Positions 1-64,000 of a DNA stretch of 64,000 nt are shown piece after piece (positions within the stretch are counted from its first letter, which is position 1; each line of letters opens with the position of its first letter). The notes under the pieces are model-generated. The model was not told where the DNA came from, searched no databases, and was given only the letters and a program-made list of their open reading frames with translations. This stretch comes from Patescibacteria group bacterium (GTDB lineage: Bacteria > Patescibacteriota > Patescibacteriia > Patescibacteriales > WJLG01). The stretch spans positions 98,737 through 162,736 of the forward strand of contig JAQTUZ010000001.1 of assembly GCA_028707065.1 (NCBI GenBank), given 5' to 3'. Made by a program: the position numbers and the translations under genes.

Positions 1-59
1 ATTGAGTTAAAATAGCGGCAACCTAACAATGATCTTTAATTTAGCAAAGGAGCTGAGAT

Positions 60-347
60 ATGAGTGTCGGCAATCTTGACGATTTTGTGGCAGCCCTGTC
101 CTCGGGGGACCCGAATGAGCTTTATGAAGCCTGGTTGTTTTTCGAGAGAGTTGAAGCCAAAAGAAAGGAGGAGCCGGACATCGGAAAAAAATTGGCGGAA
201 AAAAGATTGAAGATTTTGACGGCGGCGCGCGCTGTTTGCCCGCCGGATAAAGAAATAGTTTTTTTTGGAAATTGGGGAAAAATCGATAAAATAATCAATC
301 TTTGCCAAAAGGAGATGTCTGATGTGCCTCCACCAGCCCAGGTTTAA
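60..347 (+). CDS. hypothetical small protein (95 aa)
   Basis: ORF with AAGGAG Shine-Dalgarno a few nt upstream of ATG and a hairpin terminator downstream; no family recognised. Confidence 0.5.
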   Translation: MSVGNLDDFVAALSSGDPNELYEAWLFFERVEAKRKEEPDIGKKLAEKRLKILTAARAVCPPDKEIVFFGNWGKIDKIINLCQKEMSDVPPPAQV

Positions 348-356
348 AAGAAAAAA

Positions 357-391
357 GCCGCCATCGGACGAAAAGTTGATGGCGGTTTTAA
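357..391 (+). terminator. stem-loop terminator
   Basis: GCCGCCATC ... GATGGCGGT stem followed by TTTTA. Confidence 0.55.
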
Positions 392-419
392 ATTCGCCGA
401 ATTTTGGTATAATTGACAT

Positions 420-3293
420 ATGGCAAAAGGAAAAGAAAAATTAATAATTATCGACGGGAACGCCTTGATCCATCGCAGTTTTCACGCCCTGCCGCCGACT
501 TTGCGCACCAAAGACGGGGAGCTGGTCAACGCGGTTTACGGTTTTTCGGCCGTTTTGCTCAAGGCCTGGCGCGAATTGAAACCGGATTATATCGCCCTGA
601 CTTTAGATATGAAGGGGCCGACTTTCCGGCACAAGCAATATAAGGAATATAAAGCCACGCGCATCAAGGCGCCGCAAGATTTGTATGATCAAATTCCTCG
701 CGTCAAAGAAGTGGCTACGGCTTTTAATATTCCGATTTTTGAGTTGCAAGGTTTTGAAGCCGATGATCTGATCGGCACGATCGACAAAAAAGTCGATGCG
801 AGCGTGGAAAAAATAATCGTGACCGGTGATCTGGACACTTTGCAATTGATCGACGATGACACCAAAATTTTTACCATGGGCCACGGGCTTTCGGAAAGCG
901 TGGTTTATGATGCGGCTAGAGTTAAGGAGCGCTATGGGCTTACGGTTGACCAGATGATCGATTACAAAGCTTTACGCGGCGATCCTTCGGATAATATTCC
1001 CGGCGTCAAAGGAATTGGCGAGAAAACCGCGACTAAGCTTTTGCAAGAATTTGGGACTCTAGAAAATTTATATAAAAAGCTCCAAATTTCAAATTTCAAA
1101 TTTCAAATTTCGCCGAGAGTTACAGATTTATTAATTAAACACAAGAAGGACGCTTTCTTGTCGAAAGAACTCGCTACGATCAGATTGGACGTGCCGATAA
1201 AATTTGATTTGGAAAAATGCCGGGCTTATGATTTTGACCGGGAAAAAGTGGCGGGAATTTTCAGCGAGCTGGGTTTTAAGTCGCTTTTGCCGCGAGTGCA
1301 GGATTTGGTTTCCGCCCATTTTAAAGTTTCGGATAAATCCGGCTACGCCAAGGCTACGGCGGATAAATTTGAACGCGATCGCACCGAATTTAAATATATT
1401 TTAGTTGATGACGATAAAAAATTCGCTAAATTTTTGGCCGCGTTAAGCAAACAGAAACAATTTACGATTGATACGGAAACGACCGGATTTGACCCGTTAT
1501 TGGAGAATCTGCTTGGCATCAGTTTTTCTTGGCGTGAAAGCGAGGCTTATTTTATTGTCGCAAATAAGTCCCCTCTTGAGAGGGGTGGACGGCCCCTGGC
1601 CGGACAGGGTGTGTTAAAGGTGGTGAGCCAAAGTAGTCTATTTAAGGATGATAAAAAGGAAAGTACGGAGAAAAATAATCATCCGTGGCTGGAAAAATTG
1701 AAATCAATCTTGGAAGATGAGAAAATAAAAAAATGCGGGCATAATATTAAATTCGATCTGCGGGTGCTGCGCCATGCCGGGATTGAGATGAAAGGGATCG
1801 AGTTTGATACGATGGTCGCCTCATATTTATTAAATCCAGGCACTAGAGCGCATAATTTGGACGCGGTGACTTTTGCCGAGCTGGGCTTGGAAAAGATCAG
1901 CACCGAAGATCTGCTCGGATCGGGCAAAGACAAAAAAACTTTTGCCGCGGTCGAAACGGAAAAATTGGCGATTTATTCCTGCGAGGACGCCGATTGCACC
2001 AACCGGCTGGTGGCAAAATTGGCCAAGCATTTGCGCGATAAGGAATTAAGCAAACTTTTCGAGGAGATTGAAATGCCGCTGGTTTCAGTTTTGGCCACCA
2101 TGGAAGATAATGGTGTTATGATCGATAAAGATTTTTTGGCGGCCATGGATAAAAAAATTGCCAAAAAAATATCAACGCTGGAAAAAAAGATCTGGGATTT
2201 GGGCGGCGGCGAGTTTAACATTAATTCCACCCAGCAGTTGAAAGAAGTCTTATTTGAGAAATTAAATATTTCCACCGCCGGGATCGGCCATACCAAGACC
2301 GGTTATTCCACGGCCGCCGATGAATTGGAAAAATTAAAGCACGAGCACGAAATAATTCCGCTGATCCAGGAATATCGCGAACTGGCCAAATTGCAATCTA
2401 CTTATATTTTAGCTTTGCCGACTTTGATCAATCCCGTAACCGGCCGCGTCCATACCAGCTTCAATCAAACCGTCACCGCCACCGGCAGGCTTTCTTCGTC
2501 TGATCCGAATTTGCAGAATATCCCGATCCGCACCGAGCTGGGCCAGGAAATCCGCCATGCTTTTATCGCCCAGCCGGGCTGGAAAATAGTTTCGCTCGAC
2601 TATTCCCAGATTGAATTGCGCCTGGCCGCTCATTTATCCGGCGACCAAAGAATGATCGATACTTTTGAGCGCAGTTTGGATATTCATACTTCCACGGCCG
2701 CTGCGATCAATAATGTAAAGATTGAAGACGTTACCAAAAAAATGCGCCAGGAAGCCAAGGCAATCAATTTTGGAATTTTATACGGCCAGGGCGCGTATGG
2801 CTTATCGCAAAATACCGATATGCCGCTAAATCGCGCCAAGGAATTTATTGAGCATTATTTTGATCTCTATAAAAATATTAAAACTTATACCGAAGATATG
2901 GTAGAGTTTGCCCGTAAGAACGGCTACGTGGAAACATTATTCGGCCGTCGCCGCTATCTGCCCGAAATCACTTCGCAAGTGGCGCCGGTTCGCGCCGCGG
3001 CCGAGCGCATGGCCGTCAACACGCCCCTGCAAGGCACGAATGCCGATATGATCAAAAAAGCAATGATCTCGGCGCAAAATTTAATTGATGAAAAATATTC
3101 TGATAGTGTGAAGATGATCATTCAAGTCCATGACGAATTGGTTTTTGAGATGCGTGAAGACAAAATGAAAGAAGCCGCCGGCCGGATTCAGGACATCATG
3201 CGCGACATTCTGAAATTAAAAGTCCCGGTAGTGGTGGATATTGAGATCGGGGAGAGTTGGGGAGAGATGAATCGGCTCGAAAACAAAAAGTAA
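420..3293 (+). CDS. polA: DNA polymerase I (5' nuclease, 3'-5' exonuclease-like, polymerase domains)
   Basis: 957 aa; N-terminal LIIIDGNALIHRSFHAL 5' nuclease, FTIDTETTG exo motif, polymerase motifs DYSQIELR, KAINFGILYG, QVHDELVFE. Confidence 0.95.
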   Translation: MAKGKEKLIIIDGNALIHRSFHALPPTLRTKDGELVNAVYGFSAVLLKAWRELKPDYIALTLDMKGPTFRHKQYKEYKATRIKAPQDLYDQIPRVKEVATAFNIPIFELQGFEADDLIGTIDKKVDASVEKIIVTGDLDTLQLIDDDTKIFTMGHGLSESVVYDAARVKERYGLTVDQMIDYKALRGDPSDNIPGVKGIGEKTATKLLQEFGTLENLYKKLQISNFKFQISPRVTDLLIKHKKDAFLSKELATIRLDVPIKFDLEKCRAYDFDREKVAGIFSELGFKSLLPRVQDLVSAHFKVSDKSGYAKATADKFERDRTEFKYILVDDDKKFAKFLAALSKQKQFTIDTETTGFDPLLENLLGISFSWRESEAYFIVANKSPLERGGRPLAGQGVLKVVSQSSLFKDDKKESTEKNNHPWLEKLKSILEDEKIKKCGHNIKFDLRVLRHAGIEMKGIEFDTMVASYLLNPGTRAHNLDAVTFAELGLEKISTEDLLGSGKDKKTFAAVETEKLAIYSCEDADCTNRLVAKLAKHLRDKELSKLFEEIEMPLVSVLATMEDNGVMIDKDFLAAMDKKIAKKISTLEKKIWDLGGGEFNINSTQQLKEVLFEKLNISTAGIGHTKTGYSTAADELEKLKHEHEIIPLIQEYRELAKLQSTYILALPTLINPVTGRVHTSFNQTVTATGRLSSSDPNLQNIPIRTELGQEIRHAFIAQPGWKIVSLDYSQIELRLAAHLSGDQRMIDTFERSLDIHTSTAAAINNVKIEDVTKKMRQEAKAINFGILYGQGAYGLSQNTDMPLNRAKEFIEHYFDLYKNIKTYTEDMVEFARKNGYVETLFGRRRYLPEITSQVAPVRAAAERMAVNTPLQGTNADMIKKAMISAQNLIDEKYSDSVKMIIQVHDELVFEMREDKMKEAAGRIQDIMRDILKLKVPVVVDIEIGESWGEMNRLENKK
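1083..1110 (+). repeat. (CAAATTT)x4 heptamer tract inside polA
   Basis: Four perfect tandem heptamers read in frame as QISNFKFQIS. Confidence 0.85.
1331..1368 (+). repeat. 22-nt GC-rich insert flanked by 8-nt direct repeat GGATAAAT inside polA
   Basis: GGATAAAT-CCGGCTACGCCAAGGCTACGGC-GGATAAAT; 30 nt extra in total, giving DK-SGYAKATA-DK in frame. Confidence 0.6.
1569..1618 (+). repeat. family A GC-rich hairpin element, in frame in polA
   Basis: TCCCCTCTTGAGAGGGGTG + GGCCCCTGGCC hairpin + GGGTGTGTTAAA; peptide SPLERGGRPLAGQGVLK. Confidence 0.8.
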
Positions 3294-3373
3294 TAAGTAA
3301 AAAGTAAAAAAAGTAAGAAGTCAGGAGATAGAAGCTAGAAATTTTTAAAGTTATAAAGTTGAAAGTGGAAAAT

Positions 3374-3440
3374 TCCCCTCTTGGGAGGGGTGCCGAGCCC
3401 GCTTGTCCGCCTCGGGCGCGGGCGAGGCGGGGTGGGTTTA
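3374..3440 (+). repeat. family A GC-rich hairpin element, intergenic
   Basis: TCCCCTCTTGGGAGGGGTG + CCGCCTCG...CGAGGCGG hairpin + GGGTGGGTTTA downstream of polA. Confidence 0.75.
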
Positions 3441-3533
3441 TTCCCGACATTATTATTGTTAAATTGCTAAATTGTTTTTTTAAAATAAAAAAGTCCTTGG
3501 AAAAAATTCCCAAGAGCTTTTATTTCGACGCGG

Positions 3534-3935
3534 TTAAACTTTACAAAATTTATGACAGATGACGGTAAAAATTATCAATGAAAGCAGTGAAAGAACGATG
3601 CCTGGCCAGGGCTTGAAGAATGAAAAAAACATCATTAGCACTATTGAACTGGAAGCCATTAGCAGCTCCATGACAAATAGCAATAACGCGAACATTAAGA
3701 TTGCTCCGCCTATCACTGCTTCTTGCCATGAATTAACGTATATTATTAGTTTAGGTAGAATTGCGCAAGCCGCAAGCAGCATTAACGTTATTATCACCAC
3801 GACAGGGGCGGAATTGACAGGAATTAGGATAATAGAGTTTGAAAAACGATCAAAAACATGAAAATAATCGACTGCTTGAGCAAGACCAAAAAAAATCGCC
3901 ACGGTCGTTAATGCCAGAATGACCACTTGTTTCAT
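3534..3935 (-). CDS. small integral membrane protein (about 4 TM segments)
   Basis: 133 aa, strongly hydrophobic segments; the opposite-strand ORF 3559-3861 looks like a shadow. Confidence 0.55.
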   Translation of the reverse strand: MKQVVILALTTVAIFFGLAQAVDYFHVFDRFSNSIILIPVNSAPVVVIITLMLLAACAILPKLIIYVNSWQEAVIGGAILMFALLLFVMELLMASSSIVLMMFFSFFKPWPGIVLSLLSLIIFTVICHKFCKV

Positions 3936-4024
3936 TATAAACCTCCAGGTTTAAATTTATTTCCGTTATTTTGTTTTAGAGAGCAACGTTAAAGATTAGC
4001 ATTTTTTATATTTTTTGTCAATAA

Positions 4025-5659
4025 TTGTCAATGAAAATCGTTAAAAATATCTTAAAATCGTTGAATAACAGGAAAATCGCCATGCTCGGGCTGGGGGTGG
4101 AAAATTTGGCGTTGGTGAAATATTTGTTACGCCGCAGTCCCGCGGCGGAGACTGCGGCGGGGCAAGGTTTGCACATTACCGTTTGTGATCCAAAGTCGGC
4201 GGCGGAATTGGGCGACAGATATTTGGAAATCAAGCAGCTGGCGAAGAAGAATAAATTGCCGGAAATAATTCTGATGACCGGCAAGAATTATGACGCGCAT
4301 CTGGCGGATTTTGACATTATTTTCCGTTCGCCCGGCTATCCGCTGTTCAATCCGAATTTGCTCAAAGCGAAAAAGGCCGGCGTGATAATTTCCAGCCCGA
4401 TGAAATTATTTTTTGAATTGTGTCCGACGAAAAATATCATCGGCGTCACCGGCTCGAAAGGTAAAGGCACGACTTCGTCGCTGATTTATGAAATTTTAAA
4501 AAAAGCCACAACCACCCCCGGAACCACCCCCAAACCCCTCCTTCGAAAGGAGGGGAGAGTTTGGCTGGGTGGAAATATCGGCAATGCGCCGTTTGAATTT
4601 ATCGAGAAAATAAAGCCGAAGGATTTCGTGGTTTTGGAATTATCCAGTTTTCAATTGGAAGATTTGGATGTGAGTCCGCATATTGCCGTGGTCACGAATT
4701 TATTCAAAGAACATTTGGCTCCGGCCGATCCGAACAATCCGAATTATCATCGGTCAATGAAAGATTATTGGGCGGCGAAAGCGAATATTTTCTCGCACCA
4801 GCAAAAAAATGATTATTTGGTTATAAATGAAAAATTGAAAAACAAAATTCCCCTCTCGAGAGGGGTGGCCGCGCCGCGCGGACGGGGTGTGTTAAATGGC
4901 GGCACAAAAGTAATCTTTTGTTCTAGCTCTGCTTTGCCAAGTAATTTGATTGGGGCGCATAACAAAGAAAACTTGGCGGCGGCCGAGGCGGTGGCGAAAA
5001 TTTTGAAGATCAAGCCGGAAATCGTGGCGCGGGCGGTGAAAAATTTCCAGGGCTTGCCGCATCGGCTCGAATTTGTGGCTGAAATTAACGGCGTCAGATA
5101 TTTTGATGATAGCTTTGCGACCGTGCCCGATGTTTCGGTAATCGCGCTTAAAGCGGTCGGCGGAAAGTCCCCTCTCGAGAGGCCCACCTACGCTAAAGCT
5201 CCGGTAGGGCAAGGGTGGCCAACCTTAAAAGAGATAGCTTGTCCAACGAAGCTCCGCCGCGGAGCGAAGTTGGAGGGTGTGTTAAAGTTGGGTGGTAGTA
5301 AAAGCGAGATTGCTTCGCGAGGCGCTCGCAATGACAAAAATATAATATTGTTGGCCGGCGGCGCGGACAAAGGTTCGGATTTTAAAAAATTCGCCCAAGA
5401 AATAACCAAGCGCGTAAAATATTTAATTTTATTCAAAGGCAAAGGGACGGATAGATTGAAGAAAGAATTACAAATTACAAATTACAAATTTCCGATCATT
5501 GCAGTTGACACTATGAAAAAAGCTGTGGAAATTGCCAGACGAGAGGCGGAGTTGGGCGACGTTATCCTGCTTTCCACCGGTTGCGCCAGCTTCGGCTGTT
5601 TTAAAAATTATAAAGAACGAGGTGACTTTTTCAAGGAGGAGACGCTAAAAAACAAATAA
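4025..5659 (+). CDS. murD: UDP-N-acetylmuramoylalanine--D-glutamate ligase with several repeat-derived insertions
   Basis: 544 aa; Mur ligase P-loop GVTGSKGKGTT, GGNIGNAPFEF, HRLEFV, LLAGGADKGSDF; extra segments match dispersed repeats. Confidence 0.9.
   Translation: MSMKIVKNILKSLNNRKIAMLGLGVENLALVKYLLRRSPAAETAAGQGLHITVCDPKSAAELGDRYLEIKQLAKKNKLPEIILMTGKNYDAHLADFDIIFRSPGYPLFNPNLLKAKKAGVIISSPMKLFFELCPTKNIIGVTGSKGKGTTSSLIYEILKKATTTPGTTPKPLLRKEGRVWLGGNIGNAPFEFIEKIKPKDFVVLELSSFQLEDLDVSPHIAVVTNLFKEHLAPADPNNPNYHRSMKDYWAAKANIFSHQQKNDYLVINEKLKNKIPLSRGVAAPRGRGVLNGGTKVIFCSSSALPSNLIGAHNKENLAAAEAVAKILKIKPEIVARAVKNFQGLPHRLEFVAEINGVRYFDDSFATVPDVSVIALKAVGGKSPLERPTYAKAPVGQGWPTLKEIACPTKLRRGAKLEGVLKLGGSKSEIASRGARNDKNIILLAGGADKGSDFKKFAQEITKRVKYLILFKGKGTDRLKKELQITNYKFPIIAVDTMKKAVEIARREAELGDVILLSTGCASFGCFKNYKERGDFFKEETLKNK
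4511..4555 (+). repeat. family B element (with a 9-nt partial duplication), in frame in murD
   Basis: ACCACCCCCgga-ACCACCCCCAAACCCCTCCTTCGAAAGGAGGGG; peptide TTPGTTPKPLLRKEG right after the P-loop. Confidence 0.85.
4849..4896 (+). repeat. family A element, in frame in murD
   Basis: TCCCCTCTCGAGAGGGGTG-GCCGCGCCGCGCGGAC-GGGGTGTGTTAAA; peptide IPLSRGVAAPRGRGVLN. Confidence 0.85.
5168..5285 (+). repeat. long-A element (about 118 nt), in frame in murD
   Basis: Collinear with the intergenic copy at 60891-61008, about 85 percent identical by eye; shared GCTCCGCCGCGGAGC hairpin. Confidence 0.85.
5307..5339 (-). repeat. family C hairpin (ATTGC/GCAAT variant), in frame in murD
   Basis: Reverse complement reads TTTTGTCATTGCGAGCGCCTCGCGAAGCAATCT, collinear with TTTTGTCATCCTGAGCGCCGCGCGAAGGATCT at 10466. 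Confidence 0.75.
5467..5491 (+). repeat. (ATTACAA)x3 heptamer tract inside murD
   Basis: Tandem heptamers read in frame as LQITNYKF. Confidence 0.8.
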
Positions 5660-5682
5660 GTTGGCGATTAAGTATTAAAAAA

Positions 5683-5711
5683 CGCCCGGCCGTTTGCGCG
5701 GCGGGCGATTT
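5683..5711. terminator. bidirectional GC hairpin between convergent genes
   Basis: CGCCCG...CGGGCG stem; A-run on the + side gives a T-run for the minus-strand gene. Confidence 0.55.
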
Positions 5712-5726
5712 GTTAAAGAGATTTTT

Positions 5727-6140
5727 TTAAATTTCAGATGAATCGCCGTAATACTTTTCCCGTTTAAAATAAAAAATTGCGTAAATGCCCGATAAAAGCA
5801 AGGGAACAATAAAGGCAATAAGCCAGCACCCCAAAATTTTTATAGGCATAGCTAATTTTATTGTTTCGTGAGGGAGAAAAAGTACGAGACCGATGACGAA
5901 GAAGGTTGGATATATTAGCAATGGACCTAAGGGATGGGTAAGGGTGGGGTAAGTATTTGCTAAACCAATCAATGAAATAATTCCTCCAATAACACCGCTT
6001 ATTGTCATTGCTAAAATTGTATGTTCCAGCCAAAGGCCTTTTAAAAAATAACCGGTTAAACAGCCGTAGAATAAGAGGCCAAAGGTTATAAGTACGAAGA
6101 AGAACCATTCTATGCCATAAAAGCTATTAAATTTTTTCAT
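5727..6140 (-). CDS. integral membrane protein
   Basis: 137 aa, 4 hydrophobic helices; GGAGG a few nt upstream of the ATG. Confidence 0.6.
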   Translation of the reverse strand: MKKFNSFYGIEWFFFVLITFGLLFYGCLTGYFLKGLWLEHTILAMTISGVIGGIISLIGLANTYPTLTHPLGPLLIYPTFFVIGLVLFLPHETIKLAMPIKILGCWLIAFIVPLLLSGIYAIFYFKREKYYGDSSEI

Positions 6141-6246
6141 AAATCCTCCTCTGCCGAATATTGATAAAATGGAAAAGAACCAGTTGTTTAGATAATGTTA
6201 GAATAAAAAGTTTTTTTAGTCAACTGCCAAAAATTTTCAGAAATGC

Positions 6247-6252
6247 TATAAT
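6247..6252 (+). promoter_or_regulatory. extended -10 box (TGCTATAAT) 6 nt upstream of the ATG; possible leaderless mRNA
   Basis: AAATGCTATAAT also occurs at 11520-11531; no Shine-Dalgarno fits between the box and ATG 6259. Confidence 0.45.
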
Positions 6253-6258
6253 GAAAAT

Positions 6259-7503
6259 ATGCTGGAAAATGAAAATCAGGAACAAAATAACTTAAATTTC
6301 CCCGAGGGGTTTCTTTGGGGAGTTTCGACTTCGGCTTATCAAATCGAAGGCGGGATCACTAATGATTGGAGCCAATGGGAAATGTCGGAAAAACGGCTGA
6401 AAGCTTTGCGCGATAAAAAATTGAATTACCGCGATTTTGTCGCCGGTCAGGCTTGCGATTCTTATCATCGTTACGAAGAGGATGCGGAGATGGTGAAAGC
6501 TTTGAATTGCGGCGCCTATCGCTTGAGTTTGGAATGGTCGCGGATTGAACCGAGAGAAGGCGAGTTCGATCGCGAGCAGATCGAACATTATCGGCAAGTG
6601 CTGATGGCTTTCAAAGAAAAAAATATCAAAATAGTTCTGACGCTCTGGCATTGGACCAATCCGCTTTGGCTCGTCAACGAGGGCGGTTGGAGCAATAAAA
6701 AAGCCGTGGTTTATTTCGCCCGCTATGCGGAATTCGTGGCGGCCGAATTAGGCGACTTGGTCGATTTCTGGGTGACGGTCAACGAGCCGACTATCCATGT
6801 TCATAAAGGATATTTCATCGGTCAGTTTCCGCCGAACAAAAAGAATTATTTTTTAGGAGCGAAAGCTTTTCTAAATCTGGCGGCGGCGCACAAAAAAGCG
6901 TATGAAATCATCCATCGAACAAACTTGCGCGCTAACGTCGGTTTTACCCATTTAGGCGATAATTTTTATCCGGCGCGCAGCTGGTTTTTGCCGGAAATTA
7001 TTTTGGCCTGGTTTTTGAATCTGGTCTGCAATAATCTGTTCATCAGCTTGGTCAAAAAAGAATGCGATTTTATCGGCCTGGATTATTATTTTTCCAACCG
7101 GATCGTCTGGCATCCGCCCTTCCTTAAAAATTTAAACAAAGAAATGAATGATTTCGGCTGGGAAATTTTTCCCCAGGGTATTTATGAAATATTGAAAAAA
7201 CTGCGCCGCTTTAAAAAGCCGATTTATATTATGGAGAACGGCATCGCCGACGCGGCTGATGCCAAGCGGGAAAAATTCATCGTCGACCATTTGTTTTATG
7301 TCCATAAAGCTATTGCCGAAGGCGAAGATATCCGCGGGTATTTTCATTGGTCGCTTTTGGATAATTTCGAATGGGCGGCCGGCTATACCATGAAATTCGG
7401 CCTTTATTCCGTCGACCGTCAGACTTTCCAGCGCACCCCCCGGCCCAGCGCGGCGGTCTATGCGGAAATCTGCCGGACGAATCAGATAACAGTTAAGAGA
7501 TGA
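6259..7503 (+). CDS. glycoside hydrolase family 1 beta-glucosidase
   Basis: 414 aa; GH1 signatures FLWGVSTSAYQIEG, acid/base TVNEP, nucleophile YIMENG, WSLLDNFEW. Confidence 0.9.
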   Translation: MLENENQEQNNLNFPEGFLWGVSTSAYQIEGGITNDWSQWEMSEKRLKALRDKKLNYRDFVAGQACDSYHRYEEDAEMVKALNCGAYRLSLEWSRIEPREGEFDREQIEHYRQVLMAFKEKNIKIVLTLWHWTNPLWLVNEGGWSNKKAVVYFARYAEFVAAELGDLVDFWVTVNEPTIHVHKGYFIGQFPPNKKNYFLGAKAFLNLAAAHKKAYEIIHRTNLRANVGFTHLGDNFYPARSWFLPEIILAWFLNLVCNNLFISLVKKECDFIGLDYYFSNRIVWHPPFLKNLNKEMNDFGWEIFPQGIYEILKKLRRFKKPIYIMENGIADAADAKREKFIVDHLFYVHKAIAEGEDIRGYFHWSLLDNFEWAAGYTMKFGLYSVDRQTFQRTPRPSAAVYAEICRTNQITVKR

Positions 7504-7519
7504 GAGTGAAGAGATTTTT

Positions 7520-7849
7520 ATGAAAACTTATAATAAATTAGTTAGAGACAGAATCCCCGAAATTATCAAGGCTGATGGCGAGAATCCTAAGACTAGGATT
7601 TTAGACGATACTGAATACAAGAAAGAACTCTTGAAAAAAGCGGTCGAGGAAGCCAACGAACTTTTGGCCGCCGGTGAAGATAAGAAAGAATTAATTAAAG
7701 AAATCGGCGATATTGAGGAAGTTTTAGAATATATAATAAAAAGTTTTAATCTTGATGGGGGTGAAATAGAAAAACTTAAATCAATGAGGAAAGAAAAACG
7801 AGGAGGTTTTGATAAAAGAATTTTTCTTGAATGCACGGAAAAGGTATGA
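7520..7849 (+). CDS. MazG-like nucleoside triphosphate pyrophosphohydrolase (house-cleaning type)
   Basis: 109 aa; N-terminal YNKLVRDRIPEII and acidic helices (EEANE, EIGDIEEVLE) typical of this family. Confidence 0.65.
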   Translation: MKTYNKLVRDRIPEIIKADGENPKTRILDDTEYKKELLKKAVEEANELLAAGEDKKELIKEIGDIEEVLEYIIKSFNLDGGEIEKLKSMRKEKRGGFDKRIFLECTEKV

Positions 7850-7888
7850 GAATTTATAATTTATAATTTTTAATTTGTAATTGAAAAA

Positions 7889-8866
7889 ATGTGGTTAGGT
7901 ATCGCTATTATTTCCTATCTGATGAACGCCGGCGTTTACGTCGGCGATAAATTTTTGCTGTCGAAAAAGATCCACTCTTCGATCGCTTATGCTTTTTATG
8001 TCGGCCTTTGGAGCTTTTTGAATATTTTTCTGCTTTTTCTCGACCCCTGGGTCCCTAACTGGGCGCAACTGGGCGTTGATCTTGCCGCCGGCTTGATTTT
8101 TTTGATGACCTTGATTTTTTGGTATAAAGCTTTGCACCAATCAGAAGCGACCAGGGTCGTGCCGATCGTCGGCGCCTTGATTCCAATTTTTAGTTTTGTT
8201 TTAGGACTTGTTTTTTTGCATGAGCAGCCTTCCGAGCGCGAGCTTCTGGCTTTTTTGATCTTGATCATCGGCGGCGTTATGATCTCGGTCAAGCATACCA
8301 GATTCTATGAATTGCACGCCGTGGCCAAGCGGGTCCGCCAGGTTTTTGGCAATACTTTGGGCGAAATACATGCCGAATATCGTCCGAATCAGCGCTTGAT
8401 CATGAATTCGATCGTCGCGGCTTTTTTCTTCGCGGCATTTTATGTCTTGATAAAATATGTTTATTCCACCCAGCCTTTTGTCGGCGGTTTTGTCTGGTCA
8501 AGAATGGGGACTTTTATCGGCGTCCATCTTTTACTGATCGTTCCTTCCTGGCGCAAGTTAATTCTTGAAAAGCATATCGGCGAAAGCTCCAAGCCGAAAA
8601 ATTTGTTTCTTTTTTTCTTGATCCGCGGCTTGGCCGCCTTCGCCTTCATTCTTTTGAACCGGGCGGTCAGCCTGGGCGATGTGGCGATCACCAATGCTTT
8701 GCAGGGAGTGCAATACATCTTCCTTTTTATTATCGTGATGTTCTTGTCAGCCAAGTATCCCCGGGTGCTCAAGGAAGAATTGGGCGGCGAGGTTCTATTT
8801 CAAAAGGTCATCGGCGCGATCTTGATCGGCATCGGGCTGTATATGCTGGCAGTGAATATCGCATAA
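7889..8866 (+). CDS. multi-pass membrane protein, EamA/DMT-like
   Basis: 325 aa, about 9-10 TM helices in two halves. Confidence 0.5.
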   Translation: MWLGIAIISYLMNAGVYVGDKFLLSKKIHSSIAYAFYVGLWSFLNIFLLFLDPWVPNWAQLGVDLAAGLIFLMTLIFWYKALHQSEATRVVPIVGALIPIFSFVLGLVFLHEQPSERELLAFLILIIGGVMISVKHTRFYELHAVAKRVRQVFGNTLGEIHAEYRPNQRLIMNSIVAAFFFAAFYVLIKYVYSTQPFVGGFVWSRMGTFIGVHLLLIVPSWRKLILEKHIGESSKPKNLFLFFLIRGLAAFAFILLNRAVSLGDVAITNALQGVQYIFLFIIVMFLSAKYPRVLKEELGGEVLFQKVIGAILIGIGLYMLAVNIA

Positions 8867-8912
8867 CACGCAGCACATAGCACGTAACAAAATTTTTTAA
8901 ATCGATTGTTAT

Positions 8913-10463
8913 GTGTTATGTGTTATGTGTTATATTATTTTTTTATCTATATTTTTAATTCTGTTTTCTGTTTTGGCCTGGCGTCGGCTTGATTGGGCGG
9001 TAATGCTGATTATCGCCGGATTGCCTTTATATTTGGTCAGATTTAAGGTATGGTCGATACCAATGACGCTTTTAGAAGCGATGATCTTGATCGCTTTTTT
9101 TTGTTGGATTATTTTTAAAACAAAATTTTGGGATTTTTTACGAGGGAAATATAAAATTAAAGATTTTTTAAAAAATAGTCCGTGGAATAAAAAGGGCAGC
9201 GCGGAGGGGCGAAGAAGATATCCTTTCGGCATCGAAATAATTTTACTTTTGATCATTTCGTTTGCCGCCGTGGGCGTGGCGCATTTTTCCGCAACATCTT
9301 TGGGGCTTTGGAAGGCCTATTTTTTTGAGCCGATCTTGCTGTACATTCTGATCTTGAATATATTTCAGGAGTCCCCCCTCCTTTCTAAGGAGGGGTTTGG
9401 GGGTGGTTATAGTGGCGTTAATAAAATCGGCTTGAGTCTGGCCGTTGGCGCCTTGATCGTTTCTTCTTATGCTATCTTCCAAAAGTTCACCGGTTTCGGC
9501 ATTGATAATCCGCTCTGGGCGGCCGAAACAACGCGCCGGGTGGTTTCATTTTTCGGCTATCCCAACGCGGTAGGTTTGTATCTTGGGCCGGTCATTCCGG
9601 TTTTAACCGCCTTTTTATTTTTGCCGCCCAAGAAAGATTTTTCTCCGCTCGAGAAAAAAATTCATTATCCTCTTCCCGAAGAAAAAATTTCCGCGATTAG
9701 TTTGTCAAAAGGTTTTTTAGGGTTTATTATCGTTTTGTCATTAGCGGCGGTTTATTTTGCCAAATCGGACGGAGCGCTGATTGGCTTGGCCGTTGCCGCT
9801 TTTATTTTTTGTTTGTTTATTAATAAAAAAGCGCGGATCGCGGTTCTGGCCGTTGTCGTGATCGCCGCGATCGGAATTTATTTTTATCCGCCGATTGCCA
9901 AGCCGCTCGAGAGAAAAATAACCATCGAAGATTTTTCCGGACAGGTGCGCCGCTTGCAATGGAAGGAAACCTTAATGATGCTTAACGGGGAGAAGAAGAT
10001 TTGGGGGATCGGCCTGGGGAATTTTCAGCAAGCGGTTGCGCCCTATCATCAGCCGGGATTTTTTTATGATGACGGCACTGATCCTTTATTCCACCAGCAC
10101 ACGGTTGAAAGCGCCGCCGTTCGCGCCCGCACCTGGCAGCCGGTGGAAATATATCTGTATCCGCACAATATCATTTTAAATTTTTGGGTAGAATTAGGCT
10201 TGGCTGGGCTATTTTTATTTGTTTGGATTTTCGGCAAAACAATTTATCTTTTATCATCTATCGTTTATCATTTTAAGGCGAAAAAAGATAAAACAAGTTT
10301 ATTTTTAGCCTTAGGCTTGCTATCCGCAATAATTGTTATTATCGTCCATGGTCTGGTCGATGTCCCTTATTTTAAGAACGATCTATCTTGTATTTTTTGG
10401 ATTTTAGTGGCAATATTGGTTTTGTTGGATTTGAGAAATAAAGATAAACGAATTGAATGTTGA
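8913..10463 (+). CDS. O-antigen ligase / Wzy-like polytopic membrane protein
   Basis: 516 aa, more than 10 TM helices with a large loop (YPHNIILNFWVELG type motif); contains a family B repeat. Confidence 0.55.
   Translation: MLCVMCYIIFLSIFLILFSVLAWRRLDWAVMLIIAGLPLYLVRFKVWSIPMTLLEAMILIAFFCWIIFKTKFWDFLRGKYKIKDFLKNSPWNKKGSAEGRRRYPFGIEIILLLIISFAAVGVAHFSATSLGLWKAYFFEPILLYILILNIFQESPLLSKEGFGGGYSGVNKIGLSLAVGALIVSSYAIFQKFTGFGIDNPLWAAETTRRVVSFFGYPNAVGLYLGPVIPVLTAFLFLPPKKDFSPLEKKIHYPLPEEKISAISLSKGFLGFIIVLSLAAVYFAKSDGALIGLAVAAFIFCLFINKKARIAVLAVVVIAAIGIYFYPPIAKPLERKITIEDFSGQVRRLQWKETLMMLNGEKKIWGIGLGNFQQAVAPYHQPGFFYDDGTDPLFHQHTVESAAVRARTWQPVEIYLYPHNIILNFWVELGLAGLFLFVWIFGKTIYLLSSIVYHFKAKKDKTSLFLALGLLSAIIVIIVHGLVDVPYFKNDLSCIFWILVAILVLLDLRNKDKRIEC
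9375..9407 (-). repeat. family B element (inverted orientation), in frame in the Wzy-like gene
   Basis: Reverse complement ACCACCCCCAAACCCCTCCTTAGAAAGGAGGGG differs at 1 nt from 4523-4555; peptide SPLLSKEGFGGG. Confidence 0.85.
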
Positions 10464-10465
10464 AT

Positions 10466-10623
10466 TTTTGTCATCCTGAGCGCCGCGCGAAGGATCTATT
10501 GTCCGAGAAAAATATCAAAATATCATTAAATATTAGAATCGATATGGCGATAAAAATTTTGGAAACGGAAATTTAACCTTCCTGCAATATAGATCCTTCG
10601 TCTCACGACTCAGGATGACAAAA
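10466..10623. mobile_element. MITE-like element with family C terminal inverted repeats
   Basis: TTTTGTCATCCTGAG..GAAGGATCTAT at the left, its reverse complement at the right, about 85 nt AT-rich core, no ORF. Confidence 0.65.
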
Positions 10624-10629
10624 TAATTT

Positions 10630-10723
10630 GGAGATGTGCCAGAGTGGTCGCCCGCTACGTCGGCCTTTGGCCGCGAGCGGGTCCGCGCACGCCGCCATCG
10701 GGCGGCGATGTCGCGGAAATGGG
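10630..10723 (+). pseudogene. duplicated 5' part of tRNA-Ser interrupted in the D-loop by a family E element
   Basis: GGAGATGTGCCAGAGTGGTCG [67 nt] AATGGG versus intact GGAGAGGTGCCAGAGTGGTCGAATGGG at 10980. Confidence 0.7.
10651..10717 (+). repeat. family E GC-rich double-hairpin element
   Basis: CCCGCTACGTCGGCC..GGCCGCGAGCGGGTCCGCGCA..ATGTCGCGGA; a reverse-complement copy lies at 15234-15297. Confidence 0.85.
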
Positions 10724-10729
10724 ATTATT

Positions 10730-10975
10730 ATGTATTATGTTTATTTTATAAAAAGTTTTAAAAATGGGAGTTTGTATATTGGATCAACGGAAGATTTAAG
10801 AAAAAGACTGGCGGAACATAACGCGGGAAGAACCCAATCAACCAAACCATTTTGTCCCTGGGGAGTTGTATATTATGAGGCTCATTTGAGTAAGGAATTA
10901 GCCAGACGAGCGGAAATATTTTATAAGACTGGGCAAGGGCGAAGACAAGTAAAGAAAAAATTAGGAATTGAATAA
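10730..10975 (+). CDS. GIY-YIG nuclease family protein
   Basis: MYYVYFIKS..GSLYIGSTEDLRKRLAEHN is a GIY-YIG core; start moved from 10628 to the in-frame ATG 10730 because upstream codons are tRNA fragment plus repeat. Confidence 0.8.
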   Translation: MYYVYFIKSFKNGSLYIGSTEDLRKRLAEHNAGRTQSTKPFCPWGVVYYEAHLSKELARRAEIFYKTGQGRRQVKKKLGIE

Positions 10976-10979
10976 TTTT

Positions 10980-11066
10980 GGAGAGGTGCCAGAGTGGTCG
11001 AATGGGCTTGACTCGAAATCAAGTGTGTTCGCAAGAATACCGAGGGTTCGAATCCCTCCCTCTCCG
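10980..11066 (+). tRNA. tRNA-Ser (anticodon CGA)
   Basis: Hand-folded cloverleaf: acceptor GGAGAGG/CCTCTCC, anticodon arm CTTGA-CTCGAAA-TCAAG, long variable arm, T-loop TTCGAAT. Confidence 0.9.
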
Positions 11067-11108
11067 CTAGAAAATTTAAATTACATTGCTAAAATGTAAA
11101 ATAACCTT

Positions 11109-11426
11109 ATGGGTTTATTAGATTTTTTATCAGAAATTTTTGATGGAAATTCCAGTAGAGAAAATAAAACATATATTGATGAAAACGGTTATAGAAGGTT
11201 TTCAGACTCCGATAAATTAGTAAGCCGTTGGATAGTTGAGAAAAAATTAGGCAGGAGACTTAATCAGGACGAAGAGGTTCACCACAGAGACAGAAACAAG
11301 TTAAATAATCGCCCAGGCAATCTCGAAGCCCTAACTCCTGAGGAGCATAACAGAGAACATGGACTTCCAGATGATTATAATTTAGATTATGATAATGATC
11401 TTGATGATTATGACGATGACTTTTAG
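11109..11426 (+). CDS. HNH endonuclease with acidic C-terminal tail
   Basis: EEVHHRDRNKLNNRPGNLEALTPEEHNREH is an HNH motif. Confidence 0.8.
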   Translation: MGLLDFLSEIFDGNSSRENKTYIDENGYRRFSDSDKLVSRWIVEKKLGRRLNQDEEVHHRDRNKLNNRPGNLEALTPEEHNREHGLPDDYNLDYDNDLDDYDDDF

Positions 11427-11484
11427 GGCGTGATATTCCTTACTAGGGTCCCAACTTCGTCCCGCGCACCCCGCTAACTAAAAT

Positions 11485-11509
11485 AACCCGACCGCCGGGT
11501 TGTTTTTTT
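11485..11509 (+). terminator. rho-independent terminator
   Basis: AACCCG-accgc-CGGGTT followed by a T7 run. Confidence 0.7.
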
Positions 11510-11549
11510 AAAGTCGGGGAAATGCTATAATTTGGGCATAATTATAATC

Positions 11550-12587
11550 ATGGACAAATTTATGAAAGACAAATTTTTAAACATTTGTTTGATCGTCGTT
11601 ATCCTGCTTATCGCCGCGGGCGGGACTCTGTATTTTAATCGCCAAAAAATTTCCTGGCTAGAAAACAAAAATAATCCCGCGCCGAGCACGTTGGTTGGGA
11701 ATGACCGCGACGCGCATGGTTGCATCGGTTCAGCCGGATATTCCTGGTGCGAAGTCAAACAAAAATGTTTGCGCTCCTGGGAAGAGCCTTGCGTAGCGGC
11801 TACCAGTTCGAACATCGTCAAATATTTTTGCCAGGAAGGAATCTTGCGGGCGAATTATGGCACCAGTTCGGTGGGCTTGATATTAAAAAATGGCAGCACC
11901 ATGACTTTGCCGCAAACCAGATCCGGCTCGGGGATTCGTTATGAAGAAGGATCGACGGTATTGGCGAGCAAAGGCGATAACGCTTTCTTGACGCAAAAAG
12001 ATATTACAACATATACTAACTGCGTTGCCGGCAATCAAACCGTTTCCGGCGATACCGCTACTTACACCGACGCGGAAAAGACTTTTTCTTTTTCTCGCCC
12101 CAATCAATTTGTTTTGTCTGGCGGAGAAATTGGTTTTTCGCAGAGCTGGAGTTATAATTCAAGCGGCCTGGGATCGCTTTTGGCCGTCGTGGATATTCCC
12201 CGCTCGTTTATGCCGGGGACAAATTTTGGCGAAGCAAAATTTACGGTGGGCGCCAGCGGCGATCCGGCTGAAGTGAAGAATTGTTTAAAATCAAACTACG
12301 GAGAGATGGGGTCGACTACCAAGGCGACTATCGGCGATCGCAATTTCACCAAAATAAATTTTACCGATGCGGGCGCGGGAAATTATTATGACATTACCAG
12401 CTATCGCACGCTTTATAACGGACAATGCTACGCCGTTGAGAGCTTGATCCATTCTACCAATATTGATAATTATCCGCCCGAACAAGGGATCAAGCAGTTT
12501 GACCGTTTGAAAATCGGTTTGGTCCTGCAGAATATGGCGCAAAGCTTTGAATTTTTGCCCCAGACCGCGACATCTTCCGCGCAATAA
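11550..12587 (+). CDS. membrane-anchored secreted protein with an MliC-like (lysozyme inhibitor) domain
   Basis: N-terminal TM; YFCQEG...LPQTRSGSGIRYEEGSTVLASKGDNAFLTQKD...NC fits the MliC pattern; start set at ATG 11550 because TTG 11532 abuts the TGCTATAAT box. Confidence 0.6.
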   Translation: MDKFMKDKFLNICLIVVILLIAAGGTLYFNRQKISWLENKNNPAPSTLVGNDRDAHGCIGSAGYSWCEVKQKCLRSWEEPCVAATSSNIVKYFCQEGILRANYGTSSVGLILKNGSTMTLPQTRSGSGIRYEEGSTVLASKGDNAFLTQKDITTYTNCVAGNQTVSGDTATYTDAEKTFSFSRPNQFVLSGGEIGFSQSWSYNSSGLGSLLAVVDIPRSFMPGTNFGEAKFTVGASGDPAEVKNCLKSNYGEMGSTTKATIGDRNFTKINFTDAGAGNYYDITSYRTLYNGQCYAVESLIHSTNIDNYPPEQGIKQFDRLKIGLVLQNMAQSFEFLPQTATSSAQ

Positions 12588-12618
12588 TAAATATTATTAA
12601 TTTTAAAAATTTAAAAAT

Positions 12619-12780
12619 ATGTCTCACGAGATCGAAGCCAATTTTGTCGCTGATTGGTCCAATCCTGACAACGAATGTTCTCGCTGCACCGCTTTTGATC
12701 CGGAAACCGGATTCTGTTCGGAAGCGAAATGCGAAGTGCCACCCAACGCTCACTGCGATTTTTTCCAGTCAAGAGATTAG
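12619..12780 (+). CDS. possible 53-aa cysteine-rich protein (HiPIP-like Cys spacing)
   Basis: Hand translation MSHEIEANFVADWSNPDNECSRCTAFDPETGFCSEAKCEVPPNAHCDFFQSRD; below the ORF-track size cutoff; no obvious SD. Confidence 0.3.
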   Translation: MSHEIEANFVADWSNPDNECSRCTAFDPETGFCSEAKCEVPPNAHCDFFQSRD

Positions 12781-12791
12781 AATCAGTTTTT

Positions 12792-13388
12792 ATGACGAAG
12801 TATATTCTAAATTCGGGAGGATTAAGGAACAAGCCGGAAAAAGCAGTTATATTTTTCCGCGAGATAGTTAAAGGCTTGAATAAAAATCCGCATATCTTGT
12901 TGTGTTTTTTTGCCAGAGAGCGTGAATGCTGGGAAGAGAAATTCAAAAGTTACCAGCAAAACTTTGTAGAGTTAGTTGGCGGCAATATCGAGCCGATGTT
13001 TGAATTAGCTCTTCCTGATATATTTACTGAGCAGGTAAAAAATAATGACGCCATCGTTATTTACGGCGGAGATGATGACATGTTGTATTATCGGCTGCAG
13101 CAATATGATTTACCGGAAATTTGGCAAAATAAAATTATTGCTGGTAGCTCGGCCGGTTCCGATGTGTTGACTAAACATTATTGGACTTGCGATTTGCGTC
13201 AATGTGCCGATGGTTTTGGAATTTTGCCGATAAAATTTATTCCTCATTATAAGTCTGAATATGGCAGCAATGATACGCGCGGTCCGATTGATTGGAAAAA
13301 AGCTTACGAAGAGCTCGCCGAATATGGAGATAAATCCTTGCCTATTTATGCGCTGGAAGAAGGAGATTTTATTATTTTTGAAAAATAA
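12792..13388 (+). CDS. peptidase S51 (dipeptidase E)-like / class I glutamine amidotransferase-like protein
   Basis: MTKYILNSGG...IYGGDD...IAGSSAGSDVL pattern; start moved to the in-frame ATG 12792. Confidence 0.6.
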   Translation: MTKYILNSGGLRNKPEKAVIFFREIVKGLNKNPHILLCFFARERECWEEKFKSYQQNFVELVGGNIEPMFELALPDIFTEQVKNNDAIVIYGGDDDMLYYRLQQYDLPEIWQNKIIAGSSAGSDVLTKHYWTCDLRQCADGFGILPIKFIPHYKSEYGSNDTRGPIDWKKAYEELAEYGDKSLPIYALEEGDFIIFEK

Positions 13389-13393
13389 TATTT

Positions 13394-13870
13394 ATGAAAA
13401 AAAGAATTTTAATTTTAGGCGGCTGCATCTTGGTCTGTTTGTTCGTCGGATTAATCGGGTCGATTTTTACGACGCCGGCTATCGGATCTTGGTATGTATT
13501 CCTCAATAAGCCGGCGTTTAATCCGCCGGCCTGGATTTTCGCGCCGGTTTGGACATTGCTCTATATATTGATGGGCATCGCCTTGTTTTTGGTTTTTCGA
13601 AAAGTTAGGGAGAATAAATTAGCTAAAACCGGTTCAATAATTTTTGTAATTCATCTGGCGCTTAACGCATCCTGGTCGATCATTTTTTTCGGCGCCAAAA
13701 TGATCCCGCTGGCTTTTGCTAATATTGTAATTCTCTGGCTGCTAATTGTTTATTTGATCATTGTTTTTTGGCGGATTGATAGGCGAGCATCGATCCTGCT
13801 TTGGCCTTATTTGGCTTGGGTTTCCTTCGCCTCGGTATTGAATTTTTCATTAATGCTGTTAAATCGCTAA
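13394..13870 (+). CDS. tspO: TspO/MBR family tryptophan-rich sensory protein
   Basis: 158 aa, 5 TM helices; FNPPAWIFAPVWTLLYILMG and WPYLAWVSFA motifs. Confidence 0.85.
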   Translation: MKKRILILGGCILVCLFVGLIGSIFTTPAIGSWYVFLNKPAFNPPAWIFAPVWTLLYILMGIALFLVFRKVRENKLAKTGSIIFVIHLALNASWSIIFFGAKMIPLAFANIVILWLLIVYLIIVFWRIDRRASILLWPYLAWVSFASVLNFSLMLLNR

Positions 13871-14034
13871 GGGGTCTGTTGCTGAATGCCGTATTTGTCC
13901 TAAATCTTCAAATTTCGGTAAATTTTTTCAAAAATATTTTCGCCGATATTGTTATATCGCCTCAAAAATTTTTGAAAAAATTTCCTCAAAATTTGAAAAT
14001 TTATGCCTAAAAGAGCATTCAGCAATAGACCCCC
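13871..14034. repeat. long imperfect hairpin / MITE-like element
   Basis: GGGGTCTGTTGCTGAATGC at the left versus GCATTCAGCAATAGACCCC at the right (18 of 19 complementary), AT-rich partly palindromic core. Confidence 0.6.
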
Positions 14035-14100
14035 TTTTTCTTGCTTTTTTTGTCAAAGTTTTATAGTATTAAAAACAGCCCAGATCGGGTTGTTTTTATT

Positions 14101-14124
14101 CGGGGTATAGTATAGCGGTAGTAT
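14101..14124 (+). pseudogene. tRNA-Pro-like 5' fragment (acceptor plus D-arm only)
   Basis: CGGGGTA-TA-GTAT-AGCGGTA-GTAT, then hairpin CCCGCCatccGGCGGG; no anticodon arm follows. Confidence 0.6.
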
Positions 14125-14158
14125 CCCGCCATCCGGCGGGACAAGCGCGCCTAAAAAA

Positions 14159-14229
14159 CGGGCTGTAGTATAATGGTAGTACGCGTGCATGGGGTGCATG
14201 TAGCCGCGGTTCGATTCCGCGCAGCCCGA
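14159..14229 (+). tRNA. tRNA-Pro (anticodon GGG)
   Basis: Acceptor CGGGCTG/CAGCCCG, anticodon arm CGTGC-ATGGGGT-GCATG, T-arm CGCGG-TTCGATT-CCGCG. Confidence 0.85.
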
Positions 14230-14241
14230 CAGAATTACGTT

Positions 14242-14297
14242 GAAATTCTCGGAGCGAAGCGGAGACCCCGCTGGATAGCGGGGCCAGTACCCCGACA
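14242..14297 (+). pseudogene. tRNA-Pro-like 3' fragment with the T-loop replaced by a GC hairpin
   Basis: TTCTCGG [31 nt incl. CCCCGCtggataGCGGGG] CCAGTACCCCGACA versus intact TTCTGGGTTCAAATCCCAGTACCCCGACCA. Confidence 0.55.
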
Positions 14298-14346
14298 GGA
14301 TCAATTAACAATTAAAAATTAAAAATGAGGAATTATTGTTTATTGA

Positions 14347-14411
14347 GGGTAATTAGCTCAGTTGGTTATCCGCCCCAGGCGGACCCGCCTTGGGCGGGGA
14401 GCGCTACACCC
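14347..14411 (+). pseudogene. tRNA-Val-like 5' fragment with a 31-nt double hairpin in the D-loop
   Basis: GGGTAATTAGCTCAGTTGGTTA [TCCGCCccaGGCGGA CCCGCCttgGGCGGGg] AGCGCTACA, then no 3' half. Confidence 0.6.
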
Positions 14412-14447
14412 TTAAGCAAATAAAAAGTTTTTAAAACTAGAACACAG

Positions 14448-14521
14448 GGACAATTAGCTCAGTTGGTTAGAGCGCTGCATTCACATTGCAGAGGTCACTG
14501 GTTCGAGCCCAGTATTGTCCA
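14448..14521 (+). tRNA. tRNA-Val (anticodon CAC)
   Basis: Acceptor GGACAAT/ATTGTCC, anticodon arm CTGCA-TTCACAT-TGCAG, T-arm ACTGG-TTCGAGC-CCAGT. Confidence 0.9.
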
Positions 14522-14525
14522 CCGA

Positions 14526-14596
14526 GGGCCTATAGTCTAGCGGTACGACGCTACATTCGCATTGTAGAGGCGGCAGTTCGACTCTGCCTAGGTCCA
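14526..14596 (+). tRNA. tRNA-Ala (anticodon CGC)
   Basis: Acceptor GGGCCTA/TAGGTCC with a G3:U70 pair, anticodon arm CTACA-TTCGCAT-TGTAG. Confidence 0.9.
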
Positions 14597-14630
14597 CAAG
14601 AAGATTTTTTAGTCGTGAATTAATGATGAA

Positions 14631-14688
14631 GTCCTCCTTCGCGGCATTGGCGGGCTTAGCCCGCCGAAGTCCGCTTCGGCGGACGAAG
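14631..14688 (+). repeat. GC-rich three-stem element abutting the 5' end of tRNA-Gly
   Basis: Outer CCTTCG/CGAAGG, inner GGCGGGCttaGCCCGCC and GTCCGCttcgGCGGAC. Confidence 0.6.
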
Positions 14689-14761
14689 GCGGGAGTAGCT
14701 CATCTGGTAGAGCGCGACCTTCCCAAGGTTGAGGCAGCGGGTTCAAGCCCCGTCTCCCGCT
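14689..14761 (+). tRNA. tRNA-Gly (anticodon CCC)
   Basis: Acceptor GCGGGAG/CTCCCGC, anticodon arm CGACC-TTCCCAA-GGTTG. Confidence 0.9.
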
Positions 14762-14926
14762 CATAAAATTAAAAATCAGTTTTTCTGATTTTTAATTTTA
14801 TCGGACGAAAGGGGGTTGAACTAGGCAGGAGCGAGGCAAATTTTCTGCTATTTCAGTAAGTAAATTGTAAATTTTGAAGCGCAAATTAATTTATAATTTG
14901 TAATTCATAATTTATAATTCCAGTAA

Positions 14927-15008
14927 GGGCATGTGGCGAAATTGGTAGACGCACACGCTTCAGGTGCGTGCGGAGCAATCCTTGAGAGTTCGAGTCTCTC
15001 CATGCCCA
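14927..15008 (+). tRNA. tRNA-Leu (anticodon CAG)
   Basis: Acceptor GGGCATG/CATGCCC, anticodon arm CACGC-TTCAGGT-GCGTG, long variable arm. Confidence 0.9.
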
Positions 15009-15134
15009 CTACATCAATTAAAAATTAAAAATGCAAAATTAAAAATATTTTAATTGACACGCAAATATTTATATTGTAAGGTAAATTCATTAATTGAATT
15101 TTTAACTTTTCACTTTTAATTTTTAATTGATTTT

Positions 15135-15211
15135 CGGGGTATGGCCTAACTGGCTATGGCGCACGCTTCGGGTGCGTGAGGTTCTGGGTTCAAATCCCAG
15201 TACCCCGACCA
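15135..15211 (+). tRNA. tRNA-Pro (anticodon CGG), CCA encoded
   Basis: Acceptor CGGGGTA/TACCCCG, anticodon arm CACGC-TTCGGGT-GCGTG, T-arm CTGGG-TTCAAAT-CCCAG, ACCA tail. Confidence 0.9.
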
Positions 15212-15218
15212 TTTTCAC

Positions 15219-15317
15219 GAGAGTTCTGGGGTTTCCGCGACATTCCGCCATGGGCGGATGCGCGGACCCGCTCGCGGCCCCTGGCCGACGTAGCGGGCAA
15301 GTCCCAGTACCCCGACA
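15219..15317 (+). pseudogene. duplicated 3' part of tRNA-Pro(CGG) with a family E element in the T-loop
   Basis: GAGAGTTCTGGGGTT [64 nt] AAGTCCCAGTACCCCGACA, starting 7 nt after the intact tRNA. Confidence 0.7.
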
Positions 15318-15321
15318 AATA

Positions 15322-15348
15322 AAAAAACGGCGAAAGCCGTTTTTTTTG
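15322..15348 (+). terminator. rho-independent terminator ending the tRNA cluster
   Basis: ACGGC-gaaa-GCCGT followed by a T8 run. Confidence 0.75.
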
Positions 15349-15484
15349 TTGGCATACAGCTTTTAAAAAAGTTGGAAAACAAATTCGCAGCCGTCTTATT
15401 TTTATGTTATAATAATCATATTCGTCGTGGCGCAAATTATACAGGGACTGCGGCTAAAAGCGGCTAGCGGTCATCCATTAATTT

Positions 15485-17230
15485 ATGCGAAGGAAAACGG
15501 CCAAGGAACCTGAAAAAAATATTTTCAGCAAATTAGGTTTGAAATTGATCATTCCTTTTTTTGCCATTTCTTTTATCGCCTTGCTTTTGATCGGCGGGCT
15601 TTTTTATTTTCAATATCAGGCGCAAATCAGCTTCGTGCAAAAGATCGAGCAGAATATTTCTTCCCCGGCCGCCGCTCGCGGGCTATTGGCGGAATTGCCG
15701 GCGCAGGAATTGGCGCGGGACAGGCAAATTTTTTATCTGGCCGGCGGCAGCGCGATTTTCATCCTTTTGCTTTTTATCGGTTTGATCATTTTTTTGATTT
15801 ATCGACAGTTGCTTAGGCCGTTGAGATCTTTCGAGCAAAAGATCGCCGAAATGAAAAAGGGCGGCCTTGATAATAAGATCAAGCTGGCGGCTACGGATGA
15901 ATTGGGCTATTTGGCGGATATTTTTAAGCAAATAAACGGTCATTTGCAAGAAACTTATGTCCGCGCGGAAGAGACGATCAAAAAAAGAACCAAAGACGCG
16001 GACAGGATGGTCGCGGTCTTGCAGAAGAAAAATTTAAAAATGAAGGATAAAGAAGCCACTCTGGCAAATCGGCTCGAAGACGCCTTTTTGCTGGAGAAAG
16101 AGCTGAAAGAAGGAAGGGATCGGGTGAGCGCGATCATCGCCTGCATGGGCGAAGGATTGATCGTCACCGACAAGGCGGGAAAAATTATTTCCCTTAATCC
16201 GGCCGCGGAATGGATGCTGAAAATAACCGCCAATAAGGTCGCCGGCCAGAATCTTGACGCCGTGGCGCCTCTTTTTATCGGCAAGGAGTGCGAGAAAAGG
16301 GTTCCGTTCGTGGATTATCCGACCATCAAGGCCATTCGCTTCAGAAAAATTTTGATTTTCAATCTGACCGATGACTATTATTTCTTATCGAAGTCGGGCG
16401 CGAAAATGGCGGTTATTTTATCATCTTCGCCGCTCTTGAAAGAAGGGAGGGTCTTCGGCGCCGTAACTATTTTCAGGAACATGAGCGCGGAGAAGCGGCT
16501 GGATGATGCCAAAAATAATTTTATTTCGATCGCTTCCCACCAATTGCGCACCCCGCTCACTTCAATGCGCTGGTTTTCCGAGATGCTTATTTCCGGAGAT
16601 GCCGGCGTCATCAATAAAAAGCAGACAAAATTCGTGGAGCGCATTTATCAGGGCACGGAGCGCATGATCAGGTTGGTGAATCTTCTCTTGCAGATCGCTC
16701 GCGTCGAGGCGGGCCGCGTCAAGATCGAGCCGATCCCCATTGATTTCAAAAATACCATCCAGGGAGTGGAGATCACGCTCAAGACTTTGCTGGAAGAGAA
16801 ATCGCAAAGATTGAAGATGATTTTCAAGCCCGATCCTTTTCCTTCCGTTTACATGGATCAGGAAGTGATTTGGCAGGTTTTTCAGAATTTGCTTTCCAAT
16901 GCCAGCCGTTACGCGTCCAGGAGAAGCACGATCACCGTAACCGCTGAAAAAAAAGGCGAGCTGGCGGAATTTTCCATCGCCGATAAAGGGATCGATATTC
17001 CCCACGACGCGCAAGACCGGATTTTCCATAAATTTTTCCGCGCGGAAAACGCCATCAAGATCGTCCCCGAGGGTTCGGGGCTGGGCTTGTCTTTGGTAAA
17101 ATCGCTGGTCGAGGGCTGGGGAGGGAAAATCTGGTTCAAATCCCAAAAAGGCAAGGGGACCACTTTTTATTTCACCGTTCCTCTCTCCGGCATGAAGCCG
17201 AAGCGCGGGGATGTGGGCTTGGCAATATAG
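15485..17230 (+). CDS. sensor histidine kinase (TM-HAMP-coiled coil-PAS-HisKA-HATPase)
   Basis: 581 aa; H-box SHQLRTPLTSM, N-box NLLSNASRY, G-boxes DKGIDI and GSGLGLSL. Confidence 0.9.
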   Translation: MRRKTAKEPEKNIFSKLGLKLIIPFFAISFIALLLIGGLFYFQYQAQISFVQKIEQNISSPAAARGLLAELPAQELARDRQIFYLAGGSAIFILLLFIGLIIFLIYRQLLRPLRSFEQKIAEMKKGGLDNKIKLAATDELGYLADIFKQINGHLQETYVRAEETIKKRTKDADRMVAVLQKKNLKMKDKEATLANRLEDAFLLEKELKEGRDRVSAIIACMGEGLIVTDKAGKIISLNPAAEWMLKITANKVAGQNLDAVAPLFIGKECEKRVPFVDYPTIKAIRFRKILIFNLTDDYYFLSKSGAKMAVILSSSPLLKEGRVFGAVTIFRNMSAEKRLDDAKNNFISIASHQLRTPLTSMRWFSEMLISGDAGVINKKQTKFVERIYQGTERMIRLVNLLLQIARVEAGRVKIEPIPIDFKNTIQGVEITLKTLLEEKSQRLKMIFKPDPFPSVYMDQEVIWQVFQNLLSNASRYASRRSTITVTAEKKGELAEFSIADKGIDIPHDAQDRIFHKFFRAENAIKIVPEGSGLGLSLVKSLVEGWGGKIWFKSQKGKGTTFYFTVPLSGMKPKRGDVGLAI

Positions 17231-17392
17231 CGAATAAAGCAAAAAACAAAAAGTAAAATTTTTTTCAAGGCAGGCTAACCATTAACCGGAAGAATCAATT
17301 GCTCGGGATTAAGCCGTAAAAAATTAGGGATTAATCCCGAACAGTTGAACGGTTCAGCTGTTTAAACACGCACCTTTTACAAGGGAGCTATC

Positions 17393-18559
17393 ATGGACAG
17401 AAGAGAAGCGCTGGAAAAATTTGTTCCTGGCGAAAGGCGGCCTTGGGCATTGGACGTTCTTCAATTGCCGGATAGAGAAATTATTCCCCTGAAAAATAAT
17501 TTTCATGACGCGGTCATCAGGGGGATTTACTCGAATTATTTTGAAGGGCAACAAATTCTTGCCGCCAGTGGAGATTATACGTTTAAGGGGGGAAATCTGG
17601 AAATTTCTCGCGGGTTTTTGATGAATAATTGCGCACCGTTCAGCTTGAGTGATTGGCATGCCCAGCAGCTGCAATGGCAGTTAGCGCGGATAAATAAAAA
17701 AATAGAGCGTTACGCGGTTGTCGGCACTGATGCCAGTCTGGCGCAAGCTTTAAATGTTTATTTTTTGCTGGAAGATGTTGTCATCCATGTTTTCGAGCAA
17801 AATCCGGAAAGCATAAAATGCGCCAAGCAGTTAGCGGAGAGTTTAGGGTTAGGCAGTGTTTTTAATTTTCATCAAGGCGATGCCGCCGCAATATTGCCGG
17901 AGGTGGCGGAAGAAATCGGCGGGTTTGACGTGATTGATCTGCAGTTGGTTCTGCAGCATCTGCGAGGCGATTCTTTCAATAAATTTTGGGAAGGAGCGGT
18001 GGGCGCTTTAAAAACCGGCGGTTTGATAAAGATCAATGAATTAATGATCGGCACGCTCGGTTTGGTAAAGACATATGACAGTAAAGATTCTGTTTTAGCC
18101 GCGAAAAAAATTATTGAAAGTTATTTTTTCGGCGATAATGGTCCAAAAGTTCCAAGTTTTCTCAATGTCGGCTGGCATTGGCCCAAAGGCCACGCCTGGG
18201 GAAACAAAGAAAGGCTGGTTGGCGATATTCTAGCGTGCACAGGAGAAAAATTAATTCTTCGCGAAGATTTCGGGCTCTCTTTGCCGGAGAAGGAAAGTTT
18301 TTCTGGCGATGTTCTTCGCTTGACCGGCTTAAGATACGTAGTGGCAAGTTTGGCGGCGGCCATGGCTGCCAAAGCCAATTCTTTAAAGGGTGTTCAAGGC
18401 CAAGAAGAGATGGCTGGAAAGTTTGCCGGTTTAGCCGCTTGGGCTTTTAAAGAAGGCCGACGAGTGGATGAAATTCTCACCGGCCAGGAATTCGAGAAAA
18501 GATTATTCAGCGTCAATTTTTCAGAAGTTGCCGGGATAGTCTTGGAAAAAGCAGTTTGA
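17393..18559 (+). CDS. hypothetical protein, possibly a degenerate class I methyltransferase fold
   Basis: 388 aa; YAVVGTDAS...VHVFEQNP...FDVIDLQLVLQHL resembles Rossmann MTase motifs I-IV but lacks a canonical GxGxG. Confidence 0.4.
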   Translation: MDRREALEKFVPGERRPWALDVLQLPDREIIPLKNNFHDAVIRGIYSNYFEGQQILAASGDYTFKGGNLEISRGFLMNNCAPFSLSDWHAQQLQWQLARINKKIERYAVVGTDASLAQALNVYFLLEDVVIHVFEQNPESIKCAKQLAESLGLGSVFNFHQGDAAAILPEVAEEIGGFDVIDLQLVLQHLRGDSFNKFWEGAVGALKTGGLIKINELMIGTLGLVKTYDSKDSVLAAKKIIESYFFGDNGPKVPSFLNVGWHWPKGHAWGNKERLVGDILACTGEKLILREDFGLSLPEKESFSGDVLRLTGLRYVVASLAAAMAAKANSLKGVQGQEEMAGKFAGLAAWAFKEGRRVDEILTGQEFEKRLFSVNFSEVAGIVLEKAV

Positions 18560-18672
18560 ACAAAAGTGTGGCGTGAAATTCTGTTTAACATAATTTCACG
18601 CCACACCGCTTAATTCCACTTTTGTTAAATTTTTAAAGCAGCGAGTTTTTCTTAATTAATAAATCACCAACG

Positions 18673-20763
18673 ATGTTGCATTATATTCAACTAGGGCTAA
18701 TTATTATTATTTCTTTGGTTAATTTTTTATTAGCGCTTATTGTTTTGCGAAATAATCCCCGAAATATTATTAATAAAGTTTTTTTTCTGATCAGTGTTTT
18801 TTTGGGCCTTTGGGGATTTTCCCTCCTCTTTTATCAATTTCCCCTTATTTTTTCCAGCCTGGCTTGGATTAAAATGACTTATCTGTCAGCTTCTTTTTAT
18901 TTAATCTTTGTTTTAGCTTTTTCTTTTATTTTCCCCACCGCTATTTATCGCCAATTTTGGCGCCCGGCGGCGTTTTTTAGCTTGATCTTTTTGGCCGTAA
19001 CGATTTGGCTGTTATTTTTTACAAAAATTTGGATAATTGACGTGGTGGTTGATCCGCAAAAGGGCTTGCAAACTATTTGGGGAAACGGTTATTATTTATG
19101 GCTGCTTATTATTTGGATCAGTATTATCTGGACCTTTATCAATCTTATTATTAAAAGCCGCCATTCTTCAGGATTGCGAAAACTGCAATTAAAATTTTTT
19201 TCTTATTCGTTTGTTTTGTTTTCTTTTTTAGTCACTGTTTCCGACGGAATAGTTCCGATTTTTTTTAATGATACCCGCCTTTTTTATACTAGCGCTATTT
19301 TTAGCATTATTTTCAGCGGCGTCACCGCTTACGCGATTTTGAAACACCGCTTTATGGATATTCATCTGGTGGTCGCCCGCTCGATCTCTTATTTTCTTTT
19401 GCTTTTTTCTTTCGGCGTTTTTTATTCGCTGACCTTATTCCTTTGCGCCACTTTTATTATCGCCGAGCCGATCGCCATCGGCACTTATGCCTTGTTTTCT
19501 TTGATCGCTTTGGCCGTTGCTTTTTCTTTTCAGCCGCTGCTGGCTTTTTTTCAAAGAATCACCGACAATATTTTTTACAAGCAAAATTATAACGAATCCC
19601 GCCTGCTCTATGACTTGGCGCTCTTGATGGCTTCGACTTTCAGCTTGGTGGAATTGACGGACAAATTGCTGGAAAAGATCATGGCCGCGATCCGCGTCAG
19701 CTTCGGCGCTTTCGTTTTGATCGACAATAAGAAAATTTTTCATCTGGTCCAGCGGGGCTATGCCGGGAAGATGAAAATTTCCGACGGCGATATTTCCCGG
19801 TTCGTCAAACAGACGCAGATAGTTTTATTCGATGAATTGCCGGAAAACGCGCTGAAAGAAACGATGCGGCGGTTGAATATCAATGTTATCATTCCTTTGC
19901 GCGTCAAAGGAGAAACCGAAGATGTTTTGATCTTCGGCGAAAAGCTTTCCGGCAACCCTTATACCGATAAAGATATCAGTTTTTTCCAGGTTTTTGCTTC
20001 AGCCGCGTCCGCGGCGATCAAAAATGTTTCCAACGTCGAGCAGATTATGCGGCTTGATGAGCTGAAGTCCGAGTTCGTCAATGTTGTTTCGCACCAATTG
20101 CGCACGCCGCTTTCCGTCGCCCGCTGGAATTTCGAGATGATCTTGGATAATGTTTTCGGCAAATTGCCGCCCAAAGTGGAACAGATCACCCGGGACACGT
20201 ATTTGCAATTCGTTACGCTCAATCGGGGCTTGAATAATCTGATGGCGGTTTTGGAGATTGAAAAAAATGAAGTGCTGATGAAGTATGATAAAATCGATAT
20301 TGATCAGGCGATTATCAAGGAAGTGATCAGCGATCTCGCTGAAGTGATCAAAGAAAAAAAGATCACGATCAAGCAAGAAAATCCGATTGCCAGAAAATTC
20401 AGCCTTGACCAAAAGAAAATAAAAGCGGTTTTTGAGATTATTCTGGATAATGCCATCCGCTATTCTCCGGACGGCTCAACCATTACTATTTCCCAGACCT
20501 TGCGGAAGGGCAAGAGAAAAAATGAAATTTTGATTTCCGTGGCTGATCGCGGGATCGGCATTTTGTCCGTTAACAAGGAAGCGATTTTTACCAAATTTTT
20601 TCGCGGCGAGGAGGCGAAAAAAATGTCGCCGGACGGTTTTGGCCTGGGGCTTTTTATGGCGAAAAAATATGTCAAATATCACGGCGGAGATCTTTGGTTT
20701 GAAAAAAACAAAGCCGGCGGCTCGACCTTTAGCTTTTTTATTCCCGAGAGAACGGGAAAATAA
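18673..20763 (+). CDS. sensor histidine kinase with a large polytopic N-terminal membrane domain
   Basis: 696 aa; about 8-9 TM helices, central GAF-like region, H-box SHQLRTPLSVA, ATPase motifs DRGIGI and GFGLGL. Confidence 0.85.
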   Translation: MLHYIQLGLIIIISLVNFLLALIVLRNNPRNIINKVFFLISVFLGLWGFSLLFYQFPLIFSSLAWIKMTYLSASFYLIFVLAFSFIFPTAIYRQFWRPAAFFSLIFLAVTIWLLFFTKIWIIDVVVDPQKGLQTIWGNGYYLWLLIIWISIIWTFINLIIKSRHSSGLRKLQLKFFSYSFVLFSFLVTVSDGIVPIFFNDTRLFYTSAIFSIIFSGVTAYAILKHRFMDIHLVVARSISYFLLLFSFGVFYSLTLFLCATFIIAEPIAIGTYALFSLIALAVAFSFQPLLAFFQRITDNIFYKQNYNESRLLYDLALLMASTFSLVELTDKLLEKIMAAIRVSFGAFVLIDNKKIFHLVQRGYAGKMKISDGDISRFVKQTQIVLFDELPENALKETMRRLNINVIIPLRVKGETEDVLIFGEKLSGNPYTDKDISFFQVFASAASAAIKNVSNVEQIMRLDELKSEFVNVVSHQLRTPLSVARWNFEMILDNVFGKLPPKVEQITRDTYLQFVTLNRGLNNLMAVLEIEKNEVLMKYDKIDIDQAIIKEVISDLAEVIKEKKITIKQENPIARKFSLDQKKIKAVFEIILDNAIRYSPDGSTITISQTLRKGKRKNEILISVADRGIGILSVNKEAIFTKFFRGEEAKKMSPDGFGLGLFMAKKYVKYHGGDLWFEKNKAGGSTFSFFIPERTGK

Positions 20764-20794
20764 TTTGCGAGCGTTGAATGATTATGAAACGCTC

Positions 20795-20830
20795 TCATCC
20801 CGATCCCGCCCTAGCGGGAGAGGGATCCCT
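20795..20830 (+). repeat. family C hairpin (ATCCC/GGGAT variant)
   Basis: TCATCCCGATCCCGCCCTAGCGGGAGAGGGATCC, collinear with the reverse complement of 38241-38280. Confidence 0.7.
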
Positions 20831-20945
20831 TTATCTTAAGTCACGAGCATGTCCCGACAAACAATGATGATGTTTTAAACTATTCAACAGCTTAATTTAA
20901 TCAGATAACTGCAAAATATTTTTTTGCGATTATCCCCATAATTAT

Positions 20946-21326
20946 ATGGCCATTAGCCAGACAAAAAAAATTCTGCTCATTGAAGACGACAAGCCCACCG
21001 TCAAGATCGTTAAGCTGATGCTGGAACAGGAGGGCTATGAAGTTTCCGTCGCCGGAGACGGCGAAAAAGCGATCGAGGCCTTGAAGAATCCGGCCGACTT
21101 GATCCTCTTGGATCTGCTGATCCCGAAAATAGACGGCTTCCAGGTTTTGAAGATCATCCGGCAAGAAAAAAAGCTCAAGCTGCCGGTGGTCGTCTTTTCG
21201 AATTTGAGCCGGCAAAGAGACATCGAACAGGCCGCCGAATTGGGTGCCAATGATTATTTGGTCAAAAGCGAATTTTCCGCCGGCAAGCTCAAACAGAAGA
21301 TCAATAATTTTTTTAACGCGAAATAA
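20946..21326 (+). CDS. stand-alone response regulator receiver protein (CheY-like) 1
   Basis: 126 aa; LLIEDD, phospho-acceptor LILLDLLIP, VVVFSN, YLVKS. Confidence 0.9.
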   Translation: MAISQTKKILLIEDDKPTVKIVKLMLEQEGYEVSVAGDGEKAIEALKNPADLILLDLLIPKIDGFQVLKIIRQEKKLKLPVVVFSNLSRQRDIEQAAELGANDYLVKSEFSAGKLKQKINNFFNAK

Positions 21327-21414
21327 TTCGGATCAGAAGGCGCCAGCTTCTTCGGGCTCGCCTTGATTGTTTTTTATAATTAAGAAAAGAATTTTTTAAT
21401 CACCCTAATCTATT

Positions 21415-21813
21415 ATGAGGAAGCAAAAAAAAGAAAATACCGGTTTAAAAACAATTTTAGTGATTGAAGATGAGCTGCCTTTGCGCGAGGCGATCAGCAT
21501 TAAATTGGCCAAAGAAGGATTTCTCTGCCTGCTGGCCGAGACTGCCGAGGCCGGGCTTAAAATTCTGGAGCAAGAAAAGCCGGATCTGATCTGGCTGGAT
21601 TTGCTCATGCCCGGGATGGGCGGATTCGCTTTCTTGGAAAAAATCCGCCAACAGCCGAAACTGCGCGATCTTCCCGTGGTAATCGTTTCCGTTTCCGCCA
21701 GCCCGGAAAAGATCCGCCTGGCTTTTGGGCTTAACGTCGTTGATTATCTGGTAAAAAGCCAGTTTCGGCTGGCCGATATTGTCGGGCGCATCGGGGGCTA
21801 TATTAAAAAATGA
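21415..21813 (+). CDS. stand-alone response regulator receiver protein 2
   Basis: 132 aa; LVIEDE, LIWLDLLMP, VVIVSVS, YLVKS. Confidence 0.9.
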   Translation: MRKQKKENTGLKTILVIEDELPLREAISIKLAKEGFLCLLAETAEAGLKILEQEKPDLIWLDLLMPGMGGFAFLEKIRQQPKLRDLPVVIVSVSASPEKIRLAFGLNVVDYLVKSQFRLADIVGRIGGYIKK

Positions 21814-22015
21814 GCCGTGGATTCCGAATTATTGATGTTCTATTGTTTTTTATGGTATGATATATCTATGATATGCCACAGATAGCGGCCGAGGGAAAAA
21901 GGATAAAATAAAGGAAAATCGGCCAAGGGCGTATTTATCAGCCGAAAAGAGCGGCGGCGATGACCCGCAAATTTTATGATAATCGTTAATAATTAATAGC
22001 CGGGGCTGATTTGCT

Positions 22016-22432
22016 ATGAGCATTAATCAAAAAAAGAAAATTATCCTGATTGTCGAAGATGAGCAGGCGTTGCAGGACGCTTTAAAGATGAAATTTGAAA
22101 AAGAGGGGGTCGAAGTGCTGACGGCCGGCACCGGCGAAGAGGCGCTTGAGGTTTTGAAAAAAAAGCGGCCCGTCCTGATATCGTTGGATATCCTTTTGCC
22201 GAAAATGAACGGCCTGGAAGTGCTCAAAAAGATCAGAGCAGACTCCAGGTTGCGCGATCTGCCGGTAGTGGTAGTGAGCGTTTCCGGCGGACAAGAAAAG
22301 ATCCGCCAGGCTTTTTCCCTGGGAATCGTTGATTATTTGGTTAAAAGCGAATATAAGATCGAAAATATCGTCAAAAAAATAATGGCGATCATGGAAAAAT
22401 TTTATGCCGAAAAAAATTACAGCCAAAAGTAA
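22016..22432 (+). CDS. stand-alone response regulator receiver protein 3
   Basis: 138 aa; LIVEDE, LISLDILLP, VVVVSVS, YLVKS. Confidence 0.9.
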   Translation: MSINQKKKIILIVEDEQALQDALKMKFEKEGVEVLTAGTGEEALEVLKKKRPVLISLDILLPKMNGLEVLKKIRADSRLRDLPVVVVSVSGGQEKIRQAFSLGIVDYLVKSEYKIENIVKKIMAIMEKFYAEKNYSQK

Positions 22433-22802
22433 AAAATGGGTTTTTATCATCGAAGACGATGTTTTTATCAACCGGGCCTATAAGGCGAAATTCGCCCACG
22501 AGGGCATTGAGGTAAAAATAGCGGAAGACGGAGAAAAAGCTTTGCAAATGCTGAAGAAGGGTGAAATGCCGGCGCTGATATTGCTTGATCTGATGCTGCC
22601 CAACAAAAGCGGATTTGAAGTGCTCGCGGAAATAAAACAAGATGACAGATTGAAAAATATTCCGGTGCTGATTTTGACGAATTTGGCCCAGGAATTGGAT
22701 ACTGATCGCGGTATCACCTTGGGCGCCGAGGAATATCTGGTGAAAGCCGATATGAAGATCGAAGATCTGGTCAAGAAAGTTCAGCGATATTTGGAAAAAT
22801 AA
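22404..22802 (+). CDS. stand-alone response regulator receiver protein 4
   Basis: 132 aa; FIIEDD, LILLDLMLP, VLILTN, YLVKA; overlaps the previous gene by 29 nt. Confidence 0.85.
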   Translation: MPKKITAKSKKWVFIIEDDVFINRAYKAKFAHEGIEVKIAEDGEKALQMLKKGEMPALILLDLMLPNKSGFEVLAEIKQDDRLKNIPVLILTNLAQELDTDRGITLGAEEYLVKADMKIEDLVKKVQRYLEK

Positions 22803-22837
22803 ACAGGTTCATATAATTAAAATTAATAAATAAACCC

Positions 22838-23545
22838 ATGTATTATCAACAAAACATGAGAAAAGCGCAGGAGGGATTCACTCTCTTGGAATTGCTGATC
22901 GTGATCACGATCATCGCGATTCTGTCCGTGGCTCTGGTCTTCATCCTGAACCCGGCGGAAACTTTGCAAAAGTCCCGCGACACCCAGCGCATGGCCGACT
23001 TGTCAACTTTGAAGACGGCGATCGGAATTTATCTGACCTCGACCTCCACTCCTCTGCTTGACAATGTCGCGAACAACCTTTGCCTGGGCGGAACCGGTAA
23101 CGCTACTGTTTGGTATAGCGCGGATCAGACTACGGCTGGCTCTATCACTGATACAGCTTATCCTACCGGCTTCGCGGCTTTTACGCAGCGCGCTACGGCT
23201 GCCGCGTCCGCTCCGGTTGACGGTACGGGCTGGGTGCCGGTTAAACTAACTTCAATTATCGGTGGTTCGCCGATCTCGTCAATGCCGGCCGATCCGGTAA
23301 ATAAATTGGTAGTTGCCGCCGCCACAAATCCCAGCACGCTTAATGCGTTAACCTATAACGCTTTAACTTATCGCTATGCTTGCCGGCTGTCTCCCTTGAC
23401 CTTTGAAATTAATGCCAAATTGGAAAGCGCGGCCTATGGCGTGGGCGGCTCCGATGATAAATCAACCAAAGACGGCGGAAATAATGCCAATCTTTATGAG
23501 GTCGGTACAGATTTGACGATCCTTCCGGGAACACCTGATTTTTAA
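22838..23545 (+). CDS. type IV pilin (prepilin-type N-terminal cleavage/methylation domain)
   Basis: Leader MYYQQNMRKAQEG then FTLLELLIVITIIAIL with Glu at +5. Confidence 0.85.
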   Translation: MYYQQNMRKAQEGFTLLELLIVITIIAILSVALVFILNPAETLQKSRDTQRMADLSTLKTAIGIYLTSTSTPLLDNVANNLCLGGTGNATVWYSADQTTAGSITDTAYPTGFAAFTQRATAAASAPVDGTGWVPVKLTSIIGGSPISSMPADPVNKLVVAAATNPSTLNALTYNALTYRYACRLSPLTFEINAKLESAAYGVGGSDDKSTKDGGNNANLYEVGTDLTILPGTPDF

Positions 23546-23740
23546 GCTAATAAGCCAGAATTGAAGGTAATAGATAATTATCCGGGGAGTCTGCAAAGAC
23601 TCCCCGGGTTGATATTATGGCAGTATTAGGCAAATATATTATATTAACGTTGTTGGGGAAATTATGATATAATTAGTGCAGATAAGAACGCGAATTTGTT
23701 TTTACGCCTTTGTTTTTGCGTAATCAATTTCTTTAAAGCG

Positions 23741-24376
23741 ATGATAAAAGTATTCAGCCAAATTTTAAATTATTTTCCGATTTTTGCCGTGGCGGCGGTT
23801 TTCCTTTGGGTGATAGCGGCGCATTGGAAAAAATGGAATCTTTGGATTCTGGTCTGGGTGATGATCGGTTTTCATCTTGGCCTGGCCCTGATCAAAAGCA
23901 TTTTGCAATATTGGGCGTGGGATCAAAGCCAGCTGACGCGGCTATTGCTCAATTTGCCGGTTGATAAAACGGTTCCGGGCTGGTTGGCGCGTTTGCCGAT
24001 CTTTGCCGATTTTTCCCATGGCTATTTCTGGTATTATATTTGGAATAATTTTTGGAAAGAGGCGCTGTTTTCCCTGATAGCGGCTTTTATTATTTATGGG
24101 ATTTTTCGGCTTTTACAGCGCTATAAACCGCGTTTTTTCCAGAGCCAGGACAGCGAATTGGGTTTGTTAATGGCTTTGCTCGTCGGCTGGCCGCAAATTA
24201 TTTTATTTTTACCCATAACTTTTTTGGTGGCGATGGTTTTTTCTCTGGCCAAATCCATTTTTCGTCAAGAAACTTATTGCCCGCTGGCCTGGCCGTTTTT
24301 GATTAGTACCGCCCTAATGCTGGTTTTTAACGCTCAACTGTCGGTCTGGCTTTATTTGCTATTGAAAATTATTTAG
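23741..24376 (+). CDS. polytopic membrane protein, possibly a divergent prepilin peptidase-like protein
   Basis: About 6 TM helices between pilin and pilB; DSELGLLMALLVGW loosely resembles the GDVKL motif region; start moved to ATG 23741. Confidence 0.35.
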   Translation: MIKVFSQILNYFPIFAVAAVFLWVIAAHWKKWNLWILVWVMIGFHLGLALIKSILQYWAWDQSQLTRLLLNLPVDKTVPGWLARLPIFADFSHGYFWYYIWNNFWKEALFSLIAAFIIYGIFRLLQRYKPRFFQSQDSELGLLMALLVGWPQIILFLPITFLVAMVFSLAKSIFRQETYCPLAWPFLISTALMLVFNAQLSVWLYLLLKII

Positions 24377-24445
24377 AATATCCGCAGTAACGTAAAACTT
24401 TGCGTTACTATTCAGCTTATCGCAGAACAATTTAGTGGTGTTGGA

Positions 24446-24480
24446 TATCCGACATCCGATATCTGATATCTGAAATCCGA
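24446..24480 (+). repeat. five tandem heptamers (NATCYGA) directly upstream of pilB
   Basis: TATCCGA CATCCGA TATCTGA TATCTGA AATCCGA, then TTT-ATG. Confidence 0.8.
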
Positions 24481-24483
24481 TTT

Positions 24484-26196
24484 ATGCATATCACTAAAGA
24501 AAAATTAAAAGAATTATTGCTTGATTCCGGCGTGGTGGAAGAAAAGGTCTTTCAGTCCGCTCTCGACGAGTCGATGCGCTTGGGCCAATCGCTCGCGGAC
24601 GTCTTGATCGGCCGGGGCGATCTGTCCGAGGAATATCTGCTGGAAGTGCTCGAGCCGTATTTTGGCGCGCCCGTGGCGGATTTGCGCAAAAAAACTTTGC
24701 CGAAAGAAGTTTTTGAGCTTATTCCGGAAACCTATGCCAAGTCCAAGAACGTCATGGCTTTTGAAATTGACGCGAAAAAAAATGTCTTGAAACTGGCCAT
24801 GGCCGATCCTTTTGATTATGATGCCATTGAATTTTTGCGGGCCAAGCTCGGCATGGAGATCGAGCCGTATTTTAGCAGTCGCGGCAGTTTGAAATTCGGC
24901 TTCAAGCAGTATAAGCAGCAGATCGGCCAGGAGTTTGATAAAGTGATCACGGAAAACGTCGACAAGATCTTAAGGGAGTCGAGCGGCGAGGTTGATATGG
25001 CCAAGCTGGCCGACGCTCTGCCGGTGGTGGCGATTTTGGATAGCATCGTCGAACATGCCATCGCCCTGAATGCTTCCGATATCCATTTTGAGCCTCTGCC
25101 GAAAACATTGCTGATCCGTTATCGCATTGACGGCGTTTTAGAAGAAATATTGACTTTGCAAAAAGTCATCGAGCCGATTTTGGTGGCCAGAGTGAAAATC
25201 TTGGCGAACCTGCAGATCGACGAGCATCGGGCGCCGCAGGATGGCCGGTTCCGCTTTGAAATGGAAGAAGGCGGCTATATCGATTCGCGCGTCAATATCA
25301 TGCCGGTGATGCACGGCGAAAAAGTGGAAATGCGCCTCTTAAAAAGTTCGGCCCGGGCCCTGACTTTGGAAGAATTGGGCTTGTCCGCCGCGGCGATCAA
25401 GATCGTCGGCGAAGAAGTGCATAAGGCGCATGGCATGGTGCTGGTGACCGGTCCGACCGGCCACGGCAAGACCACGACGCTGTACGCGATCTTGCATATT
25501 TTAAATACGTCGGAAGTAAATATCACGACGATCGAAGACCCGATCGAATATGAAGTCTCCCGGGTCAACCAAACTCAGGTGAACGTCAAGGCCGGGATCA
25601 CTTTCGCCAACGGCTTGCGCGCCCTGGTGCGGCAGAATCCGGACATCATCATGGTCGGCGAAATCAGAGACTCTGAGACCGCGGAAATTTCGGTCCATGC
25701 CGCGCTGACCGGGCACTTATTGTTATCTTCTTTGCATACCAATGACGCGGCTTCGGCCGTGCCGCGCTTGATCGATATGAAAGTTCAGCCGTTTCTTTTG
25801 GCTTCCACGCTGAATTTAGTGGTGGCCCAGCGCCTGGTCAGGAAGATCTGCGGCGGCTGCGTCACTTCTTATCCGATTCCTTCGGATGTGCGGGAGTTGA
25901 TCAAAAAACATTTGTCGCTGTCCAACGAGAAGGTCGAGAGTATTCCGAAAATGTTATTCCGCGGCAAGGGCTGCAATATGTGCAACCATACCGGATTTCT
26001 GGGGCAGATCGGAATTTTTGAATTATTGCAAGTATCGGAAAATATCAAAGGGCTGATCTTAAAAACGGCTCCGGCGGCCGAGATCAAAAAACAAGCCGTG
26101 AAAGAAGGAATGATCAGCTTGTTCCGGGACGGCTTGCAGAAAGTGGAGCGGGGCGTGACCACGATCGAAGAAATTTTGCGGGTCATTAGCGAATAG
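24484..26196 (+). CDS. pilB: type IV pilus assembly ATPase PilB / GspE family
   Basis: 570 aa; Walker A GPTGHGKTT, Asp box, Walker B IIMVGEIRD, tetracysteine CGGC...CNMC. Confidence 0.95.
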   Translation: MHITKEKLKELLLDSGVVEEKVFQSALDESMRLGQSLADVLIGRGDLSEEYLLEVLEPYFGAPVADLRKKTLPKEVFELIPETYAKSKNVMAFEIDAKKNVLKLAMADPFDYDAIEFLRAKLGMEIEPYFSSRGSLKFGFKQYKQQIGQEFDKVITENVDKILRESSGEVDMAKLADALPVVAILDSIVEHAIALNASDIHFEPLPKTLLIRYRIDGVLEEILTLQKVIEPILVARVKILANLQIDEHRAPQDGRFRFEMEEGGYIDSRVNIMPVMHGEKVEMRLLKSSARALTLEELGLSAAAIKIVGEEVHKAHGMVLVTGPTGHGKTTTLYAILHILNTSEVNITTIEDPIEYEVSRVNQTQVNVKAGITFANGLRALVRQNPDIIMVGEIRDSETAEISVHAALTGHLLLSSLHTNDAASAVPRLIDMKVQPFLLASTLNLVVAQRLVRKICGGCVTSYPIPSDVRELIKKHLSLSNEKVESIPKMLFRGKGCNMCNHTGFLGQIGIFELLQVSENIKGLILKTAPAAEIKKQAVKEGMISLFRDGLQKVERGVTTIEEILRVISE

Positions 26197-26227
26197 AGGT
26201 TCGAGATAAAATATTTTAGCTGGATGT

Positions 26228-26300
26228 AATACTAATTTAATACAAATACATACTAATCACACGAATTCGTTATATTAGTATGTATTCGTAAATTAGTATT
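26228..26300. repeat. three-tier perfect palindrome between pilB and pilC
   Basis: AATACTAATTTA/TAAATTAGTATT, AATACATACTAAT/ATTAGTATGTATT and central ACGAATTCGT. Confidence 0.8.
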
Positions 26301-26313
26301 GCATTTATAGGAT

Positions 26314-27522
26314 ATGCGTTATTATTTTGAAGCCATTGATCAGCAGGGGGTGCCGGTGATCGGCAAATACGAAGCCGAAACCGAAGCCGAAGTGTCGGAG
26401 CATCTCCAAAAACGCCAGCTGATACCCCTGATCATCAGGCCGGAAGGCGGCGTTTTTAATATTAAAAATATTTCATTTTTCGAAGGAATCACTGCCATGG
26501 ATCGGATCGCTTTGGTGAGAAATTTGGCCGCTACTACCAAGGCCGGCTTGAGCATCATCGAAGCGCTGGATATCTTGGCGCAGGACGCGGAAAAGCCGTT
26601 ATTGAAAAAGATCCTCCTGGAGATGAAAAGCAATATGCAGAACGGCCAGCCGCTCTGGCAGTCGTTCCAATATTATCGGCGTTATTTTCCGCCTTTTTTT
26701 GTGGGTATGATCAGGGCGGCGGAATCTTCCGGCAAGCTGGATACGACTCTGGATGAACTGACGCAATATTTGACGCGCGAATACAGCCTGGTAAAAAAAG
26801 TAAAAAACTCCCTGGCTTATCCGATCCTGCTGCTCTTCGCGTCCGGCGGGGTGATAATTTTGCTGCTGGGCTTTGTTTTGCCGAGCCTGGAAAAAACTTT
26901 TCAGCGCAGCCAGATGGTTTTGCCGGCCTACACTCGGGCGCTGATGTCGTTTAGCCATGGCATTCGTTATAATATTTGGGGCGACGCGATATTTGTTTTG
27001 GTCATCATTGCCATTATCGTTTTTTTCCGGCGCAATGCCTGGCTGAAGAAGCTTGTTTCCCGCTGGTCGTTCAGTGTTCCGCTTTTGCGCGATGTTTTGA
27101 AAAAGATCGTTTTGGTAAGATTTACGCGCACCTTGGGCAGCTTGCTCGGGAGCGGCGCGCTGATCACGGAGTCTTTGCAATTGGCGGCTGATTCCGTCGG
27201 CAACGAATATTACCGGCAAGCTATTTTGAAAGTAAATGCCGAGGTGATCCGCGGCTTGCCTTTGTCCAAGGCTTTATCCGGCAGCGATAAATTATTTCCC
27301 CGTTTTTTGATCAGCCTGGTGATGGTCGGAGAAAAGACCGGCACTCTGGAACATATCCTTAAGACCTTTGCCAATTTTTACGATGAAGAAGTTGAGAATA
27401 GCTTAAGGACTATGACCACTTTTCTGGAACCGGCAATGCTCCTGGTCATGGGTTTGGTCATCGGTTTTATCGCCCTCTCTGTTTTATTGCCGATCTACCA
27501 ATTCGTGGGAAAATTCATTTAA
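26314..27522 (+). CDS. pilC: type IV pilus platform protein PilC / GspF family
   Basis: 402 aa; two GspF-like repeats, 3 TM helices, conserved LEPAMLLVMG. Confidence 0.9.
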   Translation: MRYYFEAIDQQGVPVIGKYEAETEAEVSEHLQKRQLIPLIIRPEGGVFNIKNISFFEGITAMDRIALVRNLAATTKAGLSIIEALDILAQDAEKPLLKKILLEMKSNMQNGQPLWQSFQYYRRYFPPFFVGMIRAAESSGKLDTTLDELTQYLTREYSLVKKVKNSLAYPILLLFASGGVIILLLGFVLPSLEKTFQRSQMVLPAYTRALMSFSHGIRYNIWGDAIFVLVIIAIIVFFRRNAWLKKLVSRWSFSVPLLRDVLKKIVLVRFTRTLGSLLGSGALITESLQLAADSVGNEYYRQAILKVNAEVIRGLPLSKALSGSDKLFPRFLISLVMVGEKTGTLEHILKTFANFYDEEVENSLRTMTTFLEPAMLLVMGLVIGFIALSVLLPIYQFVGKFI

Positions 27523-27564
27523 TCAATCCGTAGGAACGCAATATTTTGCGTTCTGTTTGCAAAT

Positions 27565-28020
27565 ATGTTTTCTCGCCAGGGCTTTACGCTTATCGAAGTT
27601 TTGCTGGTCGCCACGATACTCGCGATGATCGCCGGTTTCAGTATCGGGATTTATGATAATTACAGCCGGAACATGGAATTGGAGTCAACGGGCAAAAATA
27701 TCATTTATGATCTGCGGCAGATGCGCGCCTACGCGGCAGCCGGCGTTGATCAACGCAAGTGGGGAATTCATCTGTCAAATGGCACGCAGGATTATTATGA
27801 ATTATTTTCCACGCCGACTGACTACGCGGATGCCGGCAAGACGAGAGTCAGCGCTAATTATTTGCCGGCTACCTTGCACTTCGTTAAGCCGGCCGAAGGC
27901 GTTAATTTGGATATTATTTTTTCCAGTATCTCCGGCAATACCACGGCCGATTTTTTTACCGTCGGCGCGCCGGGCGGCAGCATGACGATCAATGTCACCG
28001 CTTCCGGCGCGGTATATTAA
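27565..28020 (+). CDS. pilin-like / pseudopilin protein
   Basis: Leader MFSRQG then FTLIEVLLVATILAMI. Confidence 0.8.
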   Translation: MFSRQGFTLIEVLLVATILAMIAGFSIGIYDNYSRNMELESTGKNIIYDLRQMRAYAAAGVDQRKWGIHLSNGTQDYYELFSTPTDYADAGKTRVSANYLPATLHFVKPAEGVNLDIIFSSISGNTTADFFTVGAPGGSMTINVTASGAVY

Positions 28021-28021
28021 T

Positions 28022-28687
28022 ATGAAGCTTGATAACTCCGGGCAAATTCTTTTGGAAGTGCTGGTCGCCATGGCCATTGCCGCCGTGGTGGTGGTTTTGG
28101 GTTCGCAATTGATCTACGTCAGCCTTGCCGGCAATAAAATTTCCGAAGATATTGATGTCGCTTTTGGCTTGGGCGAAGAAACCTTTGTCGCCGCGCAAGC
28201 GGCGGCCACGGAAAATTGGAACAATCTTTATTCTCTGGCTCATGATGGCACTAAATATTATCCGCAACAATCGGCCGAGAAATGGTCGCTCGCTTTGGGA
28301 ACGGAAAATATTCCGCTTAATTTTGCCGTTTACAGCCGTTATTTTACCGTCCAGAATGTCTGCCGGGATATTTACAGCCGAGCTATTGTCGGGATCAGCG
28401 ATAGCGGCGGCAGCGCCGTTACCTGCGATAATTTTCCCGGCAGCAGAATGGACCCTTCGACGCAGAGAATCAATGTTTCCGTAAACTGGGCGAACGCTCC
28501 GGTAGTGAGCGTCAGCGATTACCTGACCCGCTGGCGGAATAAAGTCTGCGCCAGCACCAACTGGTCAGGCGGAAAAACAGCGCCGGCCGATAACGCTGTT
28601 CTCTGTTCCGATTCGCTCAACACTTATTATGACGACGATGAAAATATTGACGCGAGCACGCTGGGCAAGATAAAAATAAAATCCTAA
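28022..28687 (+). CDS. minor pilin-like protein
   Basis: MKLDNSG then QILLEVLVAMAIAAVVV (Glu +5); start moved from 27992 to ATG 28022, just after the upstream stop. Confidence 0.65.
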   Translation: MKLDNSGQILLEVLVAMAIAAVVVVLGSQLIYVSLAGNKISEDIDVAFGLGEETFVAAQAAATENWNNLYSLAHDGTKYYPQQSAEKWSLALGTENIPLNFAVYSRYFTVQNVCRDIYSRAIVGISDSGGSAVTCDNFPGSRMDPSTQRINVSVNWANAPVVSVSDYLTRWRNKVCASTNWSGGKTAPADNAVLCSDSLNTYYDDDENIDASTLGKIKIKS

Positions 28688-28694
28688 CAGTTTT

Positions 28695-29636
28695 ATGAGT
28701 AAAAAAAAGTTTTGGCTGATCATTATCGGAGTTATCGCTTTTTTATCATTAGGTTTTAATCTTTGGGCGATATTTTTTTACGCGCCTAAATTCTGTTTCA
28801 CTGATAATGAAATAAAGAAATCGCAATTCAGCCTTTTAAATCCGGCGCGGTCGATTTACGAGCAGAAAGACTTGATCGTCAATGTCCAGCCGCTGCGCGA
28901 TGAGCTGGATAAGATCGGCGCTGATCCCGATATTTCCATTTATTTTGAATATTTGCCGACCGGCGCCAACATCGCCGTTAATAAGGAGGCGGAATTTTTT
29001 CCAGCCAGTTTGGTTAAATTGCCGGTAGTGATGGCGGCGGCCAAAAAAGTGGCCAGCGGCCAATGGCGCTGGCAGAACGAGCTGGTTCTGATGAGCAATG
29101 ATAAAGACGATAAATTCGGCGAGTTGTATCAATCGCCGATCGGCACCACCTTTACTATCGACGATCTGTCAGTTAAAGCTTTGGCCGAATCCGATAATAC
29201 GGCCTATCACATGCTCTTAAGAAATCTTGAGCCGGCCGAACTGGAAGAAATGCATCAGCATTTGGGGCTGGAAGATTTTTTTACTGCTGACGGCAAGATC
29301 AGCGCCAAAAAATATTCAGTCATCTTGCGCGCCCTTTATGGCAGTTCCTATCTCCCCGAAGAGTATTCGCAAAAACTATTAAAGATAATGACGCAAAGCA
29401 GTTTTAATCAATATTTGGCCAGCGGCCTGCCAAAAGATATTTTATTCGCCCATAAGATCGGGGTGAGCGACGAGCAGGATGTGGTTTTGGACGCGGGGAT
29501 AGTTTATTTGCCCGGGCGGCCGTACTTGCTGGCAGTGATGATCAAGACGAAAGATATGGCGGCGGCGGAAATACAGATGAAAAATATTTCCGAAAAAGTT
29601 TATAGTTATATCGCCAATTATTCCGAAGAAAAATAA
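28695..29636 (+). CDS. membrane-anchored class A beta-lactamase-like serine hydrolase
   Basis: SxxK (ASLVK), SDN (ESDNTA) and a KTG-like HKIG motif in the right order. Confidence 0.65.
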   Translation: MSKKKFWLIIIGVIAFLSLGFNLWAIFFYAPKFCFTDNEIKKSQFSLLNPARSIYEQKDLIVNVQPLRDELDKIGADPDISIYFEYLPTGANIAVNKEAEFFPASLVKLPVVMAAAKKVASGQWRWQNELVLMSNDKDDKFGELYQSPIGTTFTIDDLSVKALAESDNTAYHMLLRNLEPAELEEMHQHLGLEDFFTADGKISAKKYSVILRALYGSSYLPEEYSQKLLKIMTQSSFNQYLASGLPKDILFAHKIGVSDEQDVVLDAGIVYLPGRPYLLAVMIKTKDMAAAEIQMKNISEKVYSYIANYSEEK

Positions 29637-29642
29637 AACAGA

Positions 29643-32600
29643 ATGATTAAAAAAGCTTTAAAAAATATTTGTATTTTCACGATGGTTTTGGGTTTGGTTT
29701 TTTCCAGCCTGCCTTATGATTTTTTGACCAACGCTATCTCTGCCTATGAAAAATCCGCCAATATCGTGGATAAATTCTGGCATTTGCAGCGCGATCCGAA
29801 TGTGGTCGATAATTTCCGGGAAAATAATATTTTTTCCGGCCTGATGATCCATTATGCCAATGCCGCGGTGGGAGATGCGAGAATCCAATATGGCTTTTCC
29901 AACAACTCTACTCCCAGAACTCAATTTTATAACGATACGACAAATTCTTACGGGGGAGAAACCACCACTGTTGCTGGTACGGCCACTATCGGCTGGGTCG
30001 TTTCCAAAGAATCCACGACTGAAGATCTGACCGTTATGGTAACCCAGTCTACAACCGGAGTAATGGATATTTTTTGCCGCAATAGCGCCGGCACCTGGTC
30101 AAAAGATATTTCCGGAGTTTCCGTAAGCGCTAACGCCGCTACTCGGCGTTTTGACGTGGAATTTGAAAAGACTTCCGGCATCCCCATGGTTTTATTTTCC
30201 CGCAATGTCGCGACGACCAACGAGCTGGGGTATTATCGCAAAACCGGCGCGGGCTGCGGAGCCGGTTCCTGGACCGGGCCGACCATGCTTAATCCGACCA
30301 GAGTGACCGCGGCCGTGCTTTGGGTGGAATTGGCAGCCAGACAAACCAGCGGGACAAATGTATTGGCGGCGGCCTTTTCCGATGCCACGGCTACGCAGGG
30401 CGGAAAATTGGAAGCGATGATCTGGACGGGCAGCGCCTGGGGCAGCGAATCCCCGGCTGGCGCGGCCAACGGCTGGTCCGATCTCTCGATCGAATTGCAG
30501 GGAACTGCCGGCGCTAACGCGGCTAAAGTTTTTGACTTAGCCTTTGAAACTAATACTGGTGATTTACTGGTAGCTTGGGGAACTTCTTTGGGCGCCAATG
30601 GCACGAACGGCTGGCGCTACGCGACTTGCGCGGCAGCTTTGCCTTGTACTTGGTCGGCCGTGCAAACTCCGGCCGGGCCGACCGATGATGCGACTAATGT
30701 GGCCTGCGCTCCTGACCCCGGTTCTGACGCGATTGCTTGCGCGGCACAAGGAAATGCCGGCAACGATCTTACTGCCTGGCGCTGGTCAGGCACGGCAGTC
30801 AGCGGAACTGTGGCCAATGCCGATACGACTTTATTGGCGACTGCGGCCGGCGATATGCATGTGGATATCGATTGGGTGGTGAGCGGCAGCCAGAGAATGG
30901 CCGTGGCAGCCTATGCTAATGGTAATACTGGTTATCGATATATTTATTATGATACGGTTGGCGCGGCTTGGCGGACAAATACAAACACCGGTTTTGCTAT
31001 TACCGGCGCTCCGGCAACGGCCGGGCAAAGCATCCAGGTCAAAAGAAACCCCGCCAACGCGGCGCAGTTGATGGTTAGTTTTACTGACGCGAATTCTGAT
31101 CTCTGGGCGAAAAGATTGGCTTACAACGGCGCGGCCGGCGGCGCAACCACTCCCTTGTCCACCTGGTCCAATTCTGATGGCGGAGTGACTTTACAAGGGA
31201 CGGTGAGCAGTATCACTTCGATGCCGTTTATGCTGGATTGGATTAATGTCTCAATCCAAAACTTGACGATCAACGCCACGGCCGGCTCCCAAGTTGCTAA
31301 TTTAAATTCGGGGGCGACTTCGCAATACGCTCAAGACGTTTCTTGCAATAGCGCGGCTTCTTGTGCCGCCTTTACCTTGGCGATTGACAGCGGCTCGGAA
31401 ACATTGACCTCGATAAAAATTACTGAAACCGGGACGGCAAACGCGACCAATGACTTGGCCAACGCGGCTTTATTCTATGATACTGACGGAAATTTTGCCA
31501 ACGGCGTAACCGGGCAATTCGGCTCGACCGTTTCTGCTTTCACTTCCGAAGCCGCGACTTTTTCCGGATCTTTGGCCATGGTCGCCGGCACCACTTATTA
31601 TTTTTATGTCCGTTATGATCTGGCCAAGTCAGGCGCTTATCCTGATGGCGGACAGACGGTTAATTTCCAAATCGCGGCCAATGGCGATGTCACAACCAGT
31701 GGCAGTTCCATAAAAACCGGCGCGCCGGCATCTTTGGCTGGAGCCACAACCGTGCGGCCGGATATCACGAATATAACTTATCCGATAACTTCGCCCTTGT
31801 CAGGCGGCCGGATCGGGCAAGGCGTCACGATCAACGGCTATGGCTTTGGAACTGTTTGCGATGGCGCTAATAATAAAGTTGAGATCGGCACGGCTGTTGT
31901 TTCCTGCACCGGCACGACTTTCACTGATACTTCCATTACTGTTTCCAATTTTCAATATTCTTCCGGCGATAGTTATGGCGGAACCGGCGCCAACGGCCTG
32001 TTAGCGACAGTCGGCGGGACAGCCAATGACGCGCGCCAGGATTTTTATGTTTACCCGGATATTATCAGCACCACCAATCCGGTTTCCCCTTATACTAACG
32101 CCGCCCGCGAATATGACGCGGGCGATACTGATGGCGTCGTGACTTTGAACGGCAATCATTTCGGTTCGGCCCAAGGCACTGGAGTAGTTACTGTTTTGGG
32201 CCAGACGGCTGCGACCAATTCTTGGAATGACACAGCCGTGCAAATCCAAATTCCAGACTCGATCCCTGACGATTCTTACACGGGAAATATTATCATCAAT
32301 CAGGGTGCTGGCGGTAATGATGCCACCACTGATTCTTATGGCGGTGGCACCTATAGAATTTTACCTCGCATCACCAGTTTTGATCCTGTTTCCAATCCGG
32401 TTGGTGATTCCGTAGTTGTTACTGGCAATCATTTTTGCCAAAGCGGCACTTGCCCTACAGGTACGACCGGTGTTGATTCGGATCTGGTTAATTCTCCGGC
32501 GTTTACCGCCAACGATCGGGTTATTTTCACTTCCGGCATCGTGGCGAATTACTGGGGGGCAGGCGGATGGACTGACACTACCATGGACACCCAAGTTCCT

Positions 32601-33833
32601 ACGGGAGCGGCCGTTGGCAACAACAGTGTTTATCTGAAATCGAATAATTACGATTCCAATGCGAAGAATTTTACCGTGCAAACTCTTGAGCCTGATATGC
32701 CGAGCAATCTGCTGCAATCCCGCAATTCCGGCTTTACTAATTTAATTCCTACCGGCGGCTATGCTTCTTCCACGCCGGTTTATTTCAGGTTTGACACCAG
32801 CGCGGCTGCCGGCGGAGGCAAGATGTATCCGCAAATTGAAATTCGGCCGGTACTAAATAATTTTGGTTCCACTTGCCCCGGGGCTTATTGTGAAGAAGGA
32901 ACCGGTGTTGACTATGATAGCGGTATAATAGCGCTGACCATTTCAACTTCATCGCCGGATGACTCGTATCATTGGCAGGTCCGTGCGCATTATGTTAAAA
33001 ATGGTGATTATTATAGTGCTTGGAAATCTTATCCTGATGTGGAAAATTATGAAACAGATGCCGATTTGATTATTGATACAACCGCGCCGGTCATCTCTTT
33101 TTCGTCGTCCTTTTCCCCGCCGGATACTGTTTGCGCTGACGGGCAGAAAGAGCTTAGTGCTAATAATATTAAGATTTTTTGGTATCTGAATGAATCAGGT
33201 GACGGACAAATTGAATATTCTAAAAATTCTGATTTATCTTCCAGTATTAAATTTCCGATTATCTGGCAAGTTGGCGATTTTTATCACGAAGTTGGTCTTA
33301 CCAATCTTGATTCCGGGACCACTTATTATTATAAGGTTAAGTCGCGCGATGCCGCCCATAATTTAGGCCAAAGGCCGCAGTCAACGCCTTATTGTTCTTT
33401 TAGGACGAGTAGCGTCACGCAACCGGCCAAGACAACATTTTTTTATATTATGGGCGCGACCAGCGGAATAACGGCCCTGGCAACTTCCTCTTTTTCCGTT
33501 ATCGCTCCGGAAGATTCGCCATCGGTCAAAAGCGCCTTTATTGAAGTTACCGGCTTGGTCAGCGGCGGGAGCAACTCAATAACTATTCAAGCGAATGGCG
33601 TTAGTCCTCGCGAGTATATGGTTAATTCTGCTGATCGCACCTTCTTCAGATTTGTTTATCAGATTACCGGGCCAGACGAGGAAACAAATTTAAATTTAAA
33701 CGATTCAGGCGCCTGCACTTATGGACATTTAAATAATCCGCCCTGCAATATGATCTCGATTGCGCCGGGCGCCGGGATGAGCGTTGATATTTACTCGGCT
33801 AAAATTATTGTTACTTACAGCTATGCGCCCTAA
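29643..33833 (+). CDS. giant secreted surface protein (1396 aa) with IPT/TIG-like and FN3-like repeats
   Basis: Signal peptide; three IPT/TIG-like units (ITNITYP.., PDIISTTNP.., PRITSFDP..), an FN3-like unit (TTYYYKVKSRD), C-terminal module shared with 34558-35823. Confidence 0.8.
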   Translation: MIKKALKNICIFTMVLGLVFSSLPYDFLTNAISAYEKSANIVDKFWHLQRDPNVVDNFRENNIFSGLMIHYANAAVGDARIQYGFSNNSTPRTQFYNDTTNSYGGETTTVAGTATIGWVVSKESTTEDLTVMVTQSTTGVMDIFCRNSAGTWSKDISGVSVSANAATRRFDVEFEKTSGIPMVLFSRNVATTNELGYYRKTGAGCGAGSWTGPTMLNPTRVTAAVLWVELAARQTSGTNVLAAAFSDATATQGGKLEAMIWTGSAWGSESPAGAANGWSDLSIELQGTAGANAAKVFDLAFETNTGDLLVAWGTSLGANGTNGWRYATCAAALPCTWSAVQTPAGPTDDATNVACAPDPGSDAIACAAQGNAGNDLTAWRWSGTAVSGTVANADTTLLATAAGDMHVDIDWVVSGSQRMAVAAYANGNTGYRYIYYDTVGAAWRTNTNTGFAITGAPATAGQSIQVKRNPANAAQLMVSFTDANSDLWAKRLAYNGAAGGATTPLSTWSNSDGGVTLQGTVSSITSMPFMLDWINVSIQNLTINATAGSQVANLNSGATSQYAQDVSCNSAASCAAFTLAIDSGSETLTSIKITETGTANATNDLANAALFYDTDGNFANGVTGQFGSTVSAFTSEAATFSGSLAMVAGTTYYFYVRYDLAKSGAYPDGGQTVNFQIAANGDVTTSGSSIKTGAPASLAGATTVRPDITNITYPITSPLSGGRIGQGVTINGYGFGTVCDGANNKVEIGTAVVSCTGTTFTDTSITVSNFQYSSGDSYGGTGANGLLATVGGTANDARQDFYVYPDIISTTNPVSPYTNAAREYDAGDTDGVVTLNGNHFGSAQGTGVVTVLGQTAATNSWNDTAVQIQIPDSIPDDSYTGNIIINQGAGGNDATTDSYGGGTYRILPRITSFDPVSNPVGDSVVVTGNHFCQSGTCPTGTTGVDSDLVNSPAFTANDRVIFTSGIVANYWGAGGWTDTTMDTQVPTGAAVGNNSVYLKSNNYDSNAKNFTVQTLEPDMPSNLLQSRNSGFTNLIPTGGYASSTPVYFRFDTSAAAGGGKMYPQIEIRPVLNNFGSTCPGAYCEEGTGVDYDSGIIALTISTSSPDDSYHWQVRAHYVKNGDYYSAWKSYPDVENYETDADLIIDTTAPVISFSSSFSPPDTVCADGQKELSANNIKIFWYLNESGDGQIEYSKNSDLSSSIKFPIIWQVGDFYHEVGLTNLDSGTTYYYKVKSRDAAHNLGQRPQSTPYCSFRTSSVTQPAKTTFFYIMGATSGITALATSSFSVIAPEDSPSVKSAFIEVTGLVSGGSNSITIQANGVSPREYMVNSADRTFFRFVYQITGPDEETNLNLNDSGACTYGHLNNPPCNMISIAPGAGMSVDIYSAKIIVTYSYAP

Positions 33834-33840
33834 GATTTTT

Positions 33841-34527
33841 ATGAAAAAAAATAAATTATTAATTATCGGCGGAGCAGTAATTTTGCTGATAGTTTTGGCG
33901 ATTATTATTATTTTGGTCAGCAAGACGCCGAAAACTAATTTGCCGCCGCCGGTGGTTGTGCCGCAAGAGCGGTTATTCGAAGAAGCCTACACTATTCCAA
34001 GTACGCAGGAAATTTTTAAGACCGATGCCAACTCAGTCGCCAGCGGACCGGTTAACGTGCCGCTTAGCGCCGCTATCGGCGGGGAGAAGACAGCAGTCCC
34101 CGGCGCGATTTTAACAATCAAGGGCGCGTATGATCTGGCCGCCGGCGAAGCGAAAAAATGGGACAGCGCCGCGAAATTGTCTTTTATCAAATCTTTCGGG
34201 GCGATAACGCTGGAGGGCAGATCAAGCCAGTGGCAGGCGGTTTTTTCCGCTGAAGAAAAAGCCGGGAAAGCTTACGAGATAATTATTCAGAAAGATAAAA
34301 TCGTTTCGCAAAAAGAAATTGTTTCGTCATCAGACGCGGCCGGAATTGATTTGCCTGCCGGATGGCCGGATTCGGGGGAATTTATCAGGCAGCTGCAAAA
34401 TAATCCGAATTTTTCCCAGGCGACGATCAACAGTTTCCTTTTAGCCAGCACGCCCGAATCTGATGACGCCAAGTGGTGGTTTTCTTTGGGCACATCTCAG
34501 GGCGTGGTGACTTTTGAAGTGAAATAA
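33841..34527 (+). CDS. membrane-anchored hypothetical protein
   Basis: MKKNKLLIIGGAVILLIVLAIIIILV anchor; start moved to ATG 33841, after the giant gene's stop. Confidence 0.6.
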   Translation: MKKNKLLIIGGAVILLIVLAIIIILVSKTPKTNLPPPVVVPQERLFEEAYTIPSTQEIFKTDANSVASGPVNVPLSAAIGGEKTAVPGAILTIKGAYDLAAGEAKKWDSAAKLSFIKSFGAITLEGRSSQWQAVFSAEEKAGKAYEIIIQKDKIVSQKEIVSSSDAAGIDLPAGWPDSGEFIRQLQNNPNFSQATINSFLLASTPESDDAKWWFSLGTSQGVVTFEVK

Positions 34528-34557
34528 AAAGTTAAATAAAGACGGGCAAATTTTTAT

Positions 34558-35823
34558 ATGGCTCTGGTAAATAAAACTATTTTTGTCTTAGCATTTTTAG
34601 CGTTGTTTTTTTCGGCACGGCAAGTTTTGGCGGCCGATAATATCAAGACAACGGAATTTTATATTTATGATTCGGCTCTGCCGGTCAGTTCGGCGGTCAG
34701 CCAGGATTTTTCCGTCTATATCGGCGATAATATCGGCGCGGTAACCGATCCGATCAAATCCGCTTACTTCAAGATTTCCGGAACTTATACCGGCGGCGGC
34801 ACGCTTGATTTGAAGATTAATTCCGGGAATTCCAAAATTTATAACTTGCCAACGGTCGGCAGCCCGACTTATTTCGAATTGCTTTATGCCGATACTTCCT
34901 CGGTCATTGATCCTTCCAGCGCGGGAAATTATAGTTATAATTTCAGCCTGACTCCTGATAGCGTCACTATTTACGGCCTGGGAGTGAAACTGGATCTGAC
35001 TTACCAATATCAGCCGGCCTTTTGTCCGGACGGCTCGAGCCAAAAAGTTAAGACCACGGAATTTTACGTTTACGACTCTGATTCAGTTATCAATCCCGAC
35101 TCTAACATAAGCCAGGATTTCCCCGTTTATATCGGCGATAATATCGGCGCGGTAACCGATCCGATCAAGTCCGCTTACTTCAAAGTTTCCGGAACTTATA
35201 CCGGCGGCGGAAGCATAAATTTCACTCTTAATTCGGGCAATTCCCAGATTTACAATTTGCCGTCAGCGGTCAGCCCGACGTATTTTGAATTGCTTTACGC
35301 TGACACTTCGGCGATGATCGCTCCTGGCTCGGCGGGAACTTATTATTTTAATCTGGGCATCAACCCGACCGGCGTGACGATCTATGGCGCGGGAGCGGCG
35401 CTGGACCTGACTTATCAATATGCTCCGCCTTCTTGCGCTGGCTTGCCGCCGACCGGAGAATTGACTTCAGCTATTTTCGATACGATTCAAACCGCGGCGT
35501 ATAATTCGATTATGTGGCAAGGGACGTTCAACGGCGGCAATGGCCGGGTGCGCTTCAAGTTGGCGACTTCCAACAGTTCGAGCGGGCCGTGGAATCCGGA
35601 GAATTTTTTCGGCAGTTCAGACAATGGCGTAACCTGCGACAATGTCTCTTGGTATGATCCGGGCGCGCCAGAAACGCCGATCGAAATAACTTGCGCTCCG
35701 GCCAATCATAATAATCAGCGTTATTTCCGCTATAAAGTCCAGCTTTGTTCCTATAGTAATTGCACGGATTCGGGGAGTGCCAGCCCGGAAGTAAATAAAG
35801 TTATCGTTAATTGGAGCCCATGA
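34558..35823 (+). CDS. secreted protein with a tandem 135-aa repeat
   Basis: Signal peptide; two repeats starting TTEFY(I/V)YDS and ending LDLTYQY.P. Confidence 0.7.
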   Translation: MALVNKTIFVLAFLALFFSARQVLAADNIKTTEFYIYDSALPVSSAVSQDFSVYIGDNIGAVTDPIKSAYFKISGTYTGGGTLDLKINSGNSKIYNLPTVGSPTYFELLYADTSSVIDPSSAGNYSYNFSLTPDSVTIYGLGVKLDLTYQYQPAFCPDGSSQKVKTTEFYVYDSDSVINPDSNISQDFPVYIGDNIGAVTDPIKSAYFKVSGTYTGGGSINFTLNSGNSQIYNLPSAVSPTYFELLYADTSAMIAPGSAGTYYFNLGINPTGVTIYGAGAALDLTYQYAPPSCAGLPPTGELTSAIFDTIQTAAYNSIMWQGTFNGGNGRVRFKLATSNSSSGPWNPENFFGSSDNGVTCDNVSWYDPGAPETPIEITCAPANHNNQRYFRYKVQLCSYSNCTDSGSASPEVNKVIVNWSP

Positions 35824-35888
35824 CCTATGATCAAAATGAATGGTATCAACCGCAGGGCAAGCCCTGCACCCATCTTTTCCAAAAGGTG

Positions 35889-35917
35889 TCCCCGCCGCAA
35901 GCGGACGGGGTATTTTT
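35889..35917 (+). terminator. rho-independent terminator (first of two tandem hairpin units)
   Basis: CCCCGCCGCaaGCGGaCGGGG followed by TATTTTTT; second unit ATCTCCCCCGCaaaatGCGGGGGGAT at 35938-35963. Confidence 0.6.
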
Positions 35918-35979
35918 TCTGCGCTCGCTCGGAAATAATCTCCCCCGCAAAATGCGGGGGGATTATTTCTCTCGCTCGC

Positions 35980-36480
35980 TTGAAAATAAATAGCAAAGGC
36001 TTTTCGCTAATGGAAATTTTAATTTATATCACCGTGATCGCGATCGTGACCGCGGCGATCGGCGGAGTTTTTTTGTCAGTCGCCGGCGGGCAGGCCCGGG
36101 CTGACGCGGCCGCCGAGGTAAACTCCAACGTCAGTTTTGCGCTGGACATGATTAATCAGGATATTTTAGCGGCTAGCGCGGTTACGACGCCGGCGGCGGC
36201 TACTTTGGCGGTAACCGTTGGCGCCACTTCAATTACCTATTGCGTGGTTAGCGGTCAAATATTCCGCTCGGCCGGCGGAATCTGCAATGGCAGCGCTGAG
36301 CCGATTACCGCTGCCGCGGTGGCGGTAAAAAATCTGACTTTCACGAGGCTGGAAAATACCAATACTGTTCTGCCCAAAACGATCGTCAGCATCCAAACCG
36401 TTCTGACCATCGGCTATAACGGCGCTAATCCGGATTACCAATATTCTTTAACTAAGCAAACGAGTTCTTCATTGCGATGA
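35980..36480 (+). CDS. pilin-like protein, proposed TTG start
   Basis: The TTG start gives leader MKINSKG then FSLMEILIYITVIAIV (Glu +5); the ATG at 35827 would read through two terminator hairpins. Confidence 0.6.
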   Translation: MKINSKGFSLMEILIYITVIAIVTAAIGGVFLSVAGGQARADAAAEVNSNVSFALDMINQDILAASAVTTPAAATLAVTVGATSITYCVVSGQIFRSAGGICNGSAEPITAAAVAVKNLTFTRLENTNTVLPKTIVSIQTVLTIGYNGANPDYQYSLTKQTSSSLR

Positions 36481-36926
36481 AATTTTTTCAAACAACCGGC
36501 GGTTTCGCGACCATCCCGACGATTCTGGCGCTAAGCGCGCTGATCCTTGTCGCGGCAGTCGGGATCGCCGCCGCCACTTATACGCAAACCACGACTAACG
36601 CGGCAGTAGAGCAATCTGCCGCGGCGTTAAGTTATGCCGAAGCGGGCGCCAAGGATGCTTTAATGCGGATTGCCCGCGATAAAAATTATGCTTGCGCGTC
36701 TGTTGATTGCTACACGCTGGATATGGCGCCTAACGGCTGTCTGACAGGCGCAGGTTGCGCGAAGATTTCCGTGAGCGCTGATGCGGGAACAACGGAATAT
36801 CCTAAGATCATTGCGGCCAAGGGAATCGTGCAAAATAAAACCCGAACGCTTGAGGTTCAGGTAACTTATGACTTGGCAGGCTATGGCGAAATAAATAGCG
36901 CCACCTGGTCGGAATTGACTAACTAA
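36477..36926 (+). CDS. PilX-like minor pilin / hypothetical secreted protein
   Basis: N-terminal GGFATIPTILALSALILVAAV hydrophobic helix; 4-nt overlap with the upstream pilin gene. Confidence 0.5.
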   Translation: MKFFQTTGGFATIPTILALSALILVAAVGIAAATYTQTTTNAAVEQSAAALSYAEAGAKDALMRIARDKNYACASVDCYTLDMAPNGCLTGAGCAKISVSADAGTTEYPKIIAAKGIVQNKTRTLEVQVTYDLAGYGEINSATWSELTN

Positions 36927-37045
36927 ATTTGAACCAAATAAAAAAGCCCCGCACCATTTTTTACGAAATGATCAAGAATTTTTTTTAAAACAAATTCCAG
37001 TTGTTTTAAATTAACTCTTAAAAATTCATGAAAAATGGTGCGGGG

Positions 37046-37687
37046 TTATTTTTTTCCGATCAGGATCGAAACGTCATAGTCGGTATTATCCGGTAAATCG
37101 CTTCCCATTTGCACAGTGTATTTTTCCGAAATAATTTTTTTGATCAGAGCGATATAATTTTGAAGTTGGGCGCCGGTTGTTTTAAATTGAACGATTGTTT
37201 CTTTTAAGACAAGCTGGTGGCTGTCGATTTTCGTGCTGGTAAAACCCGCTTGGTTCAAACTATCTTGCAAGGTTTCTCCGGATTGGTTTTTCCCCGGGCC
37301 ATTGAATATTTTAATAGTAATGGCGGCTTTGGCAGCGGCTATTTGCGGGGTATCATTGTTTTTGGCCGGAGAACTTGTCGCGGCAGTTGAGCTGGAAATA
37401 TTCACGGCGCTTGGCACGGCGGGCGTTTCCAGGGAGTTCGGCGCGGGAAGCTCGGGCCAGCCGAATCTTTTTCTGATCAATTCGTAATTGGCCGCGTCAA
37501 AGCGGGGAACTTCATTTTTCAAGGAGGCGGTATTTTCGGAAAAAACTTTATTGATGCTGGTGGATAAAAAGACTAAAGTTTTAACGAATAAGATCAGAAC
37601 GATGGCGGCAAAAATCAAGGTGATCGCGGGATAGATCATCTTGGTCAGCGGTAATCTCTTTAAAGAATTATTGGGTTTGGCGGGCAT
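37046..37687 (-). CDS. membrane-anchored LytR_C domain protein
   Basis: C-terminal ITIKIFNGPGKNQSGETL...DVSILIGKK fits the LytR C-terminal domain; start uncertain (37687 or 37639). Confidence 0.55.
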   Translation of the reverse strand: MPAKPNNSLKRLPLTKMIYPAITLIFAAIVLILFVKTLVFLSTSINKVFSENTASLKNEVPRFDAANYELIRKRFGWPELPAPNSLETPAVPSAVNISSSTAATSSPAKNNDTPQIAAAKAAITIKIFNGPGKNQSGETLQDSLNQAGFTSTKIDSHQLVLKETIVQFKTTGAQLQNYIALIKKIISEKYTVQMGSDLPDNTDYDVSILIGKK

Positions 37688-38234
37688 AAAGCGTGCCGTT
37701 AATAGTAATGGAAGAATTGCCATTCCAGCCGTTGGGAGGAGGGGCGAGCAGATTGATCGAACCGATCGCGGTCGCGAAAGGAAGTTTTTCTATTTGTTTA
37801 AGATAGGCCGACAGCGTATTTATCGTTCCATTTAAATTTATCGTGTAATCGGTTTTGACCACCGAGATCCCGCCGGCGTCCGTCGTCGGCGTAAAATTGC
37901 CGAATCTTAAATTCTGTTGCAGGGAATTCTGCTTGGCGATGCTTTCCAGAGCGCTGACAAAAGCGAGGATATTATCAGCGGGGGGATAAACATCGCGTAT
38001 TTTCTGATCATTGTCCCCGAGCAAAGTGAGAGAATTTTTCAATTGCTGGATATTTTCGATCCTCAGGGTCAATGTCCGGGATAATTTCTCTTTTTGGGAT
38101 AAGGAATCGCTTATTTTATTGATCGCTTTGCCGGTGAAAAAGTTGATGGTAACAGCTAAAATTATCGCCAATAAAGCGATGGTTGAATAGCGGGCAAGGA
38201 TCATTAAGACTTGTTTTCTGTTATTGAACCACAT
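37668..38234 (-). CDS. PilO-like pilus assembly protein
   Basis: 188 aa; N-terminal TM, then coiled coil, then beta-rich domain, immediately downstream of pilM/N. Confidence 0.45.
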   Translation of the reverse strand: MWFNNRKQVLMILARYSTIALLAIILAVTINFFTGKAINKISDSLSQKEKLSRTLTLRIENIQQLKNSLTLLGDNDQKIRDVYPPADNILAFVSALESIAKQNSLQQNLRFGNFTPTTDAGGISVVKTDYTINLNGTINTLSAYLKQIEKLPFATAIGSINLLAPPPNGWNGNSSITINGTLYARQTQ

Positions 38235-38240
38235 AACTTG

Positions 38241-38280
38241 GATAGATCCCTCACCCGCCGGGGCGGGCTCGGGATGAAAA
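38241..38280 (-). repeat. family C hairpin (ATCCC/GGGAT variant)
   Basis: Reverse complement TTTTCATCCCGAGCCCGCCCCGGCGGGTGAGGGATCTATC. Confidence 0.7.
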
Positions 38281-38305
38281 TATCGGGTAATTACCCGATA
38301 TTTTC
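38276..38305. repeat. perfect 30-nt palindrome overlapping the pilM/N stop codon
   Basis: GAAAATATCGGGTAA|TTACCCGATATTTTC. Confidence 0.85.
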
Positions 38306-39722
38306 ATTTAAAATAGACCGTTTGAGGATCTTTCAGCTTGAAAGAAATGCTGAAAGGAATATCTTCTCGCTGCTCTAAGTTGGTCAGCGGTAAATTTATT
38401 TCGGCTAGCAAGGAGGAAGATTTTGATTTGTCCCGAAGTTGGTTAAGGGTGGTGCGGTTTTCGGCTATGCCGCTTAAGGTGATCGTTCCTTCGGCGGAAG
38501 GCAAGCTTAAGCCGCTGACAATGATGCCGCCCGTGACTAATCTTTGCAATTCCGCGATGACGATCGACCATTGCGGCGAGTTGGACATGATTTTCGCCGT
38601 GTCGGCGATGAGCGTGTTGGCGGTTTGCACTTTCTGTTCAACTTTGGCCAAATCGGGGACGGAAGGCAGACTGCTTAGATCATCGGTTTTTTCGGCGGTC
38701 TGCTGCTGCAGAGTGACCATTAACAGCCATACCCCCAGAAAAGAGGCGATAAAAAAAATAGCTAAGCCGACGATCAGCTTGGTGATGATCGAAGAGAAAT
38801 TCACCGCCTTGTGGTATTTATAAGCCTTTTGCGCGCTGATCGGGGATAAGCTGACAAAATCATCCTCGGCGCGCGGAATGATCCCGCGGACCGCCGCTCC
38901 CAAAGCGACCAGCCAAGCGCCGGTATTTAATTCGGGGAAATCTATTTTTCTATCGATTGCCGGCATGTCTTCGCTAAGGTTGATGATCCGGGAAATTTTT
39001 TCATTAGCGGCGGATTCATAAAAATTGCTGATCTTTTCCGCTTCTTTCTTCAGCTTTTTTTCCGGGAAATCCGGCCCCAGGGTGCGGGAGAAGCGGATGA
39101 CATTATTTTTGATGATGAAAAAATTATGGCTGCTTTGATTGGCGATCTTTAATAAGATCGCTTGGTCTTTTTCCTCGGCCGCGGCTCGCGTGAAGCTCTC
39201 GGCCGGAAATTCCAGGGCGATCAGATGGAAGGTCTGGCGGAGGCATTCCAGATAAGGATCGATGATTTTTTTGGGAGCCTCGGCGATGAATACTTCCCGC
39301 GACCCGTTTCCGGGAAATATTTCCCAAGAGCAATAAGCGTCGTCCGGTTTGAGCGGCAGCTGGAAATTAACGGCCAGCTTGATGGCCTCTTCTAATTTTG
39401 GCCCTTCGATATTTTTAGGGAAAGACAGGACCTTCACGTAGATCTTGTCGGCCGGAATGCTGGCGACCGCGTAATCGACCGGTATCCTAAGTTCTTTTTT
39501 GAATTCCAAAAGCGCTTGGCAAAGATCAGCCGGGTTTTTTATTTCCCCATTGATGATGATGCCGGCGGCCAAAGGGTGTTCGGAATATTCCCGGGCGGCG
39601 ATCAAGCCGGTTTTTTTGTTCAAGCTTAATAAAACCAGCCGGAGGCAAGAATCAGAGATCTCCAGGCCGGCAATCGGCTCTTCAGGAACCAGGATTTTTT
39701 TAAAAAATGATAGAATCCTCAT
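38304..39722 (-). CDS. fused PilM-like (actin-like ATPase fold) and PilN-like pilus assembly protein
   Basis: 472 aa; N-terminal PilM-like region, TM helix near residue 320, then PilN-like periplasmic part. Confidence 0.6.
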   Translation of the reverse strand: MRILSFFKKILVPEEPIAGLEISDSCLRLVLLSLNKKTGLIAAREYSEHPLAAGIIINGEIKNPADLCQALLEFKKELRIPVDYAVASIPADKIYVKVLSFPKNIEGPKLEEAIKLAVNFQLPLKPDDAYCSWEIFPGNGSREVFIAEAPKKIIDPYLECLRQTFHLIALEFPAESFTRAAAEEKDQAILLKIANQSSHNFFIIKNNVIRFSRTLGPDFPEKKLKKEAEKISNFYESAANEKISRIINLSEDMPAIDRKIDFPELNTGAWLVALGAAVRGIIPRAEDDFVSLSPISAQKAYKYHKAVNFSSIITKLIVGLAIFFIASFLGVWLLMVTLQQQTAEKTDDLSSLPSVPDLAKVEQKVQTANTLIADTAKIMSNSPQWSIVIAELQRLVTGGIIVSGLSLPSAEGTITLSGIAENRTTLNQLRDKSKSSSLLAEINLPLTNLEQREDIPFSISFKLKDPQTVYFK

Positions 39723-39852
39723 TTGTTTCGGTAAAATTTTCTCCGCCGTAAAATAGCATCCGTAACCGCGGATTATTATCCATTATAACATAATAAGTGC
39801 AAAAGTTCTAACTCGTTTTTTTATTGCCGCAACTGGTGTATAATTTAAAAAT

Positions 39853-40668
39853 ATGAATAATAAAGTTAAAATAGCGTGGTTTGGTTTGCATCTTGGCGAA
39901 GAGCCGCCGCTGGTTGGGGCCAAGGGTGCCGGTACCGTATTTTTTTCCGGCTGTAATTTGCATTGCGTTTTTTGCCAGAATTGGCAGATTAGTCAGGAGA
40001 ATTTAGGCAAGGAATATTCGGTGGCAGAGTTGGCGCGAATAATGCTGGATTTGCAAAAGCAAGGCGCGGCGAATATTGACCTGGTAACGCCAACGCCCTG
40101 GCGGAGAGAAATAAAGCAGGCGATCATTTTGGCTAAAAAGGATGGTTTGCGAATTCCGATCGCCTGGAATTCCAACGCCTATGAATCAGCCGCGGCAATT
40201 AAAGATTTGGCCGGCTTGATCGATATCTATCTGCCGGATTTTAAATATGGCGACGACTTCGCGGCCGCGAAATATTCGCGTGCCTTAAGCTATGCGGAAG
40301 TGGCGGAAAAAGCGATCCGCGAAATGTATCGCCAAGTCGGTTTATTAAAAGTTGATAAAAACGGCTTGGCTGAAAAAGGTTTGATCATCCGCCATCTGAT
40401 CCTGCCGGATAATCTGCCCAACACTTTTTCCGTTTTGGAAAAGATTGCTCTGATCGACAAGAATATCCATTTAAGCCTGATGAGCCAGTTTTATCCGGTT
40501 TATCGCGCGAAAGATTTTCCCGAATTGAATCGGCAAGTCTCGCGAGAAGAAATTGAGGCGGCGGAAAAGAAAAAATTCGAGCTTGGTTTGGAGAACGGCT
40601 GGACGCAAGAACCGGATTCGAGTGAAATATTTTTACCGGATTTTACCAAGCTAAATCCTTTTGTTTAA
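39853..40668 (+). CDS. radical SAM protein, PflX / pyruvate formate-lyase activating enzyme-like
   Basis: CNLHCVFCQNWQIS is a CxxxCxxC cluster motif of this family. Confidence 0.8.
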   Translation: MNNKVKIAWFGLHLGEEPPLVGAKGAGTVFFSGCNLHCVFCQNWQISQENLGKEYSVAELARIMLDLQKQGAANIDLVTPTPWRREIKQAIILAKKDGLRIPIAWNSNAYESAAAIKDLAGLIDIYLPDFKYGDDFAAAKYSRALSYAEVAEKAIREMYRQVGLLKVDKNGLAEKGLIIRHLILPDNLPNTFSVLEKIALIDKNIHLSLMSQFYPVYRAKDFPELNRQVSREEIEAAEKKKFELGLENGWTQEPDSSEIFLPDFTKLNPFV

Positions 40669-40802
40669 TTTCTTTCTGGCCATGGCAGAGTCTCCCTCCG
40701 CCAGTCGGTGTATCGGGGACTCTGCCTGAATTGGCCGGATTCAGCCTCGCCGCAGTCTTCCCTCGGCAAACTCGGGACAAGCCGCCGCGGGACTGCGGCG
40801 TA
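40669..40802 (+). other. GC-rich structured intergenic block (two homologous long hairpins plus a small one)
   Basis: GGCAGAGTC...GACTCTGCC, TGAATtggccggATTCA, GCCGCAGTC...GACTGCGGC. Confidence 0.5.
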
Positions 40803-40813
40803 ATTGTGTCAAT

Positions 40814-41281
40814 ATGAAAAATATAAACAGAATTTTGATTATTCTTTTAAACCTGATGATTATTTCCGGCGGCCTGGCTTATTTGTTTTTATATTTTCAT
40901 CAAATCGGCACGGCGGATGTTTTTTTCGCCGATCACCCGAATTTTATCATTCACGCCGAATTGGCCCAGGCTCCGGCCGAATTGGAGCGCGGCTTAATGT
41001 TCAGAAAATCATTGCCGGCCGATTCGGGCATGCTGTTTATTTTTCCCCAAGAAGCGCCTCAATCTTTTTGGATGAAAAATACTCTGATTCCGCTTGATAT
41101 GATTTTCATCTCCGCCGACGACAAGATCGTCGATATTAAAAATGATTTTTCACCCTGCACCGCCGACCCTTGCCCGGTTTATCAATCGGTTGCTCCAGCC
41201 AAATATGTTTTGGAAGTTAATGCCGGGATTGTTCAAAAAGGAAGAATCATTATTGGCGAAAAGATTGTGATTGAAAAATGA
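40814..41281 (+). CDS. DUF192 family protein
   Basis: GLMFRKSLPADSGMLFIF...FWMKNTLIPLDMIFI is typical of DUF192. Confidence 0.8.
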   Translation: MKNINRILIILLNLMIISGGLAYLFLYFHQIGTADVFFADHPNFIIHAELAQAPAELERGLMFRKSLPADSGMLFIFPQEAPQSFWMKNTLIPLDMIFISADDKIVDIKNDFSPCTADPCPVYQSVAPAKYVLEVNAGIVQKGRIIIGEKIVIEK

Positions 41282-41395
41282 GCCAAATTTTTGTCCGGTT
41301 GACTTTGATGGGGCAATAAGCTAAATTAGTATGATTGGATTTGTACATTTTTTAACGTCAGATAAGGCTACAATCACTTTAACGAAAGGGGCGAT

Positions 41396-42718
41396 ATGTT
41401 CAGAGTAAATGGTTCTCATTGGCTGGTGCCGAATGAACAGACAGAGGCGATTATTGCCATGGTGGAAAACGGCATTATCAAGTGGGACAACAAGCGGAGC
41501 TTGCCGCTCAAAAAAGGCGGTACGACTGATGTTTACATCAATTTGCGCGATATGCGCAGTCATCCGGAGTTGGTCGATTACCTGGCCAAATTGTACGCTA
41601 ATCCCGTACAACGGCTGCGGGTTGATCGTCTGGTTGAAGTTCCGGACGCGGTAAGTCCTCTGGCCGGCCATCTTTCCGTCATCACCGGCAAGCCGCTGGT
41701 GACGATCAGGGAAGAAGCCAAACCCGGACGAGTGACCAAAGGAAAATTGATCGGCGAGATAAAACGCGGCGATCGGGTGGTGATCATTGACGACGTCGTA
41801 ACCGACGGGGCTTCGAAGATCGCTCCGCTCGTTGAACTTCGTTCGGTCGGAGCAGTCGTTGTCGCAATTATAGTCATGGTCGACCGCCAGCAGGGTTGGC
41901 AGAAGAAATTGGCTGAAGCCGGTTTCGGCGATGTCGAAGTCTGGTCCGGAATGACCCTGCATCATGTGCGGCGCCATCTGGTCGAGACCAAACTGATGGA
42001 GCGCTGCGATCCGGAAATCGAAAAAAACAATCCGCTGATCGTCGCTTATGACGGCAAGCCGCCGGAAGAAGTTTTTTCTTATCTGGATCTGTTGCGTCCA
42101 GCCGGCTGCATTGCCAAAGTCAACGACATGTCTCTTACCGGGAATATAAATGAAGTCATCGCGGATCTTTCTGTTTATGCGCGGGTGATGTATGACCCGA
42201 AGTGGCACGATATTCCCAAGACCGTGACCAACGATTGCAAGCGGCTGCGGAAGACTCCGCCTTGGGCAGTTACCGTGCATGCTTCCGGTGGAAGTGAAAT
42301 GGTCAAAGCCGCGGTCGAAGGAATGGCTGGAACACCGACTATCGTCTTGGCGGTAACGCTTCTGACTTCTATCGGTAGCGAGTGCGATAAAATATTCTGT
42401 CGCCAGCCGATCGATCAGGTGATGAAACTCGCCGAACTTGCTTATGACGCCGGGGCGCGCGGGTTTGTCTGCTCGGCCGAGGAAGCGGCAATACTGCGGA
42501 AGAAATATTCCGATGCGGTAATTGTCATTCCCGGGCTTCGTTCGCCAGGCAAAGATGCGCACGAACAAAAGCGGATTGGCACATTTATCGGCGCGAAAGA
42601 AGTGGGAGGAAATTTCTTCGTCGGCGGCCGGCAGTTTCTTGAGTCGGCTGATCCGGTGGCGGAGATTTTCCGGGTGCTGAAGGAAGAGTTGGGCGTTGAG
42701 CTGCCGACTGGTAAGTAA
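41396..42718 (+). CDS. pyrE-pyrF: fused orotate phosphoribosyltransferase / orotidine-5'-phosphate decarboxylase
   Basis: PRTase motif VVIIDDVVTDGASK in the N-half; ODCase motifs IAKVNDM and DPKWHDIPKTV in the C-half. Confidence 0.85.
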   Translation: MFRVNGSHWLVPNEQTEAIIAMVENGIIKWDNKRSLPLKKGGTTDVYINLRDMRSHPELVDYLAKLYANPVQRLRVDRLVEVPDAVSPLAGHLSVITGKPLVTIREEAKPGRVTKGKLIGEIKRGDRVVIIDDVVTDGASKIAPLVELRSVGAVVVAIIVMVDRQQGWQKKLAEAGFGDVEVWSGMTLHHVRRHLVETKLMERCDPEIEKNNPLIVAYDGKPPEEVFSYLDLLRPAGCIAKVNDMSLTGNINEVIADLSVYARVMYDPKWHDIPKTVTNDCKRLRKTPPWAVTVHASGGSEMVKAAVEGMAGTPTIVLAVTLLTSIGSECDKIFCRQPIDQVMKLAELAYDAGARGFVCSAEEAAILRKKYSDAVIVIPGLRSPGKDAHEQKRIGTFIGAKEVGGNFFVGGRQFLESADPVAEIFRVLKEELGVELPTGK

Positions 42719-42861
42719 TCAAAGCAAGGCAGTCAAAGTGAAGATAGATAGCGGTCACGACACGAGTCGGGACCGCTTTTTAAGTGTAACGATTGTCGTT
42801 ATTTTACGTATATATTAATATAACCGGCCGGGCAAGAAATTTCTTGAGGCCGTGATTTTTT

Positions 42862-44622
42862 ATGAAAAGCAAGGCTTTGGCGACAATTAAGATCTATTGG
42901 GCCAATATCCGCAAGCGGAAAATGGTATTTTTTGGCTTGGCAGGCTTGGCAATCGCGGCGGCTTCGATCGAAACCATCATTCCTATCTATTTTAAAAGAA
43001 TTATCGACGTCATTGCCGCGCCCGGGGTGAAAGGAATAATGTATCAGGCCGCTTTCGGGTTGTTGCTGACCGCCGCGGCCTTGTCGTTTATCCGCTGGGC
43101 GCTATGGCGCGTCGCCGTCATTTTGGATATCAGGCTGGTTTCCCGGTCGATCGCCGAAATGAACAATGACAGCTTCCGGCATCTGCATCGCCAATCTTTT
43201 TCTTTTTTCAGCAACAATTTTTCCGGCACCTTGGTCAAGAGAGTCAATTATTTCACCCGAGCCTTTGAAAACATCACGGATAATTTTTTCTGGAATCTTT
43301 TGCCGATGATCGTCAACATGGTGATCATCATCACTGTTTTATGTTTTCGCAACGTGGCCATGGGGCTGGCCACCTTGGTTTGGCTGATCATCTTTTTCAC
43401 CCTCAATTTCTTCTTCGCCAATTGGAAATATAAATATGACATCATGGAAACCGAGGCCATTTCCAAAACGACCGGATTTTTGTCCGACACCATCACCAAT
43501 TTTTCCAGCATCAAATTATTCAACGGCAATAAAAGGGAAAACAAATCTTATTCCGATCTTACCGAAGATACGCGGAAAAAAATGCAGTACGCCTGGAGCA
43601 CGGAAGAGATCTTCAACGGCACCTCTTCATTTCTGATGATCGTTTTGGAATTCGGCTTATTGATCTTTGCCATCCGGCTTTGGCGGCAAGGCTTGTTCAC
43701 GCCGGGCGATTTTGTTTTGGTGCAAGCTTATGTGATTCTGATCATCGATCAATCCTGGCAATTCGGCAGGATGGTGCGTAATTTTTATCGTTCTTTTTCC
43801 GATGCCGAAGAAATGACCACGCTCTTGCAAACCACGCCGGAGATCGTTGATCGCCCCGGAGCCAAGGAATTGAAGGTAAGCGAAGGGAAAATCGAATTCA
43901 GCAAAGTTGTTTTTTGCTATCATGAAACCAGAAAGATTTTAGCTAACTTCAATTTGACGATCAAGGCCGGCGAAAAGATCGCTTTGATCGGCCCGTCCGG
44001 CGCCGGTAAAACCACGGTGATCAAATTGCTTTTGCGGAATTTTGATCTTACCGGCGGGCATATTTTGATCGACGGCCAGGATATCGCCGGAGTTACGCAG
44101 GAAAGTCTTTGGAAAAACATCAGTTTGGTGCCGCAAGACCCGGTTTTGTTCCACCGCAATTTGAAAGAAAATATCCGCTATGGCCGTCCTGGCGCTTCTG
44201 ATGCCGAAGTCATCAAAGCTTCCAAGCTGGCTCATTGCCATGAATTTATCGCGGATCTGCCCAAGGGCTATGATACTTTTGTCGGCGAGCGCGGCATCAA
44301 GTTGTCCGGCGGCGAACGCCAGCGCGTCGCGATCGCCCGGGCGATCTTGCGCAACGCGCCGATCTTGGTTTTGGACGAAGCGACCTCTTCGCTTGATTCC
44401 GAATCGGAAGGTTTGATCCAGGATGCGTTGGAAAAATTGATGAAAGATAAGACCGTGATCGTCATCGCTCATCGCCTTTCGACCATCCGCAAGATGGACC
44501 GGATAATTTTCATTGATGAAGGAAAAATAAAAGAAGAAGGCACGCATCAAGAATTGGAAAACAAGCCGAACGGTTTATATCGCCATCTTTGGGAATTGCA
44601 GGCCGGCGGATTTATGGAATAA
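42862..44622 (+). CDS. ABC transporter, fused permease/ATPase (MsbA-like exporter)
   Basis: 6 TM helices then Walker A GPSGAGKTT, signature LSGGERQR, Walker B ILVLDEATS. Confidence 0.9.
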   Translation: MKSKALATIKIYWANIRKRKMVFFGLAGLAIAAASIETIIPIYFKRIIDVIAAPGVKGIMYQAAFGLLLTAAALSFIRWALWRVAVILDIRLVSRSIAEMNNDSFRHLHRQSFSFFSNNFSGTLVKRVNYFTRAFENITDNFFWNLLPMIVNMVIIITVLCFRNVAMGLATLVWLIIFFTLNFFFANWKYKYDIMETEAISKTTGFLSDTITNFSSIKLFNGNKRENKSYSDLTEDTRKKMQYAWSTEEIFNGTSSFLMIVLEFGLLIFAIRLWRQGLFTPGDFVLVQAYVILIIDQSWQFGRMVRNFYRSFSDAEEMTTLLQTTPEIVDRPGAKELKVSEGKIEFSKVVFCYHETRKILANFNLTIKAGEKIALIGPSGAGKTTVIKLLLRNFDLTGGHILIDGQDIAGVTQESLWKNISLVPQDPVLFHRNLKENIRYGRPGASDAEVIKASKLAHCHEFIADLPKGYDTFVGERGIKLSGGERQRVAIARAILRNAPILVLDEATSSLDSESEGLIQDALEKLMKDKTVIVIAHRLSTIRKMDRIIFIDEGKIKEEGTHQELENKPNGLYRHLWELQAGGFME

Positions 44623-44669
44623 ATTATTAAAATCTTTGCCACTTTTTTTAGAAAAAGTGGCGCATACAA

Positions 44670-44702
44670 ACCACCCCCAGACCCCTCCTTGGAAAGGAGG
44701 GG
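44670..44702 (+). repeat. family B element, intergenic
   Basis: ACCACCCCCAGACCCCTCCTTGGAAAGGAGGGG. Confidence 0.8.
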
Positions 44703-44783
44703 AGGCGCGCAGGCCTTATTTCCTATCACTCCGCTAGTCCCGCTGCGGATTTGAATTACGCAAACAGCAGTAAAAATAAATAG

Positions 44784-44816
44784 CCCGGAAATCCGCGCAG
44801 ATTTCCGGGCTTTTTT
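44784..44816 (+). terminator. rho-independent terminator
   Basis: CCCGGAAATC-cgcgca-GATTTCCGGG followed by a T6 run. Confidence 0.7.
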
Positions 44817-44834
44817 GATAGAAATAATTATCGG

Positions 44835-45107
44835 TCAACGAGGGCGCGGAGTTTCTCCGTGGCCCATGTTCAGGCATTCGCCGCCTATTTGTACGACAGG
44901 GGGAGCTTTCTGATAGTAGGCGGGTGGAATCGTATTGTGCGTTTCGACTTTTGGCGCCGCAAATTTTTTCAGAACGTGCGGCAAGACTGCATCACGTATG
45001 GAGTCGCGGACGGCCTTATTGACCCCCACTGGTCCGGTTATCAATGAATCGGTAGCTTTGAAGCCTCCAGGGAATTCTACCGGCTGTCTGAGCAACTTCT
45101 TTTTCAT
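44835..45107 (-). CDS. hypothetical small protein
   Basis: Start moved to the in-frame ATG (MKKKLLRQ), which has AAGGAG upstream; no family recognised. Confidence 0.4.
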   Translation of the reverse strand: MKKKLLRQPVEFPGGFKATDSLITGPVGVNKAVRDSIRDAVLPHVLKKFAAPKVETHNTIPPAYYQKAPPVVQIGGECLNMGHGETPRPR

Positions 45108-45183
45108 TTTGATCTCCTTGGGCAAAGGTAAAAGCGTTTTTTATTTGATATAACAATAACAAAGATTACCTTTTTTGTCAAGG

Positions 45184-45221
45184 TAAAAAAAGAGCCCGGG
45201 GACTTGAAGAAGTTCCCGGGC
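45184..45221 (-). terminator. rho-independent terminator for the 45227-46012 gene
   Basis: GCCCGGGAACT...AGTCCCCGGGC on the minus strand, followed by a T-run. Confidence 0.65.
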
Positions 45222-45226
45222 CTTGG

Positions 45227-46012
45227 TTAACGCTGATAAGATTTTCGCAGCATCAGCCGGCTTTTTAATGCTATTACATAGATCGGCAGGATTTGCTGGG
45301 CCAGATCGCGGCCAATCATTTTGACTCCGATTTTGGCGTCGATGCCGGACAGATCGCCGGCGCTGATCTTGGCCAGGGAATTTTCTCCTGGCTGGTTGGC
45401 CAAAAATCCATCAAGATAATTGAAAAAATTTCCCTTGCTAGCCGCATTGAGTATGTTGGCGGCGGTCATCGCGCTCTCGCGGTCTTCACCGAAGTTTTTT
45501 TCCGGCGCATCGGCCGCGGCCGATTGCAAGCCGTAAAAAAGCAGCGCGGCAAAAAGCGATTTGGGGCAATCAATACCCCAGATCAGCAGTCTTTTTTCCT
45601 TAGCCTGGTAAGTGATAAAAGGCCGGTAGTCTTTTAGGCTAAGGGGAATAAAACAGATCGACAGGCTGATCTTTTGTTTCGGATTATTTTTCAGCTTTGG
45701 ATAATAGGCCGAATCGCCGAAAAAATATCCGAAGCGAAAAACCGGTTTGGCCGCCAAATAATCGGCGAGCAAAGTGGTGGGCGGGATCCTGTCCTGGTAA
45801 GCATTGACGAGATCGTTTACTTCCACCATCTTTTTTTCCAGCATGCTTTCTGATCCGCTTCCAATAAGCCACCAAGCGGCAGAATCAAGAGGATGCAGAT
45901 CCAAATAACCATTAACGGCTTGCGCGTTCAGCTCATCAGACGTCTGTGCCGAAACAGAAACCGCCAAGATGGCGATGAAAAAAGAAAGGAACAACAACGT
46001 CATTTGTTTCAT
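45227..46012 (-). CDS. secreted hypothetical protein
   Basis: Start moved to MKQMTLLFLSFFIAILAVSVSA (signal peptide) with GGAGG upstream. Confidence 0.5.
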   Translation of the reverse strand: MKQMTLLFLSFFIAILAVSVSAQTSDELNAQAVNGYLDLHPLDSAAWWLIGSGSESMLEKKMVEVNDLVNAYQDRIPPTTLLADYLAAKPVFRFGYFFGDSAYYPKLKNNPKQKISLSICFIPLSLKDYRPFITYQAKEKRLLIWGIDCPKSLFAALLFYGLQSAAADAPEKNFGEDRESAMTAANILNAASKGNFFNYLDGFLANQPGENSLAKISAGDLSGIDAKIGVKMIGRDLAQQILPIYVIALKSRLMLRKSYQR

Positions 46013-46154
46013 GATTGCCTCCGGTTTGAATGAAAAAGAGCTTTTCATCATCTTAATCTTTACCGGTTTTTTTGTCAAAATTATTTGTTTTCGCGGTAAA
46101 ATTGGAATATAATTAGTTTAGCAATCGAGAACTAATAATTAATCAACTAATTTT

Positions 46155-46712
46155 ATGACCAACACGCAAGCCAATCTTTTAAAAGCCATTGCCGGCGAAT
46201 CAATGGCGCGGAACAAATATACTTATTATGCCGAGATCGCGATGAAGGAAAATTTGGTTTGGGCGGCCAAAGTTTTTGAGGAAACGGCCGATAATGAAAA
46301 AGCCCACGCTAAGGAAGAATTGGAGCAGATTGCCGGCCACACCGAGATGACCAATACTTATGATATTCACCCCTTAGGCAATACGCTGGATAATTTGCGC
46401 CACGCCGCCGAAGGGGAAAAATTCGAATTCGGCGTGATGTATCCGAATTTCGAGCGGGAAGCCCGCGAAGAAGGCGACGAGAAAGCCGCCAAACTTTTTC
46501 ACGAGATCGCTGAAGTGGAAGCCAAGCACGCCGAGCGCTACACAATTATGGCTGACCGGCTGGAATCAGGAATGATGTTTACCAGTGAAAAAGAAGTCGA
46601 ATGGAAATGCTTGAATTGCGGCTATGTCCACAAGGGCAAGACCGCCCCGGGAAAATGCCCGCTTTGCCAGAAGCCGCAAGGCTGGTATATGCAAATCGGA
46701 GTCGTCAGATAA
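46155..46712 (+). CDS. rubrerythrin
   Basis: Diiron ExxH motifs (EKAHAKEE, EAKHAERY) plus a C-terminal rubredoxin-like CLNCG...CPLC. Confidence 0.9.
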   Translation: MTNTQANLLKAIAGESMARNKYTYYAEIAMKENLVWAAKVFEETADNEKAHAKEELEQIAGHTEMTNTYDIHPLGNTLDNLRHAAEGEKFEFGVMYPNFEREAREEGDEKAAKLFHEIAEVEAKHAERYTIMADRLESGMMFTSEKEVEWKCLNCGYVHKGKTAPGKCPLCQKPQGWYMQIGVVR

Positions 46713-46777
46713 TTTTTAATCGAATTTTTTAAATAAATAATCCCGCGAGCATGACTTCGCGGGATTTTAGATCTAGT

Positions 46778-47215
46778 TCATTTTTTTCTGGTGGTGAAGC
46801 ACCAGCCGATTTTGCCTGGAAATATTGTTTTATTCTTGTCGGCGAGATTGGCGGCGATGACGTGATAAGTGGTTGCCAGATAAAGCGGATGCTCAGGGAT
46901 CAAGTAAAAAATTCCCCGGCGGCTTTTGATCGCACATTTCACTTCTTCGCCGTATTCGGTATAAAGGCAGCAAAAGGTGCCGGACATCTTTTGAATCACG
47001 AGACTGGTATCATAGAAGATGATCTTGATGAGGGATAGCGGGGGCACCTCGGTAGCGCTATCTGGCGGGCTAACGCTGTCGATAACGTCCATGAGGCTGA
47101 GAGGGGGCGGAGTATCGACAACAAAATTAGGGGGTTTGACGGCGTGAAAAACCGGCGCGCAACCAAAAAATAACAAGCAGTAAAGAAAGGGCAAGTAAAC
47201 GATTCCTTTGATCAT
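46778..47215 (-). CDS. lipoprotein with an SbsA-type Ig-like domain
   Basis: Lipobox-like LFFGC; PPDSATEVP...YHVIAANLADKNKTIFPGKIGWCFTT resembles Big_5/SbsA_Ig. Confidence 0.5.
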   Translation of the reverse strand: MIKGIVYLPFLYCLLFFGCAPVFHAVKPPNFVVDTPPPLSLMDVIDSVSPPDSATEVPPLSLIKIIFYDTSLVIQKMSGTFCCLYTEYGEEVKCAIKSRRGIFYLIPEHPLYLATTYHVIAANLADKNKTIFPGKIGWCFTTRKK

Positions 47216-47352
47216 ATTAGCTCCTTTAGCTAAGGTTCACTTTTCAATATGAGCAATATAAATCTTTTTTTCTCATTTGTCAAAGATAATGCCCATATCC
47301 TAGATACGTGATATAATTTAGTTATAATTAGGGATTTTACAGCAATATTTTT

Positions 47353-48261
47353 ATGAATTGGTTTTGGCTAGCCTTATTAAGCACTACCTTGTGGAGCTTG
47401 ACCACTTTTTTGGATAAATATTTGGTCAACCGATTTTTCCAGAAGCGTGGGATGACCGTTTTAATTTTTTTCGGCGCGGTGATCGGGCTATTGCTTTTGC
47501 CCGTAATTTTGTTGATCCGCCGGAATGTTTTAGAAATTCCGCTCCACGATATTTTTATTCTGATCGCTTCCGGAATCGTCTATGTTTTCGCGATTCTGCC
47601 GTATTTCATCGTTTTGCGCAAAGAGGATCCATCGACAGCTGCGCCTTTTTTTCAGGCTATTCCGGTCTTTTCGTTTTTTCTCGGTTTGATCTTCCTTCAC
47701 GAAGTTTTGACTTTTAACCAAATTGCCGGCGGGCTGCTGATAATTTTTGGGACAGTTGGCATAGCGGTGGAATTTAAACGCGCGCGCCAGCGGATCCGCT
47801 GGCGGTCATTTTTGCTCTTGATGCTGTCAGTTTTTCTTTATGCCCTGAATATTTTTTTATTTAAATTCATCGAGACAGCAAGCGATTTTTGGACGACCAG
47901 TTTTTGGGAATATTCTGGGTTTGGCTTGGTGGCCTTAGCAATGCTGGCGATCAAAAAATATCGCTCCGATATCTGGGCGTTTTTAAAAGCTAATGGCCGC
48001 CGGATCGTAGGCGTCAGCGCTTTGAATGAGGCGATGAATATCGCGGCCAAGATCATTTTTAATTATGCCTCCTTATTCGCTCCGCTAGCTTTGGTTTGGG
48101 TGGTAGGTAGCGCCCAGCCTTTTGTCGTCTTGGTCTTGGGTGCGGTCTTAACTTTGTTTTTGCCGAAAATATTCAAGGAGGATATTTCTCAGAAAACTCT
48201 GGCGCAAAAATTCGTTTTCATCGCGGTTATTTTGATCGGCGCCTTTATCATTAATCGTTAA
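47353..48261 (+). CDS. EamA/DMT family transporter
   Basis: 302 aa, 10 TM helices in two EamA-like halves. Confidence 0.7.
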   Translation: MNWFWLALLSTTLWSLTTFLDKYLVNRFFQKRGMTVLIFFGAVIGLLLLPVILLIRRNVLEIPLHDIFILIASGIVYVFAILPYFIVLRKEDPSTAAPFFQAIPVFSFFLGLIFLHEVLTFNQIAGGLLIIFGTVGIAVEFKRARQRIRWRSFLLLMLSVFLYALNIFLFKFIETASDFWTTSFWEYSGFGLVALAMLAIKKYRSDIWAFLKANGRRIVGVSALNEAMNIAAKIIFNYASLFAPLALVWVVGSAQPFVVLVLGAVLTLFLPKIFKEDISQKTLAQKFVFIAVILIGAFIINR

Positions 48262-48265
48262 TCAA

Positions 48266-48946
48266 GTGGCAGAATTAAAAAAAGAGGGTTTTATTTTGAT
48301 CGACAAGCCGGCCGGCCCGACTTCTTTCGGGGTGATCGCCCGCTTGCGGCGGATTACCGGGATAAAAAAAATCGGCCATGCCGGCACGCTTGATCCGGCC
48401 GCGTCTGGGCTGCTGCTTTGCGCTATCGGCCGCTCGGCCACCAGAGAGATCGGGCGTTTTGTTAAAAAAGACAAAAAATATGAGGCATTGATCCGTTTGG
48501 GCATCACGACTGATACTTATGACCGCGAAGGAAAAATTTTAACCGAATATCATGGCGAGCCGGTTGATAAAAAAGAAATTAAAAAAATCGTGGCGACGCT
48601 ATCAGGCAAACAAGAGCAGATTCCGCCGATGTTTTCAGCTAAGAAAGTCGGCGGCCGGAAATTATATGAGCTGGCCAGAAAGGGGATTGAAATTATCCGC
48701 CAACCCAATCAAATTGAAATTTATCAGGCGAAAATTTTAAAATATCATTGGCCGGACTTGCGTCTGCTGATTCATTGCTCATCCGGAACTTTTATCCGCT
48801 CGATTGCCGATGACCTTGGCCGTAAGCTTGGTTGCGGCGCGTATTTGTCCGGGCTTGTCAGAATTGCTTCGGGGAGCTATAAATTAAAGCAAGCGGTTCC
48901 TTTAGAAAAAATAAATAGCCAAAATTGGCGAAAACAATTGTTTTAG
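48266..48946 (+). CDS. truB: tRNA pseudouridine(55) synthase
   Basis: GTG start; FILIDKPAGPTSF and catalytic HAGTLDPAASGLL motif. Confidence 0.9.
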   Translation: MAELKKEGFILIDKPAGPTSFGVIARLRRITGIKKIGHAGTLDPAASGLLLCAIGRSATREIGRFVKKDKKYEALIRLGITTDTYDREGKILTEYHGEPVDKKEIKKIVATLSGKQEQIPPMFSAKKVGGRKLYELARKGIEIIRQPNQIEIYQAKILKYHWPDLRLLIHCSSGTFIRSIADDLGRKLGCGAYLSGLVRIASGSYKLKQAVPLEKINSQNWRKQLF

Positions 48947-48988
48947 ATCTTTTAAACAAGGACATTATGGTCTTTAAGGAGGTGCTCT

Positions 48989-49228
48989 ATGGGTATTTTT
49001 TCCGCTTTGTTTGGAATGCCGACAAAGGTCAATAAGGAAGGCGGCCTTGGCTGTCAGGCGGAATTAGATGAATATTGGCGGGCAATCGCTCCGGACAGCA
49101 GCCAAGATCAAAATCCGCCTTCGTATCAGCATATCGAAAAAGCAATTTGCGCTCATTGCCACCATCCGAGTTCTTTTTGCGTCGGGGGAAACTGTAATAG
49201 ATGTGGCCAACCGTGGCGAGCCGCCTGA
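48989..49228 (+). CDS. small cysteine/histidine-rich protein
   Basis: AAGGAGG Shine-Dalgarno; CAHCHH...CVGGNCNRCG; terminator hairpin downstream. Confidence 0.5.
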   Translation: MGIFSALFGMPTKVNKEGGLGCQAELDEYWRAIAPDSSQDQNPPSYQHIEKAICAHCHHPSSFCVGGNCNRCGQPWRAA

Positions 49229-49336
49229 AAAATTTCTTCATTAAGCGCCAACTGAATTTGGCGCTTTTCATTTAATCCTCACCTTGTATAATAATGAAGA
49301 TGTGTTAAGATTAGGCATTAATTGAGACTGATAATT

Positions 49337-50824
49337 ATGAAAAAATATTCTTTGGAAATAACTGTTTTTCTTTGCGGCGCGGCGCTGATGATTTTGGAGC
49401 TGGTCGGCTCGCGGGTTTTGGCGCCTTATATTGGCACTTCCACGATTGTTTGGACTTCGCTGATCGGCATCATCCTTGGCGCCTTGAGCTTAGGCTACTA
49501 TGTCGGCGGGAAAATGGCTGATAAGGAAGCTGACCGGCGCAAGCTTGCCATTATCATTTTAGGCGCGGCTTTTTTTGTTTTGGCGATAGTTTTGGTCAAT
49601 GAGGAAGTCCTGATTTTTGTCAGGGAAGTGACGCGCAATATTTATGTCACGGCGGTGGCCGCGACCATATTTTTATTTGCCGTGCCCAGTTTTCTCTTGG
49701 GGATCGTCTCGCCTTACGCGGTAAAGCTGAAAGTCAAAGATCTGCAGTATACCGGCAGGATGGTCGGCGATCTTTATGCCATTTCCACCATCGGCAGCAT
49801 CGTCGGCACTTTTGCCGCCGGATTTTTGCTGATCCCTTTTCTCGGCACGATCAATATCCTGTATTTTCTCGTCGCCCTGCTGATTTTTGCTTCGTTAATG
49901 ATTGTCCCGGGAAAGCTGCTTGGCGCAAGATGGGCCTTGATTATTATTTTGTTCGGGCTGATAATTTTTTTTCTGGCTAAAAGCGCTCATGCCGACGCGA
50001 GCCGGTTGATCGACGTCGACAGCCAATATAATCGGATCTGGATTGTTCCGGCTTCGGACGCGGAAACCAAACGGCCGGTTTTGCGCCTTTCTACTGATCC
50101 CTACGGCATCCAGTCGGGAATGTTCTTGGACGGCGATAATGACCTGGTTTACCGCTATTCCAAATATTATCGCCTCGCCGATGCGATCAATCCGGCGATC
50201 AGGACAGGGCTGATGATCGGCGGCGCGGCTTATTCCTATCCTAAGGATTTTTTGAAAAATCATCCGGGAGCGAGCATGGACGTGGTGGAGATCGATCCGG
50301 CGATGACCGAGCTTGCCAAAAAGTATTTTAATCTCAAAGACGACCCGCGTTTGCGTATTTACCATGAGGATGCGCGGGTTTTTTTGAATAATAATCAAAA
50401 AAAATACGACGCGGTCTATGTCGATGCTTTTACTTCCCATTTATCAATCCCTTATCAGCTCACTACCCGCGAGGCGGCGCAGGAAATTTATAACGGGATG
50501 AATGATAATGGCGTGGTGATCGTAAATATCATTTCGGCCTTGCAGGGTGGTAAGAGCAAATTCTTGCGGGCCGAGCTGGCGACCTACCAGGCGGTTTTTC
50601 CGCAAGTTTATCTGTTCCGCGTTTATAATACTGACGCTTACAAAGTGCAGAACGTGATGCTGATGGCGGTGAAAAGCCCGGTGCCGGCGAAATTGCAGAG
50701 CGACAATGCCGAGCTTTACAGCTATTTCGAGATGCTCTATCAGCAGCCGAACAAGAATGATTTGCCGGTTTTGACCGATGATTACGCGCCGGTTGACTAT
50801 TACACGATGAACATGATTAAATAG
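49337..50824 (+). CDS. fused membrane domain / spermidine synthase-like protein
   Basis: About 7 TM helices, then an aminopropyltransferase-like fold (GLMIGGAAYS...VEIDP...VDAF). Confidence 0.75.
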   Translation: MKKYSLEITVFLCGAALMILELVGSRVLAPYIGTSTIVWTSLIGIILGALSLGYYVGGKMADKEADRRKLAIIILGAAFFVLAIVLVNEEVLIFVREVTRNIYVTAVAATIFLFAVPSFLLGIVSPYAVKLKVKDLQYTGRMVGDLYAISTIGSIVGTFAAGFLLIPFLGTINILYFLVALLIFASLMIVPGKLLGARWALIIILFGLIIFFLAKSAHADASRLIDVDSQYNRIWIVPASDAETKRPVLRLSTDPYGIQSGMFLDGDNDLVYRYSKYYRLADAINPAIRTGLMIGGAAYSYPKDFLKNHPGASMDVVEIDPAMTELAKKYFNLKDDPRLRIYHEDARVFLNNNQKKYDAVYVDAFTSHLSIPYQLTTREAAQEIYNGMNDNGVVIVNIISALQGGKSKFLRAELATYQAVFPQVYLFRVYNTDAYKVQNVMLMAVKSPVPAKLQSDNAELYSYFEMLYQQPNKNDLPVLTDDYAPVDYYTMNMIK

Positions 50825-50857
50825 GAGATTATTGAACTTTTAGCAAGGGAGGTAAAA

Positions 50858-51172
50858 ATGGATCAAAACGCTTATTCGGAAGTGAGCGCGAATTATTTTT
50901 GCTGCGGCACAGCTGTTTGCTGCTTGGTTGCCGGGGCGCTAGTCGGAAGCATCATTGGCGTTATTTACGCTGTCAATAGTTTGTCTTTTTGGATGAGCGG
51001 CGCCTATGTCTTGCTGGCTTCCGGCGCCACTGCCGTAGTTTTGTCAATCTATATCGGCAGGAGTGAGTGCCATAAAATAGGGGAGATTATCACCAGTTCT
51101 TTCTTGGGATATACTGTCGGTTACTGCGTATTTTACGCCATTCTATTCCATTTGTTTCAGTTAGTATTTTAA
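50858..51172 (+). CDS. small membrane protein
   Basis: GGGAGG upstream; 3 hydrophobic helices. Confidence 0.5.
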   Translation: MDQNAYSEVSANYFCCGTAVCCLVAGALVGSIIGVIYAVNSLSFWMSGAYVLLASGATAVVLSIYIGRSECHKIGEIITSSFLGYTVGYCVFYAILFHLFQLVF

Positions 51173-51188
51173 GGATTCCCTTGATAGC

Positions 51189-51213
51189 GGCCATTGAATA
51201 AATGGCCTTTTTT
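51189..51213 (+). terminator. rho-independent terminator
   Basis: GGCCATT-gaata-AATGGCC followed by a T6 run. Confidence 0.7.
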
Positions 51214-51220
51214 ATTGGTA

Positions 51221-51272
51221 TTGACAATTTTAGCCGGTATGATATTATTTAGATAGTTGTCTAAACATCTAA
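51221..51272 (+). promoter_or_regulatory. sigma70-like promoter plus an imperfect palindrome (candidate ArsR operator)
   Basis: TTGACA, 16 nt, TATTAT, then TTAGATAGTTGTCTAAACATCTAA. Confidence 0.45.
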
Positions 51273-51293
51273 TAATCAGCTTTATTTGAATAT

Positions 51294-51557
51294 ATGGTAT
51301 TAAGCAAGACATTTAATGCTTTGTCCGATCCGAGCCGGCAAAAAATATTGGAATTATTGAAGAAGGGCGATCTGGCGGCCGGAGCGATCGGCGAATATTT
51401 TAAATTCACGGCCCCGACCTTGTCGCATCACCTGGGCGTGCTTAAGGATGCCGACTTGATTTCGGTGCGCCGCGACGGGCAGATGCAGATCTATTCGCTG
51501 AACTTGTCGGTCTTTGAAGAGGTAGCCGAGAAGGTTATAAAATTTTTTAAGAAATAA
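51294..51557 (+). CDS. ArsR/SmtB family transcriptional regulator (SdpR-like)
   Basis: 87 aa; LSDPSRQKILELL...TLSHHLGVLKDADLI winged helix. Confidence 0.85.
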   Translation: MVLSKTFNALSDPSRQKILELLKKGDLAAGAIGEYFKFTAPTLSHHLGVLKDADLISVRRDGQMQIYSLNLSVFEEVAEKVIKFFKK

Positions 51558-51565
51558 ATTAGCGT

Positions 51566-51661
51566 ATTAGTTGATTAGTTAATTGGTTAATTAGTTTACG
51601 ATTTAATAGGCAAAAATCATTAACCCATTCAACCAATTAACTAATTAACCAATTAACTAAT
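51566..51661. repeat. family F AT-rich hairpin ending at a start codon
   Basis: 31-nt arms of TTAGTTAATTGGTTAA-type sequence, 27 of 31 complementary, 34-nt loop; the right arm ends 1 nt before ATG 51662. Confidence 0.75.
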
Positions 51662-52321
51662 ATGAATCCCATCAAACTAACAATCAAATCCGAACTATTT
51701 TCCATCCTGCTGATCGCGATCTCTATCGCCGCCTCGTTTTATTTTTACGCGCATTTTCCCGACCGGGTGATAACTCATTGGGATTTCGCCGGCGAGCCGA
51801 ACGGCTGGAGCGGCCGCGCTTTTGCCGCTTTTTTCTTTCCCGCGCTGTTTATCGCCATGTATCTGTTATTTATTTTTTTACCGATGCTTGATCCCAAAAA
51901 GGACCGTTATGCCGAATTCGCCAAAATTTATAATGTTTTTCGAAATCTGATTCTGGCGGTTTTGGTGGTTGTTTATTTTGTCGCCTCATTCAATAATTTA
52001 GGCGTAAATTCCAACGTCGGGCTTTGGGTTCCCGGAGTGATCGGCCTGTTGTTCATTGTTTTAGGCAACTATCTGGGAAAGATCAAGCGGAATTGGTTCG
52101 TCGGCATCCGCACTCCCTGGACCATGTCCTCCGAGACAGTCTGGAATAAAACTCACCGTTTCGGCGGCAAGGTTTTTATTTTCGGCGGCGTTTTAATGAT
52201 CATCACCGGTTTCGCGCCGCTCTCCTGGCGCTTGCCAATATTCATCGCCGATATTATCATATTATTATTCGGAACCATCATATATTCGTACTTGGTTTAT
52301 CGCAAGGAAAAGAAAAAATAA
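51662..52321 (+). CDS. SdpI/YhfL family membrane protein (DUF1648 plus SdpI domains)
   Basis: FPDRVITHWDFAGEPNGW and WFVGIRTPWTMSSETVWNKTHRFGG motifs. Confidence 0.7.
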   Translation: MNPIKLTIKSELFSILLIAISIAASFYFYAHFPDRVITHWDFAGEPNGWSGRAFAAFFFPALFIAMYLLFIFLPMLDPKKDRYAEFAKIYNVFRNLILAVLVVVYFVASFNNLGVNSNVGLWVPGVIGLLFIVLGNYLGKIKRNWFVGIRTPWTMSSETVWNKTHRFGGKVFIFGGVLMIITGFAPLSWRLPIFIADIIILLFGTIIYSYLVYRKEKKK

Positions 52322-52381
52322 CGGATAACAAAGAGCAAAGATCAAAGAGCATTAAGGAAATTGTTCCATGCTCTATGATCC

Positions 52382-53197
52382 ATGCTCGATGATTTTATGT
52401 CTTTCTTCATCGATAGCGCCGACAATCCGAAAATAAAAAATATCCTCAAATTGCAAAGGCCCCACGAGCGCAAAAAGCAGGGGGTAGTTTTGGTTGAGGG
52501 CTATAAAGAAATTCTGGCCGCACTCAAGGCCGGTTTGAATTTGGTGGAAATTTTTTATTGCGCGACTTATGGCGGAGAAAATCCTTCTTTTTTCGGCGTG
52601 GACAAAGACAAAAAATTAATCGCCAATGTTTCGCGGGAAGTTTTTGAAAAAATCACTTATCGCGAAAAGCCCGATGGCTACATCGCGATTTTTTTGGCTC
52701 GAAATTTAAAACTCTCTGATGTAAAATTAAGCGCGGCGCCGCTGGTTCTGGTGATCGAGGGCGCGGAAAAGCCCGGCAATTTCGGAGCGATCCTGCGCAC
52801 CGCTGATGCGGCCGGAGTCGATGTGGTCATAGCCAATGATCCGCAATTGGATATCTATCATCCCAACGCCATCCGCGCGAGCATTGGCGCGGCTTTTGAC
52901 AAGCAGATCGCCATCGCCACCCGCGAAGAAACGATCGCCTGGTTAGCTGAAAATAATATTACGACTTACGCCACTTCTAAGCGCGCCACCAAAGTCTATG
53001 TTGATTTTGATTATACTCAAGGCACGGCTTTTATTTTGGGCGCCGAACATGCCGGCTTAAGCGAAGAATGGAAAGATTCGGCTGACGAATTCATCACCAT
53101 CCCGATGACCGGTATCGTCGATTCGCTCAATCTTTCCGTCAGCGCCGGCATCTTGCTTTTCGAAGCTGTCCGGCAACGGAAAAAAATCCCCTCTTGA
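52382..53197 (+). CDS. SpoU/TrmH family RNA 2'-O-methyltransferase
   Basis: PGNFGAILRTADAAG, ILGAEHAGLS, IPMTGIVDSLNLSVSAGILLFE. Confidence 0.85.
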   Translation: MLDDFMSFFIDSADNPKIKNILKLQRPHERKKQGVVLVEGYKEILAALKAGLNLVEIFYCATYGGENPSFFGVDKDKKLIANVSREVFEKITYREKPDGYIAIFLARNLKLSDVKLSAAPLVLVIEGAEKPGNFGAILRTADAAGVDVVIANDPQLDIYHPNAIRASIGAAFDKQIAIATREETIAWLAENNITTYATSKRATKVYVDFDYTQGTAFILGAEHAGLSEEWKDSADEFITIPMTGIVDSLNLSVSAGILLFEAVRQRKKIPS

Positions 53198-53235
53198 GAG
53201 GGGTGGCTCGCGCCTCGCGGGACGGGGTGTGTAAA
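53187..53235 (+). repeat. family A element supplying the last codons and the stop of the TrmH-like gene
   Basis: TCCCCTCTTGAGAGGGGTG-GCTCGCGCCTCGCGGGAC-GGGGTGTGTAAA; the TGA within CTCTTGAGAGG is the stop. Confidence 0.8.
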
Positions 53236-53356
53236 TTTGACTTTTCCAGCAGTTTTTGTTAGATTAATCATAGATTATAATGGTTGCCGCGAGGCAATTT
53301 TTATTTAGATTTATCATTCAGTTTAATTTGTAATTATAAATTTGTAATTTGAACGG

Positions 53357-53431
53357 GCGCCCATAGTTCATCGGATAGAACACGACCCTTCTAAGGTTGT
53401 GAGGTAGGTTCGACTCCTACTGGGCGCACCA
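53357..53431 (+). tRNA. tRNA-Arg (anticodon TCT), CCA encoded
   Basis: Acceptor GCGCCCA/TGGGCGC, anticodon arm CGACC-CTTCTAA-GGTTG, T-arm GTAGG-TTCGACT-CCTAC. Confidence 0.9.
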
Positions 53432-53512
53432 AGAACATTATCAGAGTGTATTAAGTGACAATTAAAGGTGGTTGAGCTTGCTATTTAGTCCACAAAAAGA
53501 TATAATGATCTT

Positions 53513-53980
53513 ATGACATGGAATTATATAGCAGGATTTTTTGACGGTGAAGGATCTTTGGTCCATCACGGGAAAGGATTTAGGGTTACTATTTCCCAGA
53601 CGAATTTTGAAGTTTTGGAATCAATTAGGACATTTTCCGGAGTTGGTTATGTTATTAAGCCAAGAAAAAGAAAAGCTCACTGGAAAGATAACTGGGTGTA
53701 TTATGTGGCCCGGCAAAAGGATGTTTATTTTTTTATGATGAAGATGAAGCCATTTTTAGTTGTTAAAAGAGATCTTTTTCTTTCGGTTGAAAATAAAATT
53801 TTAAATTTTGTAAAAAGACAGAAAGAAAAAAATATTTTTCGAGAAAGAAAGGCGAACTTGGCCGTTAGATTAAGAAATGAAGGATATAGTTATCGAGAAA
53901 TAGGAAAAAGAACGAATACTGATTTTGGACAAATAAGAAGAGTTATTTTAAAGCATGGTGGTCGTAGCTCAATTGGTTAG
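53513..53980 (+). CDS. LAGLIDADG homing endonuclease (single-motif type)
   Basis: IAGFFDGEGS motif; TATAAT box 6 nt upstream of the ATG; the last 24 nt overlap tRNA-His. Confidence 0.85.
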   Translation: MTWNYIAGFFDGEGSLVHHGKGFRVTISQTNFEVLESIRTFSGVGYVIKPRKRKAHWKDNWVYYVARQKDVYFFMMKMKPFLVVKRDLFLSVENKILNFVKRQKEKNIFRERKANLAVRLRNEGYSYREIGKRTNTDFGQIRRVILKHGGRSSIG

Positions 53981-54031
53981 AGCACTCGGTTGTGGTCCGA
54001 GTGGTTGAGAGTTCAAGTCTCTTCGACCACC
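53957..54031 (+). tRNA. tRNA-His (anticodon GTG) with encoded G-1
   Basis: G-1 plus acceptor GTGGTCG/CGACCAC, discriminator C, anticodon arm CTCGG-TTGTGGT-CCGAG. Confidence 0.9.
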
Positions 54032-54052
54032 CTTTTTACCTAATATTAAACA

Positions 54053-54092
54053 AAAATACAGGATTTTAAAAGTCCTGTATTTTTGTTTTTTT
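54053..54092 (+). terminator. rho-independent terminator
   Basis: AAAAATACAGGA...GTCCTGTATTTTT followed by a T-run. Confidence 0.6.
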
Positions 54093-54186
54093 ATGTCTCC
54101 ACAACCGGGTGCTCCACCCTTTTTATAGCTTTGGAAAAATAAAAAAACCTCGTTAAGCCAAATGACTTAACGAGGTGACGAATATT

Positions 54187-54642
54187 TCAGTACGCCGGTT
54201 TTTCAGCGCGAACTTCAATATGTTGGTAGTATCCATCGTGACTCGGATTATCCTTTGTCGGTTTTCCTTTCCAGGGATACGCCGATGTAACATCCAGGAG
54301 AAAAGGAGGGCGGCCTTTAATCGGTTGATTGAACATTACATATACTCCGCCGTCCTTTTCAATGTGTCTACTATAATAGACCGGATCTTTTGTCAGCGCT
54401 CTAATATGAACATCAGGCACGCTGTGGGCATGTGCTCCCGGCAGAAATATGCCGGTTATAACCGTATCTCCGATAGCAAGCATGTATTTACTGAAATCTA
54501 TCGGTATATAGCCGCCATCTTCTTTTACCAGCATAACTCCGCCGCTCCAAGGGATAATCCGTGCTTTAAGGATATTGTAGGCGATACAGAATATGACAGC
54601 ACCGATACAGAGAACAGAAAATGCTAACCACCCTTCATGCAT
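54187..54642 (-). CDS. membrane-anchored hypothetical protein
   Basis: Start moved to MHEGWLAF, with AAGGAG upstream; N-terminal TM helix; no family recognised. Confidence 0.5.
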   Translation of the reverse strand: MHEGWLAFSVLCIGAVIFCIAYNILKARIIPWSGGVMLVKEDGGYIPIDFSKYMLAIGDTVITGIFLPGAHAHSVPDVHIRALTKDPVYYSRHIEKDGGVYVMFNQPIKGRPPFLLDVTSAYPWKGKPTKDNPSHDGYYQHIEVRAEKPAY

Positions 54643-54668
54643 ACAACACTCCTTTTTTAAAGTGGATT

Positions 54669-55058
54669 TCAGTTTAGGTGTTTTTTGATGTTTTCTACGG
54701 CTATCGGCATCAGTCTGATCACGATCCAGATACAGATAATCAAAATTACCAAAAGAATAGGGTGATACAATATTCCTCTGACTAAAATGGTTAAAACGGT
54801 TATTAACGCCGATAAAGAAGCGATGATTGCAAAAAAGTCCATCATCAAGCTGTCGCCGTATCCGTGAATTCTGTAGTCCGCATAGGAGCCGTTTATCCAA
54901 TCAAAGAATTCTTTCCATGATTTGGCCTCGGTTCGCAAGTTTATAATTTCAACCATTCGAATATATAACACTAACGGAATTGGTAAGAACAGCGCGGCAT
55001 AGGTGATAACACCGCATACCGGCGAAACATTTTGGAAGAACCAATTTAATGTTGTCAT
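54669..55058 (-). CDS. small polytopic membrane protein
   Basis: 129 aa, 3-4 TM helices; GGAGAG upstream. Confidence 0.5.
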   Translation of the reverse strand: MTTLNWFFQNVSPVCGVITYAALFLPIPLVLYIRMVEIINLRTEAKSWKEFFDWINGSYADYRIHGYGDSLMMDFFAIIASLSALITVLTILVRGILYHPILLVILIICIWIVIRLMPIAVENIKKHLN

Positions 55059-55246
55059 GTCTGTCTCTCCTTCTTTTGAGTTTGTGCCTTTTCGGCTGTT
55101 TATGGGGGTTTCAGATATGTCATTAATTTACGACATTTTATTTAGTTGTCAACGAACTTTTAGTGCATGACTTGATTATAATAGAAAAGTGTGATATAGT
55201 AAATACTGTCGGCGAGTTCCGACAAATAACTATTTATTATCAATCT

Positions 55247-56074
55247 ATGCTTGATACTGTTTTTGAGAAATTAGGCTTAAAATCGGAACATTCCGATGTT
55301 TATTTGGCTTTGTTGGAAGGCGGTTCAATGCCGGCCGGTAATCTGGCCAAGCGCTTGAATGTTCCCCGATCAACGCTTTACGGCTTGCTGGACGAATTGG
55401 CTCGCGGTGGTTTGGTTTTGCAGAACGAGAAAGGAAATGTTAAATTATGGCAGGCGGTCGATCCGGACAAAATAAAAAATATCATCAATGACAAAATCAA
55501 CGCCCTGGAAAATACGCGCGGCAGTTTTGAAGCGATTCTGGAAAAATTAAAGAGTTCGCAGAAAACGGATTTTGTCAGCCCAAAGTTCAATTATTTCGAA
55601 GGCGCGGAAGAAATGAAAATAATGCTGAAAGATGTTTTGCTCTACGATGATCTGGATACGGAACTATGCTGGCCGGTAAGGGACGTGATAAAAGTCGTGG
55701 GCGAGGATTTTCTTTTTGAATTGAATAAAAAAAGAGTGCGCAATAATATTTATATCAAAGTTATCTGGCCGCGGGATAAGACCAGCGACGTGGAAAAAAA
55801 TATTTTTCTCGCGCCAGGCAAGGAAGTTTTGCGCGAAGTGCGGCTCGCGCCGGCCGGCATGGAATTTTCCATGGGTTATTGGGCTTACGGCAACAAAGTG
55901 ATGTTCATGTCGTCGAAAGCGGAAAATTTCGGTTTTATCGTGGAGAGCAAAGAATTGCGCCAGCTTTTGAAAACGCAATTTGAAATATTGTGGAAAATTT
56001 CTGAACCGTTAAAGGCGGCGCCGGAACTTTCAAGAAAGTTTATGGATGAAATCGTTAAGCCGCCTAAAATTTGA
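55247..56074 (+). CDS. TrmB family transcriptional regulator
   Basis: LGLKSEHSDVYLALLEGGSMPAGNLAKRLNVPRSTLYGLLDELARGGLV winged helix; start moved to ATG 55247. Confidence 0.7.
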   Translation: MLDTVFEKLGLKSEHSDVYLALLEGGSMPAGNLAKRLNVPRSTLYGLLDELARGGLVLQNEKGNVKLWQAVDPDKIKNIINDKINALENTRGSFEAILEKLKSSQKTDFVSPKFNYFEGAEEMKIMLKDVLLYDDLDTELCWPVRDVIKVVGEDFLFELNKKRVRNNIYIKVIWPRDKTSDVEKNIFLAPGKEVLREVRLAPAGMEFSMGYWAYGNKVMFMSSKAENFGFIVESKELRQLLKTQFEILWKISEPLKAAPELSRKFMDEIVKPPKI

Positions 56075-56138
56075 GTATTTGTCGCCGGATGGCCTTAATC
56101 AATTTTTTATAGTATAATCAATAATTAATCATTAAAGT

Positions 56139-57146
56139 ATGAAAAAAATTTTAATCATGGTTTTGGCGCTTGCTCTGATTTCGCTGGGCGTTTTTGGGGT
56201 GATGGGAAAAATGCTGGCGGCCACGGCCGAAACGCGGGTGATCACTTTTCCGACCGACCCGACTGTAACTTTTACCGACGATTTCGGCGATGCCCGCTCC
56301 GGGCATTTGCATGAAGCCAACGATTTGATGGGCAAAAAAATGACGCCGCTTTATGCCGCAGTTGACGGAAGAGTTCATGATGTGGAAATTCCGGAAGCTT
56401 CTTGGGGCTACGCGATCACTTTGGAAGATGCGGATGGCTATACCTATCATTATTTGCATGTTAATAATGACACGCCGGGCACCGACGATGGTTTGGGCGG
56501 AGTTAAAAATGCTTACGCGCCAGGCATTGTTCGCGGTGCCACAGTAACCAAAGGCCAGTTAATCGGTTGGATGGGCGATTCGGGCAACGCCGAAAATGTC
56601 GGCTCTCATTTGCATTTTGAAATTCGCCGGCCGGATGGCACGGCGATCGATCCCTATTTAAGCCTGGTTGCCGCGCGCGATCTGGGCAGTTATAATGTTG
56701 CGGCCGCGCTGGCCGGAAGTCCGAATATTAACACTGACAAAGGGTTGGCAGCCGGCGGCGGCATCGCGCCTTGCGTTTCCGGCTCATTGATAAAGATTCC
56801 GATCGTCTCCGCCGTTTATTATTGCGGCGCCGACGGCAAGCGCCACGTGTTCACCCATGCCAATGCTTTTTTCACTTGGTACAAAGATTTTAACGGAATC
56901 TTGACGATAACGCCGGAACAGCTGGCCGCCATTCCCTTGGGCAGCAATGTGACTTATCGCCCGGGAGTGAAATTGATAAAGTCGCCGAGCGGCTCGCAGA
57001 TTTATGCCGTGGGAAAAGGCGGCGTCTTGCGCTGGATCAGATCGGAAGCAACGGCCGCGTCCCTTTATGGGGCGGATTGGAAGAAAAAGATTGATATCGT
57101 CCCCGACGCTTTTATCACGAATTATACTGAAGGTGATCCGATTTAA
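56139..57146 (+). CDS. M23 family metallopeptidase
   Basis: Signal peptide; HLHEANDL and GDSGNAENVGSHLHFEIR motifs. Confidence 0.85.
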   Translation: MKKILIMVLALALISLGVFGVMGKMLAATAETRVITFPTDPTVTFTDDFGDARSGHLHEANDLMGKKMTPLYAAVDGRVHDVEIPEASWGYAITLEDADGYTYHYLHVNNDTPGTDDGLGGVKNAYAPGIVRGATVTKGQLIGWMGDSGNAENVGSHLHFEIRRPDGTAIDPYLSLVAARDLGSYNVAAALAGSPNINTDKGLAAGGGIAPCVSGSLIKIPIVSAVYYCGADGKRHVFTHANAFFTWYKDFNGILTITPEQLAAIPLGSNVTYRPGVKLIKSPSGSQIYAVGKGGVLRWIRSEATAASLYGADWKKKIDIVPDAFITNYTEGDPI

Positions 57147-57338
57147 CGGTTGTAACGCCATTGTGGTGGCTAAGAAATTTATTTGTCTGGCGTGACATTG
57201 GGCTTTTTGAACAAAAAAGCCTTTTTTGATCGTGCCCGGGAAATTGAGCGATCGATAGCGCTTGAATGTTTTATTAAATTATAGTAGTCTGAATTGAAAG
57301 ATAAATCATTAACCGTACTTTAAAAAAGGAAAATAACC

Positions 57339-58457
57339 ATGGATAAATTATCCTTTATGCTGCCCAAGCGCATTATCGACGGCCACGTCCATGGCCGGGA
57401 TATGGACCAGGCAAAAAAGTCGACCGTGCTTCAGATTGTTTATGAAGCTGTGCTTTCCGGTTTGGGCATTATTTGTCTGATGCCGAACACGGATCCGCCG
57501 ATCAATAATCTGCTGGTTTTGAAGCGCTATTTGAATCTGATTGATCACGCCCAGGAATGTTTTGGCTATTCTGTTCTCTGCTACGTTTTGTTCGGCGTGA
57601 CCGATAATAATCTCACGGAATGCGAAAAAGCCCTGGAAGATCCCAAAGTGGTCGGTTTGAAGATTTATCCTTGGGGTAACGGCAAACCCGTAACTACCGG
57701 AACGTGCGGCGTGGCAAATCCGGCGACGATCATCGCGGCCATGCGCTTGGCCAAAGCCAAGGACAAAGTGGTCGAGGTTCACTGCGATGATCCGGAAATA
57801 ATCGCCGCCGAAGGCTACACGATCAGGGCGGAAGTAGAATATGATCGAATGGTCATTGAATGCATGCGGCAAGTGCCGGGAGCCAGAGTAAAGATCTGCC
57901 ATGTTTCTTGCTGGGCCGGCGCCGAACTTATTTTGGCGGCCCAGGCCGAGGGCTTGCGGATCGCCTTGGAAATATGCGCTCAATATCTCTGGTTCGATGA
58001 CCAGGGCGCCAATTGGCGGCCAGGGCTGTCGCCCAATTATTATCAGTGTTTGAATCGTTTGCGCGGTCCGGATCAGCGGGAAAAACTGGTCGGGTTGCTT
58101 TCTCAAGACAGCAATTTGATCATTGTTTCTTCCGATCACGCGCCGCATACGAAGCTGGAAAAGCTGGCCAAAGATTTTCCCAGCGGCATTGTTTCATTGC
58201 ACGAAAGAGTTCCGGTCGCGGTGACTTTTGCCAAGCGCCTTAATATTTCGGAGGCGCAAGTGGCCCGGCTGATCTCTTTCAATGAAGCTGATTTTTTGGG
58301 ACTCACCATTGATCGCGAGCTGGTTCCGGTGGAAATCGTCGAAAGAGAAGACGATTTTGTTTACAATAACGGAGCCGTGGAAAATCCTTGGTTAGGAAGC
58401 AAAATGTTTTTTCCGGACTGGAAGGATTTGCCATTCAGGCCCGAAGTTATTTTCTAG
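57339..58457 (+). CDS. pyrC: dihydroorotase-like amidohydrolase
   Basis: IDGHVHGRD, CLMPNTDPP, SSDHAPH motifs. Confidence 0.75.
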   Translation: MDKLSFMLPKRIIDGHVHGRDMDQAKKSTVLQIVYEAVLSGLGIICLMPNTDPPINNLLVLKRYLNLIDHAQECFGYSVLCYVLFGVTDNNLTECEKALEDPKVVGLKIYPWGNGKPVTTGTCGVANPATIIAAMRLAKAKDKVVEVHCDDPEIIAAEGYTIRAEVEYDRMVIECMRQVPGARVKICHVSCWAGAELILAAQAEGLRIALEICAQYLWFDDQGANWRPGLSPNYYQCLNRLRGPDQREKLVGLLSQDSNLIIVSSDHAPHTKLEKLAKDFPSGIVSLHERVPVAVTFAKRLNISEAQVARLISFNEADFLGLTIDRELVPVEIVEREDDFVYNNGAVENPWLGSKMFFPDWKDLPFRPEVIF

Positions 58458-58462
58458 TATTT

Positions 58463-58505
58463 AAAAGCCTCGGTTTGGATCGATCCAAACCGAGGCGTTT
58501 TTTTG
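58463..58505. terminator. bidirectional terminator between convergent pyrC and pyrK-pyrD
   Basis: GCCTCGGTTTGGATC|GATCCAAACCGAGGC perfect stem followed by a T-run. Confidence 0.75.
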
Positions 58506-58511
58506 TAGAAA

Positions 58512-60302
58512 TTACTGGAACATTTTTACCTTTCCCGTCAGTTGGCTGACGTGAGACAGGCCATGGCGCTCGAGAAATTTCGGCAAGCCGTTTCTGATGT
58601 CTTGAAAAACGTGCTTATTGGGAAAAGTCTCGGTGCCGACGAAAACTGCCGCCGCCCCCACCAGCAAGAATTGCGCCGCATCGTCGACACAGGTGATTCC
58701 GCCGCCGCCGATGATCGGAATTTTCAGTTTCGACTGAAAGAGCTTGCTCACCTCGGCGACCGCCACCGGCATTATCGGATGGCCGGAATAGCCGCCATAA
58801 TTCGTGCCGATCTTGGGCCGGAAAGTTTGAGTATCAATCACCATTCCTTTCAAGGTGTTGATGGCTGAAACAGCATCAGCTCCGGCGTCATCTACCGCGT
58901 GACCGATCTCCGCGATATTGGTAACGTTCGGCGTCAGCTTGATGATAAGATATTTGTCCGTAGCTTTACGGATTTCCGTGACCAGGCGATAGACAACACC
59001 CGATTCGACGCCGAAAGTCATTCCGCCTACTTTAACATTAGGGCAAGAGACATTTACCTCGTAGGCGGCGAAATCCAGCGGATTAAGCAGTTCTACCAAC
59101 TCGACAAATTTCGGGGTCGAATCTTCGGCAATATTGACTATTATCTGCTTGCCCAATGCCTGCCAGAGCGGCCATTTTTCTTTGATAAACCGCTTGACGC
59201 CGACGTTGGCCAAGCCGATCGAGTTGATCATCCCGCCGCAATCAGTTTCACAGATTCGCGGACCGCGATTTCCCGGACGTTCTTCAAGCGTTACCGTTTT
59301 AGTAACGACAATATCCAAATCGCCGCCGAATTCCCGGGCGGTTTTTTCATCAAAACAGCCCGAGCCGTTGGTAATCGGCAAACCGAACTTAAGGGTCCGG
59401 CCGCTTTTCCCGCGGAGGATAGTCAGCAAGGGATCGTCCGCCGGATCTTTTTTCGATTTGACGGTTACTTCCGATTCCTCGCTTTTTTCCTTTTCCAGGA
59501 CGAATTCTGACCAATCGATTTTGTCCGCCGGAAAGATCGGTCCGTGCTTGCAAGCCTGCCGAAAAGTTTTGTCAGTCATTTTGATGGCGCAACCTTGGCA
59601 AGCGCCGGTACTGCAAGCCATCAATACTTCGACTGAAACAAAACAGGGCGCGCCGTACTCGACGCATAGCTCGTTGACCTTGCGCAGCATCGGCCGCGGG
59701 CCGCAGGCGATCACCGCCGTATCCGGTTTTTTTTCGGCCAGGGCTTCGCGCAAAAGATCCGTAACTTTCCCGCCGTTAACCGGATCGTCTTCGCAGATGC
59801 TTTGGATGTCGGTCGGAAAAATTCCGAAATCGATCAAGATCTTATTGCCGAGCAGCTTCTTCTCCGTCCGGGCGCCTTTAAGGAATTGCACATTTTTTCC
59901 GGCTCGAATCGAATCCTTTACCAGAGAATACAATCCCACTTCGCCGGTTCCGCCGCTGACGAAAAGCAGATTCTTTTCGGGCGGCAGTTCAAAGCCCTGG
60001 CCGCACGGGCCGCAAATTTCTAATTCAGCTCCGGGCTGAAGCTTGGCATATAATCTCGTGTTGGACGATTCGCCGCCGACCGCTTCGATGATCAGATAAA
60101 GCACGTCGCCGTTGATCATGGCGATGGAAAATGGCCGCCTCATCCGCTTGCTGTTCAACGGCCGCAAAGTAACGAATTGCCCGGGTTTGATTTTTGATTT
60201 TTCAATTCCCGGAACCCGCAGTCGGAAGAGAAAGATTTCCGATCCGTCCTTGGTTTCTTTGATACTGAGAACTTCCGCATTGGCCGACATTTGTTCCTCC
60301 AT
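58512..60302 (-). CDS. pyrK-pyrD: fused dihydroorotate dehydrogenase electron-transfer subunit and catalytic subunit (class 1B type)
   Basis: N-half has RPFSI and GGTGEVG motifs plus a CSTGACQGC 2Fe-2S motif; C-half is a PyrD TIM barrel (VNVSCPN, GGYSGHPI, IIGGGGI). Confidence 0.85.
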   Translation of the reverse strand: MEEQMSANAEVLSIKETKDGSEIFLFRLRVPGIEKSKIKPGQFVTLRPLNSKRMRRPFSIAMINGDVLYLIIEAVGGESSNTRLYAKLQPGAELEICGPCGQGFELPPEKNLLFVSGGTGEVGLYSLVKDSIRAGKNVQFLKGARTEKKLLGNKILIDFGIFPTDIQSICEDDPVNGGKVTDLLREALAEKKPDTAVIACGPRPMLRKVNELCVEYGAPCFVSVEVLMACSTGACQGCAIKMTDKTFRQACKHGPIFPADKIDWSEFVLEKEKSEESEVTVKSKKDPADDPLLTILRGKSGRTLKFGLPITNGSGCFDEKTAREFGGDLDIVVTKTVTLEERPGNRGPRICETDCGGMINSIGLANVGVKRFIKEKWPLWQALGKQIIVNIAEDSTPKFVELVELLNPLDFAAYEVNVSCPNVKVGGMTFGVESGVVYRLVTEIRKATDKYLIIKLTPNVTNIAEIGHAVDDAGADAVSAINTLKGMVIDTQTFRPKIGTNYGGYSGHPIMPVAVAEVSKLFQSKLKIPIIGGGGITCVDDAAQFLLVGAAAVFVGTETFPNKHVFQDIRNGLPKFLERHGLSHVSQLTGKVKMFQ

Positions 60303-60480
60303 GATTTCCGCCTTTCTGACTTAATTTATAGTTTATTGTGAATGTGCAAAAATTTGGAATATCGCCGGTACGAGTAGCGATATCTTCGGCTAATCTTATA
60401 ATAAATTAGTGGCGCGGTCAAATCGGGAATACATCGCATTTCCCGCGGTTGACAGACGCGATGAAAGCGGTAAAATCTAT

Positions 60481-60590
60481 ATTAGTTACTTAGTTAATTA
60501 GTCAATTAGTTGAATGGTTGATAAACGGATGACTTAATTTGCTAATAAACTAAAAATTTATCAACCAATTGACTAATTAACCAATCAACT
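60481..60590. repeat. family F AT-rich hairpin ending at a start codon
   Basis: TTAATTAGTCAATT..GGTTGATAAA pairs with TTTATCAACC-AATTGACTAATTAA; the right arm ends at ATG 60591. Confidence 0.7.
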
Positions 60591-60887
60591 ATGTCTTATC
60601 AAGAACATATCGAAGTAGTGGAGGGGAAGCAGCCGAAGAGCAAAATCATGCTTTACGGCTTAAGCACTTGCATGTGGTGCGAAAAAGCCAAAGAACTTTT
60701 GGACGAACTGGGAATTGCTTACAGCCATCTGACGGTTGATCAACTGGAGGGCGCCGATCAGGATGAAGCTTATGAATTGGTTTCCAAATATAATCCTGAC
60801 CAATCTTTCCCGACAATTGTTTTGGACGACGGCAAAAGAGTGATCATCGGTTTTAGCGAAGACGAATTGCGAGCTTTGGCCGCATAA
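60591..60887 (+). CDS. glutaredoxin-like (thioredoxin-fold) protein
   Basis: 98 aa; CMWC active site, then FPTIVLDDGKRVIIGF. Confidence 0.75.
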   Translation: MSYQEHIEVVEGKQPKSKIMLYGLSTCMWCEKAKELLDELGIAYSHLTVDQLEGADQDEAYELVSKYNPDQSFPTIVLDDGKRVIIGFSEDELRALAA

Positions 60888-60890
60888 TAT

Positions 60891-61008
60891 TCCCCTCCCC
60901 AGGAGGCCCGCCTCCGCTAAAGCTGCGGCAGGGCAAGGGTGGCTCATCTTGAAAAAGATAGCTTGCCCAGCGAAGCTCCGCCGCGGAGCGAAGTTGGGGG
61001 GTGGGTTT
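60891..61008 (+). repeat. long-A element, intergenic copy
   Basis: Collinear with 5168-5285 in murD. Confidence 0.85.
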
Positions 61009-61023
61009 CATTAAATAATTATC

Positions 61024-61548
61024 ATGGAAAAAATAGTCATTCCGCCAAATGAAACCGAAGACCTGTTTAACAAACTGACTCTGCAAGGAGCCGGCCGTGG
61101 TTATTTTTTGAATCACAACGAAAAAATGGCGAAGAGCCTGTGCGAAGCCTTGTTGAAAAATGAAAAGCGCTACGGCCATCAGGTTTGTCCTTGCCGCCTT
61201 TCGGCCGGCAGCCGCGAAGCTGACCTGGACGTAATTTGTCCGTGCGATTATCGCGATCCTGATCTCCTTCAATATGGCGTCTGTTACTGCGGCCTCTACG
61301 TCACTAAAAAAATCTTTAACGATAAAACGCCGACCAAACCGATTCCCGAGCGGCGCCCTAATAAAGAAATAAGATTACAAAATAAACAAAAATACATGGA
61401 AGAACAAAACCAACCCAAAAATATCAACAAATTGCCTTATCCCGTGATGCGTTGCTCAGTCTGCGGTTACATCTGCGCCCGCGACGAAGCCCCCGAAGTC
61501 TGCCCGATCTGCGGCGCTTCTCACGACCGGTTCCAAAGATTCATTTAA
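61024..61548 (+). CDS. ferredoxin-thioredoxin reductase catalytic subunit-like protein fused to a rubredoxin-like domain
   Basis: CPCR...CPCDY...CYCGLY matches the FTR catalytic Cys pattern; C-terminal CSVCGY...CPICG. Confidence 0.75.
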   Translation: MEKIVIPPNETEDLFNKLTLQGAGRGYFLNHNEKMAKSLCEALLKNEKRYGHQVCPCRLSAGSREADLDVICPCDYRDPDLLQYGVCYCGLYVTKKIFNDKTPTKPIPERRPNKEIRLQNKQKYMEEQNQPKNINKLPYPVMRCSVCGYICARDEAPEVCPICGASHDRFQRFI

Positions 61549-61551
61549 CAA

Positions 61552-61574
61552 AACAGGCCGCGAGGCCTGTTTTC
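61552..61574 (+). terminator. stem-loop terminator
   Basis: AACAGGCC-gcga-GGCCTGTT followed by TTCGTTT. Confidence 0.6.
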
Positions 61575-61687
61575 GTTTGCTTTTATAGAAAATCAGTGCT
61601 ATAGATAATTGATGTTCTTTCCCAAGCGTCTAGCCGTGGCATAGCAATCCGCAAACCCCGGTCAAAGCGCAAAACAAAGGAGAGGTT

Positions 61688-62398
61688 ATGGCTACTAAAG
61701 CTCTTTCAGCAGGCCAGCAGCGGGAAATCATTTCCCGTATTGTCGGTCAGGTCGATTGGGATTCTCTTGATGGTGAATACTTACAAAAAAAGGTAATTAG
61801 TCTGCCACCAAAAGAATTCGGCAGGCAATTCACTGATTTTTTGCGTTACGGCTGCCAGTTTATCTTCAACAATCCCCGCCCCAAAGAACTTGCCCTCGTT
61901 GATTCTTATATTTTTCAGGATAAAAACTGGAAGGTTTGGAAGGGCCCGGTTGATGGCGATGGCTTATCCGGCGAAGAAGATATCGATTGGCGCTCGTTGG
62001 CGATCGATAAGATTGAGGCGCATAAACTAATTATCGCCGATTGTCTTTTGGAAGGCGAGAAAGTTATCGCCGCGGAAGAAATACGGCTGCGCCTAAGGAA
62101 GAGTAAAATTTTGATTCCGCTCGGCTTCAAAGCCTTTCAATATCTCTGGCTTGATTACCAGGCCGACCGTGGCGGTTCGATTCTTGAGTGGCTTTACCGG
62201 ACAAAAGGGATTAGGCACCTTAATTTTATGGGAACGATTTTCTACACTAATCACTCCGGTGGAATCGGTTCCGGTTCGCGGATAATGCCTTATTTTCTGC
62301 GGCAGCCCGATTATTACTCGGGTCTTTGGGAAGTTAGCGATGAGTGGATGGGTTGTGATTTCGGCAGCGATCGCCCGACCGCTTGTTACCAAGCTTAA
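61688..62398 (+). CDS. hypothetical protein
   Basis: 236 aa; AAGGAGAG Shine-Dalgarno; no family recognised. Confidence 0.5.
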   Translation: MATKALSAGQQREIISRIVGQVDWDSLDGEYLQKKVISLPPKEFGRQFTDFLRYGCQFIFNNPRPKELALVDSYIFQDKNWKVWKGPVDGDGLSGEEDIDWRSLAIDKIEAHKLIIADCLLEGEKVIAAEEIRLRLRKSKILIPLGFKAFQYLWLDYQADRGGSILEWLYRTKGIRHLNFMGTIFYTNHSGGIGSGSRIMPYFLRQPDYYSGLWEVSDEWMGCDFGSDRPTACYQA

Positions 62399-62407
62399 GT
62401 ATGATAG

Positions 62408-62442
62408 CCGCGGTTTCCATTTCGGAAACCGCGGATTTTTTT
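62408..62442 (+). terminator. rho-independent terminator
   Basis: CCGCGGTTTCC...GGAAACCGCGG followed by a T7 run. Confidence 0.75.
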
Positions 62443-62525
62443 GACTTTTGCCGGAATTATGATATTCTATTTTGAAACATTAAATTGGTTAGTACATTAT
62501 ATAACTTTAATGGAAAGGACCTTTT

Positions 62526-64000
62526 ATGAGCGACAGTCCGGAAATTCTGGTAGTTGATTTGGGATCGCAATACACGCAAGTTCTAGGAAGAACTTTGCGC
62601 GAAATACGCTATCGTTCGGTCATTTCTTCCCCGGTCAAGGCTGCCAAACAGCTGGAAAAATGGAAACCCAAGGGAATAATCCTCTCTGGCGGCCCGGCCA
62701 GTGTTGATGATAAAGATGCGCCGCAACCCCCCGAAGGAATTTTAAACCTGGGGATACCCGTACTGGGAATCTGCTACGGCATGCAATGGACAACGCGCGA
62801 ACTGGGCGGAATTATTACGAGAGAGGTTGAAAAAAAAGAATATAGCCAGGCGAACGTTCTTCTTTCCCGACACGACCCGCTCTTCGCCAATCTGCCTCGG
62901 TTGAACGGAAACGACGAAGTAATCGTCTGGGCAAGCCATGGCGACAGCGTCAAGGAATTGCCCAAGGGATTCAACCAGATCGGTGTTTCTTCGGATGGAA
63001 AAACTATCGCCGCCATGAGTTGCCCAGAAAAAAGGATCTGGGGGCTGCAATTCCATCCTGAAGTGACGCAATCAGCGCCCGGCAAAGAAATTTTAAGAAC
63101 ATTTCTTGCCGACATTTGCGGCTGCCAGCCGAACTGGGAACCTGAAGACGCAATCAAAGTAAAAAGGGAGGAAGCGCTCCGGATCATCGGTGATAAAAAA
63201 GCCATCATCGGTTTTAGCGGCGGCGTCGATTCTTCCACAGCAGCAGCGCTGCTGTCTCCGGTCTTGGGCGAAAGGCTGCTGGGAATTTGCATTGATACCG
63301 GATTCTTGCGGGAAGGCGAGCTGGAAGAAATAAGGAAAAATGCCAGCTTAGCCGGAGTAAAGTTGAAAATCGTACATGCGGCTCGCCGTTTCCGCCGAGC
63401 CATTGGCAATACCAATGACGCGGAAACAAAACGCCGGCGCTTCAAGAAGCTTTACGCCTTAATCTTGAAAGAGGAAGCCAAAAAATTCGGAGCCTCTTTC
63501 ATTATTCAAGGTACGCTGGCAACCGACATCATTGAATCGGGCAAGGCCGGGGAATCAGCCCTGATCAAGTCTCATCACAATGTCGGCCTGAATTTCGGGC
63601 TCGAAGAAATCCGGCCGTTCAGCGATTTATTCAAGTACGAGGTGCGCGATCTGGCCAGAAAAATGGGATTGCCGGAAAGTATTTCCGAGCGTCAGCCTTT
63701 TCCCGGCCCGGCTCTGCTTGTGAGAATTATCGGTAAATCAGCAACGCCCAAACGGATTAAGATCGTCCGTTGGGCCGATGCCAGAGTTACCGAGATTTTG
63801 AGGAAACACAATCTCTATGACGAAATTTCCCAGCTGATCGTGGCACTGGACTGCACGAAGACCGTCGGAATCAAGGGCGATGGCCGAGTCTATAGTTATG
63901 CAGTTATAGTCCGCGGCGTAAGCACGGTGGACTTCATGACTTTGCATGGCTATCAAATTCCGGCCGAGGTCAGGCGGGAAATCACCGCCACGGTTACCAA
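62526..64000 (+). CDS. guaA: GMP synthase (glutamine-hydrolysing), 3' end beyond the window
   Basis: Hand translation is open from ATG 62526 to the window edge; GATase GICYGMQ, PP-loop SGGVDSS, KSHHNVG, QPFPGP; absent from the ORF track because no stop lies in the window. Confidence 0.9.
   Translation, partial: MSDSPEILVVDLGSQYTQVLGRTLREIRYRSVISSPVKAAKQLEKWKPKGIILSGGPASVDDKDAPQPPEGILNLGIPVLGICYGMQWTTRELGGIITREVEKKEYSQANVLLSRHDPLFANLPRLNGNDEVIVWASHGDSVKELPKGFNQIGVSSDGKTIAAMSCPEKRIWGLQFHPEVTQSAPGKEILRTFLADICGCQPNWEPEDAIKVKREEALRIIGDKKAIIGFSGGVDSSTAAALLSPVLGERLLGICIDTGFLREGELEEIRKNASLAGVKLKIVHAARRFRRAIGNTNDAETKRRRFKKLYALILKEEAKKFGASFIIQGTLATDIIESGKAGESALIKSHHNVGLNFGLEEIRPFSDLFKYEVRDLARKMGLPESISERQPFPGPALLVRIIGKSATPKRIKIVRWADARVTEILRKHNLYDEISQLIVALDCTKTVGIKGDGRVYSYAVIVRGVSTVDFMTLHGYQIPAEVRREITATVT

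Follow-up and report, generated by a model that had tools for sequence, protein, structure and literature searches.

The closest described relatives of the hairpins studied here are the CGTC-tagged REPs, families CGTC-1 to -4 of a published survey (Di Nocera, De Gregorio & Rocco 2013, BMC Genomics 14:522, PMC3733652), on whose text and supplementary peptide tables the comparison is based; they include the Neisseria repeat dRS3 and the Rickettsia elements RPE-4 and RPE-6, CGTC-1 being equated there with dRS3 and RPE-6. In these repeats the tag CGTC (variants CCTC and, often, TGTC) stands directly 5' of a continuous stem of 8-9 bp with a loop of 4-5 nt; the stem almost invariably opens with A-T, T-A and is followed by a 3-nt unpaired tail of consensus CCA. 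The survey describes subfamilies with alternative complementary stems as well as copies inside genes, tag-outside (HH) dimers predominate, tag-inside (TT) dimers are rare and HT arrangements negligible, and spacers of 20-100 bp often have complementary ends. According to its text, the repeats have no linked transposase, no RAYT flanked by CGTC repeats was seen, and the hosts belong to 5 phyla, with no Patescibacteria among those given there; its supplementary intragenic peptides include VIPAKAGI, SFPRKRES and DSRFRGND.

GTAG-type REPs and REPINs, which are mobilised by RAYTs (TnpA_REP), resemble the type found here in that a palindrome of 20-40 nt carries an unpaired, invariant tag at the base of the hairpin and in that inverted doublets are foldable into a single long hairpin; they are likewise dispersed, mostly extragenic, non-autonomous and free of target duplication. 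In the RAYT system a single-copy RAYT gene is flanked by the same REPs, whereas none is flanked by the repeats described below, and the tag is GT[AG]G instead of YGTC; REPIN families are furthermore lineage-specific, whereas our motif is nearly identical across phyla. Rickettsia palindromic elements (RPE) likewise encode in-frame extra peptides in surface loops of housekeeping enzymes, but the host here belongs to the Patescibacteria, several repeat families are nested at the same MurD loops, and RPE-1, at ~100-150 bp, is unrelated in sequence.

Within the window, i.e., the whole 64-kb stretch of DNA that was analysed, we found hairpins that share with the CGTC REPs, as far as the text and peptide tables of the survey portray them, a C/TGTC tag, the A-T/T-A opening, a C-initial tail, alternative stems, HH dimers, complementary spacer ends, in-gene copies, the lack of a transposase and an occurrence in several phyla. 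Unlike CGTC-1 to -4 as described there, the window type has 5 Watson-Crick pairs, a tandem GA/GA loop and a replaceable inner mini-hairpin GCGNAGC; its tail is CYN (mostly CT or CC followed by C or A) instead of CCA, and it occurs in at least 12 phyla compared with the 5 published. Classical CGTC-1 units (CCGTCATTCCCGCGAAGGCGGGAATCCA) share loci and MurD insertion loops with the window type and look different, and the three peptides named above also occur in the MurD orthologues studied here, whereas the supplementary list of the survey contains no peptide corresponding to the window type. Compared by text and supplementary peptide tables, the window type is a bulged sibling of the four published CGTC families and not a member of them, because it lacks the continuous 8-9 bp stem with a 4-5 nt loop and no listed peptide corresponds to it.

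A hairpin family with covarying stems

An earlier note on this DNA had described a five-copy hairpin family with compensatory stem changes, and all five copies were found again at the positions it gave. The units are:

5308..5337 (hairpin 5308-5334), minus strand: murD unit, single, with stem ATTGC/GCAAT and tag TGTC, read in frame as EIASRGARNDK
10469..10499 (hairpin 10471-10496), plus strand: left unit of the 158-bp dimer, with tag TGTC, stem ATCCT/AGGAT, GA/GA internal loop, inner hairpin GCG-CCG-CGC and tail TAT
10589..10620 (hairpin 10592-10618), minus strand: right unit of the 158-bp dimer, with the tag, outer stem and tail of the left unit and, unlike it, the inner hairpin TCGT-GAG-ACGA
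20795..20827, plus strand: single intergenic unit, 32 nt past the stop of ORF 18673-20763, with stem ATCCC/GGGAT, inner hairpin TCCCGC-CCTA-GCGGGA and degenerate tag TCTC
38245..38277, minus strand: single unit flanked by two minus-strand genes, with stem ATCCC/GGGAT, inner hairpin CCCGC-CCCG-GCGGG and degenerate tag TTTC

The frame pattern TCATYSYGAKN{6,22}ARSRATC, which imposes no complementarity, has exactly 5 matches in the window compared with 0.03 expected from dinucleotide-preserving shuffles (0/100 reach 5), and the outer triplets are complementary in every copy (CCT/AGG twice, CCC/GGG twice, TGC/GCA once). As DNA, four out of five fold to (((((..(((loop)))..))))), in which a symmetric 2x2 GA/GA internal loop separates the five outer pairs from a G+C-rich inner hairpin; for the murD copy the fold is ambiguous. 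The stability of the single hairpins is unremarkable (z -0.1 to -3.0 for the five window copies), so that the case is carried by the family and not by energy, and since the window copies have diverged, none being identical to another, there is no sign of a recent burst. Adjoining the unit at 38245..38277 is a separate, bidirectional terminator-like hairpin (38270-38300).

Stem covariation is real. On viral contigs, searched with a pattern allowing 8 x 8 triplet combinations, the stems were complementary in 145 of the 152 matches listed (chance 1/8), while on genome contigs, taken from one genome per species and scanned with both triplets as NNN (pattern GTCATNNNGAGCGNAGCGAN{3,4}ATC), exact complementarity was found in 128 of the 153 matches listed (chance 1/64), the counts of both scans standing for "at least". 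The genome-contig matches comprise at least nine stem types, namely TGC, CCT, TCT, TCC, GTT, CCC, GCT, CGC and TTC. In a formal count over 100 distinct copies, 97.7% of cells were paired compared with 89.1% after shuffling (0/500 shuffles as high), all three free stem pairs covary with changes on both sides, and slid-partner controls gave 15-56% pairing. The larger copy set thus bears out the claim that the stem variants are paired above chance. The further claim, that covariation shows the hairpin itself to be selected or recognised, is plausible but not forced, given that the copies group into few stem subfamilies, so that much of the covariation signal reflects shared descent, and that palindromes can regain pairing by templated (quasi-palindrome) mutation without selection on the fold. 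Among the variants from the viral and genome scans, a hand tally found stem mismatches of the G-T and C-A kind to be about equally frequent, i.e., without strand asymmetry, which argues weakly against a strand-specific RNA role.

The unit consensus is YGTC-AT-NNN-GA-[mini-hairpin]-GA-N'N'N'-AT-C(Y)N. Its unpaired 5' tag YGTC precedes a stem that opens with A-T and T-A and continues with three pairs free to covary; a tandem G-A/A-G internal loop, which is conserved, leads on to an inner mini-hairpin rich in G+C, and the tail begins with C. Immediately before GTCAT, at a base left free by the pattern, the 149 genome-contig copies have T 91 times, C 52 times, A 5 times and G once; the base following ATC, likewise not imposed, is T in 90 copies and C in 54, while one position further on there are 58 C and 50 A. 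Inside the window the tag is TGTC in three of five copies, with the degenerate TCTC and TTTC in the other two, and the tails past the closing AT pair read CTA (three times), CTC and CCC; they thus resemble the CCA of the published CGTC consensus in their initial C without being identical to it. The A-T/T-A opening is present in 5/5 window copies, which are its independent test, as it was fixed by the pattern in the wider scans. Nearly all of the 152 viral-contig copies listed retain CGA on the 3' side of the internal loop, which the pattern did not impose: the free inner segment almost always ends in CG(A) and so recreates the 3' GA of the loop. The commonest inner segment is CGNAGCG, which yields GCGNAGC, a heptamer described as an extraordinarily stable DNA mini-hairpin (PMC13037366); longer self-complementary inserts can replace it, the free inner segment ranging from 6 to 24 nt in the search pattern.

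Units of the window type occur in at least 12 phyla among the 80 genome loci listed, which include Nitrospirota, Alpha-, Beta- and Gammaproteobacteria, Desulfobacterota, Bdellovibrionota, Acidobacteriota, Chloroflexota, Planctomycetota, Bacteroidota, Gemmatimonadota, Verrucomicrobiota, Clostridia, Omnitrophota, Saccharibacteria and Gracilibacteria. Cultured carriers among these loci are Bradyrhizobium, Sphingomonas, Sphingobium and Hymenobacter, and unannotated dimers of the window type lie on alphaproteobacterial megaplasmids. The units occur singly, as HH dimers and in tandem arrays, scattered beside unrelated genes, and no Pfam family was enriched among 150 ORFs flanking hairpins, which are unrelated housekeeping genes only. 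They also lie inside genes, where the reading frame stays open; in our own reading of the consensus, a stop codon is absent from five of the six unit frames. A literature search by sequence or by translated peptides returned no match to the hairpins.

The 158-bp dimer and the murD insert

The two larger structures that contain units of the family, together with their parts, are:

10466..10623, no strand: whole tag-outside (HH) dimer, REPIN-like, between the Wzy_C stop and a tRNA-Ser 5' remnant
10497..10591, no strand: dimer spacer, AT-rich, no other copy found
5168..5335, plus strand: composite in-frame murD insert of 168 bp (56 codons) relative to the syntenic locus L241, with several nested hairpin repeats
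5240..5273, plus strand: possible degenerate relative within the murD insert, TGTC-CAAC-GAA-GCTCCGC-C-GCGGAGC-GAA-GTTG

In agreement with the earlier note, the two dimer units face each other directly past the stop of the Wzy-like (Wzy_C) gene at 10461-10463, and the tRNA-Ser 5' remnant follows at 10630; the core between the arms, previously given as 85 nt, comes to 95-97 nt in our own count. Inverted relative to each other, the arms agree over 15 + 12 nt, TTTTGTCATCCTGAG and CGAAGGATCTAT being common to both and the inner hairpin being the sole difference, while the spacer ends CTATTG and CAATATAG prolong the inverted repeat by a few bases. The whole 158-bp unit folds as one long hairpin (z -4.85). 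Its layout is the dominant one in the family, as pairs within 150 bp among 420 units (window and loci) comprise 63 HH compared with 13 TT and 24 tandem pairs (15 + 9). HH spacers span 2-95 nt and cluster at ~10-45 nt, the 95 nt of the window dimer being the longest in the sample, and the two halves of a dimer usually share a stem type, although some have halves with different stems.

The dimer is absent from a close relative (L247/L248), which has the same Wzy 3' end and a >90% identical cassette of tRNA fragment and GIY-YIG gene. There, ~150-158 bp are missing and both flanks are kept, which means that the doublet behaves as an indel as a unit, with AT-rich flanks too diverged for the junction to be placed at base level. 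Neither the window nor loci L001-L242 contain the spacer a second time, and an exact 20-mer of it gave only chance matches in a metagenome collection, a search that diverged copies would escape. No direct repeats were found flanking doublets.

The murD insert offers a junction at nucleotide resolution. The gene, ORF 4025-5659, was confirmed as MurD, its product matching at 100% a protein of a 167.8-kb Patescibacteria MAG contig, and is syntenic with L241 (PolA-MurD-GH1-EamA-Wzy, 77-86% nucleotide identity), in which 21 kb contain no hairpins of the window family. L241 has the empty site GGAAAG|AAAAAT, at which the 168 bp of 5168-5335 are inserted in the window, and the right boundary of the insert is exactly ...GCAATGAC, the GTCAT end of the hairpin, so that the A/T run beside the tag is target sequence and not part of the element. 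At this empty/filled pair, the one nucleotide-resolved site, there is no target-site duplication. The possible degenerate relative at 5240..5273 has the tag and a GAA/GAA internal loop, but its stem does not start with AT.

By comparison with solved MurD structures, the ~56 extra residues of the window protein lie between the central and C-terminal domains. Aligning 27 MurD orthologues (66-80% identity, 431-574 aa) revealed four insertion hot spots, at whose loops several hairpin-repeat families are translated in frame and are present or absent between orthologues, among them whole dimers, both window-type (FCHSEPLARNL...NRSLADARDDK; CHCEES...EIASRGARNDK) and classical (VIPAQAGIQ...LDSRLRGNDK). 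Given that the spacer has no further copy in the places searched and that target-site duplication is lacking at the murD empty/filled site, the 158-bp unit is not a multi-copy MITE derived from an IS; it consists of two hairpin repeats joined as an HH dimer and is REPIN-like.

Possible routes of spread

We consider it probable, at roughly 65%, that the hairpins are a short, non-coding, non-autonomous repeated DNA palindrome of the CGTC/TGTC-tagged REP superfamily, a bulged sibling of its published families, spread as folded single-stranded DNA by an enzyme acting in trans. Close relatives differ in whether a given site carries units (the dimer, for instance, is lacking in L247/L248), and in murD the filled site has its boundary precisely at the GTCAT end, without duplication of the target. 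On this basis the units may spread, or may once have spread, as folded single-stranded DNA, handled by a structure-specific enzyme that would be supplied in trans and not be encoded beside the repeats. Such an enzyme would recognise the tag, the GA/GA loop and the tail, whose bases are invariant and either unpaired or outside Watson-Crick pairs, and a stem that need only pair would explain the covariation. As no mobilising enzyme was found, we infer transposition only from presence and absence between relatives and by analogy with REP/RAYT, and the presence/absence pattern could partly reflect precise deletion of palindromes instead of insertion.

A more far-reaching version of the same idea, which is possible but rather doubtful, is that the hairpins form an undescribed fifth CGTC-REP branch with a near-identical core of ~25 nt (YGTC-AT-NNN-GA-GCGNAGC-GA-NNN'-AT-C) in at least 12 phyla, propagated by a universal host activity on single-stranded DNA hairpins. 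Replication or repair enzymes that handle hairpins or cruciforms would then suffice, with no element-encoded enzyme, in carriers that include Patescibacteria with genomes of ~1 Mb.

That the hairpins are instead a REP/REPIN moved by a RAYT or an IS200/IS605-type Y1 (HUH) transposase encoded elsewhere in the genome is unlikely, even though the form matches, with an unpaired tag at the foot of the hairpin, inverted dimers and no target duplication, and even though Y1 enzymes are known to act in trans on single-stranded hairpins (PMC3116915, PMC6006769). The tag is YGTC and not GT[AG]G, and no Y1_Tnp was found in the window, which covers 64 kb of a 168-kb contig. Searching all six-frame ORFs of 242 loci with three RAYT sequences (phmmer) gave two weak hits (L054, L070), and these RAYT-like ORFs are flanked by GTGG-type REP palindromes of their own and not by hairpins of the window type. 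The cognate transposase of this kind that the earlier note had suggested was therefore not found. The text of the published survey likewise reports no RAYT flanked by CGTC repeats (PMC3733652), and the window-type family is present in the small genomes of Patescibacteria.

It is improbable that the hairpins are functional RNA or DNA signals under selection and not mobile, e.g., stabilisers of mRNA 3' ends, terminators or binding sites of a universal protein. Conservation of the invariant unpaired bases and of the tandem GA motif extends across phyla, three out of four intergenic window units lie shortly past a gene end (the left unit of the dimer, 20795 and 38245), and, according to the text of the survey (PMC3733652), REPs have been recruited to roles of this kind. 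However, the units stand in both orientations to neighbouring genes, with no clear bias by crude longest-ORF gene calls, and also inside ORFs, the same sites are empty in close relatives, and the about equally frequent G-T and C-A mismatches of the hand tally show no strand asymmetry. Rfam 15 returned only tRNAs at the gathering score and, at E<=10 over the element, nothing but a chance hit with an E-value of 5.3. An intrinsic (Rho-independent) terminator was rejected, because a scan of 10200-11200 found no terminator-like site at the hairpins and no T-run follows them 3'; the T-run lies on the 5' side, and in murD it is target sequence. Sequence inspection also led us to drop a K-turn reading, a hammerhead ribozyme, whose CUGA...GAA looks similar but of whose core the UGA is missing, and a CsrA site, the CsrA-like GGA being confined to the CCT stem variant.

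We regard as very unlikely that the 158-bp unit is a classical MITE, i.e., a deletion derivative of an IS with terminal inverted repeats, moved by a DDE transposase and flanked by a target-site duplication. What stood of the MITE-like element proposed in the earlier note is a real composite unit in the dominant HH layout of its family that, like MITEs, is small and non-coding, has inverted ends (identical over the two stretches given above), folds as one hairpin and is present or absent as a whole between relatives (L247/L248). A descent from an IS did not stand, as there are no direct repeats at the doublets or at the murD insert, the spacer is unique in all places searched (window, L001-L242, exact 20-mer metagenome scan), and the arms are independent repeat units that also occur as singles, in tandem arrays and in dimers with unlike half stems. 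In addition, no IS with such ends was found as a parent, and no transposase is enriched among the 150 flanking ORFs.

Slx1-like GIY-YIG nucleases are structure-specific, and such a gene (PF01541) lies ~100 nt downstream of the doublet, yet it is hardly credible that this neighbour cuts and spreads the hairpins, since, although gene and hairpins are both missing from L241 and the homologues P0154 and P0159 have C-terminal extensions reading through a hairpin (...SLRNDG), L247/L248 have the cassette without the doublet, four independent GIY-YIG contexts (fetched DNA, up to 4 kb each side) are free of hairpins, the 242 hairpin-bearing loci gave only 2 weak hits and the 120 viral hairpin loci no homologue, and the cassette is associated with tRNA-Ser instead.

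Implications for the repeat class and its hosts

The element adds a structural variant and a new host range to a known class of bacterial palindromic repeats. The origin and movement of CGTC-type repeats have been puzzling ever since the class was defined, as no transposase is linked to them. What is new here is a branch set apart in structure by its tandem G-A internal loop and by GCGNAGC, a mini-hairpin of very high stability, together with a host range much wider than reported, and clean empty/filled sites in a lineage with very small genomes.

The repeats lengthen real proteins, as illustrated by MurD, whose length in close relatives varies between 431 and 574 aa, and in annotation they seed spurious ORFs and N- and C-terminal extensions. 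If the mobilising activity is host-encoded, phyletic comparison with reduced genomes could sharply narrow the candidates, and if the reading of a universal host activity is true, minimal genomes such as the one studied here would be the best place to find that activity by elimination.

In-frame hairpin repeats in MurD

Aligning the MurD orthologues of this Patescibacteria clade (alignment A2), which range from 431 to 574 aa in length, we found four hot spots of in-frame insertion that are occupied by several distinct hairpin-repeat families, with repeat peptides such as RRSPAAETAAG, PxPLLRKEG, THPVSRGASHPSxEG and PLSRGVAAPRGRGVLNGG. The window MurD (ORF 4025-5659) carries inserts at all four.

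Hairpins on other contigs and in the pilus operon

RAYT-like Y1_Tnp genes were located on two of the fetched database loci, both flanked by GTGG-tagged REP doublets (GTGGCGCAGGCTTCAGCCTGTGGGG):
L054 1045-1851
L070 1200-2940

Together, these genes and their doublets are textbook REPtrons, which happen to share their contigs with TGTC hairpins.

The TGTC hairpin was additionally found within longer tandem arrays:
L148 3520-4260, Bacteroidaceae MAG, seven copies of a 105-bp unit
L026 7494-7704, viral contig, four copies of a 57-bp unit

A further such locus, L096, holds numerous TGTC-hairpin copies whose partners are spaced 22 nt.

Beside the TGTC-hairpin unit at window 38245-38277, and distinct from it, lies another hairpin:
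38270-38300, A-run, stem and T-run (AAAATATCGGGTAATTACCCGATATTTT)

Flanked by two minus-strand pilus-operon genes, this second hairpin resembles a bidirectional intrinsic terminator.

Homing-endonuclease-type ORFs beside tRNA genes

In addition to the GIY-YIG ORF of the cassette at tRNA-Ser, two further free-standing homing-endonuclease-type ORFs adjoin tRNA genes in the window, the second of which overlaps the tRNA-His call at 53958 with its 3' end:
11109-11426, HNH_3 ORF directly after tRNA-Ser
53513-53980, LAGLIDADG ORF between tRNA-Arg (53357-53431) and tRNA-His

The cassette itself, together with its tRNA-Ser, spans 10630-11067 and is composed as follows:
10630-10650, tRNA-Ser 5'-end copy of 21 nt, matching the allele of L241, a relative
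between this copy and the ORF, conserved G+C-rich structured stretch of ~80 nt
10730-10975, GIY-YIG ORF
10980-11067, complete tRNA-Ser

The arrangement was found again in three further genomic contexts, L247/L248 (a close relative; L247 3940-4337), L249-L252 (L249 3715-4161) and L257 (~4030-4469), in the same order of tRNA 5' fragment, G+C-rich stretch, GIY-YIG gene and tRNA-Ser, with 4-26 nt separating the last two. In L253, a tRNA-Ser likewise lies 3' of the GIY-YIG gene, with no evident upstream tRNA fragment or G+C-rich stretch. L241 has the tRNA-Ser (16475-16562) and lacks the cassette. Three Ser isoacceptors in total occur at the GIY-YIG contexts. Overall, this looks like a mobile homing-endonuclease cassette that targets the D-loop region of tRNA-Ser genes.

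Follow-up and report, generated by a model that had tools for sequence, protein, structure and literature searches.

A GIY-YIG nuclease gene lodged between a partial and an intact tRNA-Ser(CGA) in a CPR bacterium: a candidate homing-type cassette of tRNA genes

Organization of the tRNA-Ser(CGA) locus

The window, by which we mean the whole stretch of 64,000 nucleotides that was analysed (contig JAQTUZ010000001.1, positions 98,737 to 162,736, of the Patescibacteria assembly GCA_028707065.1), carries an intact tRNA-Ser(CGA) gene around which the following features succeed one another:

10466..10623, no strand assigned: 158-nt element with terminal inverted repeats of ~33 nt (TTTTGTCATCCTGAG...CTCAGGATGACAAAA), recognised from the two inverted repeats and the fold
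10622..10650, + strand: pseudo-5′ fragment of tRNA-Ser(CGA), with a leader of ~8 nt and tRNA positions 1-21 (GGAGATGTGCCAGAGTGGTCG), recognised as a direct repeat
10651..10717, + strand: element E, GC-rich, with two hairpins (CCCGC...GCGGG, then TCCGCGC...GCGGA), from RNA folding and covariation
10718..10723, + strand: AATGGG, where the old tRNA resumes after E (positions 22-26/27) and the homology ends, read directly
10730..10975, + strand: gene of a stand-alone GIY-YIG nuclease of 81 aa, UPF0213/YhbQ/Slx1 branch (Pfam PF01541)
10980..11067, + strand: intact, functional-looking tRNA-Ser(CGA), "type B" allele (ARAGORN, Rfam)
11109..11426, + strand: gene of an HNH_3 protein of 105 aa with an acidic C-terminal tail (Pfam PF13392)
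11443..11473, + strand: uncertain; candidate decayed 3′ remnant of the old tRNA and/or second copy of E (GGGTCC...CCGCGCACCCCGC), from a 13-nt match, position and analogy
11474..11510, + strand: ancestral tRNA-Ser trailer (GCTAACTAAAATAACC) and terminator, where homology with cassette-free loci resumes (alignment, terminator-like site)

The intact tRNA, found by ARAGORN and matched by the Rfam tRNA model with 59.8 bits, shares its 5′ end with a partial copy standing ~350 nt upstream, no integrase lying between the two. TTTGGAGATGTGCCAGAGTGGTCG (10627-10650) is a direct repeat of 10977-11000 with one mismatch, the homology reaches ~8 nt 5′ of the tRNA start (AATAATTT/AATAATTTT), and the 15-nt core of the repeat occurs exactly twice in the window, two matches being obtained in 0 of 100 shuffles. 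The tRNA part of the pseudo-5′ fragment comprises 21 nt (10630-10650), 20 of them identical to the window's own tRNA. The first-pass annotation, made from the letters alone, had described a duplicated tRNA-Ser 5′ end with a GIY-YIG reading frame before the intact gene, ending 4 nt from it, and an HNH reading frame after it, and the repeat, ARAGORN and Pfam bear this out, with the correction that the HNH frame begins 41 nt after the tRNA and not 42; the homology of the copies does stop at AATGGG, as it had also said, with its continuation reaching tRNA position 26.

The HNH frame thus lies between the tRNA and the ancestral trailer, with promoter-like sites at 11068-11102 preceding it. Beyond it, window positions 11471-11582 align with 5305-5416 of the cassette-free locus L108 at 80%, and a terminator-like site is found at 11489-11502. 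The uncertain segment 11443..11473 has a 13-nt match (92%) to the inside of E and lies just before the ancestral trailer, like the partial 3′ tRNA copy that L108 carries ~170 nt downstream of its tRNA; at L030 and L032 a second E is found within the pseudo-3′ fragment, which provides the analogy. On the other side, the 158-nt element (DNA fold −31.1 kcal/mol, z −5.1; a single copy in the window) has been inserted between the Wzy_C gene and the pseudo-tRNA-Ser, and the matching interval in L016 is only ~42 nt long, promoter-like and without homology to it: this element is a neighbour, outside the cassette.

The two nuclease genes

The GIY-YIG product matches PF01541 over residues 1-68 with 53.8 bits (cut-off 22.6; E 2.4e-14), and Y3, Y5, Y16, G18, R26, H30 and E62 are invariant across 29 homologues; against L016 its dN/dS of 0.04 shows strong purifying selection. 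Among PDB profiles it matches 1zg2 (UPF0213 protein BH0048; 2e-9), 1ywl (EF2693; 6.7e-6) and Slx1 (2e-4), the catalytic domain of I-TevI being reached with an E of 0.009 only; the match to TIGR01453, over residues 4-33 only, reaches 24.5 bits where 56 are required, and the PHROG matches are weak and confined to residues 1-33. The architecture of I-TevI and SegB, in which an N-terminal catalytic domain is followed by a C-terminal DNA-binding domain in about 200-250 aa, is not matched by a protein of 81 aa. The single catalytic domain, the size and the best similarity to UPF0213 place the predicted protein among the stand-alone UPF0213/YhbQ-like members, and the putative nuclease is, on these comparisons, a minimal domain of UPF0213/Slx1 type, not an I-TevI/SegB-like one. 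Several database homologues measure 105-128 aa, and in the window an in-frame reading frame starting at TTG reaches 115 aa. The dS of ~1.8 between the frames of the window and of L016 suggests that the cassette is old, and it may have been inherited vertically, with losses.

The HNH product matches PF13392 with 46 bits (cut-off 24.8; E 4e-12) as well as PHROG HNH endonuclease families, and its HH...N...H motif is invariant in 11 homologues, so that the nearest families, which the first-pass annotation had left to profile searches, are the UPF0213/Slx1 branch for one gene and HNH_3/PHROG HNH endonucleases for the other. No tRNA was found within 2.5 kb of the HNH homologues at L113, L114 and L116, and near one close homologue, at 0.8 kb, there is a GIY-YIG gene; a large serine recombinase stands beside the 3′ side of tRNA-Ser in L016 and in the P0106 contig. 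Its homologues have no general association with tRNAs, and the HNH gene, which the first-pass annotation had named as one of the two nuclease genes bracketing the tRNA, is a separate cargo of the variable stretch on the 3′ side.

Element E

Between the 21-nt copy and AATGGG, E consists of a GC-rich segment of 66 nt (10651-10716) and one A, inserted at the D-loop position GGTCG^AATGGG. The RNA of 10627-10735 is predicted to fold with −56.6 kcal/mol (z −4.0), and in an alignment of 13 E sequences 92.9% of the cells are paired and four pairs are changed on both sides, a covariation that was reached in 0 of 500 shuffles. The covariance model scores 61.5 bits at this locus, and E is a real family, with a second copy, reversed, at 15232-15297 of the window. 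In the Ser cassettes E always lies 8-23 nt 5′ of the ATG; it never occurs inside a complete tRNA, it can occur alone, and its junctions, mostly YG^AA, fall in DNA coding for D-, anticodon- and T-loops. Because the Rfam 15 covariance search over 10651-10719 gave no match up to the permissive threshold of E 10, E is not a known ribozyme, riboswitch or sRNA.

The insert had been counted initially as part of the decay of the tRNA; being a conserved, covarying, structured module always close before the ATG of the Ser cassettes, it belongs instead to the cassette. Two other origins were considered: (i) that of a tRNA intron, which was rejected, as in-silico splicing restored a tRNA in 0 of 20 E copies, and (ii) an IS200/IS605-like one, which the lack of target duplication and the hairpin ends would suggest, but which is disfavoured, as the flanks have no common target tetranucleotide and no TnpA is present.

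Occupied and empty loci, and the alleles of the tRNA

At the orthologous locus, three lineages (the window, L016/L017 and the P0004 contig) carry the cassette, and four (L108/109, L110, L111/112 and L117) are without it. A host tree built on three flanking proteins does not unite the window with L016, its branches being long, star-like and weakly resolved; on this tree, the presence and absence of the cassette at an orthologous site are distributed off the host phylogeny, the pattern by which free-standing homing endonuclease genes are judged. Between the window and L016 the cassette is collinear (86% over 445 nt, ending at the 3′ end of the tRNA).

The pseudo-5′ fragment is 100% identical, including the diagnostic T6, to the 5′ end of the tRNA-Ser(CGA) allele found in the cassette-free L108, L110 and L111, and the pseudo-copy of L016 with its promoter matches L111 at 89% over 57 nt, standing behind the same promoter region as L111's intact tRNA. 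By these alignments, the pseudo-copy is the displaced old 5′ end, which still occupies the place of the ancestral gene, downstream of the promoter region that belonged to it. Two proposals of the first-pass annotation are hereby strengthened, namely that the GIY-YIG frame forms part of a mobile, tRNA-associated cassette, which the occupied and empty orthologous loci support, and that the original 5′ end was displaced, given its identity to the allele of three empty sites.

A third one, that the functional tRNA unites the old 3′ part with a carried 5′ segment, is contradicted. The tRNA-Ser of the window is identical to that of L016 at 88 of 88 positions, ~93% identical by manual count to that of the cassette-free L117, and only 77-79% identical to the allele of L108, L110 and L111, with the differences from this empty-site allele running along the whole length; in contrast, tRNA-Pro(GGG), tRNA-Ala and tRNA-Pro(CGG) keep 96-99% identity with those relatives. 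The functional tRNA departs from the pseudo-copy allele from position 27 onward, the D-loop site itself being identical. At L032, the pseudo-5′ GGAGGAG pairs with the pseudo-3′ CTCCTCC, and the intact tRNA between them has GGTGGGA/TCCCACC; at L018, L030, L086 and L097, too, the pseudo-copies are unlike the neighbouring intact tRNA. The functional tRNA thus appears to have been replaced whole, not patched. However, it is not strictly linked to the cassette, since L117 has the type B allele without any cassette. That the pseudo-copy might travel with the cassette, suggested by Gln loci in which the pseudo-copies are alike and the intact tRNAs differ, is disfavoured by the comparison of the window, L016, L111 and L108.

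Recurrence in other CPR genomes

The metagenome scan took as its query an alignment of 13 closer GIY-YIG sequences. A same-strand tRNA starts between −70 and +130 nt from the stop in 39 of 84 related GIY-YIG frames, whereas roughly 1.4-2.8% would be expected for a random point (from the 9 tRNAs in 64 kb); about half of the frames of the family have no tRNA nearby. In 22 of the 39 tRNA-linked loci there is a significant direct repeat between upstream and downstream sides, and most of the 39 contain a partial 5′ tRNA copy into which, in a loop and shortly before the ATG, a hairpin element is set. The order is that of the window: a 5′ part of a tRNA, the hairpin in one of its loops, a further 4-13 nt of tRNA, ATG, GIY-YIG frame and intact tRNA. 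Many CPR genomes have this layout, at tRNA genes for Ser, Cys, Gln, Gly, Met and Asp; a gene for tRNA-Glu shows it as well, without the hairpin. The exact 5-mer that continues the tRNA after the hairpin is present at 8 of 15 loci, the figure for control 5-mers being 7 of 142, and the nuclease lineages track the isotype of the neighbouring tRNA (26 of 40; expectation 3.6, highest value in 1000 permutations 12).

A target-site duplication of fixed length was rejected, as the repeats start a few nt before tRNA position 1 and end variably at 11-58. L002 holds a tandem triple cassette; other related members lie inside genes for 23S rRNA (L065) and RNase P RNA (L100), with flanking inverted repeats, and L091 has a frame with flanking inverted repeats inside a pseudo-tRNA, with a short flanking repeat. 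In IMG/VR viral contigs no relatives of the family were found, and the literature searched did not describe cassettes of this GIY-YIG/tRNA kind from CPR bacteria.

Scars without a reading frame

Elsewhere in the window, other tRNA genes are accompanied by partial copies that enclose no reading frame:

14101..14151, + strand: pseudo-5′ tRNA-Pro fragment with hairpin CCCGCCATCCGGCGGG, no ORF, the same scar being present in L111
14347..14408, + strand: pseudo-5′ tRNA-Val (positions 1-22, double GC hairpin, positions 23-32), no ORF, from sequence comparison
15220..15317, − strand: second E copy (15232-15297, reversed) in the T-loop of a partial 3′ tRNA-Pro(CGG) copy, no ORF (covariance model, 63.5 bits)

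The first lies 7 nt upstream of tRNA-Pro(GGG), the second 39 nt upstream of an intact tRNA-Val and the third 8 nt downstream of the intact tRNA-Pro(CGG). The acceptor of the pseudo-Val, GGGTAAT, is that of the functional Val allele of L110, the window's own being GGACAAT. In L110 the orthologous pseudo-3′-Pro fragment is without E, which indicates that E entered a pre-existing scar by itself. In all, the window, L110 and L111 show such scars at tRNA-Val and at three positions of tRNA-Pro, and with respect to L110 there has been allele turnover without a nuclease gene at the tRNAs for Gly (73%), Leu (81%) and Val (87%). A single insertion splitting one tRNA into a pseudo-5′ and a pseudo-3′ part fits L032; it was rejected for the tRNA-Pro of L110, where the fragments overlap at 36-48 and at least two events are required.

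The first-pass annotation had named duplication without a nuclease gene as an observation that would speak against its proposal. Such duplication is seen at tRNA-Val and tRNA-Pro in the window; we do not take it as a refutation, and the scars are read as probable degenerate or non-autonomous copies, the strict causal link to the nuclease being weakened by them.

Origin of the structure

Taken together, these observations would be explained by a selfish homing-type cassette living inside tRNA genes, formed by E, a short linker, the 81-aa GIY-YIG gene and the intact tRNA-Ser(CGA), and embedded in what is left of an earlier tRNA-Ser(CGA) gene, a reading to which we would assign a probability of roughly 0.55. 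The nuclease would cut cassette-free tRNA genes in their loop-coding DNA, the YG^AA junctions resembling the T-loop motif of SegB, and the break would be repaired from a cassette-bearing copy, with the tRNA's own conserved sequence serving as the homology. The old promoter and the first 13-58 nt would be kept as a leader from which E, the nuclease gene and the tRNA are transcribed together, and the cell would survive by virtue of the intact tRNA directly downstream, often a different allele and possibly resistant to cleavage. After fixation the frame would decay, leaving pseudo-tRNA and hairpin scars such as those at tRNA-Val and tRNA-Pro, and the HNH gene would be an independent cargo of the variable region at the 3′ side. 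A nuclease that cleaves beside its own copy as well would be expected to give rise to arrays like the tandem triple cassette of L002, as in the amplification driven by SegB. Against this reading count the identity between the D-loops of the intact tRNA and of the pseudo-copy, the type B tRNA of L117, the age of the cassette with its possible vertical descent, the lack of relatives among IMG/VR viral contigs, the family members without a nearby tRNA, and the common scars together with the lone entry of E, by which some of the structure may have arisen without the nuclease.

These last points lead to an alternative that we consider unlikely, though it accounts for part of the data: the pseudo-tRNA fragments would be scars of allele replacement, made when the locus recombined in the ordinary way with DNA of foreign origin, or would be left over from integrated elements, independent of any nuclease, which E and the GIY-YIG frame colonised later and harmlessly. 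The scars at tRNA-Val and the three tRNA-Pro positions, the E present in the window's pseudo-3′-Pro and absent from the L110 scar, the frame inside a pseudo-tRNA at L091, and the turnover of the Gly, Leu, Val and type B Ser tRNAs without nuclease or cassette all agree with it. However, the geometry is too regular across independent loci and hairpin families, with a copy that ends 4-13 nt past the hairpin, an ATG within about 8-23 nt and a co-oriented frame abutting the intact tRNA; moreover, later colonisation does not account for nuclease lineages that track the tRNA isotype, and it offers no mechanism by which 5′ partial copies would be made upstream of tRNA genes.

It is improbable, at one in ten or so by our estimate of its merits, that the GIY-YIG protein has been domesticated by the host, serving for instance in repair or as a structure-specific nuclease in the manner of Slx1/YhbQ, its gene being co-transcribed with the tRNA by chance and having the pseudo-tRNA and E as its regulatory leader. 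Purifying selection is very strong (dN/dS 0.04 against the L016 frame, 0.04-0.2 over the comparisons), the synteny of Wzy_C, GIY and tRNA-Ser is conserved across genomes whose GIY proteins share only 70-85% identity, among solved structures it is UPF0213 proteins and Slx1 that come nearest rather than homing endonucleases, and the end of E, GCGGA(A/G), lies so close to the ATG that it could sequester the ribosome-binding site. Nevertheless, a host factor would not be expected to be missing from four orthologous loci of close relatives, and related copies at many tRNA genes, inside genes for 23S rRNA and RNase P RNA and in a threefold tandem array are what one expects of a selfish element and not of a housekeeping gene.

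Quite doubtful, and suggested by analogy, is a guide-directed form of homing, in which a nuclease of 81 aa without a DNA-binding domain would be targeted by nucleic acid, binding the hairpins of E as transcript or as extruded DNA, with the 13-58 nt of pseudo-tRNA acting as a guide or homology tag to the cognate tRNA genes. Least credible is that the duplication represents the attL/attR pair of an integrase-mediated island with the nuclease frames as cargo, for although the tRNA-Ser 3′ side is a variable hotspot, with the adjoining serine recombinase in L016 and the P0106 contig, the 3′ partial copy of L108 and the HNH frame ahead of the ancestral trailer, it is the 5′ end that is duplicated, over 350 nt with no recombinase between the repeats, and the same structure is found at dozens of loci without recombinase genes; the integrase model may well apply to the HNH gene and the 3′ side, not to the GIY cassette.

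From its layout the cassette looks like a selfish element, so far undescribed, by which tRNA genes are invaded and yet kept in working order. No biology has been assigned until now to the stand-alone GIY-YIG proteins of UPF0213/YhbQ type, widespread as they are; a large branch of them now has a clear genomic lifestyle, in cassettes set into the genes for tRNA, rRNA and RNase P RNA of CPR bacteria. If the homing-type cassette is real, then the biology of homing endonucleases reaches beyond phages and organelles into tRNA genes on the chromosomes of ultra-small bacteria, the tRNA fragments split by hairpins and the surprising turnover of tRNA alleles in CPR genomes are accounted for, and there is a natural example of an element that enters an essential, single-copy RNA gene and yet guarantees a working copy. 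In practical terms, the scars and the in-frame GC-rich leaders mislead gene callers and tRNA annotation, and a minimal nuclease with E constitutes a small, experimentally tractable system.

Comparison with known systems

The use of tRNA genes by a homing nuclease, which the first-pass annotation had thought unusual, is not unprecedented: SegB of T4/T6-like phages is a free-standing GIY-YIG homing endonuclease encoded in a phage tRNA gene cluster, it cuts inside tRNA genes with the preferred motif RAWTSGAAC, which is T-loop-coding sequence, and it shows a statistical association with tRNAs of many isotypes and, through recombination, brings about the tandem amplification of segB plus tRNA (PMC13096335). 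A GIY-YIG gene lodged among tRNA genes, the YG^AA junctions and the tandem triple of L002 recall that system. The differences are that SegB is a phage protein, whereas the cassette nuclease is chromosomal in CPR bacteria and had no relatives among the IMG/VR contigs; that the cassette protein has only the catalytic domain in its 81 aa; and that SegB loci are not described with a hairpin-split pseudo-tRNA leader.

Fungal mitochondria have free-standing endonuclease genes that carry partial copies of host genes, such as the GIY-YIG frame at atp6 of Allomyces. There, too, a mobile frame enters an essential gene, one copy stays intact thanks to a duplicated segment of that gene, the displaced native segment becomes a pseudogene and the alleles of the two copies can differ; however, those cases concern the 3′ ends of protein-coding genes in organelles, whereas the cassette is found in bacterial tRNA, rRNA and RNase P RNA genes, displaces the 5′ end, includes E, and seems to replace the tRNA entirely.

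In structure profiles the cassette protein is closest to the UPF0213, YhbQ and Slx1 branch, with which it also shares its minimal size of a single domain. Slx1 cuts branched and hairpin DNA in a structure-specific way, a preference that fits a protein which might recognise E, although Slx1 needs Slx4 and has an added RING/PHD domain. The yhbQ gene of E. coli is a single-copy chromosomal gene, and we know of no mobile-element role or tRNA linkage for UPF0213 proteins.

Integrase islands resemble the cassette in targeting a tRNA gene and in a partial gene duplication that keeps the tRNA intact, but they duplicate the 3′ end and encode a recombinase, whereas here it is the 5′ end, the insert is 0.35-0.45 kb long and the nuclease is the sole enzyme. 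IscB/omega-RNA loci have the same succession of target-matching segment, structured scaffold and nuclease frame, and it is on them that the doubtful guide-directed reading is modelled. Finally, GIY-YIG frames have been reported in non-intron insertions of rRNA genes of CPR bacteria (PMC11270868), that is to say, in the same host group and from the same protein superfamily, and it is beside these elements that the members of our family in 23S rRNA (L065) and RNase P RNA (L100) genes can be placed.

The tRNA-Ser(CGA) locus

The tRNA-Ser gene, the duplication of its 5′ end, the GIY-YIG ORF and the HNH ORF that the first-pass annotation had claimed are all present at this locus, where a GC-rich two-hairpin element (E) splits the partial 5′ copy, or pseudo-copy, and forms what is here called the cassette with the GIY-YIG ORF and the intact tRNA.

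Features of the locus
10651–10716: GC-rich segment E, 66 nt, directly after GGTCG and followed by one extra A
10730–10975: GIY-YIG ORF, 81 aa (Pfam E-value 2.4e-14)
10980–11067, forward strand: tRNA-Ser(CGA) (ARAGORN; Rfam tRNA, 59.8 bits)
Starting 41 nt past the tRNA: HNH_3 ORF, 105 aa (E-value 4e-12)

The 24-mer TTTGGAGATGTGCCAGAGTGGTCG (10627–10650) repeats 10977–11000 with one mismatch, the homology extending into about 8 nt of the leader (AATAATTT), and the 15-nt core of this repeat occurs exactly twice in the 64 kb, two matches being found in 0 of 100 shuffles. After E and the extra A, AATGGG continues the tRNA to position 26, the ATG of the ORF follows six bases further on, and its stop lies 4 nt ahead of the intact tRNA.

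An in-frame ORF of 115 aa with a TTG start (10628–10975) also begins in the pseudo-tRNA, reads across E and takes in the GIY-YIG ORF; the database homologues P0002, P0006, P0013 and P0015 have 105–128 aa, and over-long gene calls of this kind probably account for some of them. Between the upstream Wzy_C gene and the pseudo-tRNA there is a 158-nt element (10466–10623), single-copy in the window, with terminal inverted repeats of ~33 nt and an AT-rich interior, which takes the place of the promoter region of L016 and L111 (L-numbers are loci of related genomes) and looks like a MITE.

Occupied and empty sites

Orthologous loci were anchored on the upstream Wzy_C protein, recovering the syntenic order GH1, EamA, Wzy_C, tRNA-Ser(CGA), followed by MliC in L108/109 and L111/112. 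Among the relatives both empty and occupied tRNA-Ser loci were found, as the first-pass annotation had proposed to check: the cassette is borne by the window, by L016/L017 (GIY-YIG protein 85% identical) and by the contig of database entry P0004, and L108/109, L110, L111/112 and L117 are free of it. Over 445 nt, window positions 10625–11067 and L016 4894–5337 are 86% identical, a match that ends at the 3′ end of the tRNA. The cassette must be old, because dS between the two ORFs is ~1.8.

The pseudo-copy of the window agrees at 100% with the tRNA 5′ end found in L108, L110 and L111, down to the sole diagnostic base, T6, against 20/21 positions for its own intact tRNA; in L016 the pseudo-copy, taken together with the 36 nt ahead of it, shows 89% identity to the promoter region and tRNA positions 1–21 of L111, and therefore the pseudo-copy sits at the ancestral gene position. 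The original 5′ end has thus been displaced, as had been claimed. Homology with L108 is regained from 11471 onward, taking in the trailer GCTAACTAAAATAACC, terminator and MliC gene; compared with the empty site, ~820 nt (E, GIY-YIG ORF, tRNA, HNH ORF and 44 nt more) stand in place of approximately positions 22–85 of the old gene.

The functional tRNA is a different allele. It is identical in the window and L016 (88/88), and only 77–79% identical to the allele common to L108, L110 and L111, whose copies are 97–99% identical among themselves; the differences lie in the acceptor, anticodon stem, variable arm and T stem, and so run along the whole tRNA, which speaks against the earlier idea of a tRNA repaired with a carried 5′ segment. 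For comparison, the window and L110 share 96–99% identity in tRNA-Pro(GGG), Ala and Pro(CGG), and a weakly resolved tree from three flanking proteins groups L016 with L108 and L111, apart from the window. A pseudo-copy unlike the intact gene is also found in L018, L030, L086 and L097; in L032 the upstream fragment GGAGGAG... is complementary to the downstream fragment ...CTCCTCCGCCA, but not to the intact GGTGGGA/TCCCACC tRNA lying between them; and an ORF-less pseudo-Val fragment of the window has the acceptor of the functional Val allele of L110, the working Val of the window being the allele of L111. From these differences it follows that fragment formation goes with allele replacement and not with patching of the old gene. 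The allele of the window ("type B") also occurs without a cassette in L117 (~93% identical by our own count), and is therefore not exclusive to it.

Recurrence in other genomes

A scan of one genome per species, plus metagenome contigs, gave 95 loci with relatives of the GIY-YIG ORF, of which 84 complete ORFs with sufficient flank were counted. In 39 of the 84 a same-strand tRNA starts in the interval from −70 to +130 nt relative to the stop, a criterion that about 1.4–2.8% of random points would satisfy by chance (9 tRNAs in the 64-kb window), whereas roughly half of the family has no neighbouring tRNA. In 22 of these 39, the tRNA and the sequence ahead of the ATG also share a significant direct repeat. 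The tRNAs concerned are Ser (CGA, TGA, GCT, GGA), Cys, Gln, Gly, Glu, Met, Asp, Ala, Lys and Ile, and 26 of 40 GIY-YIG ORFs have their nearest non-identical relative beside a tRNA of the same isotype (3.6 expected; maximum of 12 in 1000 label permutations). The junctions follow one order: a few leader nucleotides and tRNA positions 1 to k, a GC-rich hairpin element, 4–13 more tRNA nucleotides, ~5–15 nt, and the ATG. In every junction read, k is a loop position (for example D-loop 13/14, 18, 21/22; anticodon loop 35/36, 38; T-loop 55/56), and an automated check recovered the exact continuation 5-mer past the insert in 8 of 15 clear cases; for control 5-mers the figure was 7 of 142. The hairpin family varies with the tRNA type: E with Ser, the pair TCGCC..GGCGA CCCGCC..GGCGGG at Gln and Gly loci, and GCCAGATCT palindromes at Cys loci. 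This is a recurrent architecture rather than a local accident.

Other arrangements are a tandem of three units in L002 (2908–4067; tRNA-Ser 1–22, E, AAAGGC, GIY-YIG ORF, 17-nt spacer) followed by one intact tRNA-Ser(CGA), and, in L057 and L040, an ORF downstream of the tRNA with a 3′ partial tRNA copy past it. Family members also lie within the 23S rRNA gene in L065 (~1400–1900) and near the 5′ end of the RNase P RNA gene in L100 (~1450–1800), both flanked by 12–16-nt inverted repeats that could form a stem, like an intervening sequence; in L098 an ORF flanked by inverted repeats lies between tRNA-Ala positions 1–11 and the complete tRNA-Ala. GIY-YIG ORFs have been described in non-intron insertions of rRNA genes of the ultra-small CPR bacteria in a paper whose main text does not contain the word tRNA (PMC11270868), and our literature searches found no description of such tRNA cassettes.

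At the tRNA-Gln loci L085, L086, L093 and L097, 9–13 nt on either side of the tRNA are complementary and co-vary between genomes, which suggests an extended leader-trailer processing helix.

The element E and the ORF-less scars

E folds into two hairpins, the outer helices being 92.9% paired over 13 copies from different genomes, with both bases replaced in four pairs (one position, for example, reads G-C, U-A or C-G), a covariation reached in 0 of 500 shuffles; the inner stems keep their self-complementarity despite differing sequence. A search of Rfam with E matched no family, and our covariance model gave 40 matches in 355 kb (about half being opposite-strand calls of the same sites), all adjoining a tRNA gene. 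As E always ends 8–23 nt ahead of the ATG in the Ser cassettes, it is part of the cassette, conserved and covarying, and not the insert of a decayed copy for which it had been taken. That E is an intron of a working tRNA gene was rejected, its removal in silico restoring a full tRNA in 0 of 20 cases.

E is also found alone: in the window, a partial 3′ copy of tRNA-Pro(CGG) has a reversed E in its T-loop, and the orthologous fragment of L110 is without it. In L030 and L032 the ORF and tRNA are bracketed by two direct copies of E, the second within a partial 3′ fragment. There is no target duplication at the insertions, whose flanks are mostly YG^AA (TCG^AA, TTG^AA, CTG^AG) or TTC^AA. The main alternative, namely that the scars (partial copies beside an intact tRNA) come from unrelated allele replacement and were colonised later by E or the ORF, draws on the independent insertion of E and on the existence of ORF-less scars, but leaves the regular geometry unaccounted for.

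Several such scars were observed at other tRNAs of the window. The pseudo-Val fragment mentioned above, a partial 5′ tRNA-Val copy split by a double GC hairpin (14347–14408), lies 39 nt ahead of the intact gene. On the 5′ side of tRNA-Pro(GGG) there is a partial 5′ Pro copy containing a CCCGCC..GGCGGG hairpin (14101–14151); on its 3′ side, after a further hairpin, comes a partial 3′ copy (CCAGTACCCCGACA) whose allele is of the Pro(CGG) type (14247–14297). Both scars are old because they are also in L111. The partial 3′ tRNA-Pro(CGG) (15220–15317) is orthologous to L110 6624–6730, with the same TTTTCACGA spacer and different inserts, the window having the reversed E in the T-loop and L110 a different hairpin, located in the variable region. 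A 5′ partial copy is present in L110 as well, and its anticodon loop holds a hairpin. Furthermore, tRNA-Gly(CCC) and tRNA-Leu(CAG) are 73% and 81% identical between the window and L110, and a run of GC-rich hairpins (14634–14688) abuts the 5′ end of tRNA-Gly(CCC), suggesting allele turnover at several tRNA genes.

The nuclease proteins

Residues Y3, Y5, Y16, G18, R26, H30 and E62 are kept in 29 of 29 aligned GIY-YIG homologues, and a dN/dS of 0.04–0.2 indicates strong constraint. In the profile searches that had been proposed for both nucleases, the GIY-YIG profile best matched UPF0213 structures (1zg2 at 2e-9, 1ywl) and then Slx1, with I-TevI at 0.009 only, and the protein did not reach the TIGR01453 cut-off; it is therefore a minimal catalytic domain.

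The other protein is a small, conserved HNH_3 with an acidic tail. Its gene has its own promoter-like sites and occupies the stretch that separates the tRNA from the ancestral trailer; in relatives this stretch holds a serine recombinase (L016, P0106 contig) or unrelated ORFs (L110, L111). No tRNA was found within 2.5 kb of those homologues with DNA available, one close homologue lying 0.8 kb from a GIY-YIG gene. The HNH gene is treated here as separate from the cassette.

In L016 (5289–6509) and the P0106 contig the gene for this recombinase, a large one, is encoded on the opposite strand immediately 3′ of tRNA-Ser(CGA), and in L108 a 3′ partial tRNA-Ser copy follows the tRNA at a distance of ~170 nt; the 3′ flank of tRNA-Ser(CGA) is an integration hotspot in its own right. 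GCTAAAATGTAAAATAACC (11089–11104, ahead of the HNH ORF) resembles the ancestral trailer (11474–11491, past it), so a short duplication of tRNA end and trailer may bracket the HNH segment too. The HNH homologues P0216, P0219 and P0221 have a hydrophobic N-terminal extension of 40–70 residues, which is atypical for a homing endonuclease.

A proposed homing-type cassette and its precedents

The best-supported reading of these comparisons is that the locus is a homing-type selfish cassette, because of (i) the recurrent architecture, (ii) the orthologous presence and absence, (iii) the ancestral position of the pseudo-copy, (iv) its differences from the functional allele, (v) the selected catalytic site, (vi) the isotype fidelity, and (vii) the conserved E. 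The nuclease would cut cassette-free tRNA genes in loop-coding DNA, and the break would be repaired by copying the cassette from a donor, with the conserved tRNA sequence providing the homology. What is left of the old gene, its promoter and 5′ fragment, would then serve as leader for a joint transcript of E, nuclease and tRNA, along which no terminator-like site was found, and after fixation the ORF would decay, leaving ORF-less scars. The first-pass annotation is borne out in part: the mobile cassette and the displaced 5′ end are retained, and the patching of the old gene is abandoned.

The cassettes would thus represent free-standing homing-type nucleases that consist of a minimal GIY-YIG domain of UPF0213 type, accompanied by a structured element of their own and with chromosomal tRNA genes of CPR bacteria as their putative targets. 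The closest experimental precedent is phage SegB, which cleaves tRNA genes internally, at the motif RAWTSGAAC that encodes the T-loop, occurs in association with tRNAs of many isotypes, and brings about tandem amplification via recombination (PMC13096335): its motif is matched here by the YG^AA junctions, and the amplification by the array of L002, although enzymes of the I-TevI/SegB type are defined by a DNA-binding domain, which the GIY-YIG protein of the window does not have.

Follow-up and report, generated by a model that had tools for sequence, protein, structure and literature searches.

The GIY-YIG endonuclease SegB of phage T4 recognises GGTTCRANTCC in tRNA genes and drives the inheritance of the tRNA region (PMC2330249). 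Group I introns, some of which carry homing endonuclease genes, reside in tRNA genes of Patescibacteria, including the anticodon loop (PMC13011429), and integrating elements commonly leave partial tRNA genes in prokaryotes (PMC9897764). In the literature, neither nested or 'ghosted' tRNAs nor GIY-YIG/tRNA cassettes were found described for Patescibacteria, the only precedents being the group I introns and the phage SegB. Here we describe a tRNA-Pro(GGG) gene that lies between the two ends of another, in a 64,000-nt stretch of DNA from a Patescibacteria group bacterium (the whole of which is called the window). The resident gene was probably broken and replaced in place by a second allele, which most likely stems from a nuclease cassette. 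The outer remnants are non-functional, and the inner allele now does the job.

The arrangement resembles intronless homing of the SegB type in that a GIY-YIG gene is found between tRNA genes and the relatives vary in the presence of the cassette. Moreover, the breakpoints and inserts lie at T-loop or D-loop boxes similar to TCG^AA, the SegB element being the T-loop box, and the flanking tRNA alleles appear to have been co-converted, resulting in mosaic arrays as in phage. It differs from SegB in its location on a Patescibacteria chromosome and not in a phage; in its nuclease, which is an 81-aa, UPF0213/Slx1-like protein with no DNA-binding domain; in the position of the cassette inside a tRNA gene that is restored by a duplicated or foreign segment, with 5' and 3' ghosts left; and in the covarying GC double hairpin that belongs to the cassette, the Pro locus being ORF-less. 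With the tRNA group I introns it shares the phylum, the tRNA-gene target and the homing-endonuclease families, but no ribozyme was detected by Rfam, the rescue would be achieved by a second DNA copy and not by splicing, and the interrupted copy is dead.

Every element that the original prediction had placed at the nested locus (14101-14297) was present at its coordinates and correct base for base. All its features are on the plus strand. A conserved upstream block (14040-14100), comprising a promoter-like stretch, a hairpin and a T-run (CTTGCTTTTTTTG..AAAGTTTTATAGTAT..AAAACAGCCC-loop-GGGTTGTTTTTATT), is found at the beginning of the tRNA array in every relative, and is 91.8% identical to that of L072 in the alignment; a scan for promoters and terminators was uninformative. 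The block is followed by the 5' remnant of the resident tRNA-Pro(GGG), consisting of the acceptor 5' strand and the D arm (14101-14124; CGGGGTA-TA-GTAT-AGCGGTA-GTAT), and then by a GC hairpin (14125-14140; CCCGCC-ATCC-GGCGGG), which could represent the anticodon arm in remodelled form or, alternatively, belong as a module to the family of ghost-associated GC hairpins described below. The segment ACAAGCGCGCC and an A-rich spacer (14141-14158) link the 5' remnant to the intact inner tRNA-Pro(GGG) (14159-14230), which was called by ARAGORN and matched the Rfam tRNA model with 58.8 bits (E = 1.4e-11); it has the acceptor stem CGGGCTG/CAGCCCG and the T stem CGCGG/CCGCG, and includes GCGTGCATGGGGTGCATGTAGCCGCGG. 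Immediately 3' of it is an AT hairpin (14231-14249; AGAATT-acgttga-AATTCT), and in place of the resident T loop there is a GC-rich stretch (14250-14283), made of the segment CGGAGCGAAGCGGAGA and the hairpin CCCCGC-TGGATA-GCGGGG (14266-14283). The 3' remnant (14284-14297) contains the T-stem 3' strand (CCAG), the acceptor 3' strand (TACCCCG), the discriminator A and the flanking CA. The outer acceptor strands are, as had been claimed, identical to those of tRNA-Pro(CGG) at 15135, and the 14-mer CCAGTACCCCGACA is found again at 15304-15317 and, with one mismatch, at 15197-15210. The DNA that does not belong to tRNA thus amounts to 34 nt between the 5' remnant and the inner gene and 53 nt between the inner gene and the 3' remnant; neither gap contains an ORF, the sole ORFs over 14101-14297 being two minus-strand frames that cross the tRNA. 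The whole 197-nt region folds better than its shuffled versions (z = -3.7).

Of the two readings offered in the original prediction, the second was a nested precursor, and it was examined together with the related view that a common precursor releases the inner tRNA, whereupon the two outer halves are joined or work together as a bipartite tRNA. The outer acceptor complementarity, perfect over 7 bp and completed by a discriminator A, would suit such a genuine split tRNA. A canonical tRNA gene was taken to require a 7-nt anticodon loop and a T arm, with a score above the Rfam RF00005 threshold of 29 bits; the outer pieces have a 4-nt loop (14131-14134), no T arm and no anticodon, and also lack the anticodon-stem context that a bulge-helix-bulge motif requires. 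The tRNA covariance model of Rfam found no match to them at E <= 10, the sole match in the region being the inner gene (14159-14229), and ARAGORN, with introns of up to 400 nt allowed, called no outer tRNA, either in the native sequence or in three spliced constructs. When the inner gene was removed in silico, no tRNA was reconstituted, contrary to what a split, intron-containing or permuted gene would give. A search with all Rfam families at E <= 10 over 13500-15900 and 10400-11600 returned the intact tRNAs and noise, leaving the GC hairpins and the outer pieces unmatched, and in the first of these intervals there was no match to a group I or group II intron. In addition, the 3' half is absent from the lineages L053/L049 and L056, and an intact tRNA of the same anticodon lies inside. 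The nested precursor is therefore unsupported as a designed feature, and a functional split tRNA is scarcely credible; the 7 bp of outer pairing are a legacy of the former acceptor stem and not a new processing helix.

The first reading, in which an insertion bearing a replacement tRNA split an older tRNA-Pro gene, found support in the relatives. The exact 24-mer 14101-14124 forms the 5' end of an intact tRNA-Pro(GGG) on each of five independent contigs from metagenomes (L048, L050, L051, L052, L055) and shares 23 of 24 positions with the intact gene at the syntenic site of L058, L072 and L074; the 14-mer 14284-14297 recurs exactly as the 3' end and flank of that syntenic gene in L058, L061 and L072. 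Since both pieces exactly match ends of intact tRNA-Pro(GGG) genes, their likeness is far beyond chance, and by sequence comparison they are the two ends of a real tRNA-Pro(GGG). Five syntenic relatives were located through homologues of the TspO gene, the order being the TspO gene, the conserved upstream block and the tRNA array. Each of them (L058/59, L060, L061, L072/73, L074/75) has one intact tRNA-Pro(GGG) exactly at the site, and the upstream block is directly 5' of this resident gene in L058, L060, L061, L072 and L074. These intact genes read CGGGGTA...CCCAGTACCCCGACA, and share with the window the outer acceptor stem, the D arm, the T-stem 3' strand and the ACA flank. The close relatives thus do not carry unrelated sequence at this locus, the outcome that would have spoken against a relic, and the ancestral state, as judged from synteny, is the intact gene. 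It is to be noted that the Pro site is polymorphic for presence and absence, with an empty allele and an intact target, as a homing cassette would require. The TspO proteins of all five relatives are 77-81% identical to that of the window, a range that cannot place the replaced genomes as a clade. A TspO search of genome contigs returned only relatives of 33-56% identity and one 24-residue fragment, and the array was found in none of the 10 that were scanned for tRNAs. By exact-protein look-up, the TspO of the window retrieved one short Logan contig that ended before the array, and the histidine kinase retrieved no match.

The inner gene, judged by acceptor and T stems that differ from those of the resident, is a second, replacement allele. 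It is also located 3' of the 5' remnant in four other metagenome lineages (L049/L053, L054, L056), of which L053/L049 and L056 have the 5' remnant with no 3' partner; L061 has a 3' ghost alone, GGTTC[30-nt GC insert]AATTCCCAGTACCCCGACA. The 5' and 3' remnants may thus derive from separate events. The stem of the hairpin 14125-14140 is retained across lineages, being compensated in L054 (CCCGTC/GACGGG) and altered to a G-U pair in L053 (CCTGCC/GGCGGG), while its loop is variable; ACA(A/G)GCGCGCC is kept in the window, L054, L053 and L056, and the AT hairpin 14231-14249 recurs in L054 with a loop shorter by 1 nt. This good conservation of the 5' remnant unit and the compensation in its hairpin could mean that it has a function of its own, which counts against a relic. 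The unit, i.e., the tRNA-like 5' half, the GC hairpin and ACAGGCGCGCC, might then be a functional leader of the array transcript, serving as folding insulator, processing element or regulatory element, and it is indeed kept in four lineages in which the inter-tRNA spacers cannot be aligned, with a compensated stem and variable loop, in two tandem copies in L054, and within a region of better-than-shuffled folding. We nevertheless regard a leader role as decidedly unlikely: the unit is absent in the five syntenic relatives, its stem is backed by one compensatory change only, and co-transfer with the replacement allele can account for its conservation. There is, moreover, an ascertainment bias in the carriers, because these loci were found with the remnant's own 24-mer. 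The remnant had no copy in viral contigs, searched as a 23-mer, and blastn of the array against a phage database gave generic tRNA similarity only.

A fully equipped counterpart is found in the same window at tRNA-Ser (10630-11470, plus strand), where the resident gene is interrupted. Its 5' ghost (10630-10650), identical at 21 of 21 positions to the allele of L054 and L058, is followed by a GC double hairpin (10651-10717), a continuation of the ghost, AATGGG (10718-10723), a UPF0213/Slx1-like GIY-YIG ORF (10730-10975), an intact tRNA-Ser (10980-11067) that is a foreign allele, 100% identical to that of L063, and an HNH ORF (11109-11426). The resident 3' flank resumes at 11471, where 11471-11551 of the window aligns to 3033-3113 of L058. 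An ORF of a third nuclease family, LAGLIDADG, is located at 53513-53980. In L058 and L054, the resident tRNA-Ser is intact and no GIY-YIG ORF is present, whereas GIY-YIG homologues at 85, 71 and 60% identity keep the order of ghost, double hairpin, ORF and tRNA-Ser, and the double hairpin covaries, with compensatory changes in 13 of 27 pairs. This architecture of GIY-YIG, hairpin, ghost and tRNA is thus documented at tRNA-Ser on comparative sequence grounds. The GIY-YIG protein, of 81 aa, contains the catalytic domain only, its best solved relatives being the UPF0213 proteins BH0048 and EF2693, and SLX1. Classical homing endonucleases such as I-TevI and SegB have a DNA-binding domain that is missing here, so that a sequence-specific cleavage of tRNA genes is only putative. 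No relative of the protein was found in viral contigs. A Campbell-type integration of a circle at tRNA-Ser was considered and rejected; its simple product would be an intact gene with a resident 3' part, whereas the gene is foreign over its entire length.

Ghosts are not restricted to these two loci. About 25 same-strand tRNA fragments adjoin 66 intact tRNAs in 15 loci, and nested cases were found elsewhere for Val (L060), Ala, with a 19-nt inverted repeat (L054), and Pro (L050/51). In the window, a tRNA-Val ghost (14347-14412, plus strand), made of the 5' part, a 29-nt GC double hairpin in the D loop and then GAGCGC-TACACCC, lies upstream of the intact tRNA-Val at 14448 and is identical at 18 of 18 positions to tRNA-Val 14452-14469; fuller Val ghosts are present in L054, L060 and L072. 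Likewise, the intact tRNA-Pro(CGG) is followed downstream by a ghost of its 3' part (15224-15317, plus strand), which holds a 64-nt GC double-hairpin element in the T loop (15234-15297), in reverse orientation and with no ORF. Within this ghost, CAAGTCCCAGTACCCCGAC equals the L056 allele at 19 of 19 positions; the ghost is absent from L072. The nested ghost arrangement is thus recurrent (Ser, Val, Ala and Pro(CGG), in the window and its relatives) and not a one-off. The clear ghosts are all of C34/G34 isoacceptors, namely Ser CGA, Pro GGG/CGG, Val CAC and Ala CGC. Hairpins of the form CCGCC-N3-5-GGCGG occur five times in the 64 kb, where chance would give 0.39; all five, including the one at 14126, are in tRNA ghosts. 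The 64-66-nt double hairpin has two full copies in the window, in opposite orientations (10651-10717 plus, 15234-15297 minus). A covariance model of the double hairpin (R1) scored 73.1 bits at 15220-15297 (minus strand), matching only the full copies used to build it and palindromic reverse matches, and gave no score to the hairpins of the Pro(GGG) locus.

These hairpins raise the alternative that GC palindromes, similar to REP or MITE sequences, insert preferentially at the D-loop and T-loop boxes of tRNA genes and kill dispensable C34/G34 genes, whose function would later be rescued with no homing, either through partial duplication nearby or through homology-facilitated illegitimate recombination with acquired DNA of relatives, leaving the dead resident parts as ghosts and making the nuclease ORFs mere passengers. 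The GC inserts do lie exactly within the D or T loops of ghosts, the clear ghosts belong exclusively to C34/G34 isoacceptors, the element occurs in both orientations and is ORF-less at 15234-15297, and the array is a recombination mosaic. However, among the homologues of 60-85% identity the double hairpin and the GIY-YIG ORF co-evolve, and the hairpin precedes the start codon by 10-14 nt, also in L068, where there is no tRNA. In this one window, three different nuclease families are placed alike with respect to tRNAs, and the nine largest ORFs at 8.9-20.8 kb, around the array, included no RAYT-like or transposase gene. On balance, autonomous palindromes are an unlikely cause.

The nested locus also resembles attR-type remnants, in that complete and partial copies of the same tRNA lie on one strand, the remnant being resident and the functional copy incoming. 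The ghosts might accordingly be debris of attachment sites, i.e., partial duplications of the attL/attR type that persisted after integrase-mediated islands or prophages had decayed; besides the general precedent of integrating elements mentioned above, large serine recombinase genes near the related arrays in L063 and L074 are in line with this. Such an origin would call for an integrase and a kb-sized element between the copies, whereas the gaps here are of 34 and 53 nt, the ghost-to-gene distances in general are merely tens to hundreds of nt, and the nine largest ORFs in the 8.9-20.8 kb region of the window had no integrase or recombinase match in Pfam. Remnants are furthermore found on both sides, many ghosts being 5' fragments upstream of the intact gene, and GC hairpins sit in the remnant loops; in L061, the GC insert between GGTTC and AATT misfits the product of a core crossover. 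We thus consider attachment-site debris very improbable.

Evidence for exchange between lineages came from the uneven identity along the array. Compared to L072, the window is 95.1% identical in the Gly-Leu spacer, versus 75.3% in both the TspO coding sequence and tRNA-Gly; compared to L054, the identity is 95.5% over 14231-14297, versus 80.1% in the neighbouring TspO coding sequence. By these comparisons, the tRNA array is a recombination mosaic, which lends some indirect support to the putative cleavage of cassette-free alleles and their repair from cassette-bearing ones.

Returning to replacement by a nuclease cassette, in this Patescibacteria lineage small cassettes with a nuclease gene would enter tRNA genes at conserved boxes of the D loop, T loop or anticodon loop similar to TCG^AA. 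The nuclease could be a UPF0213/Slx1-like GIY-YIG preceded by a GC-rich double hairpin, an HNH or a LAGLIDADG. The cassette would bring a duplicated or foreign copy of the tRNA segment that it interrupts, such that an intact tRNA is regenerated beside the ghost, and would spread between genomes by break-induced gene conversion, for which the tRNA parts would provide homology arms. At the Pro locus, a cassette of this type would have lost its ORF and kept only GC hairpins and spacers; the locus is most likely an ORF-less relic of nuclease-associated replacement as at tRNA-Ser, to which the link is inferential. The nuclease activity and its target, homing as the mode of spread, and a former ORF at the Pro locus are likewise what we infer. 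Several observations count against this origin. First of all, no ORF was found at the Pro(GGG) locus of any relative examined, nuclease ORFs being seen at the sister loci only. Secondly, the hairpins of the Pro locus resemble the cassette module at the motif level only. Lastly, the replacement alleles retain the D-loop and T-loop boxes, which leaves immunity to cleavage with no explanation.

A broader proposal, which we put forward tentatively and consider possible rather than probable, is that Patescibacteria harbour natural, selfish 'break-and-replace' cassettes of tRNA genes, composed of a minimal UPF0213/Slx1-type GIY-YIG (or an HNH or LAGLIDADG) nuclease and a covarying double hairpin, of which the Pro locus would be a fossil. 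Here, the boxes in hairpin loops would be targeted, possibly by structure rather than sequence; the insertion would occur inside the gene together with a replacement segment or allele, so that the host retains a working tRNA; and the conserved 5' ghost unit would travel with the cassette as homology arm or leader. Synthetic 'cleave and rescue' elements couple damage to a needed gene with a linked working copy, and the cassettes are similar in logic, by analogy only, the cleavage and immunity here being putative and the replacement alleles keeping the loop boxes.

Overall, these results picture the tRNA arrays of Patescibacteria as mosaics of recombination, with one allele exchanged for another at its own site, and such ghosts can be mis-called, or can mask the history of the tRNA set in these genome-reduced bacteria. 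If the cassette reading is true, intronless homing would reach beyond the phage tRNA clusters from which it has been known, to bacterial chromosomes, the novelty being insertion within the target gene, offset by the replacement that is carried along. It would also offer a testable role for the widespread UPF0213 GIY-YIG proteins of unknown function and the double hairpin upstream of them, and a route for the turnover and horizontal spread of C34/G34 isoacceptor genes.

Every element of the layout that had been predicted for 14101-14297 was borne out in the sequence: a resident 5' piece at 14101-14124 (CGGGGTA-TA-GTAT-AGCGGTA-GTAT), a GC hairpin at 14125-14140 (CCCGCC-ATCC-GGCGGG), an intact tRNA-Pro(GGG) at 14159-14230 (ARAGORN call; Rfam, 58.8 bits), an AT hairpin at 14231-14249, a further GC hairpin at 14266-14283 (CCCCGC-TGGATA-GCGGGG), and a resident 3' piece at 14284-14297 (CCAG-TACCCCG-A-CA). 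The outer acceptor strands are, as had been claimed, identical to those of the tRNA-Pro(CGG) at 15135, and the 14-mer of the 3' piece is found again at 15304-15317. The whole 197 nt folded better than its shuffles (z = -3.7), which is expected, since the region comprises a tRNA and several GC hairpins. The outer pieces, in which the 7-nt anticodon loop, the anticodon and the T arm are all missing, produced zero Rfam tRNA model matches even with E <= 10; ARAGORN, run at lowered thresholds and with introns of as much as 400 nt permitted, made no call that involved them, and none of three in silico spliced constructs yielded a tRNA. With the covariance, intron-mode and spliced-construct checks all negative, a genuine split tRNA was rejected, and the nested precursor offered in the original prediction was not borne out.

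A metagenome scan by exact match to the 24-mer of the 5' piece returned ten loci. In half of them (L048, L050, L051, L052, L055) an intact tRNA-Pro(GGG) begins with the 24-mer; the 3' end of this gene, ...CCCAGTACCCCGA, is also present in L048, L052 and L055, and the gene of L050 and L051 has the 5' half and acceptor stem in common, with a different T stem and the 3' end ...CCGGCTACCCCGA. In four others (L049/L053, L054, L056) the 24-mer precedes the window's inner allele by ~57 nt and stands at the head of the same tRNA array, Pro-Val-Ala-Gly-Leu-Pro, and in the tenth, L057, it starts a longer tRNA-Pro(CGG) 5' fragment that is followed by GC hairpins and then by an intact tRNA-Pro(CGG). The window is from a Patescibacteria MAG. 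Relatives were also sampled without recourse to the remnant: homologues of the TspO gene that lies upstream (72-82% amino acid identity) led to five distinct syntenic genomes (L058/59, L060, L061, L072/73, L074/75). All five were found to carry a single intact tRNA-Pro(GGG) immediately 3' of the conserved upstream block, with the acceptor stem CGGGGTA/TACCCCG, a D arm as in the remnant, the flank ACA, and the T stem CTGGG/CCCAG (CTCAG in L060). Since the intact gene stands at the site in these relatives, the outer pieces are identified, by comparison of sequences, as both ends of an ancestral, resident tRNA-Pro(GGG), in agreement with the predicted reading of an old tRNA-Pro gene split around a replacement. 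The inner gene is another allele, differing chiefly in the acceptor and T stems. The conserved 5' unit could possibly be a functional leader, but it is absent from five relatives.

The two remnants do not always occur together. The 3' remnant is lacking in L053 and L056, where the 5' remnant unit accompanies the inner allele, and in L061 an intact gene of the resident type is followed by a 3' fragment only, GGTTC[30-nt GC double hairpin]AATTCCCAGTACCCCGACA. Both remnants were found only in the window and in L054, which are 95.5% identical over 14231-14297, compared with 80.1% in the adjoining TspO coding sequence. The remnants need not have arisen in a single event, and separate events are conceivable.

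Judged from sequence, the Pro(GGG) structure is one instance of a recurring phenomenon, in which non-functional tRNA gene fragments (ghosts) flank or precede an intact replacement allele. The window also has a tRNA-Val 5' ghost at 14347-14412, its D loop occupied by a GC double hairpin, a tRNA-Pro(CGG) 3' ghost at 15224-15317, which L072 lacks and whose T loop contains a GC element of 64 nt, and a tRNA-Ser 5' ghost at 10630-10723, whose D loop contains a GC element of 67 nt. Among the relatives, 5' and 3' Val ghosts enclose a tRNA-Val (L060 5749-6150), a split tRNA-Ala encloses a tRNA-Ala flanked by a perfect inverted repeat of 19 nt (L054 2470-2690), and a further tRNA-Pro has a tRNA-Pro(GGG) within its anticodon loop, together with an inverted repeat of 12 nt (L050 2558-2745, L051 443-700). 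L051 has two tandem 3' ghosts besides, L054 a Val ghost of almost full length, whose D and T loops both have GC inserts, and L072 (3233-3345) a second, near-complete tRNA-Val whose D loop has a GC insert of 38 nt. A blastn census of 15 loci counted ~25 same-strand tRNA fragments beside 66 intact tRNAs, and wherever comparison was possible, the ghost agreed with the allele found intact in sister genomes, and the working gene was of another allele. The window (64 kb) has five CCGCC-N3-5-GGCGG hairpins, including the one at 14126, for a chance expectation of 0.39, and every one of them lies in a ghost.

The tRNA-Ser locus (10630-11470) is the most complete. Its resident 5' fragment, of the GGAGATG type (21/21 to L054/L058), is followed by a GC double hairpin at 10651-10717 (+), 6 further tRNA nucleotides, an 81-aa GIY-YIG ORF (UPF0213/Slx1-like), an intact tRNA-Ser(CGA) whose foreign allele matches that of L063 at 100% identity, and an HNH ORF; from 11471 the resident gene resumes with its 3' CCGC and the original downstream flank and terminator. 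The empty state of this site is seen in L058 and L054. The DNA between the ghost and the resident flank is recognizable as a predicted nuclease cassette with a foreign tRNA allele. The same tRNA-Ser(CGA)/(GGA) architecture occurs in L063/64, L065-67 and L070/71 (GIY-YIG 85, 71 and 60% identity), and L068/69 (64%) keeps the hairpin and ORF without the tRNA. Large serine recombinase genes adjoin the cassette in L063 (1789-3009 (-)) and lie upstream of TspO in L074 (445-1629 (-)), which may hint at larger mobile islands around the arrays.

The start codon of GIY-YIG follows 10-14 nt after the double hairpin, (Y)CCGCT..AGCGG(R) and then TCCGnnCA[variable hairpin]ATGnnnCGGA (window, L063, L065, L068, L070); the double hairpin shows compensatory changes in 13 of 27 pairs and has no Rfam family. 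Its covariance model detected a second copy, reversed and ORF-less, in the Pro(CGG) 3' ghost (15234-15297 (-)), and the hairpins of the Pro(GGG) locus resemble the module at motif level only. The double hairpin could serve in cis as a regulatory RNA, be the substrate of a nuclease or mark the end of an element. That a GC element was inserted first and the gene then rescued by duplication or illegitimate recombination is possible but less likely, considering that hairpin and ORF co-evolve as a pair. The GIY-YIG protein has a UPF0213/Slx1-type catalytic domain without a DNA-binding module, and its putative action is possibly structure-specific instead of sequence-specific. Insertion points are concentrated at boxes that resemble TCG^AA: GGTCG^AAT in the Ser D loop, TTCG^AAA in the anticodon loop and GGTTC(G)^A in T loops. 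Elsewhere, tRNA-Arg and tRNA-His are separated by a LAGLIDADG_3 ORF (53513-53980) whose final codons, with the stop, fall inside the 5' part (D loop) of tRNA-His; a weak candidate 5' His ghost, GGTGGTTGAGCTTGCTATTTAG, precedes the ORF at 53468-53490.

Between the window and L072, the non-coding Gly-Leu spacer is 95.1% identical, compared with 75.3% each for the TspO coding sequence and for tRNA-Gly, which is another allele and has a GC-rich leader; the breakpoints are located within tRNA genes, and the array is a mosaic that points to horizontal exchange. The multi-hairpin leader (14630-14688) directly precedes tRNA-Gly(CCC) (14689-14762); leader and allele are both missing in L072 and both present in L058, and L061 has a similar leader ahead of an L072-type Gly allele. 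A MITE-like, AT-rich insert of ~164 nt (13871-14034; 19-nt terminal inverted repeats GGGGTCTGTTGCTGAATGC / GCATTCAGCAATAGACCCC) between TspO and the array is likewise present in L058 and missing in L072. AT-rich trailer/leader inverted repeats surround array tRNAs (14300-14334, 15000-15046, 15098-15144; also L053, L056, L060), with a sequence own to each genome, and may be processing stems or spacer elements in concerted evolution. Another GC-rich repeat family (GAGGGGTGG, hairpin, then ACGGGGTGTG) occurs at 1580-1611, 4849-4893 and 53196-53231, the last copy directly past a gene's end and resembling a REP element or terminator.

We propose that putative nuclease cassettes would break tRNA genes at the conserved loop boxes, and that break repair would copy them into empty alleles, with tRNA parts as homology arms, leaving the recipient's own outer tRNA parts behind as ghosts; the ORFs would decay later, the GC hairpins would remain, and what is left at the Pro(GGG) locus would be a cassette decayed in this way. 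Pro(GGG) loci showed no ORF, in the window or in the relatives examined, and, as a caveat, replacement alleles keep the conserved boxes. Integrating elements are a well-known source of partial tRNA genes (PMC9897764), but integrase att debris is disfavoured here because 5' ghosts exist, ghost-gene spacings are tiny, and no integrase was found among the nine largest ORFs at 8.9-20.8 kb of the window. The closest precedent is phage T4 SegB, a GIY-YIG homing endonuclease within a tRNA cluster; its recognition element is the T-loop box GGTTCRANTCC, and it drives inheritance of the region that contains the tRNA genes (PMC2330249). Group I introns have been described in tRNA genes of Patescibacteria (PMC13011429); our literature search found no account of nested or ghosted tRNAs, nor of a UPF0213-GIY-YIG/hairpin/tRNA cassette. 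The finding is real and belongs with the known tRNA remnants generated by mobile DNA, and the Pro(GGG) locus offers a way in to a class of tRNA-targeting cassettes that is possibly undescribed.
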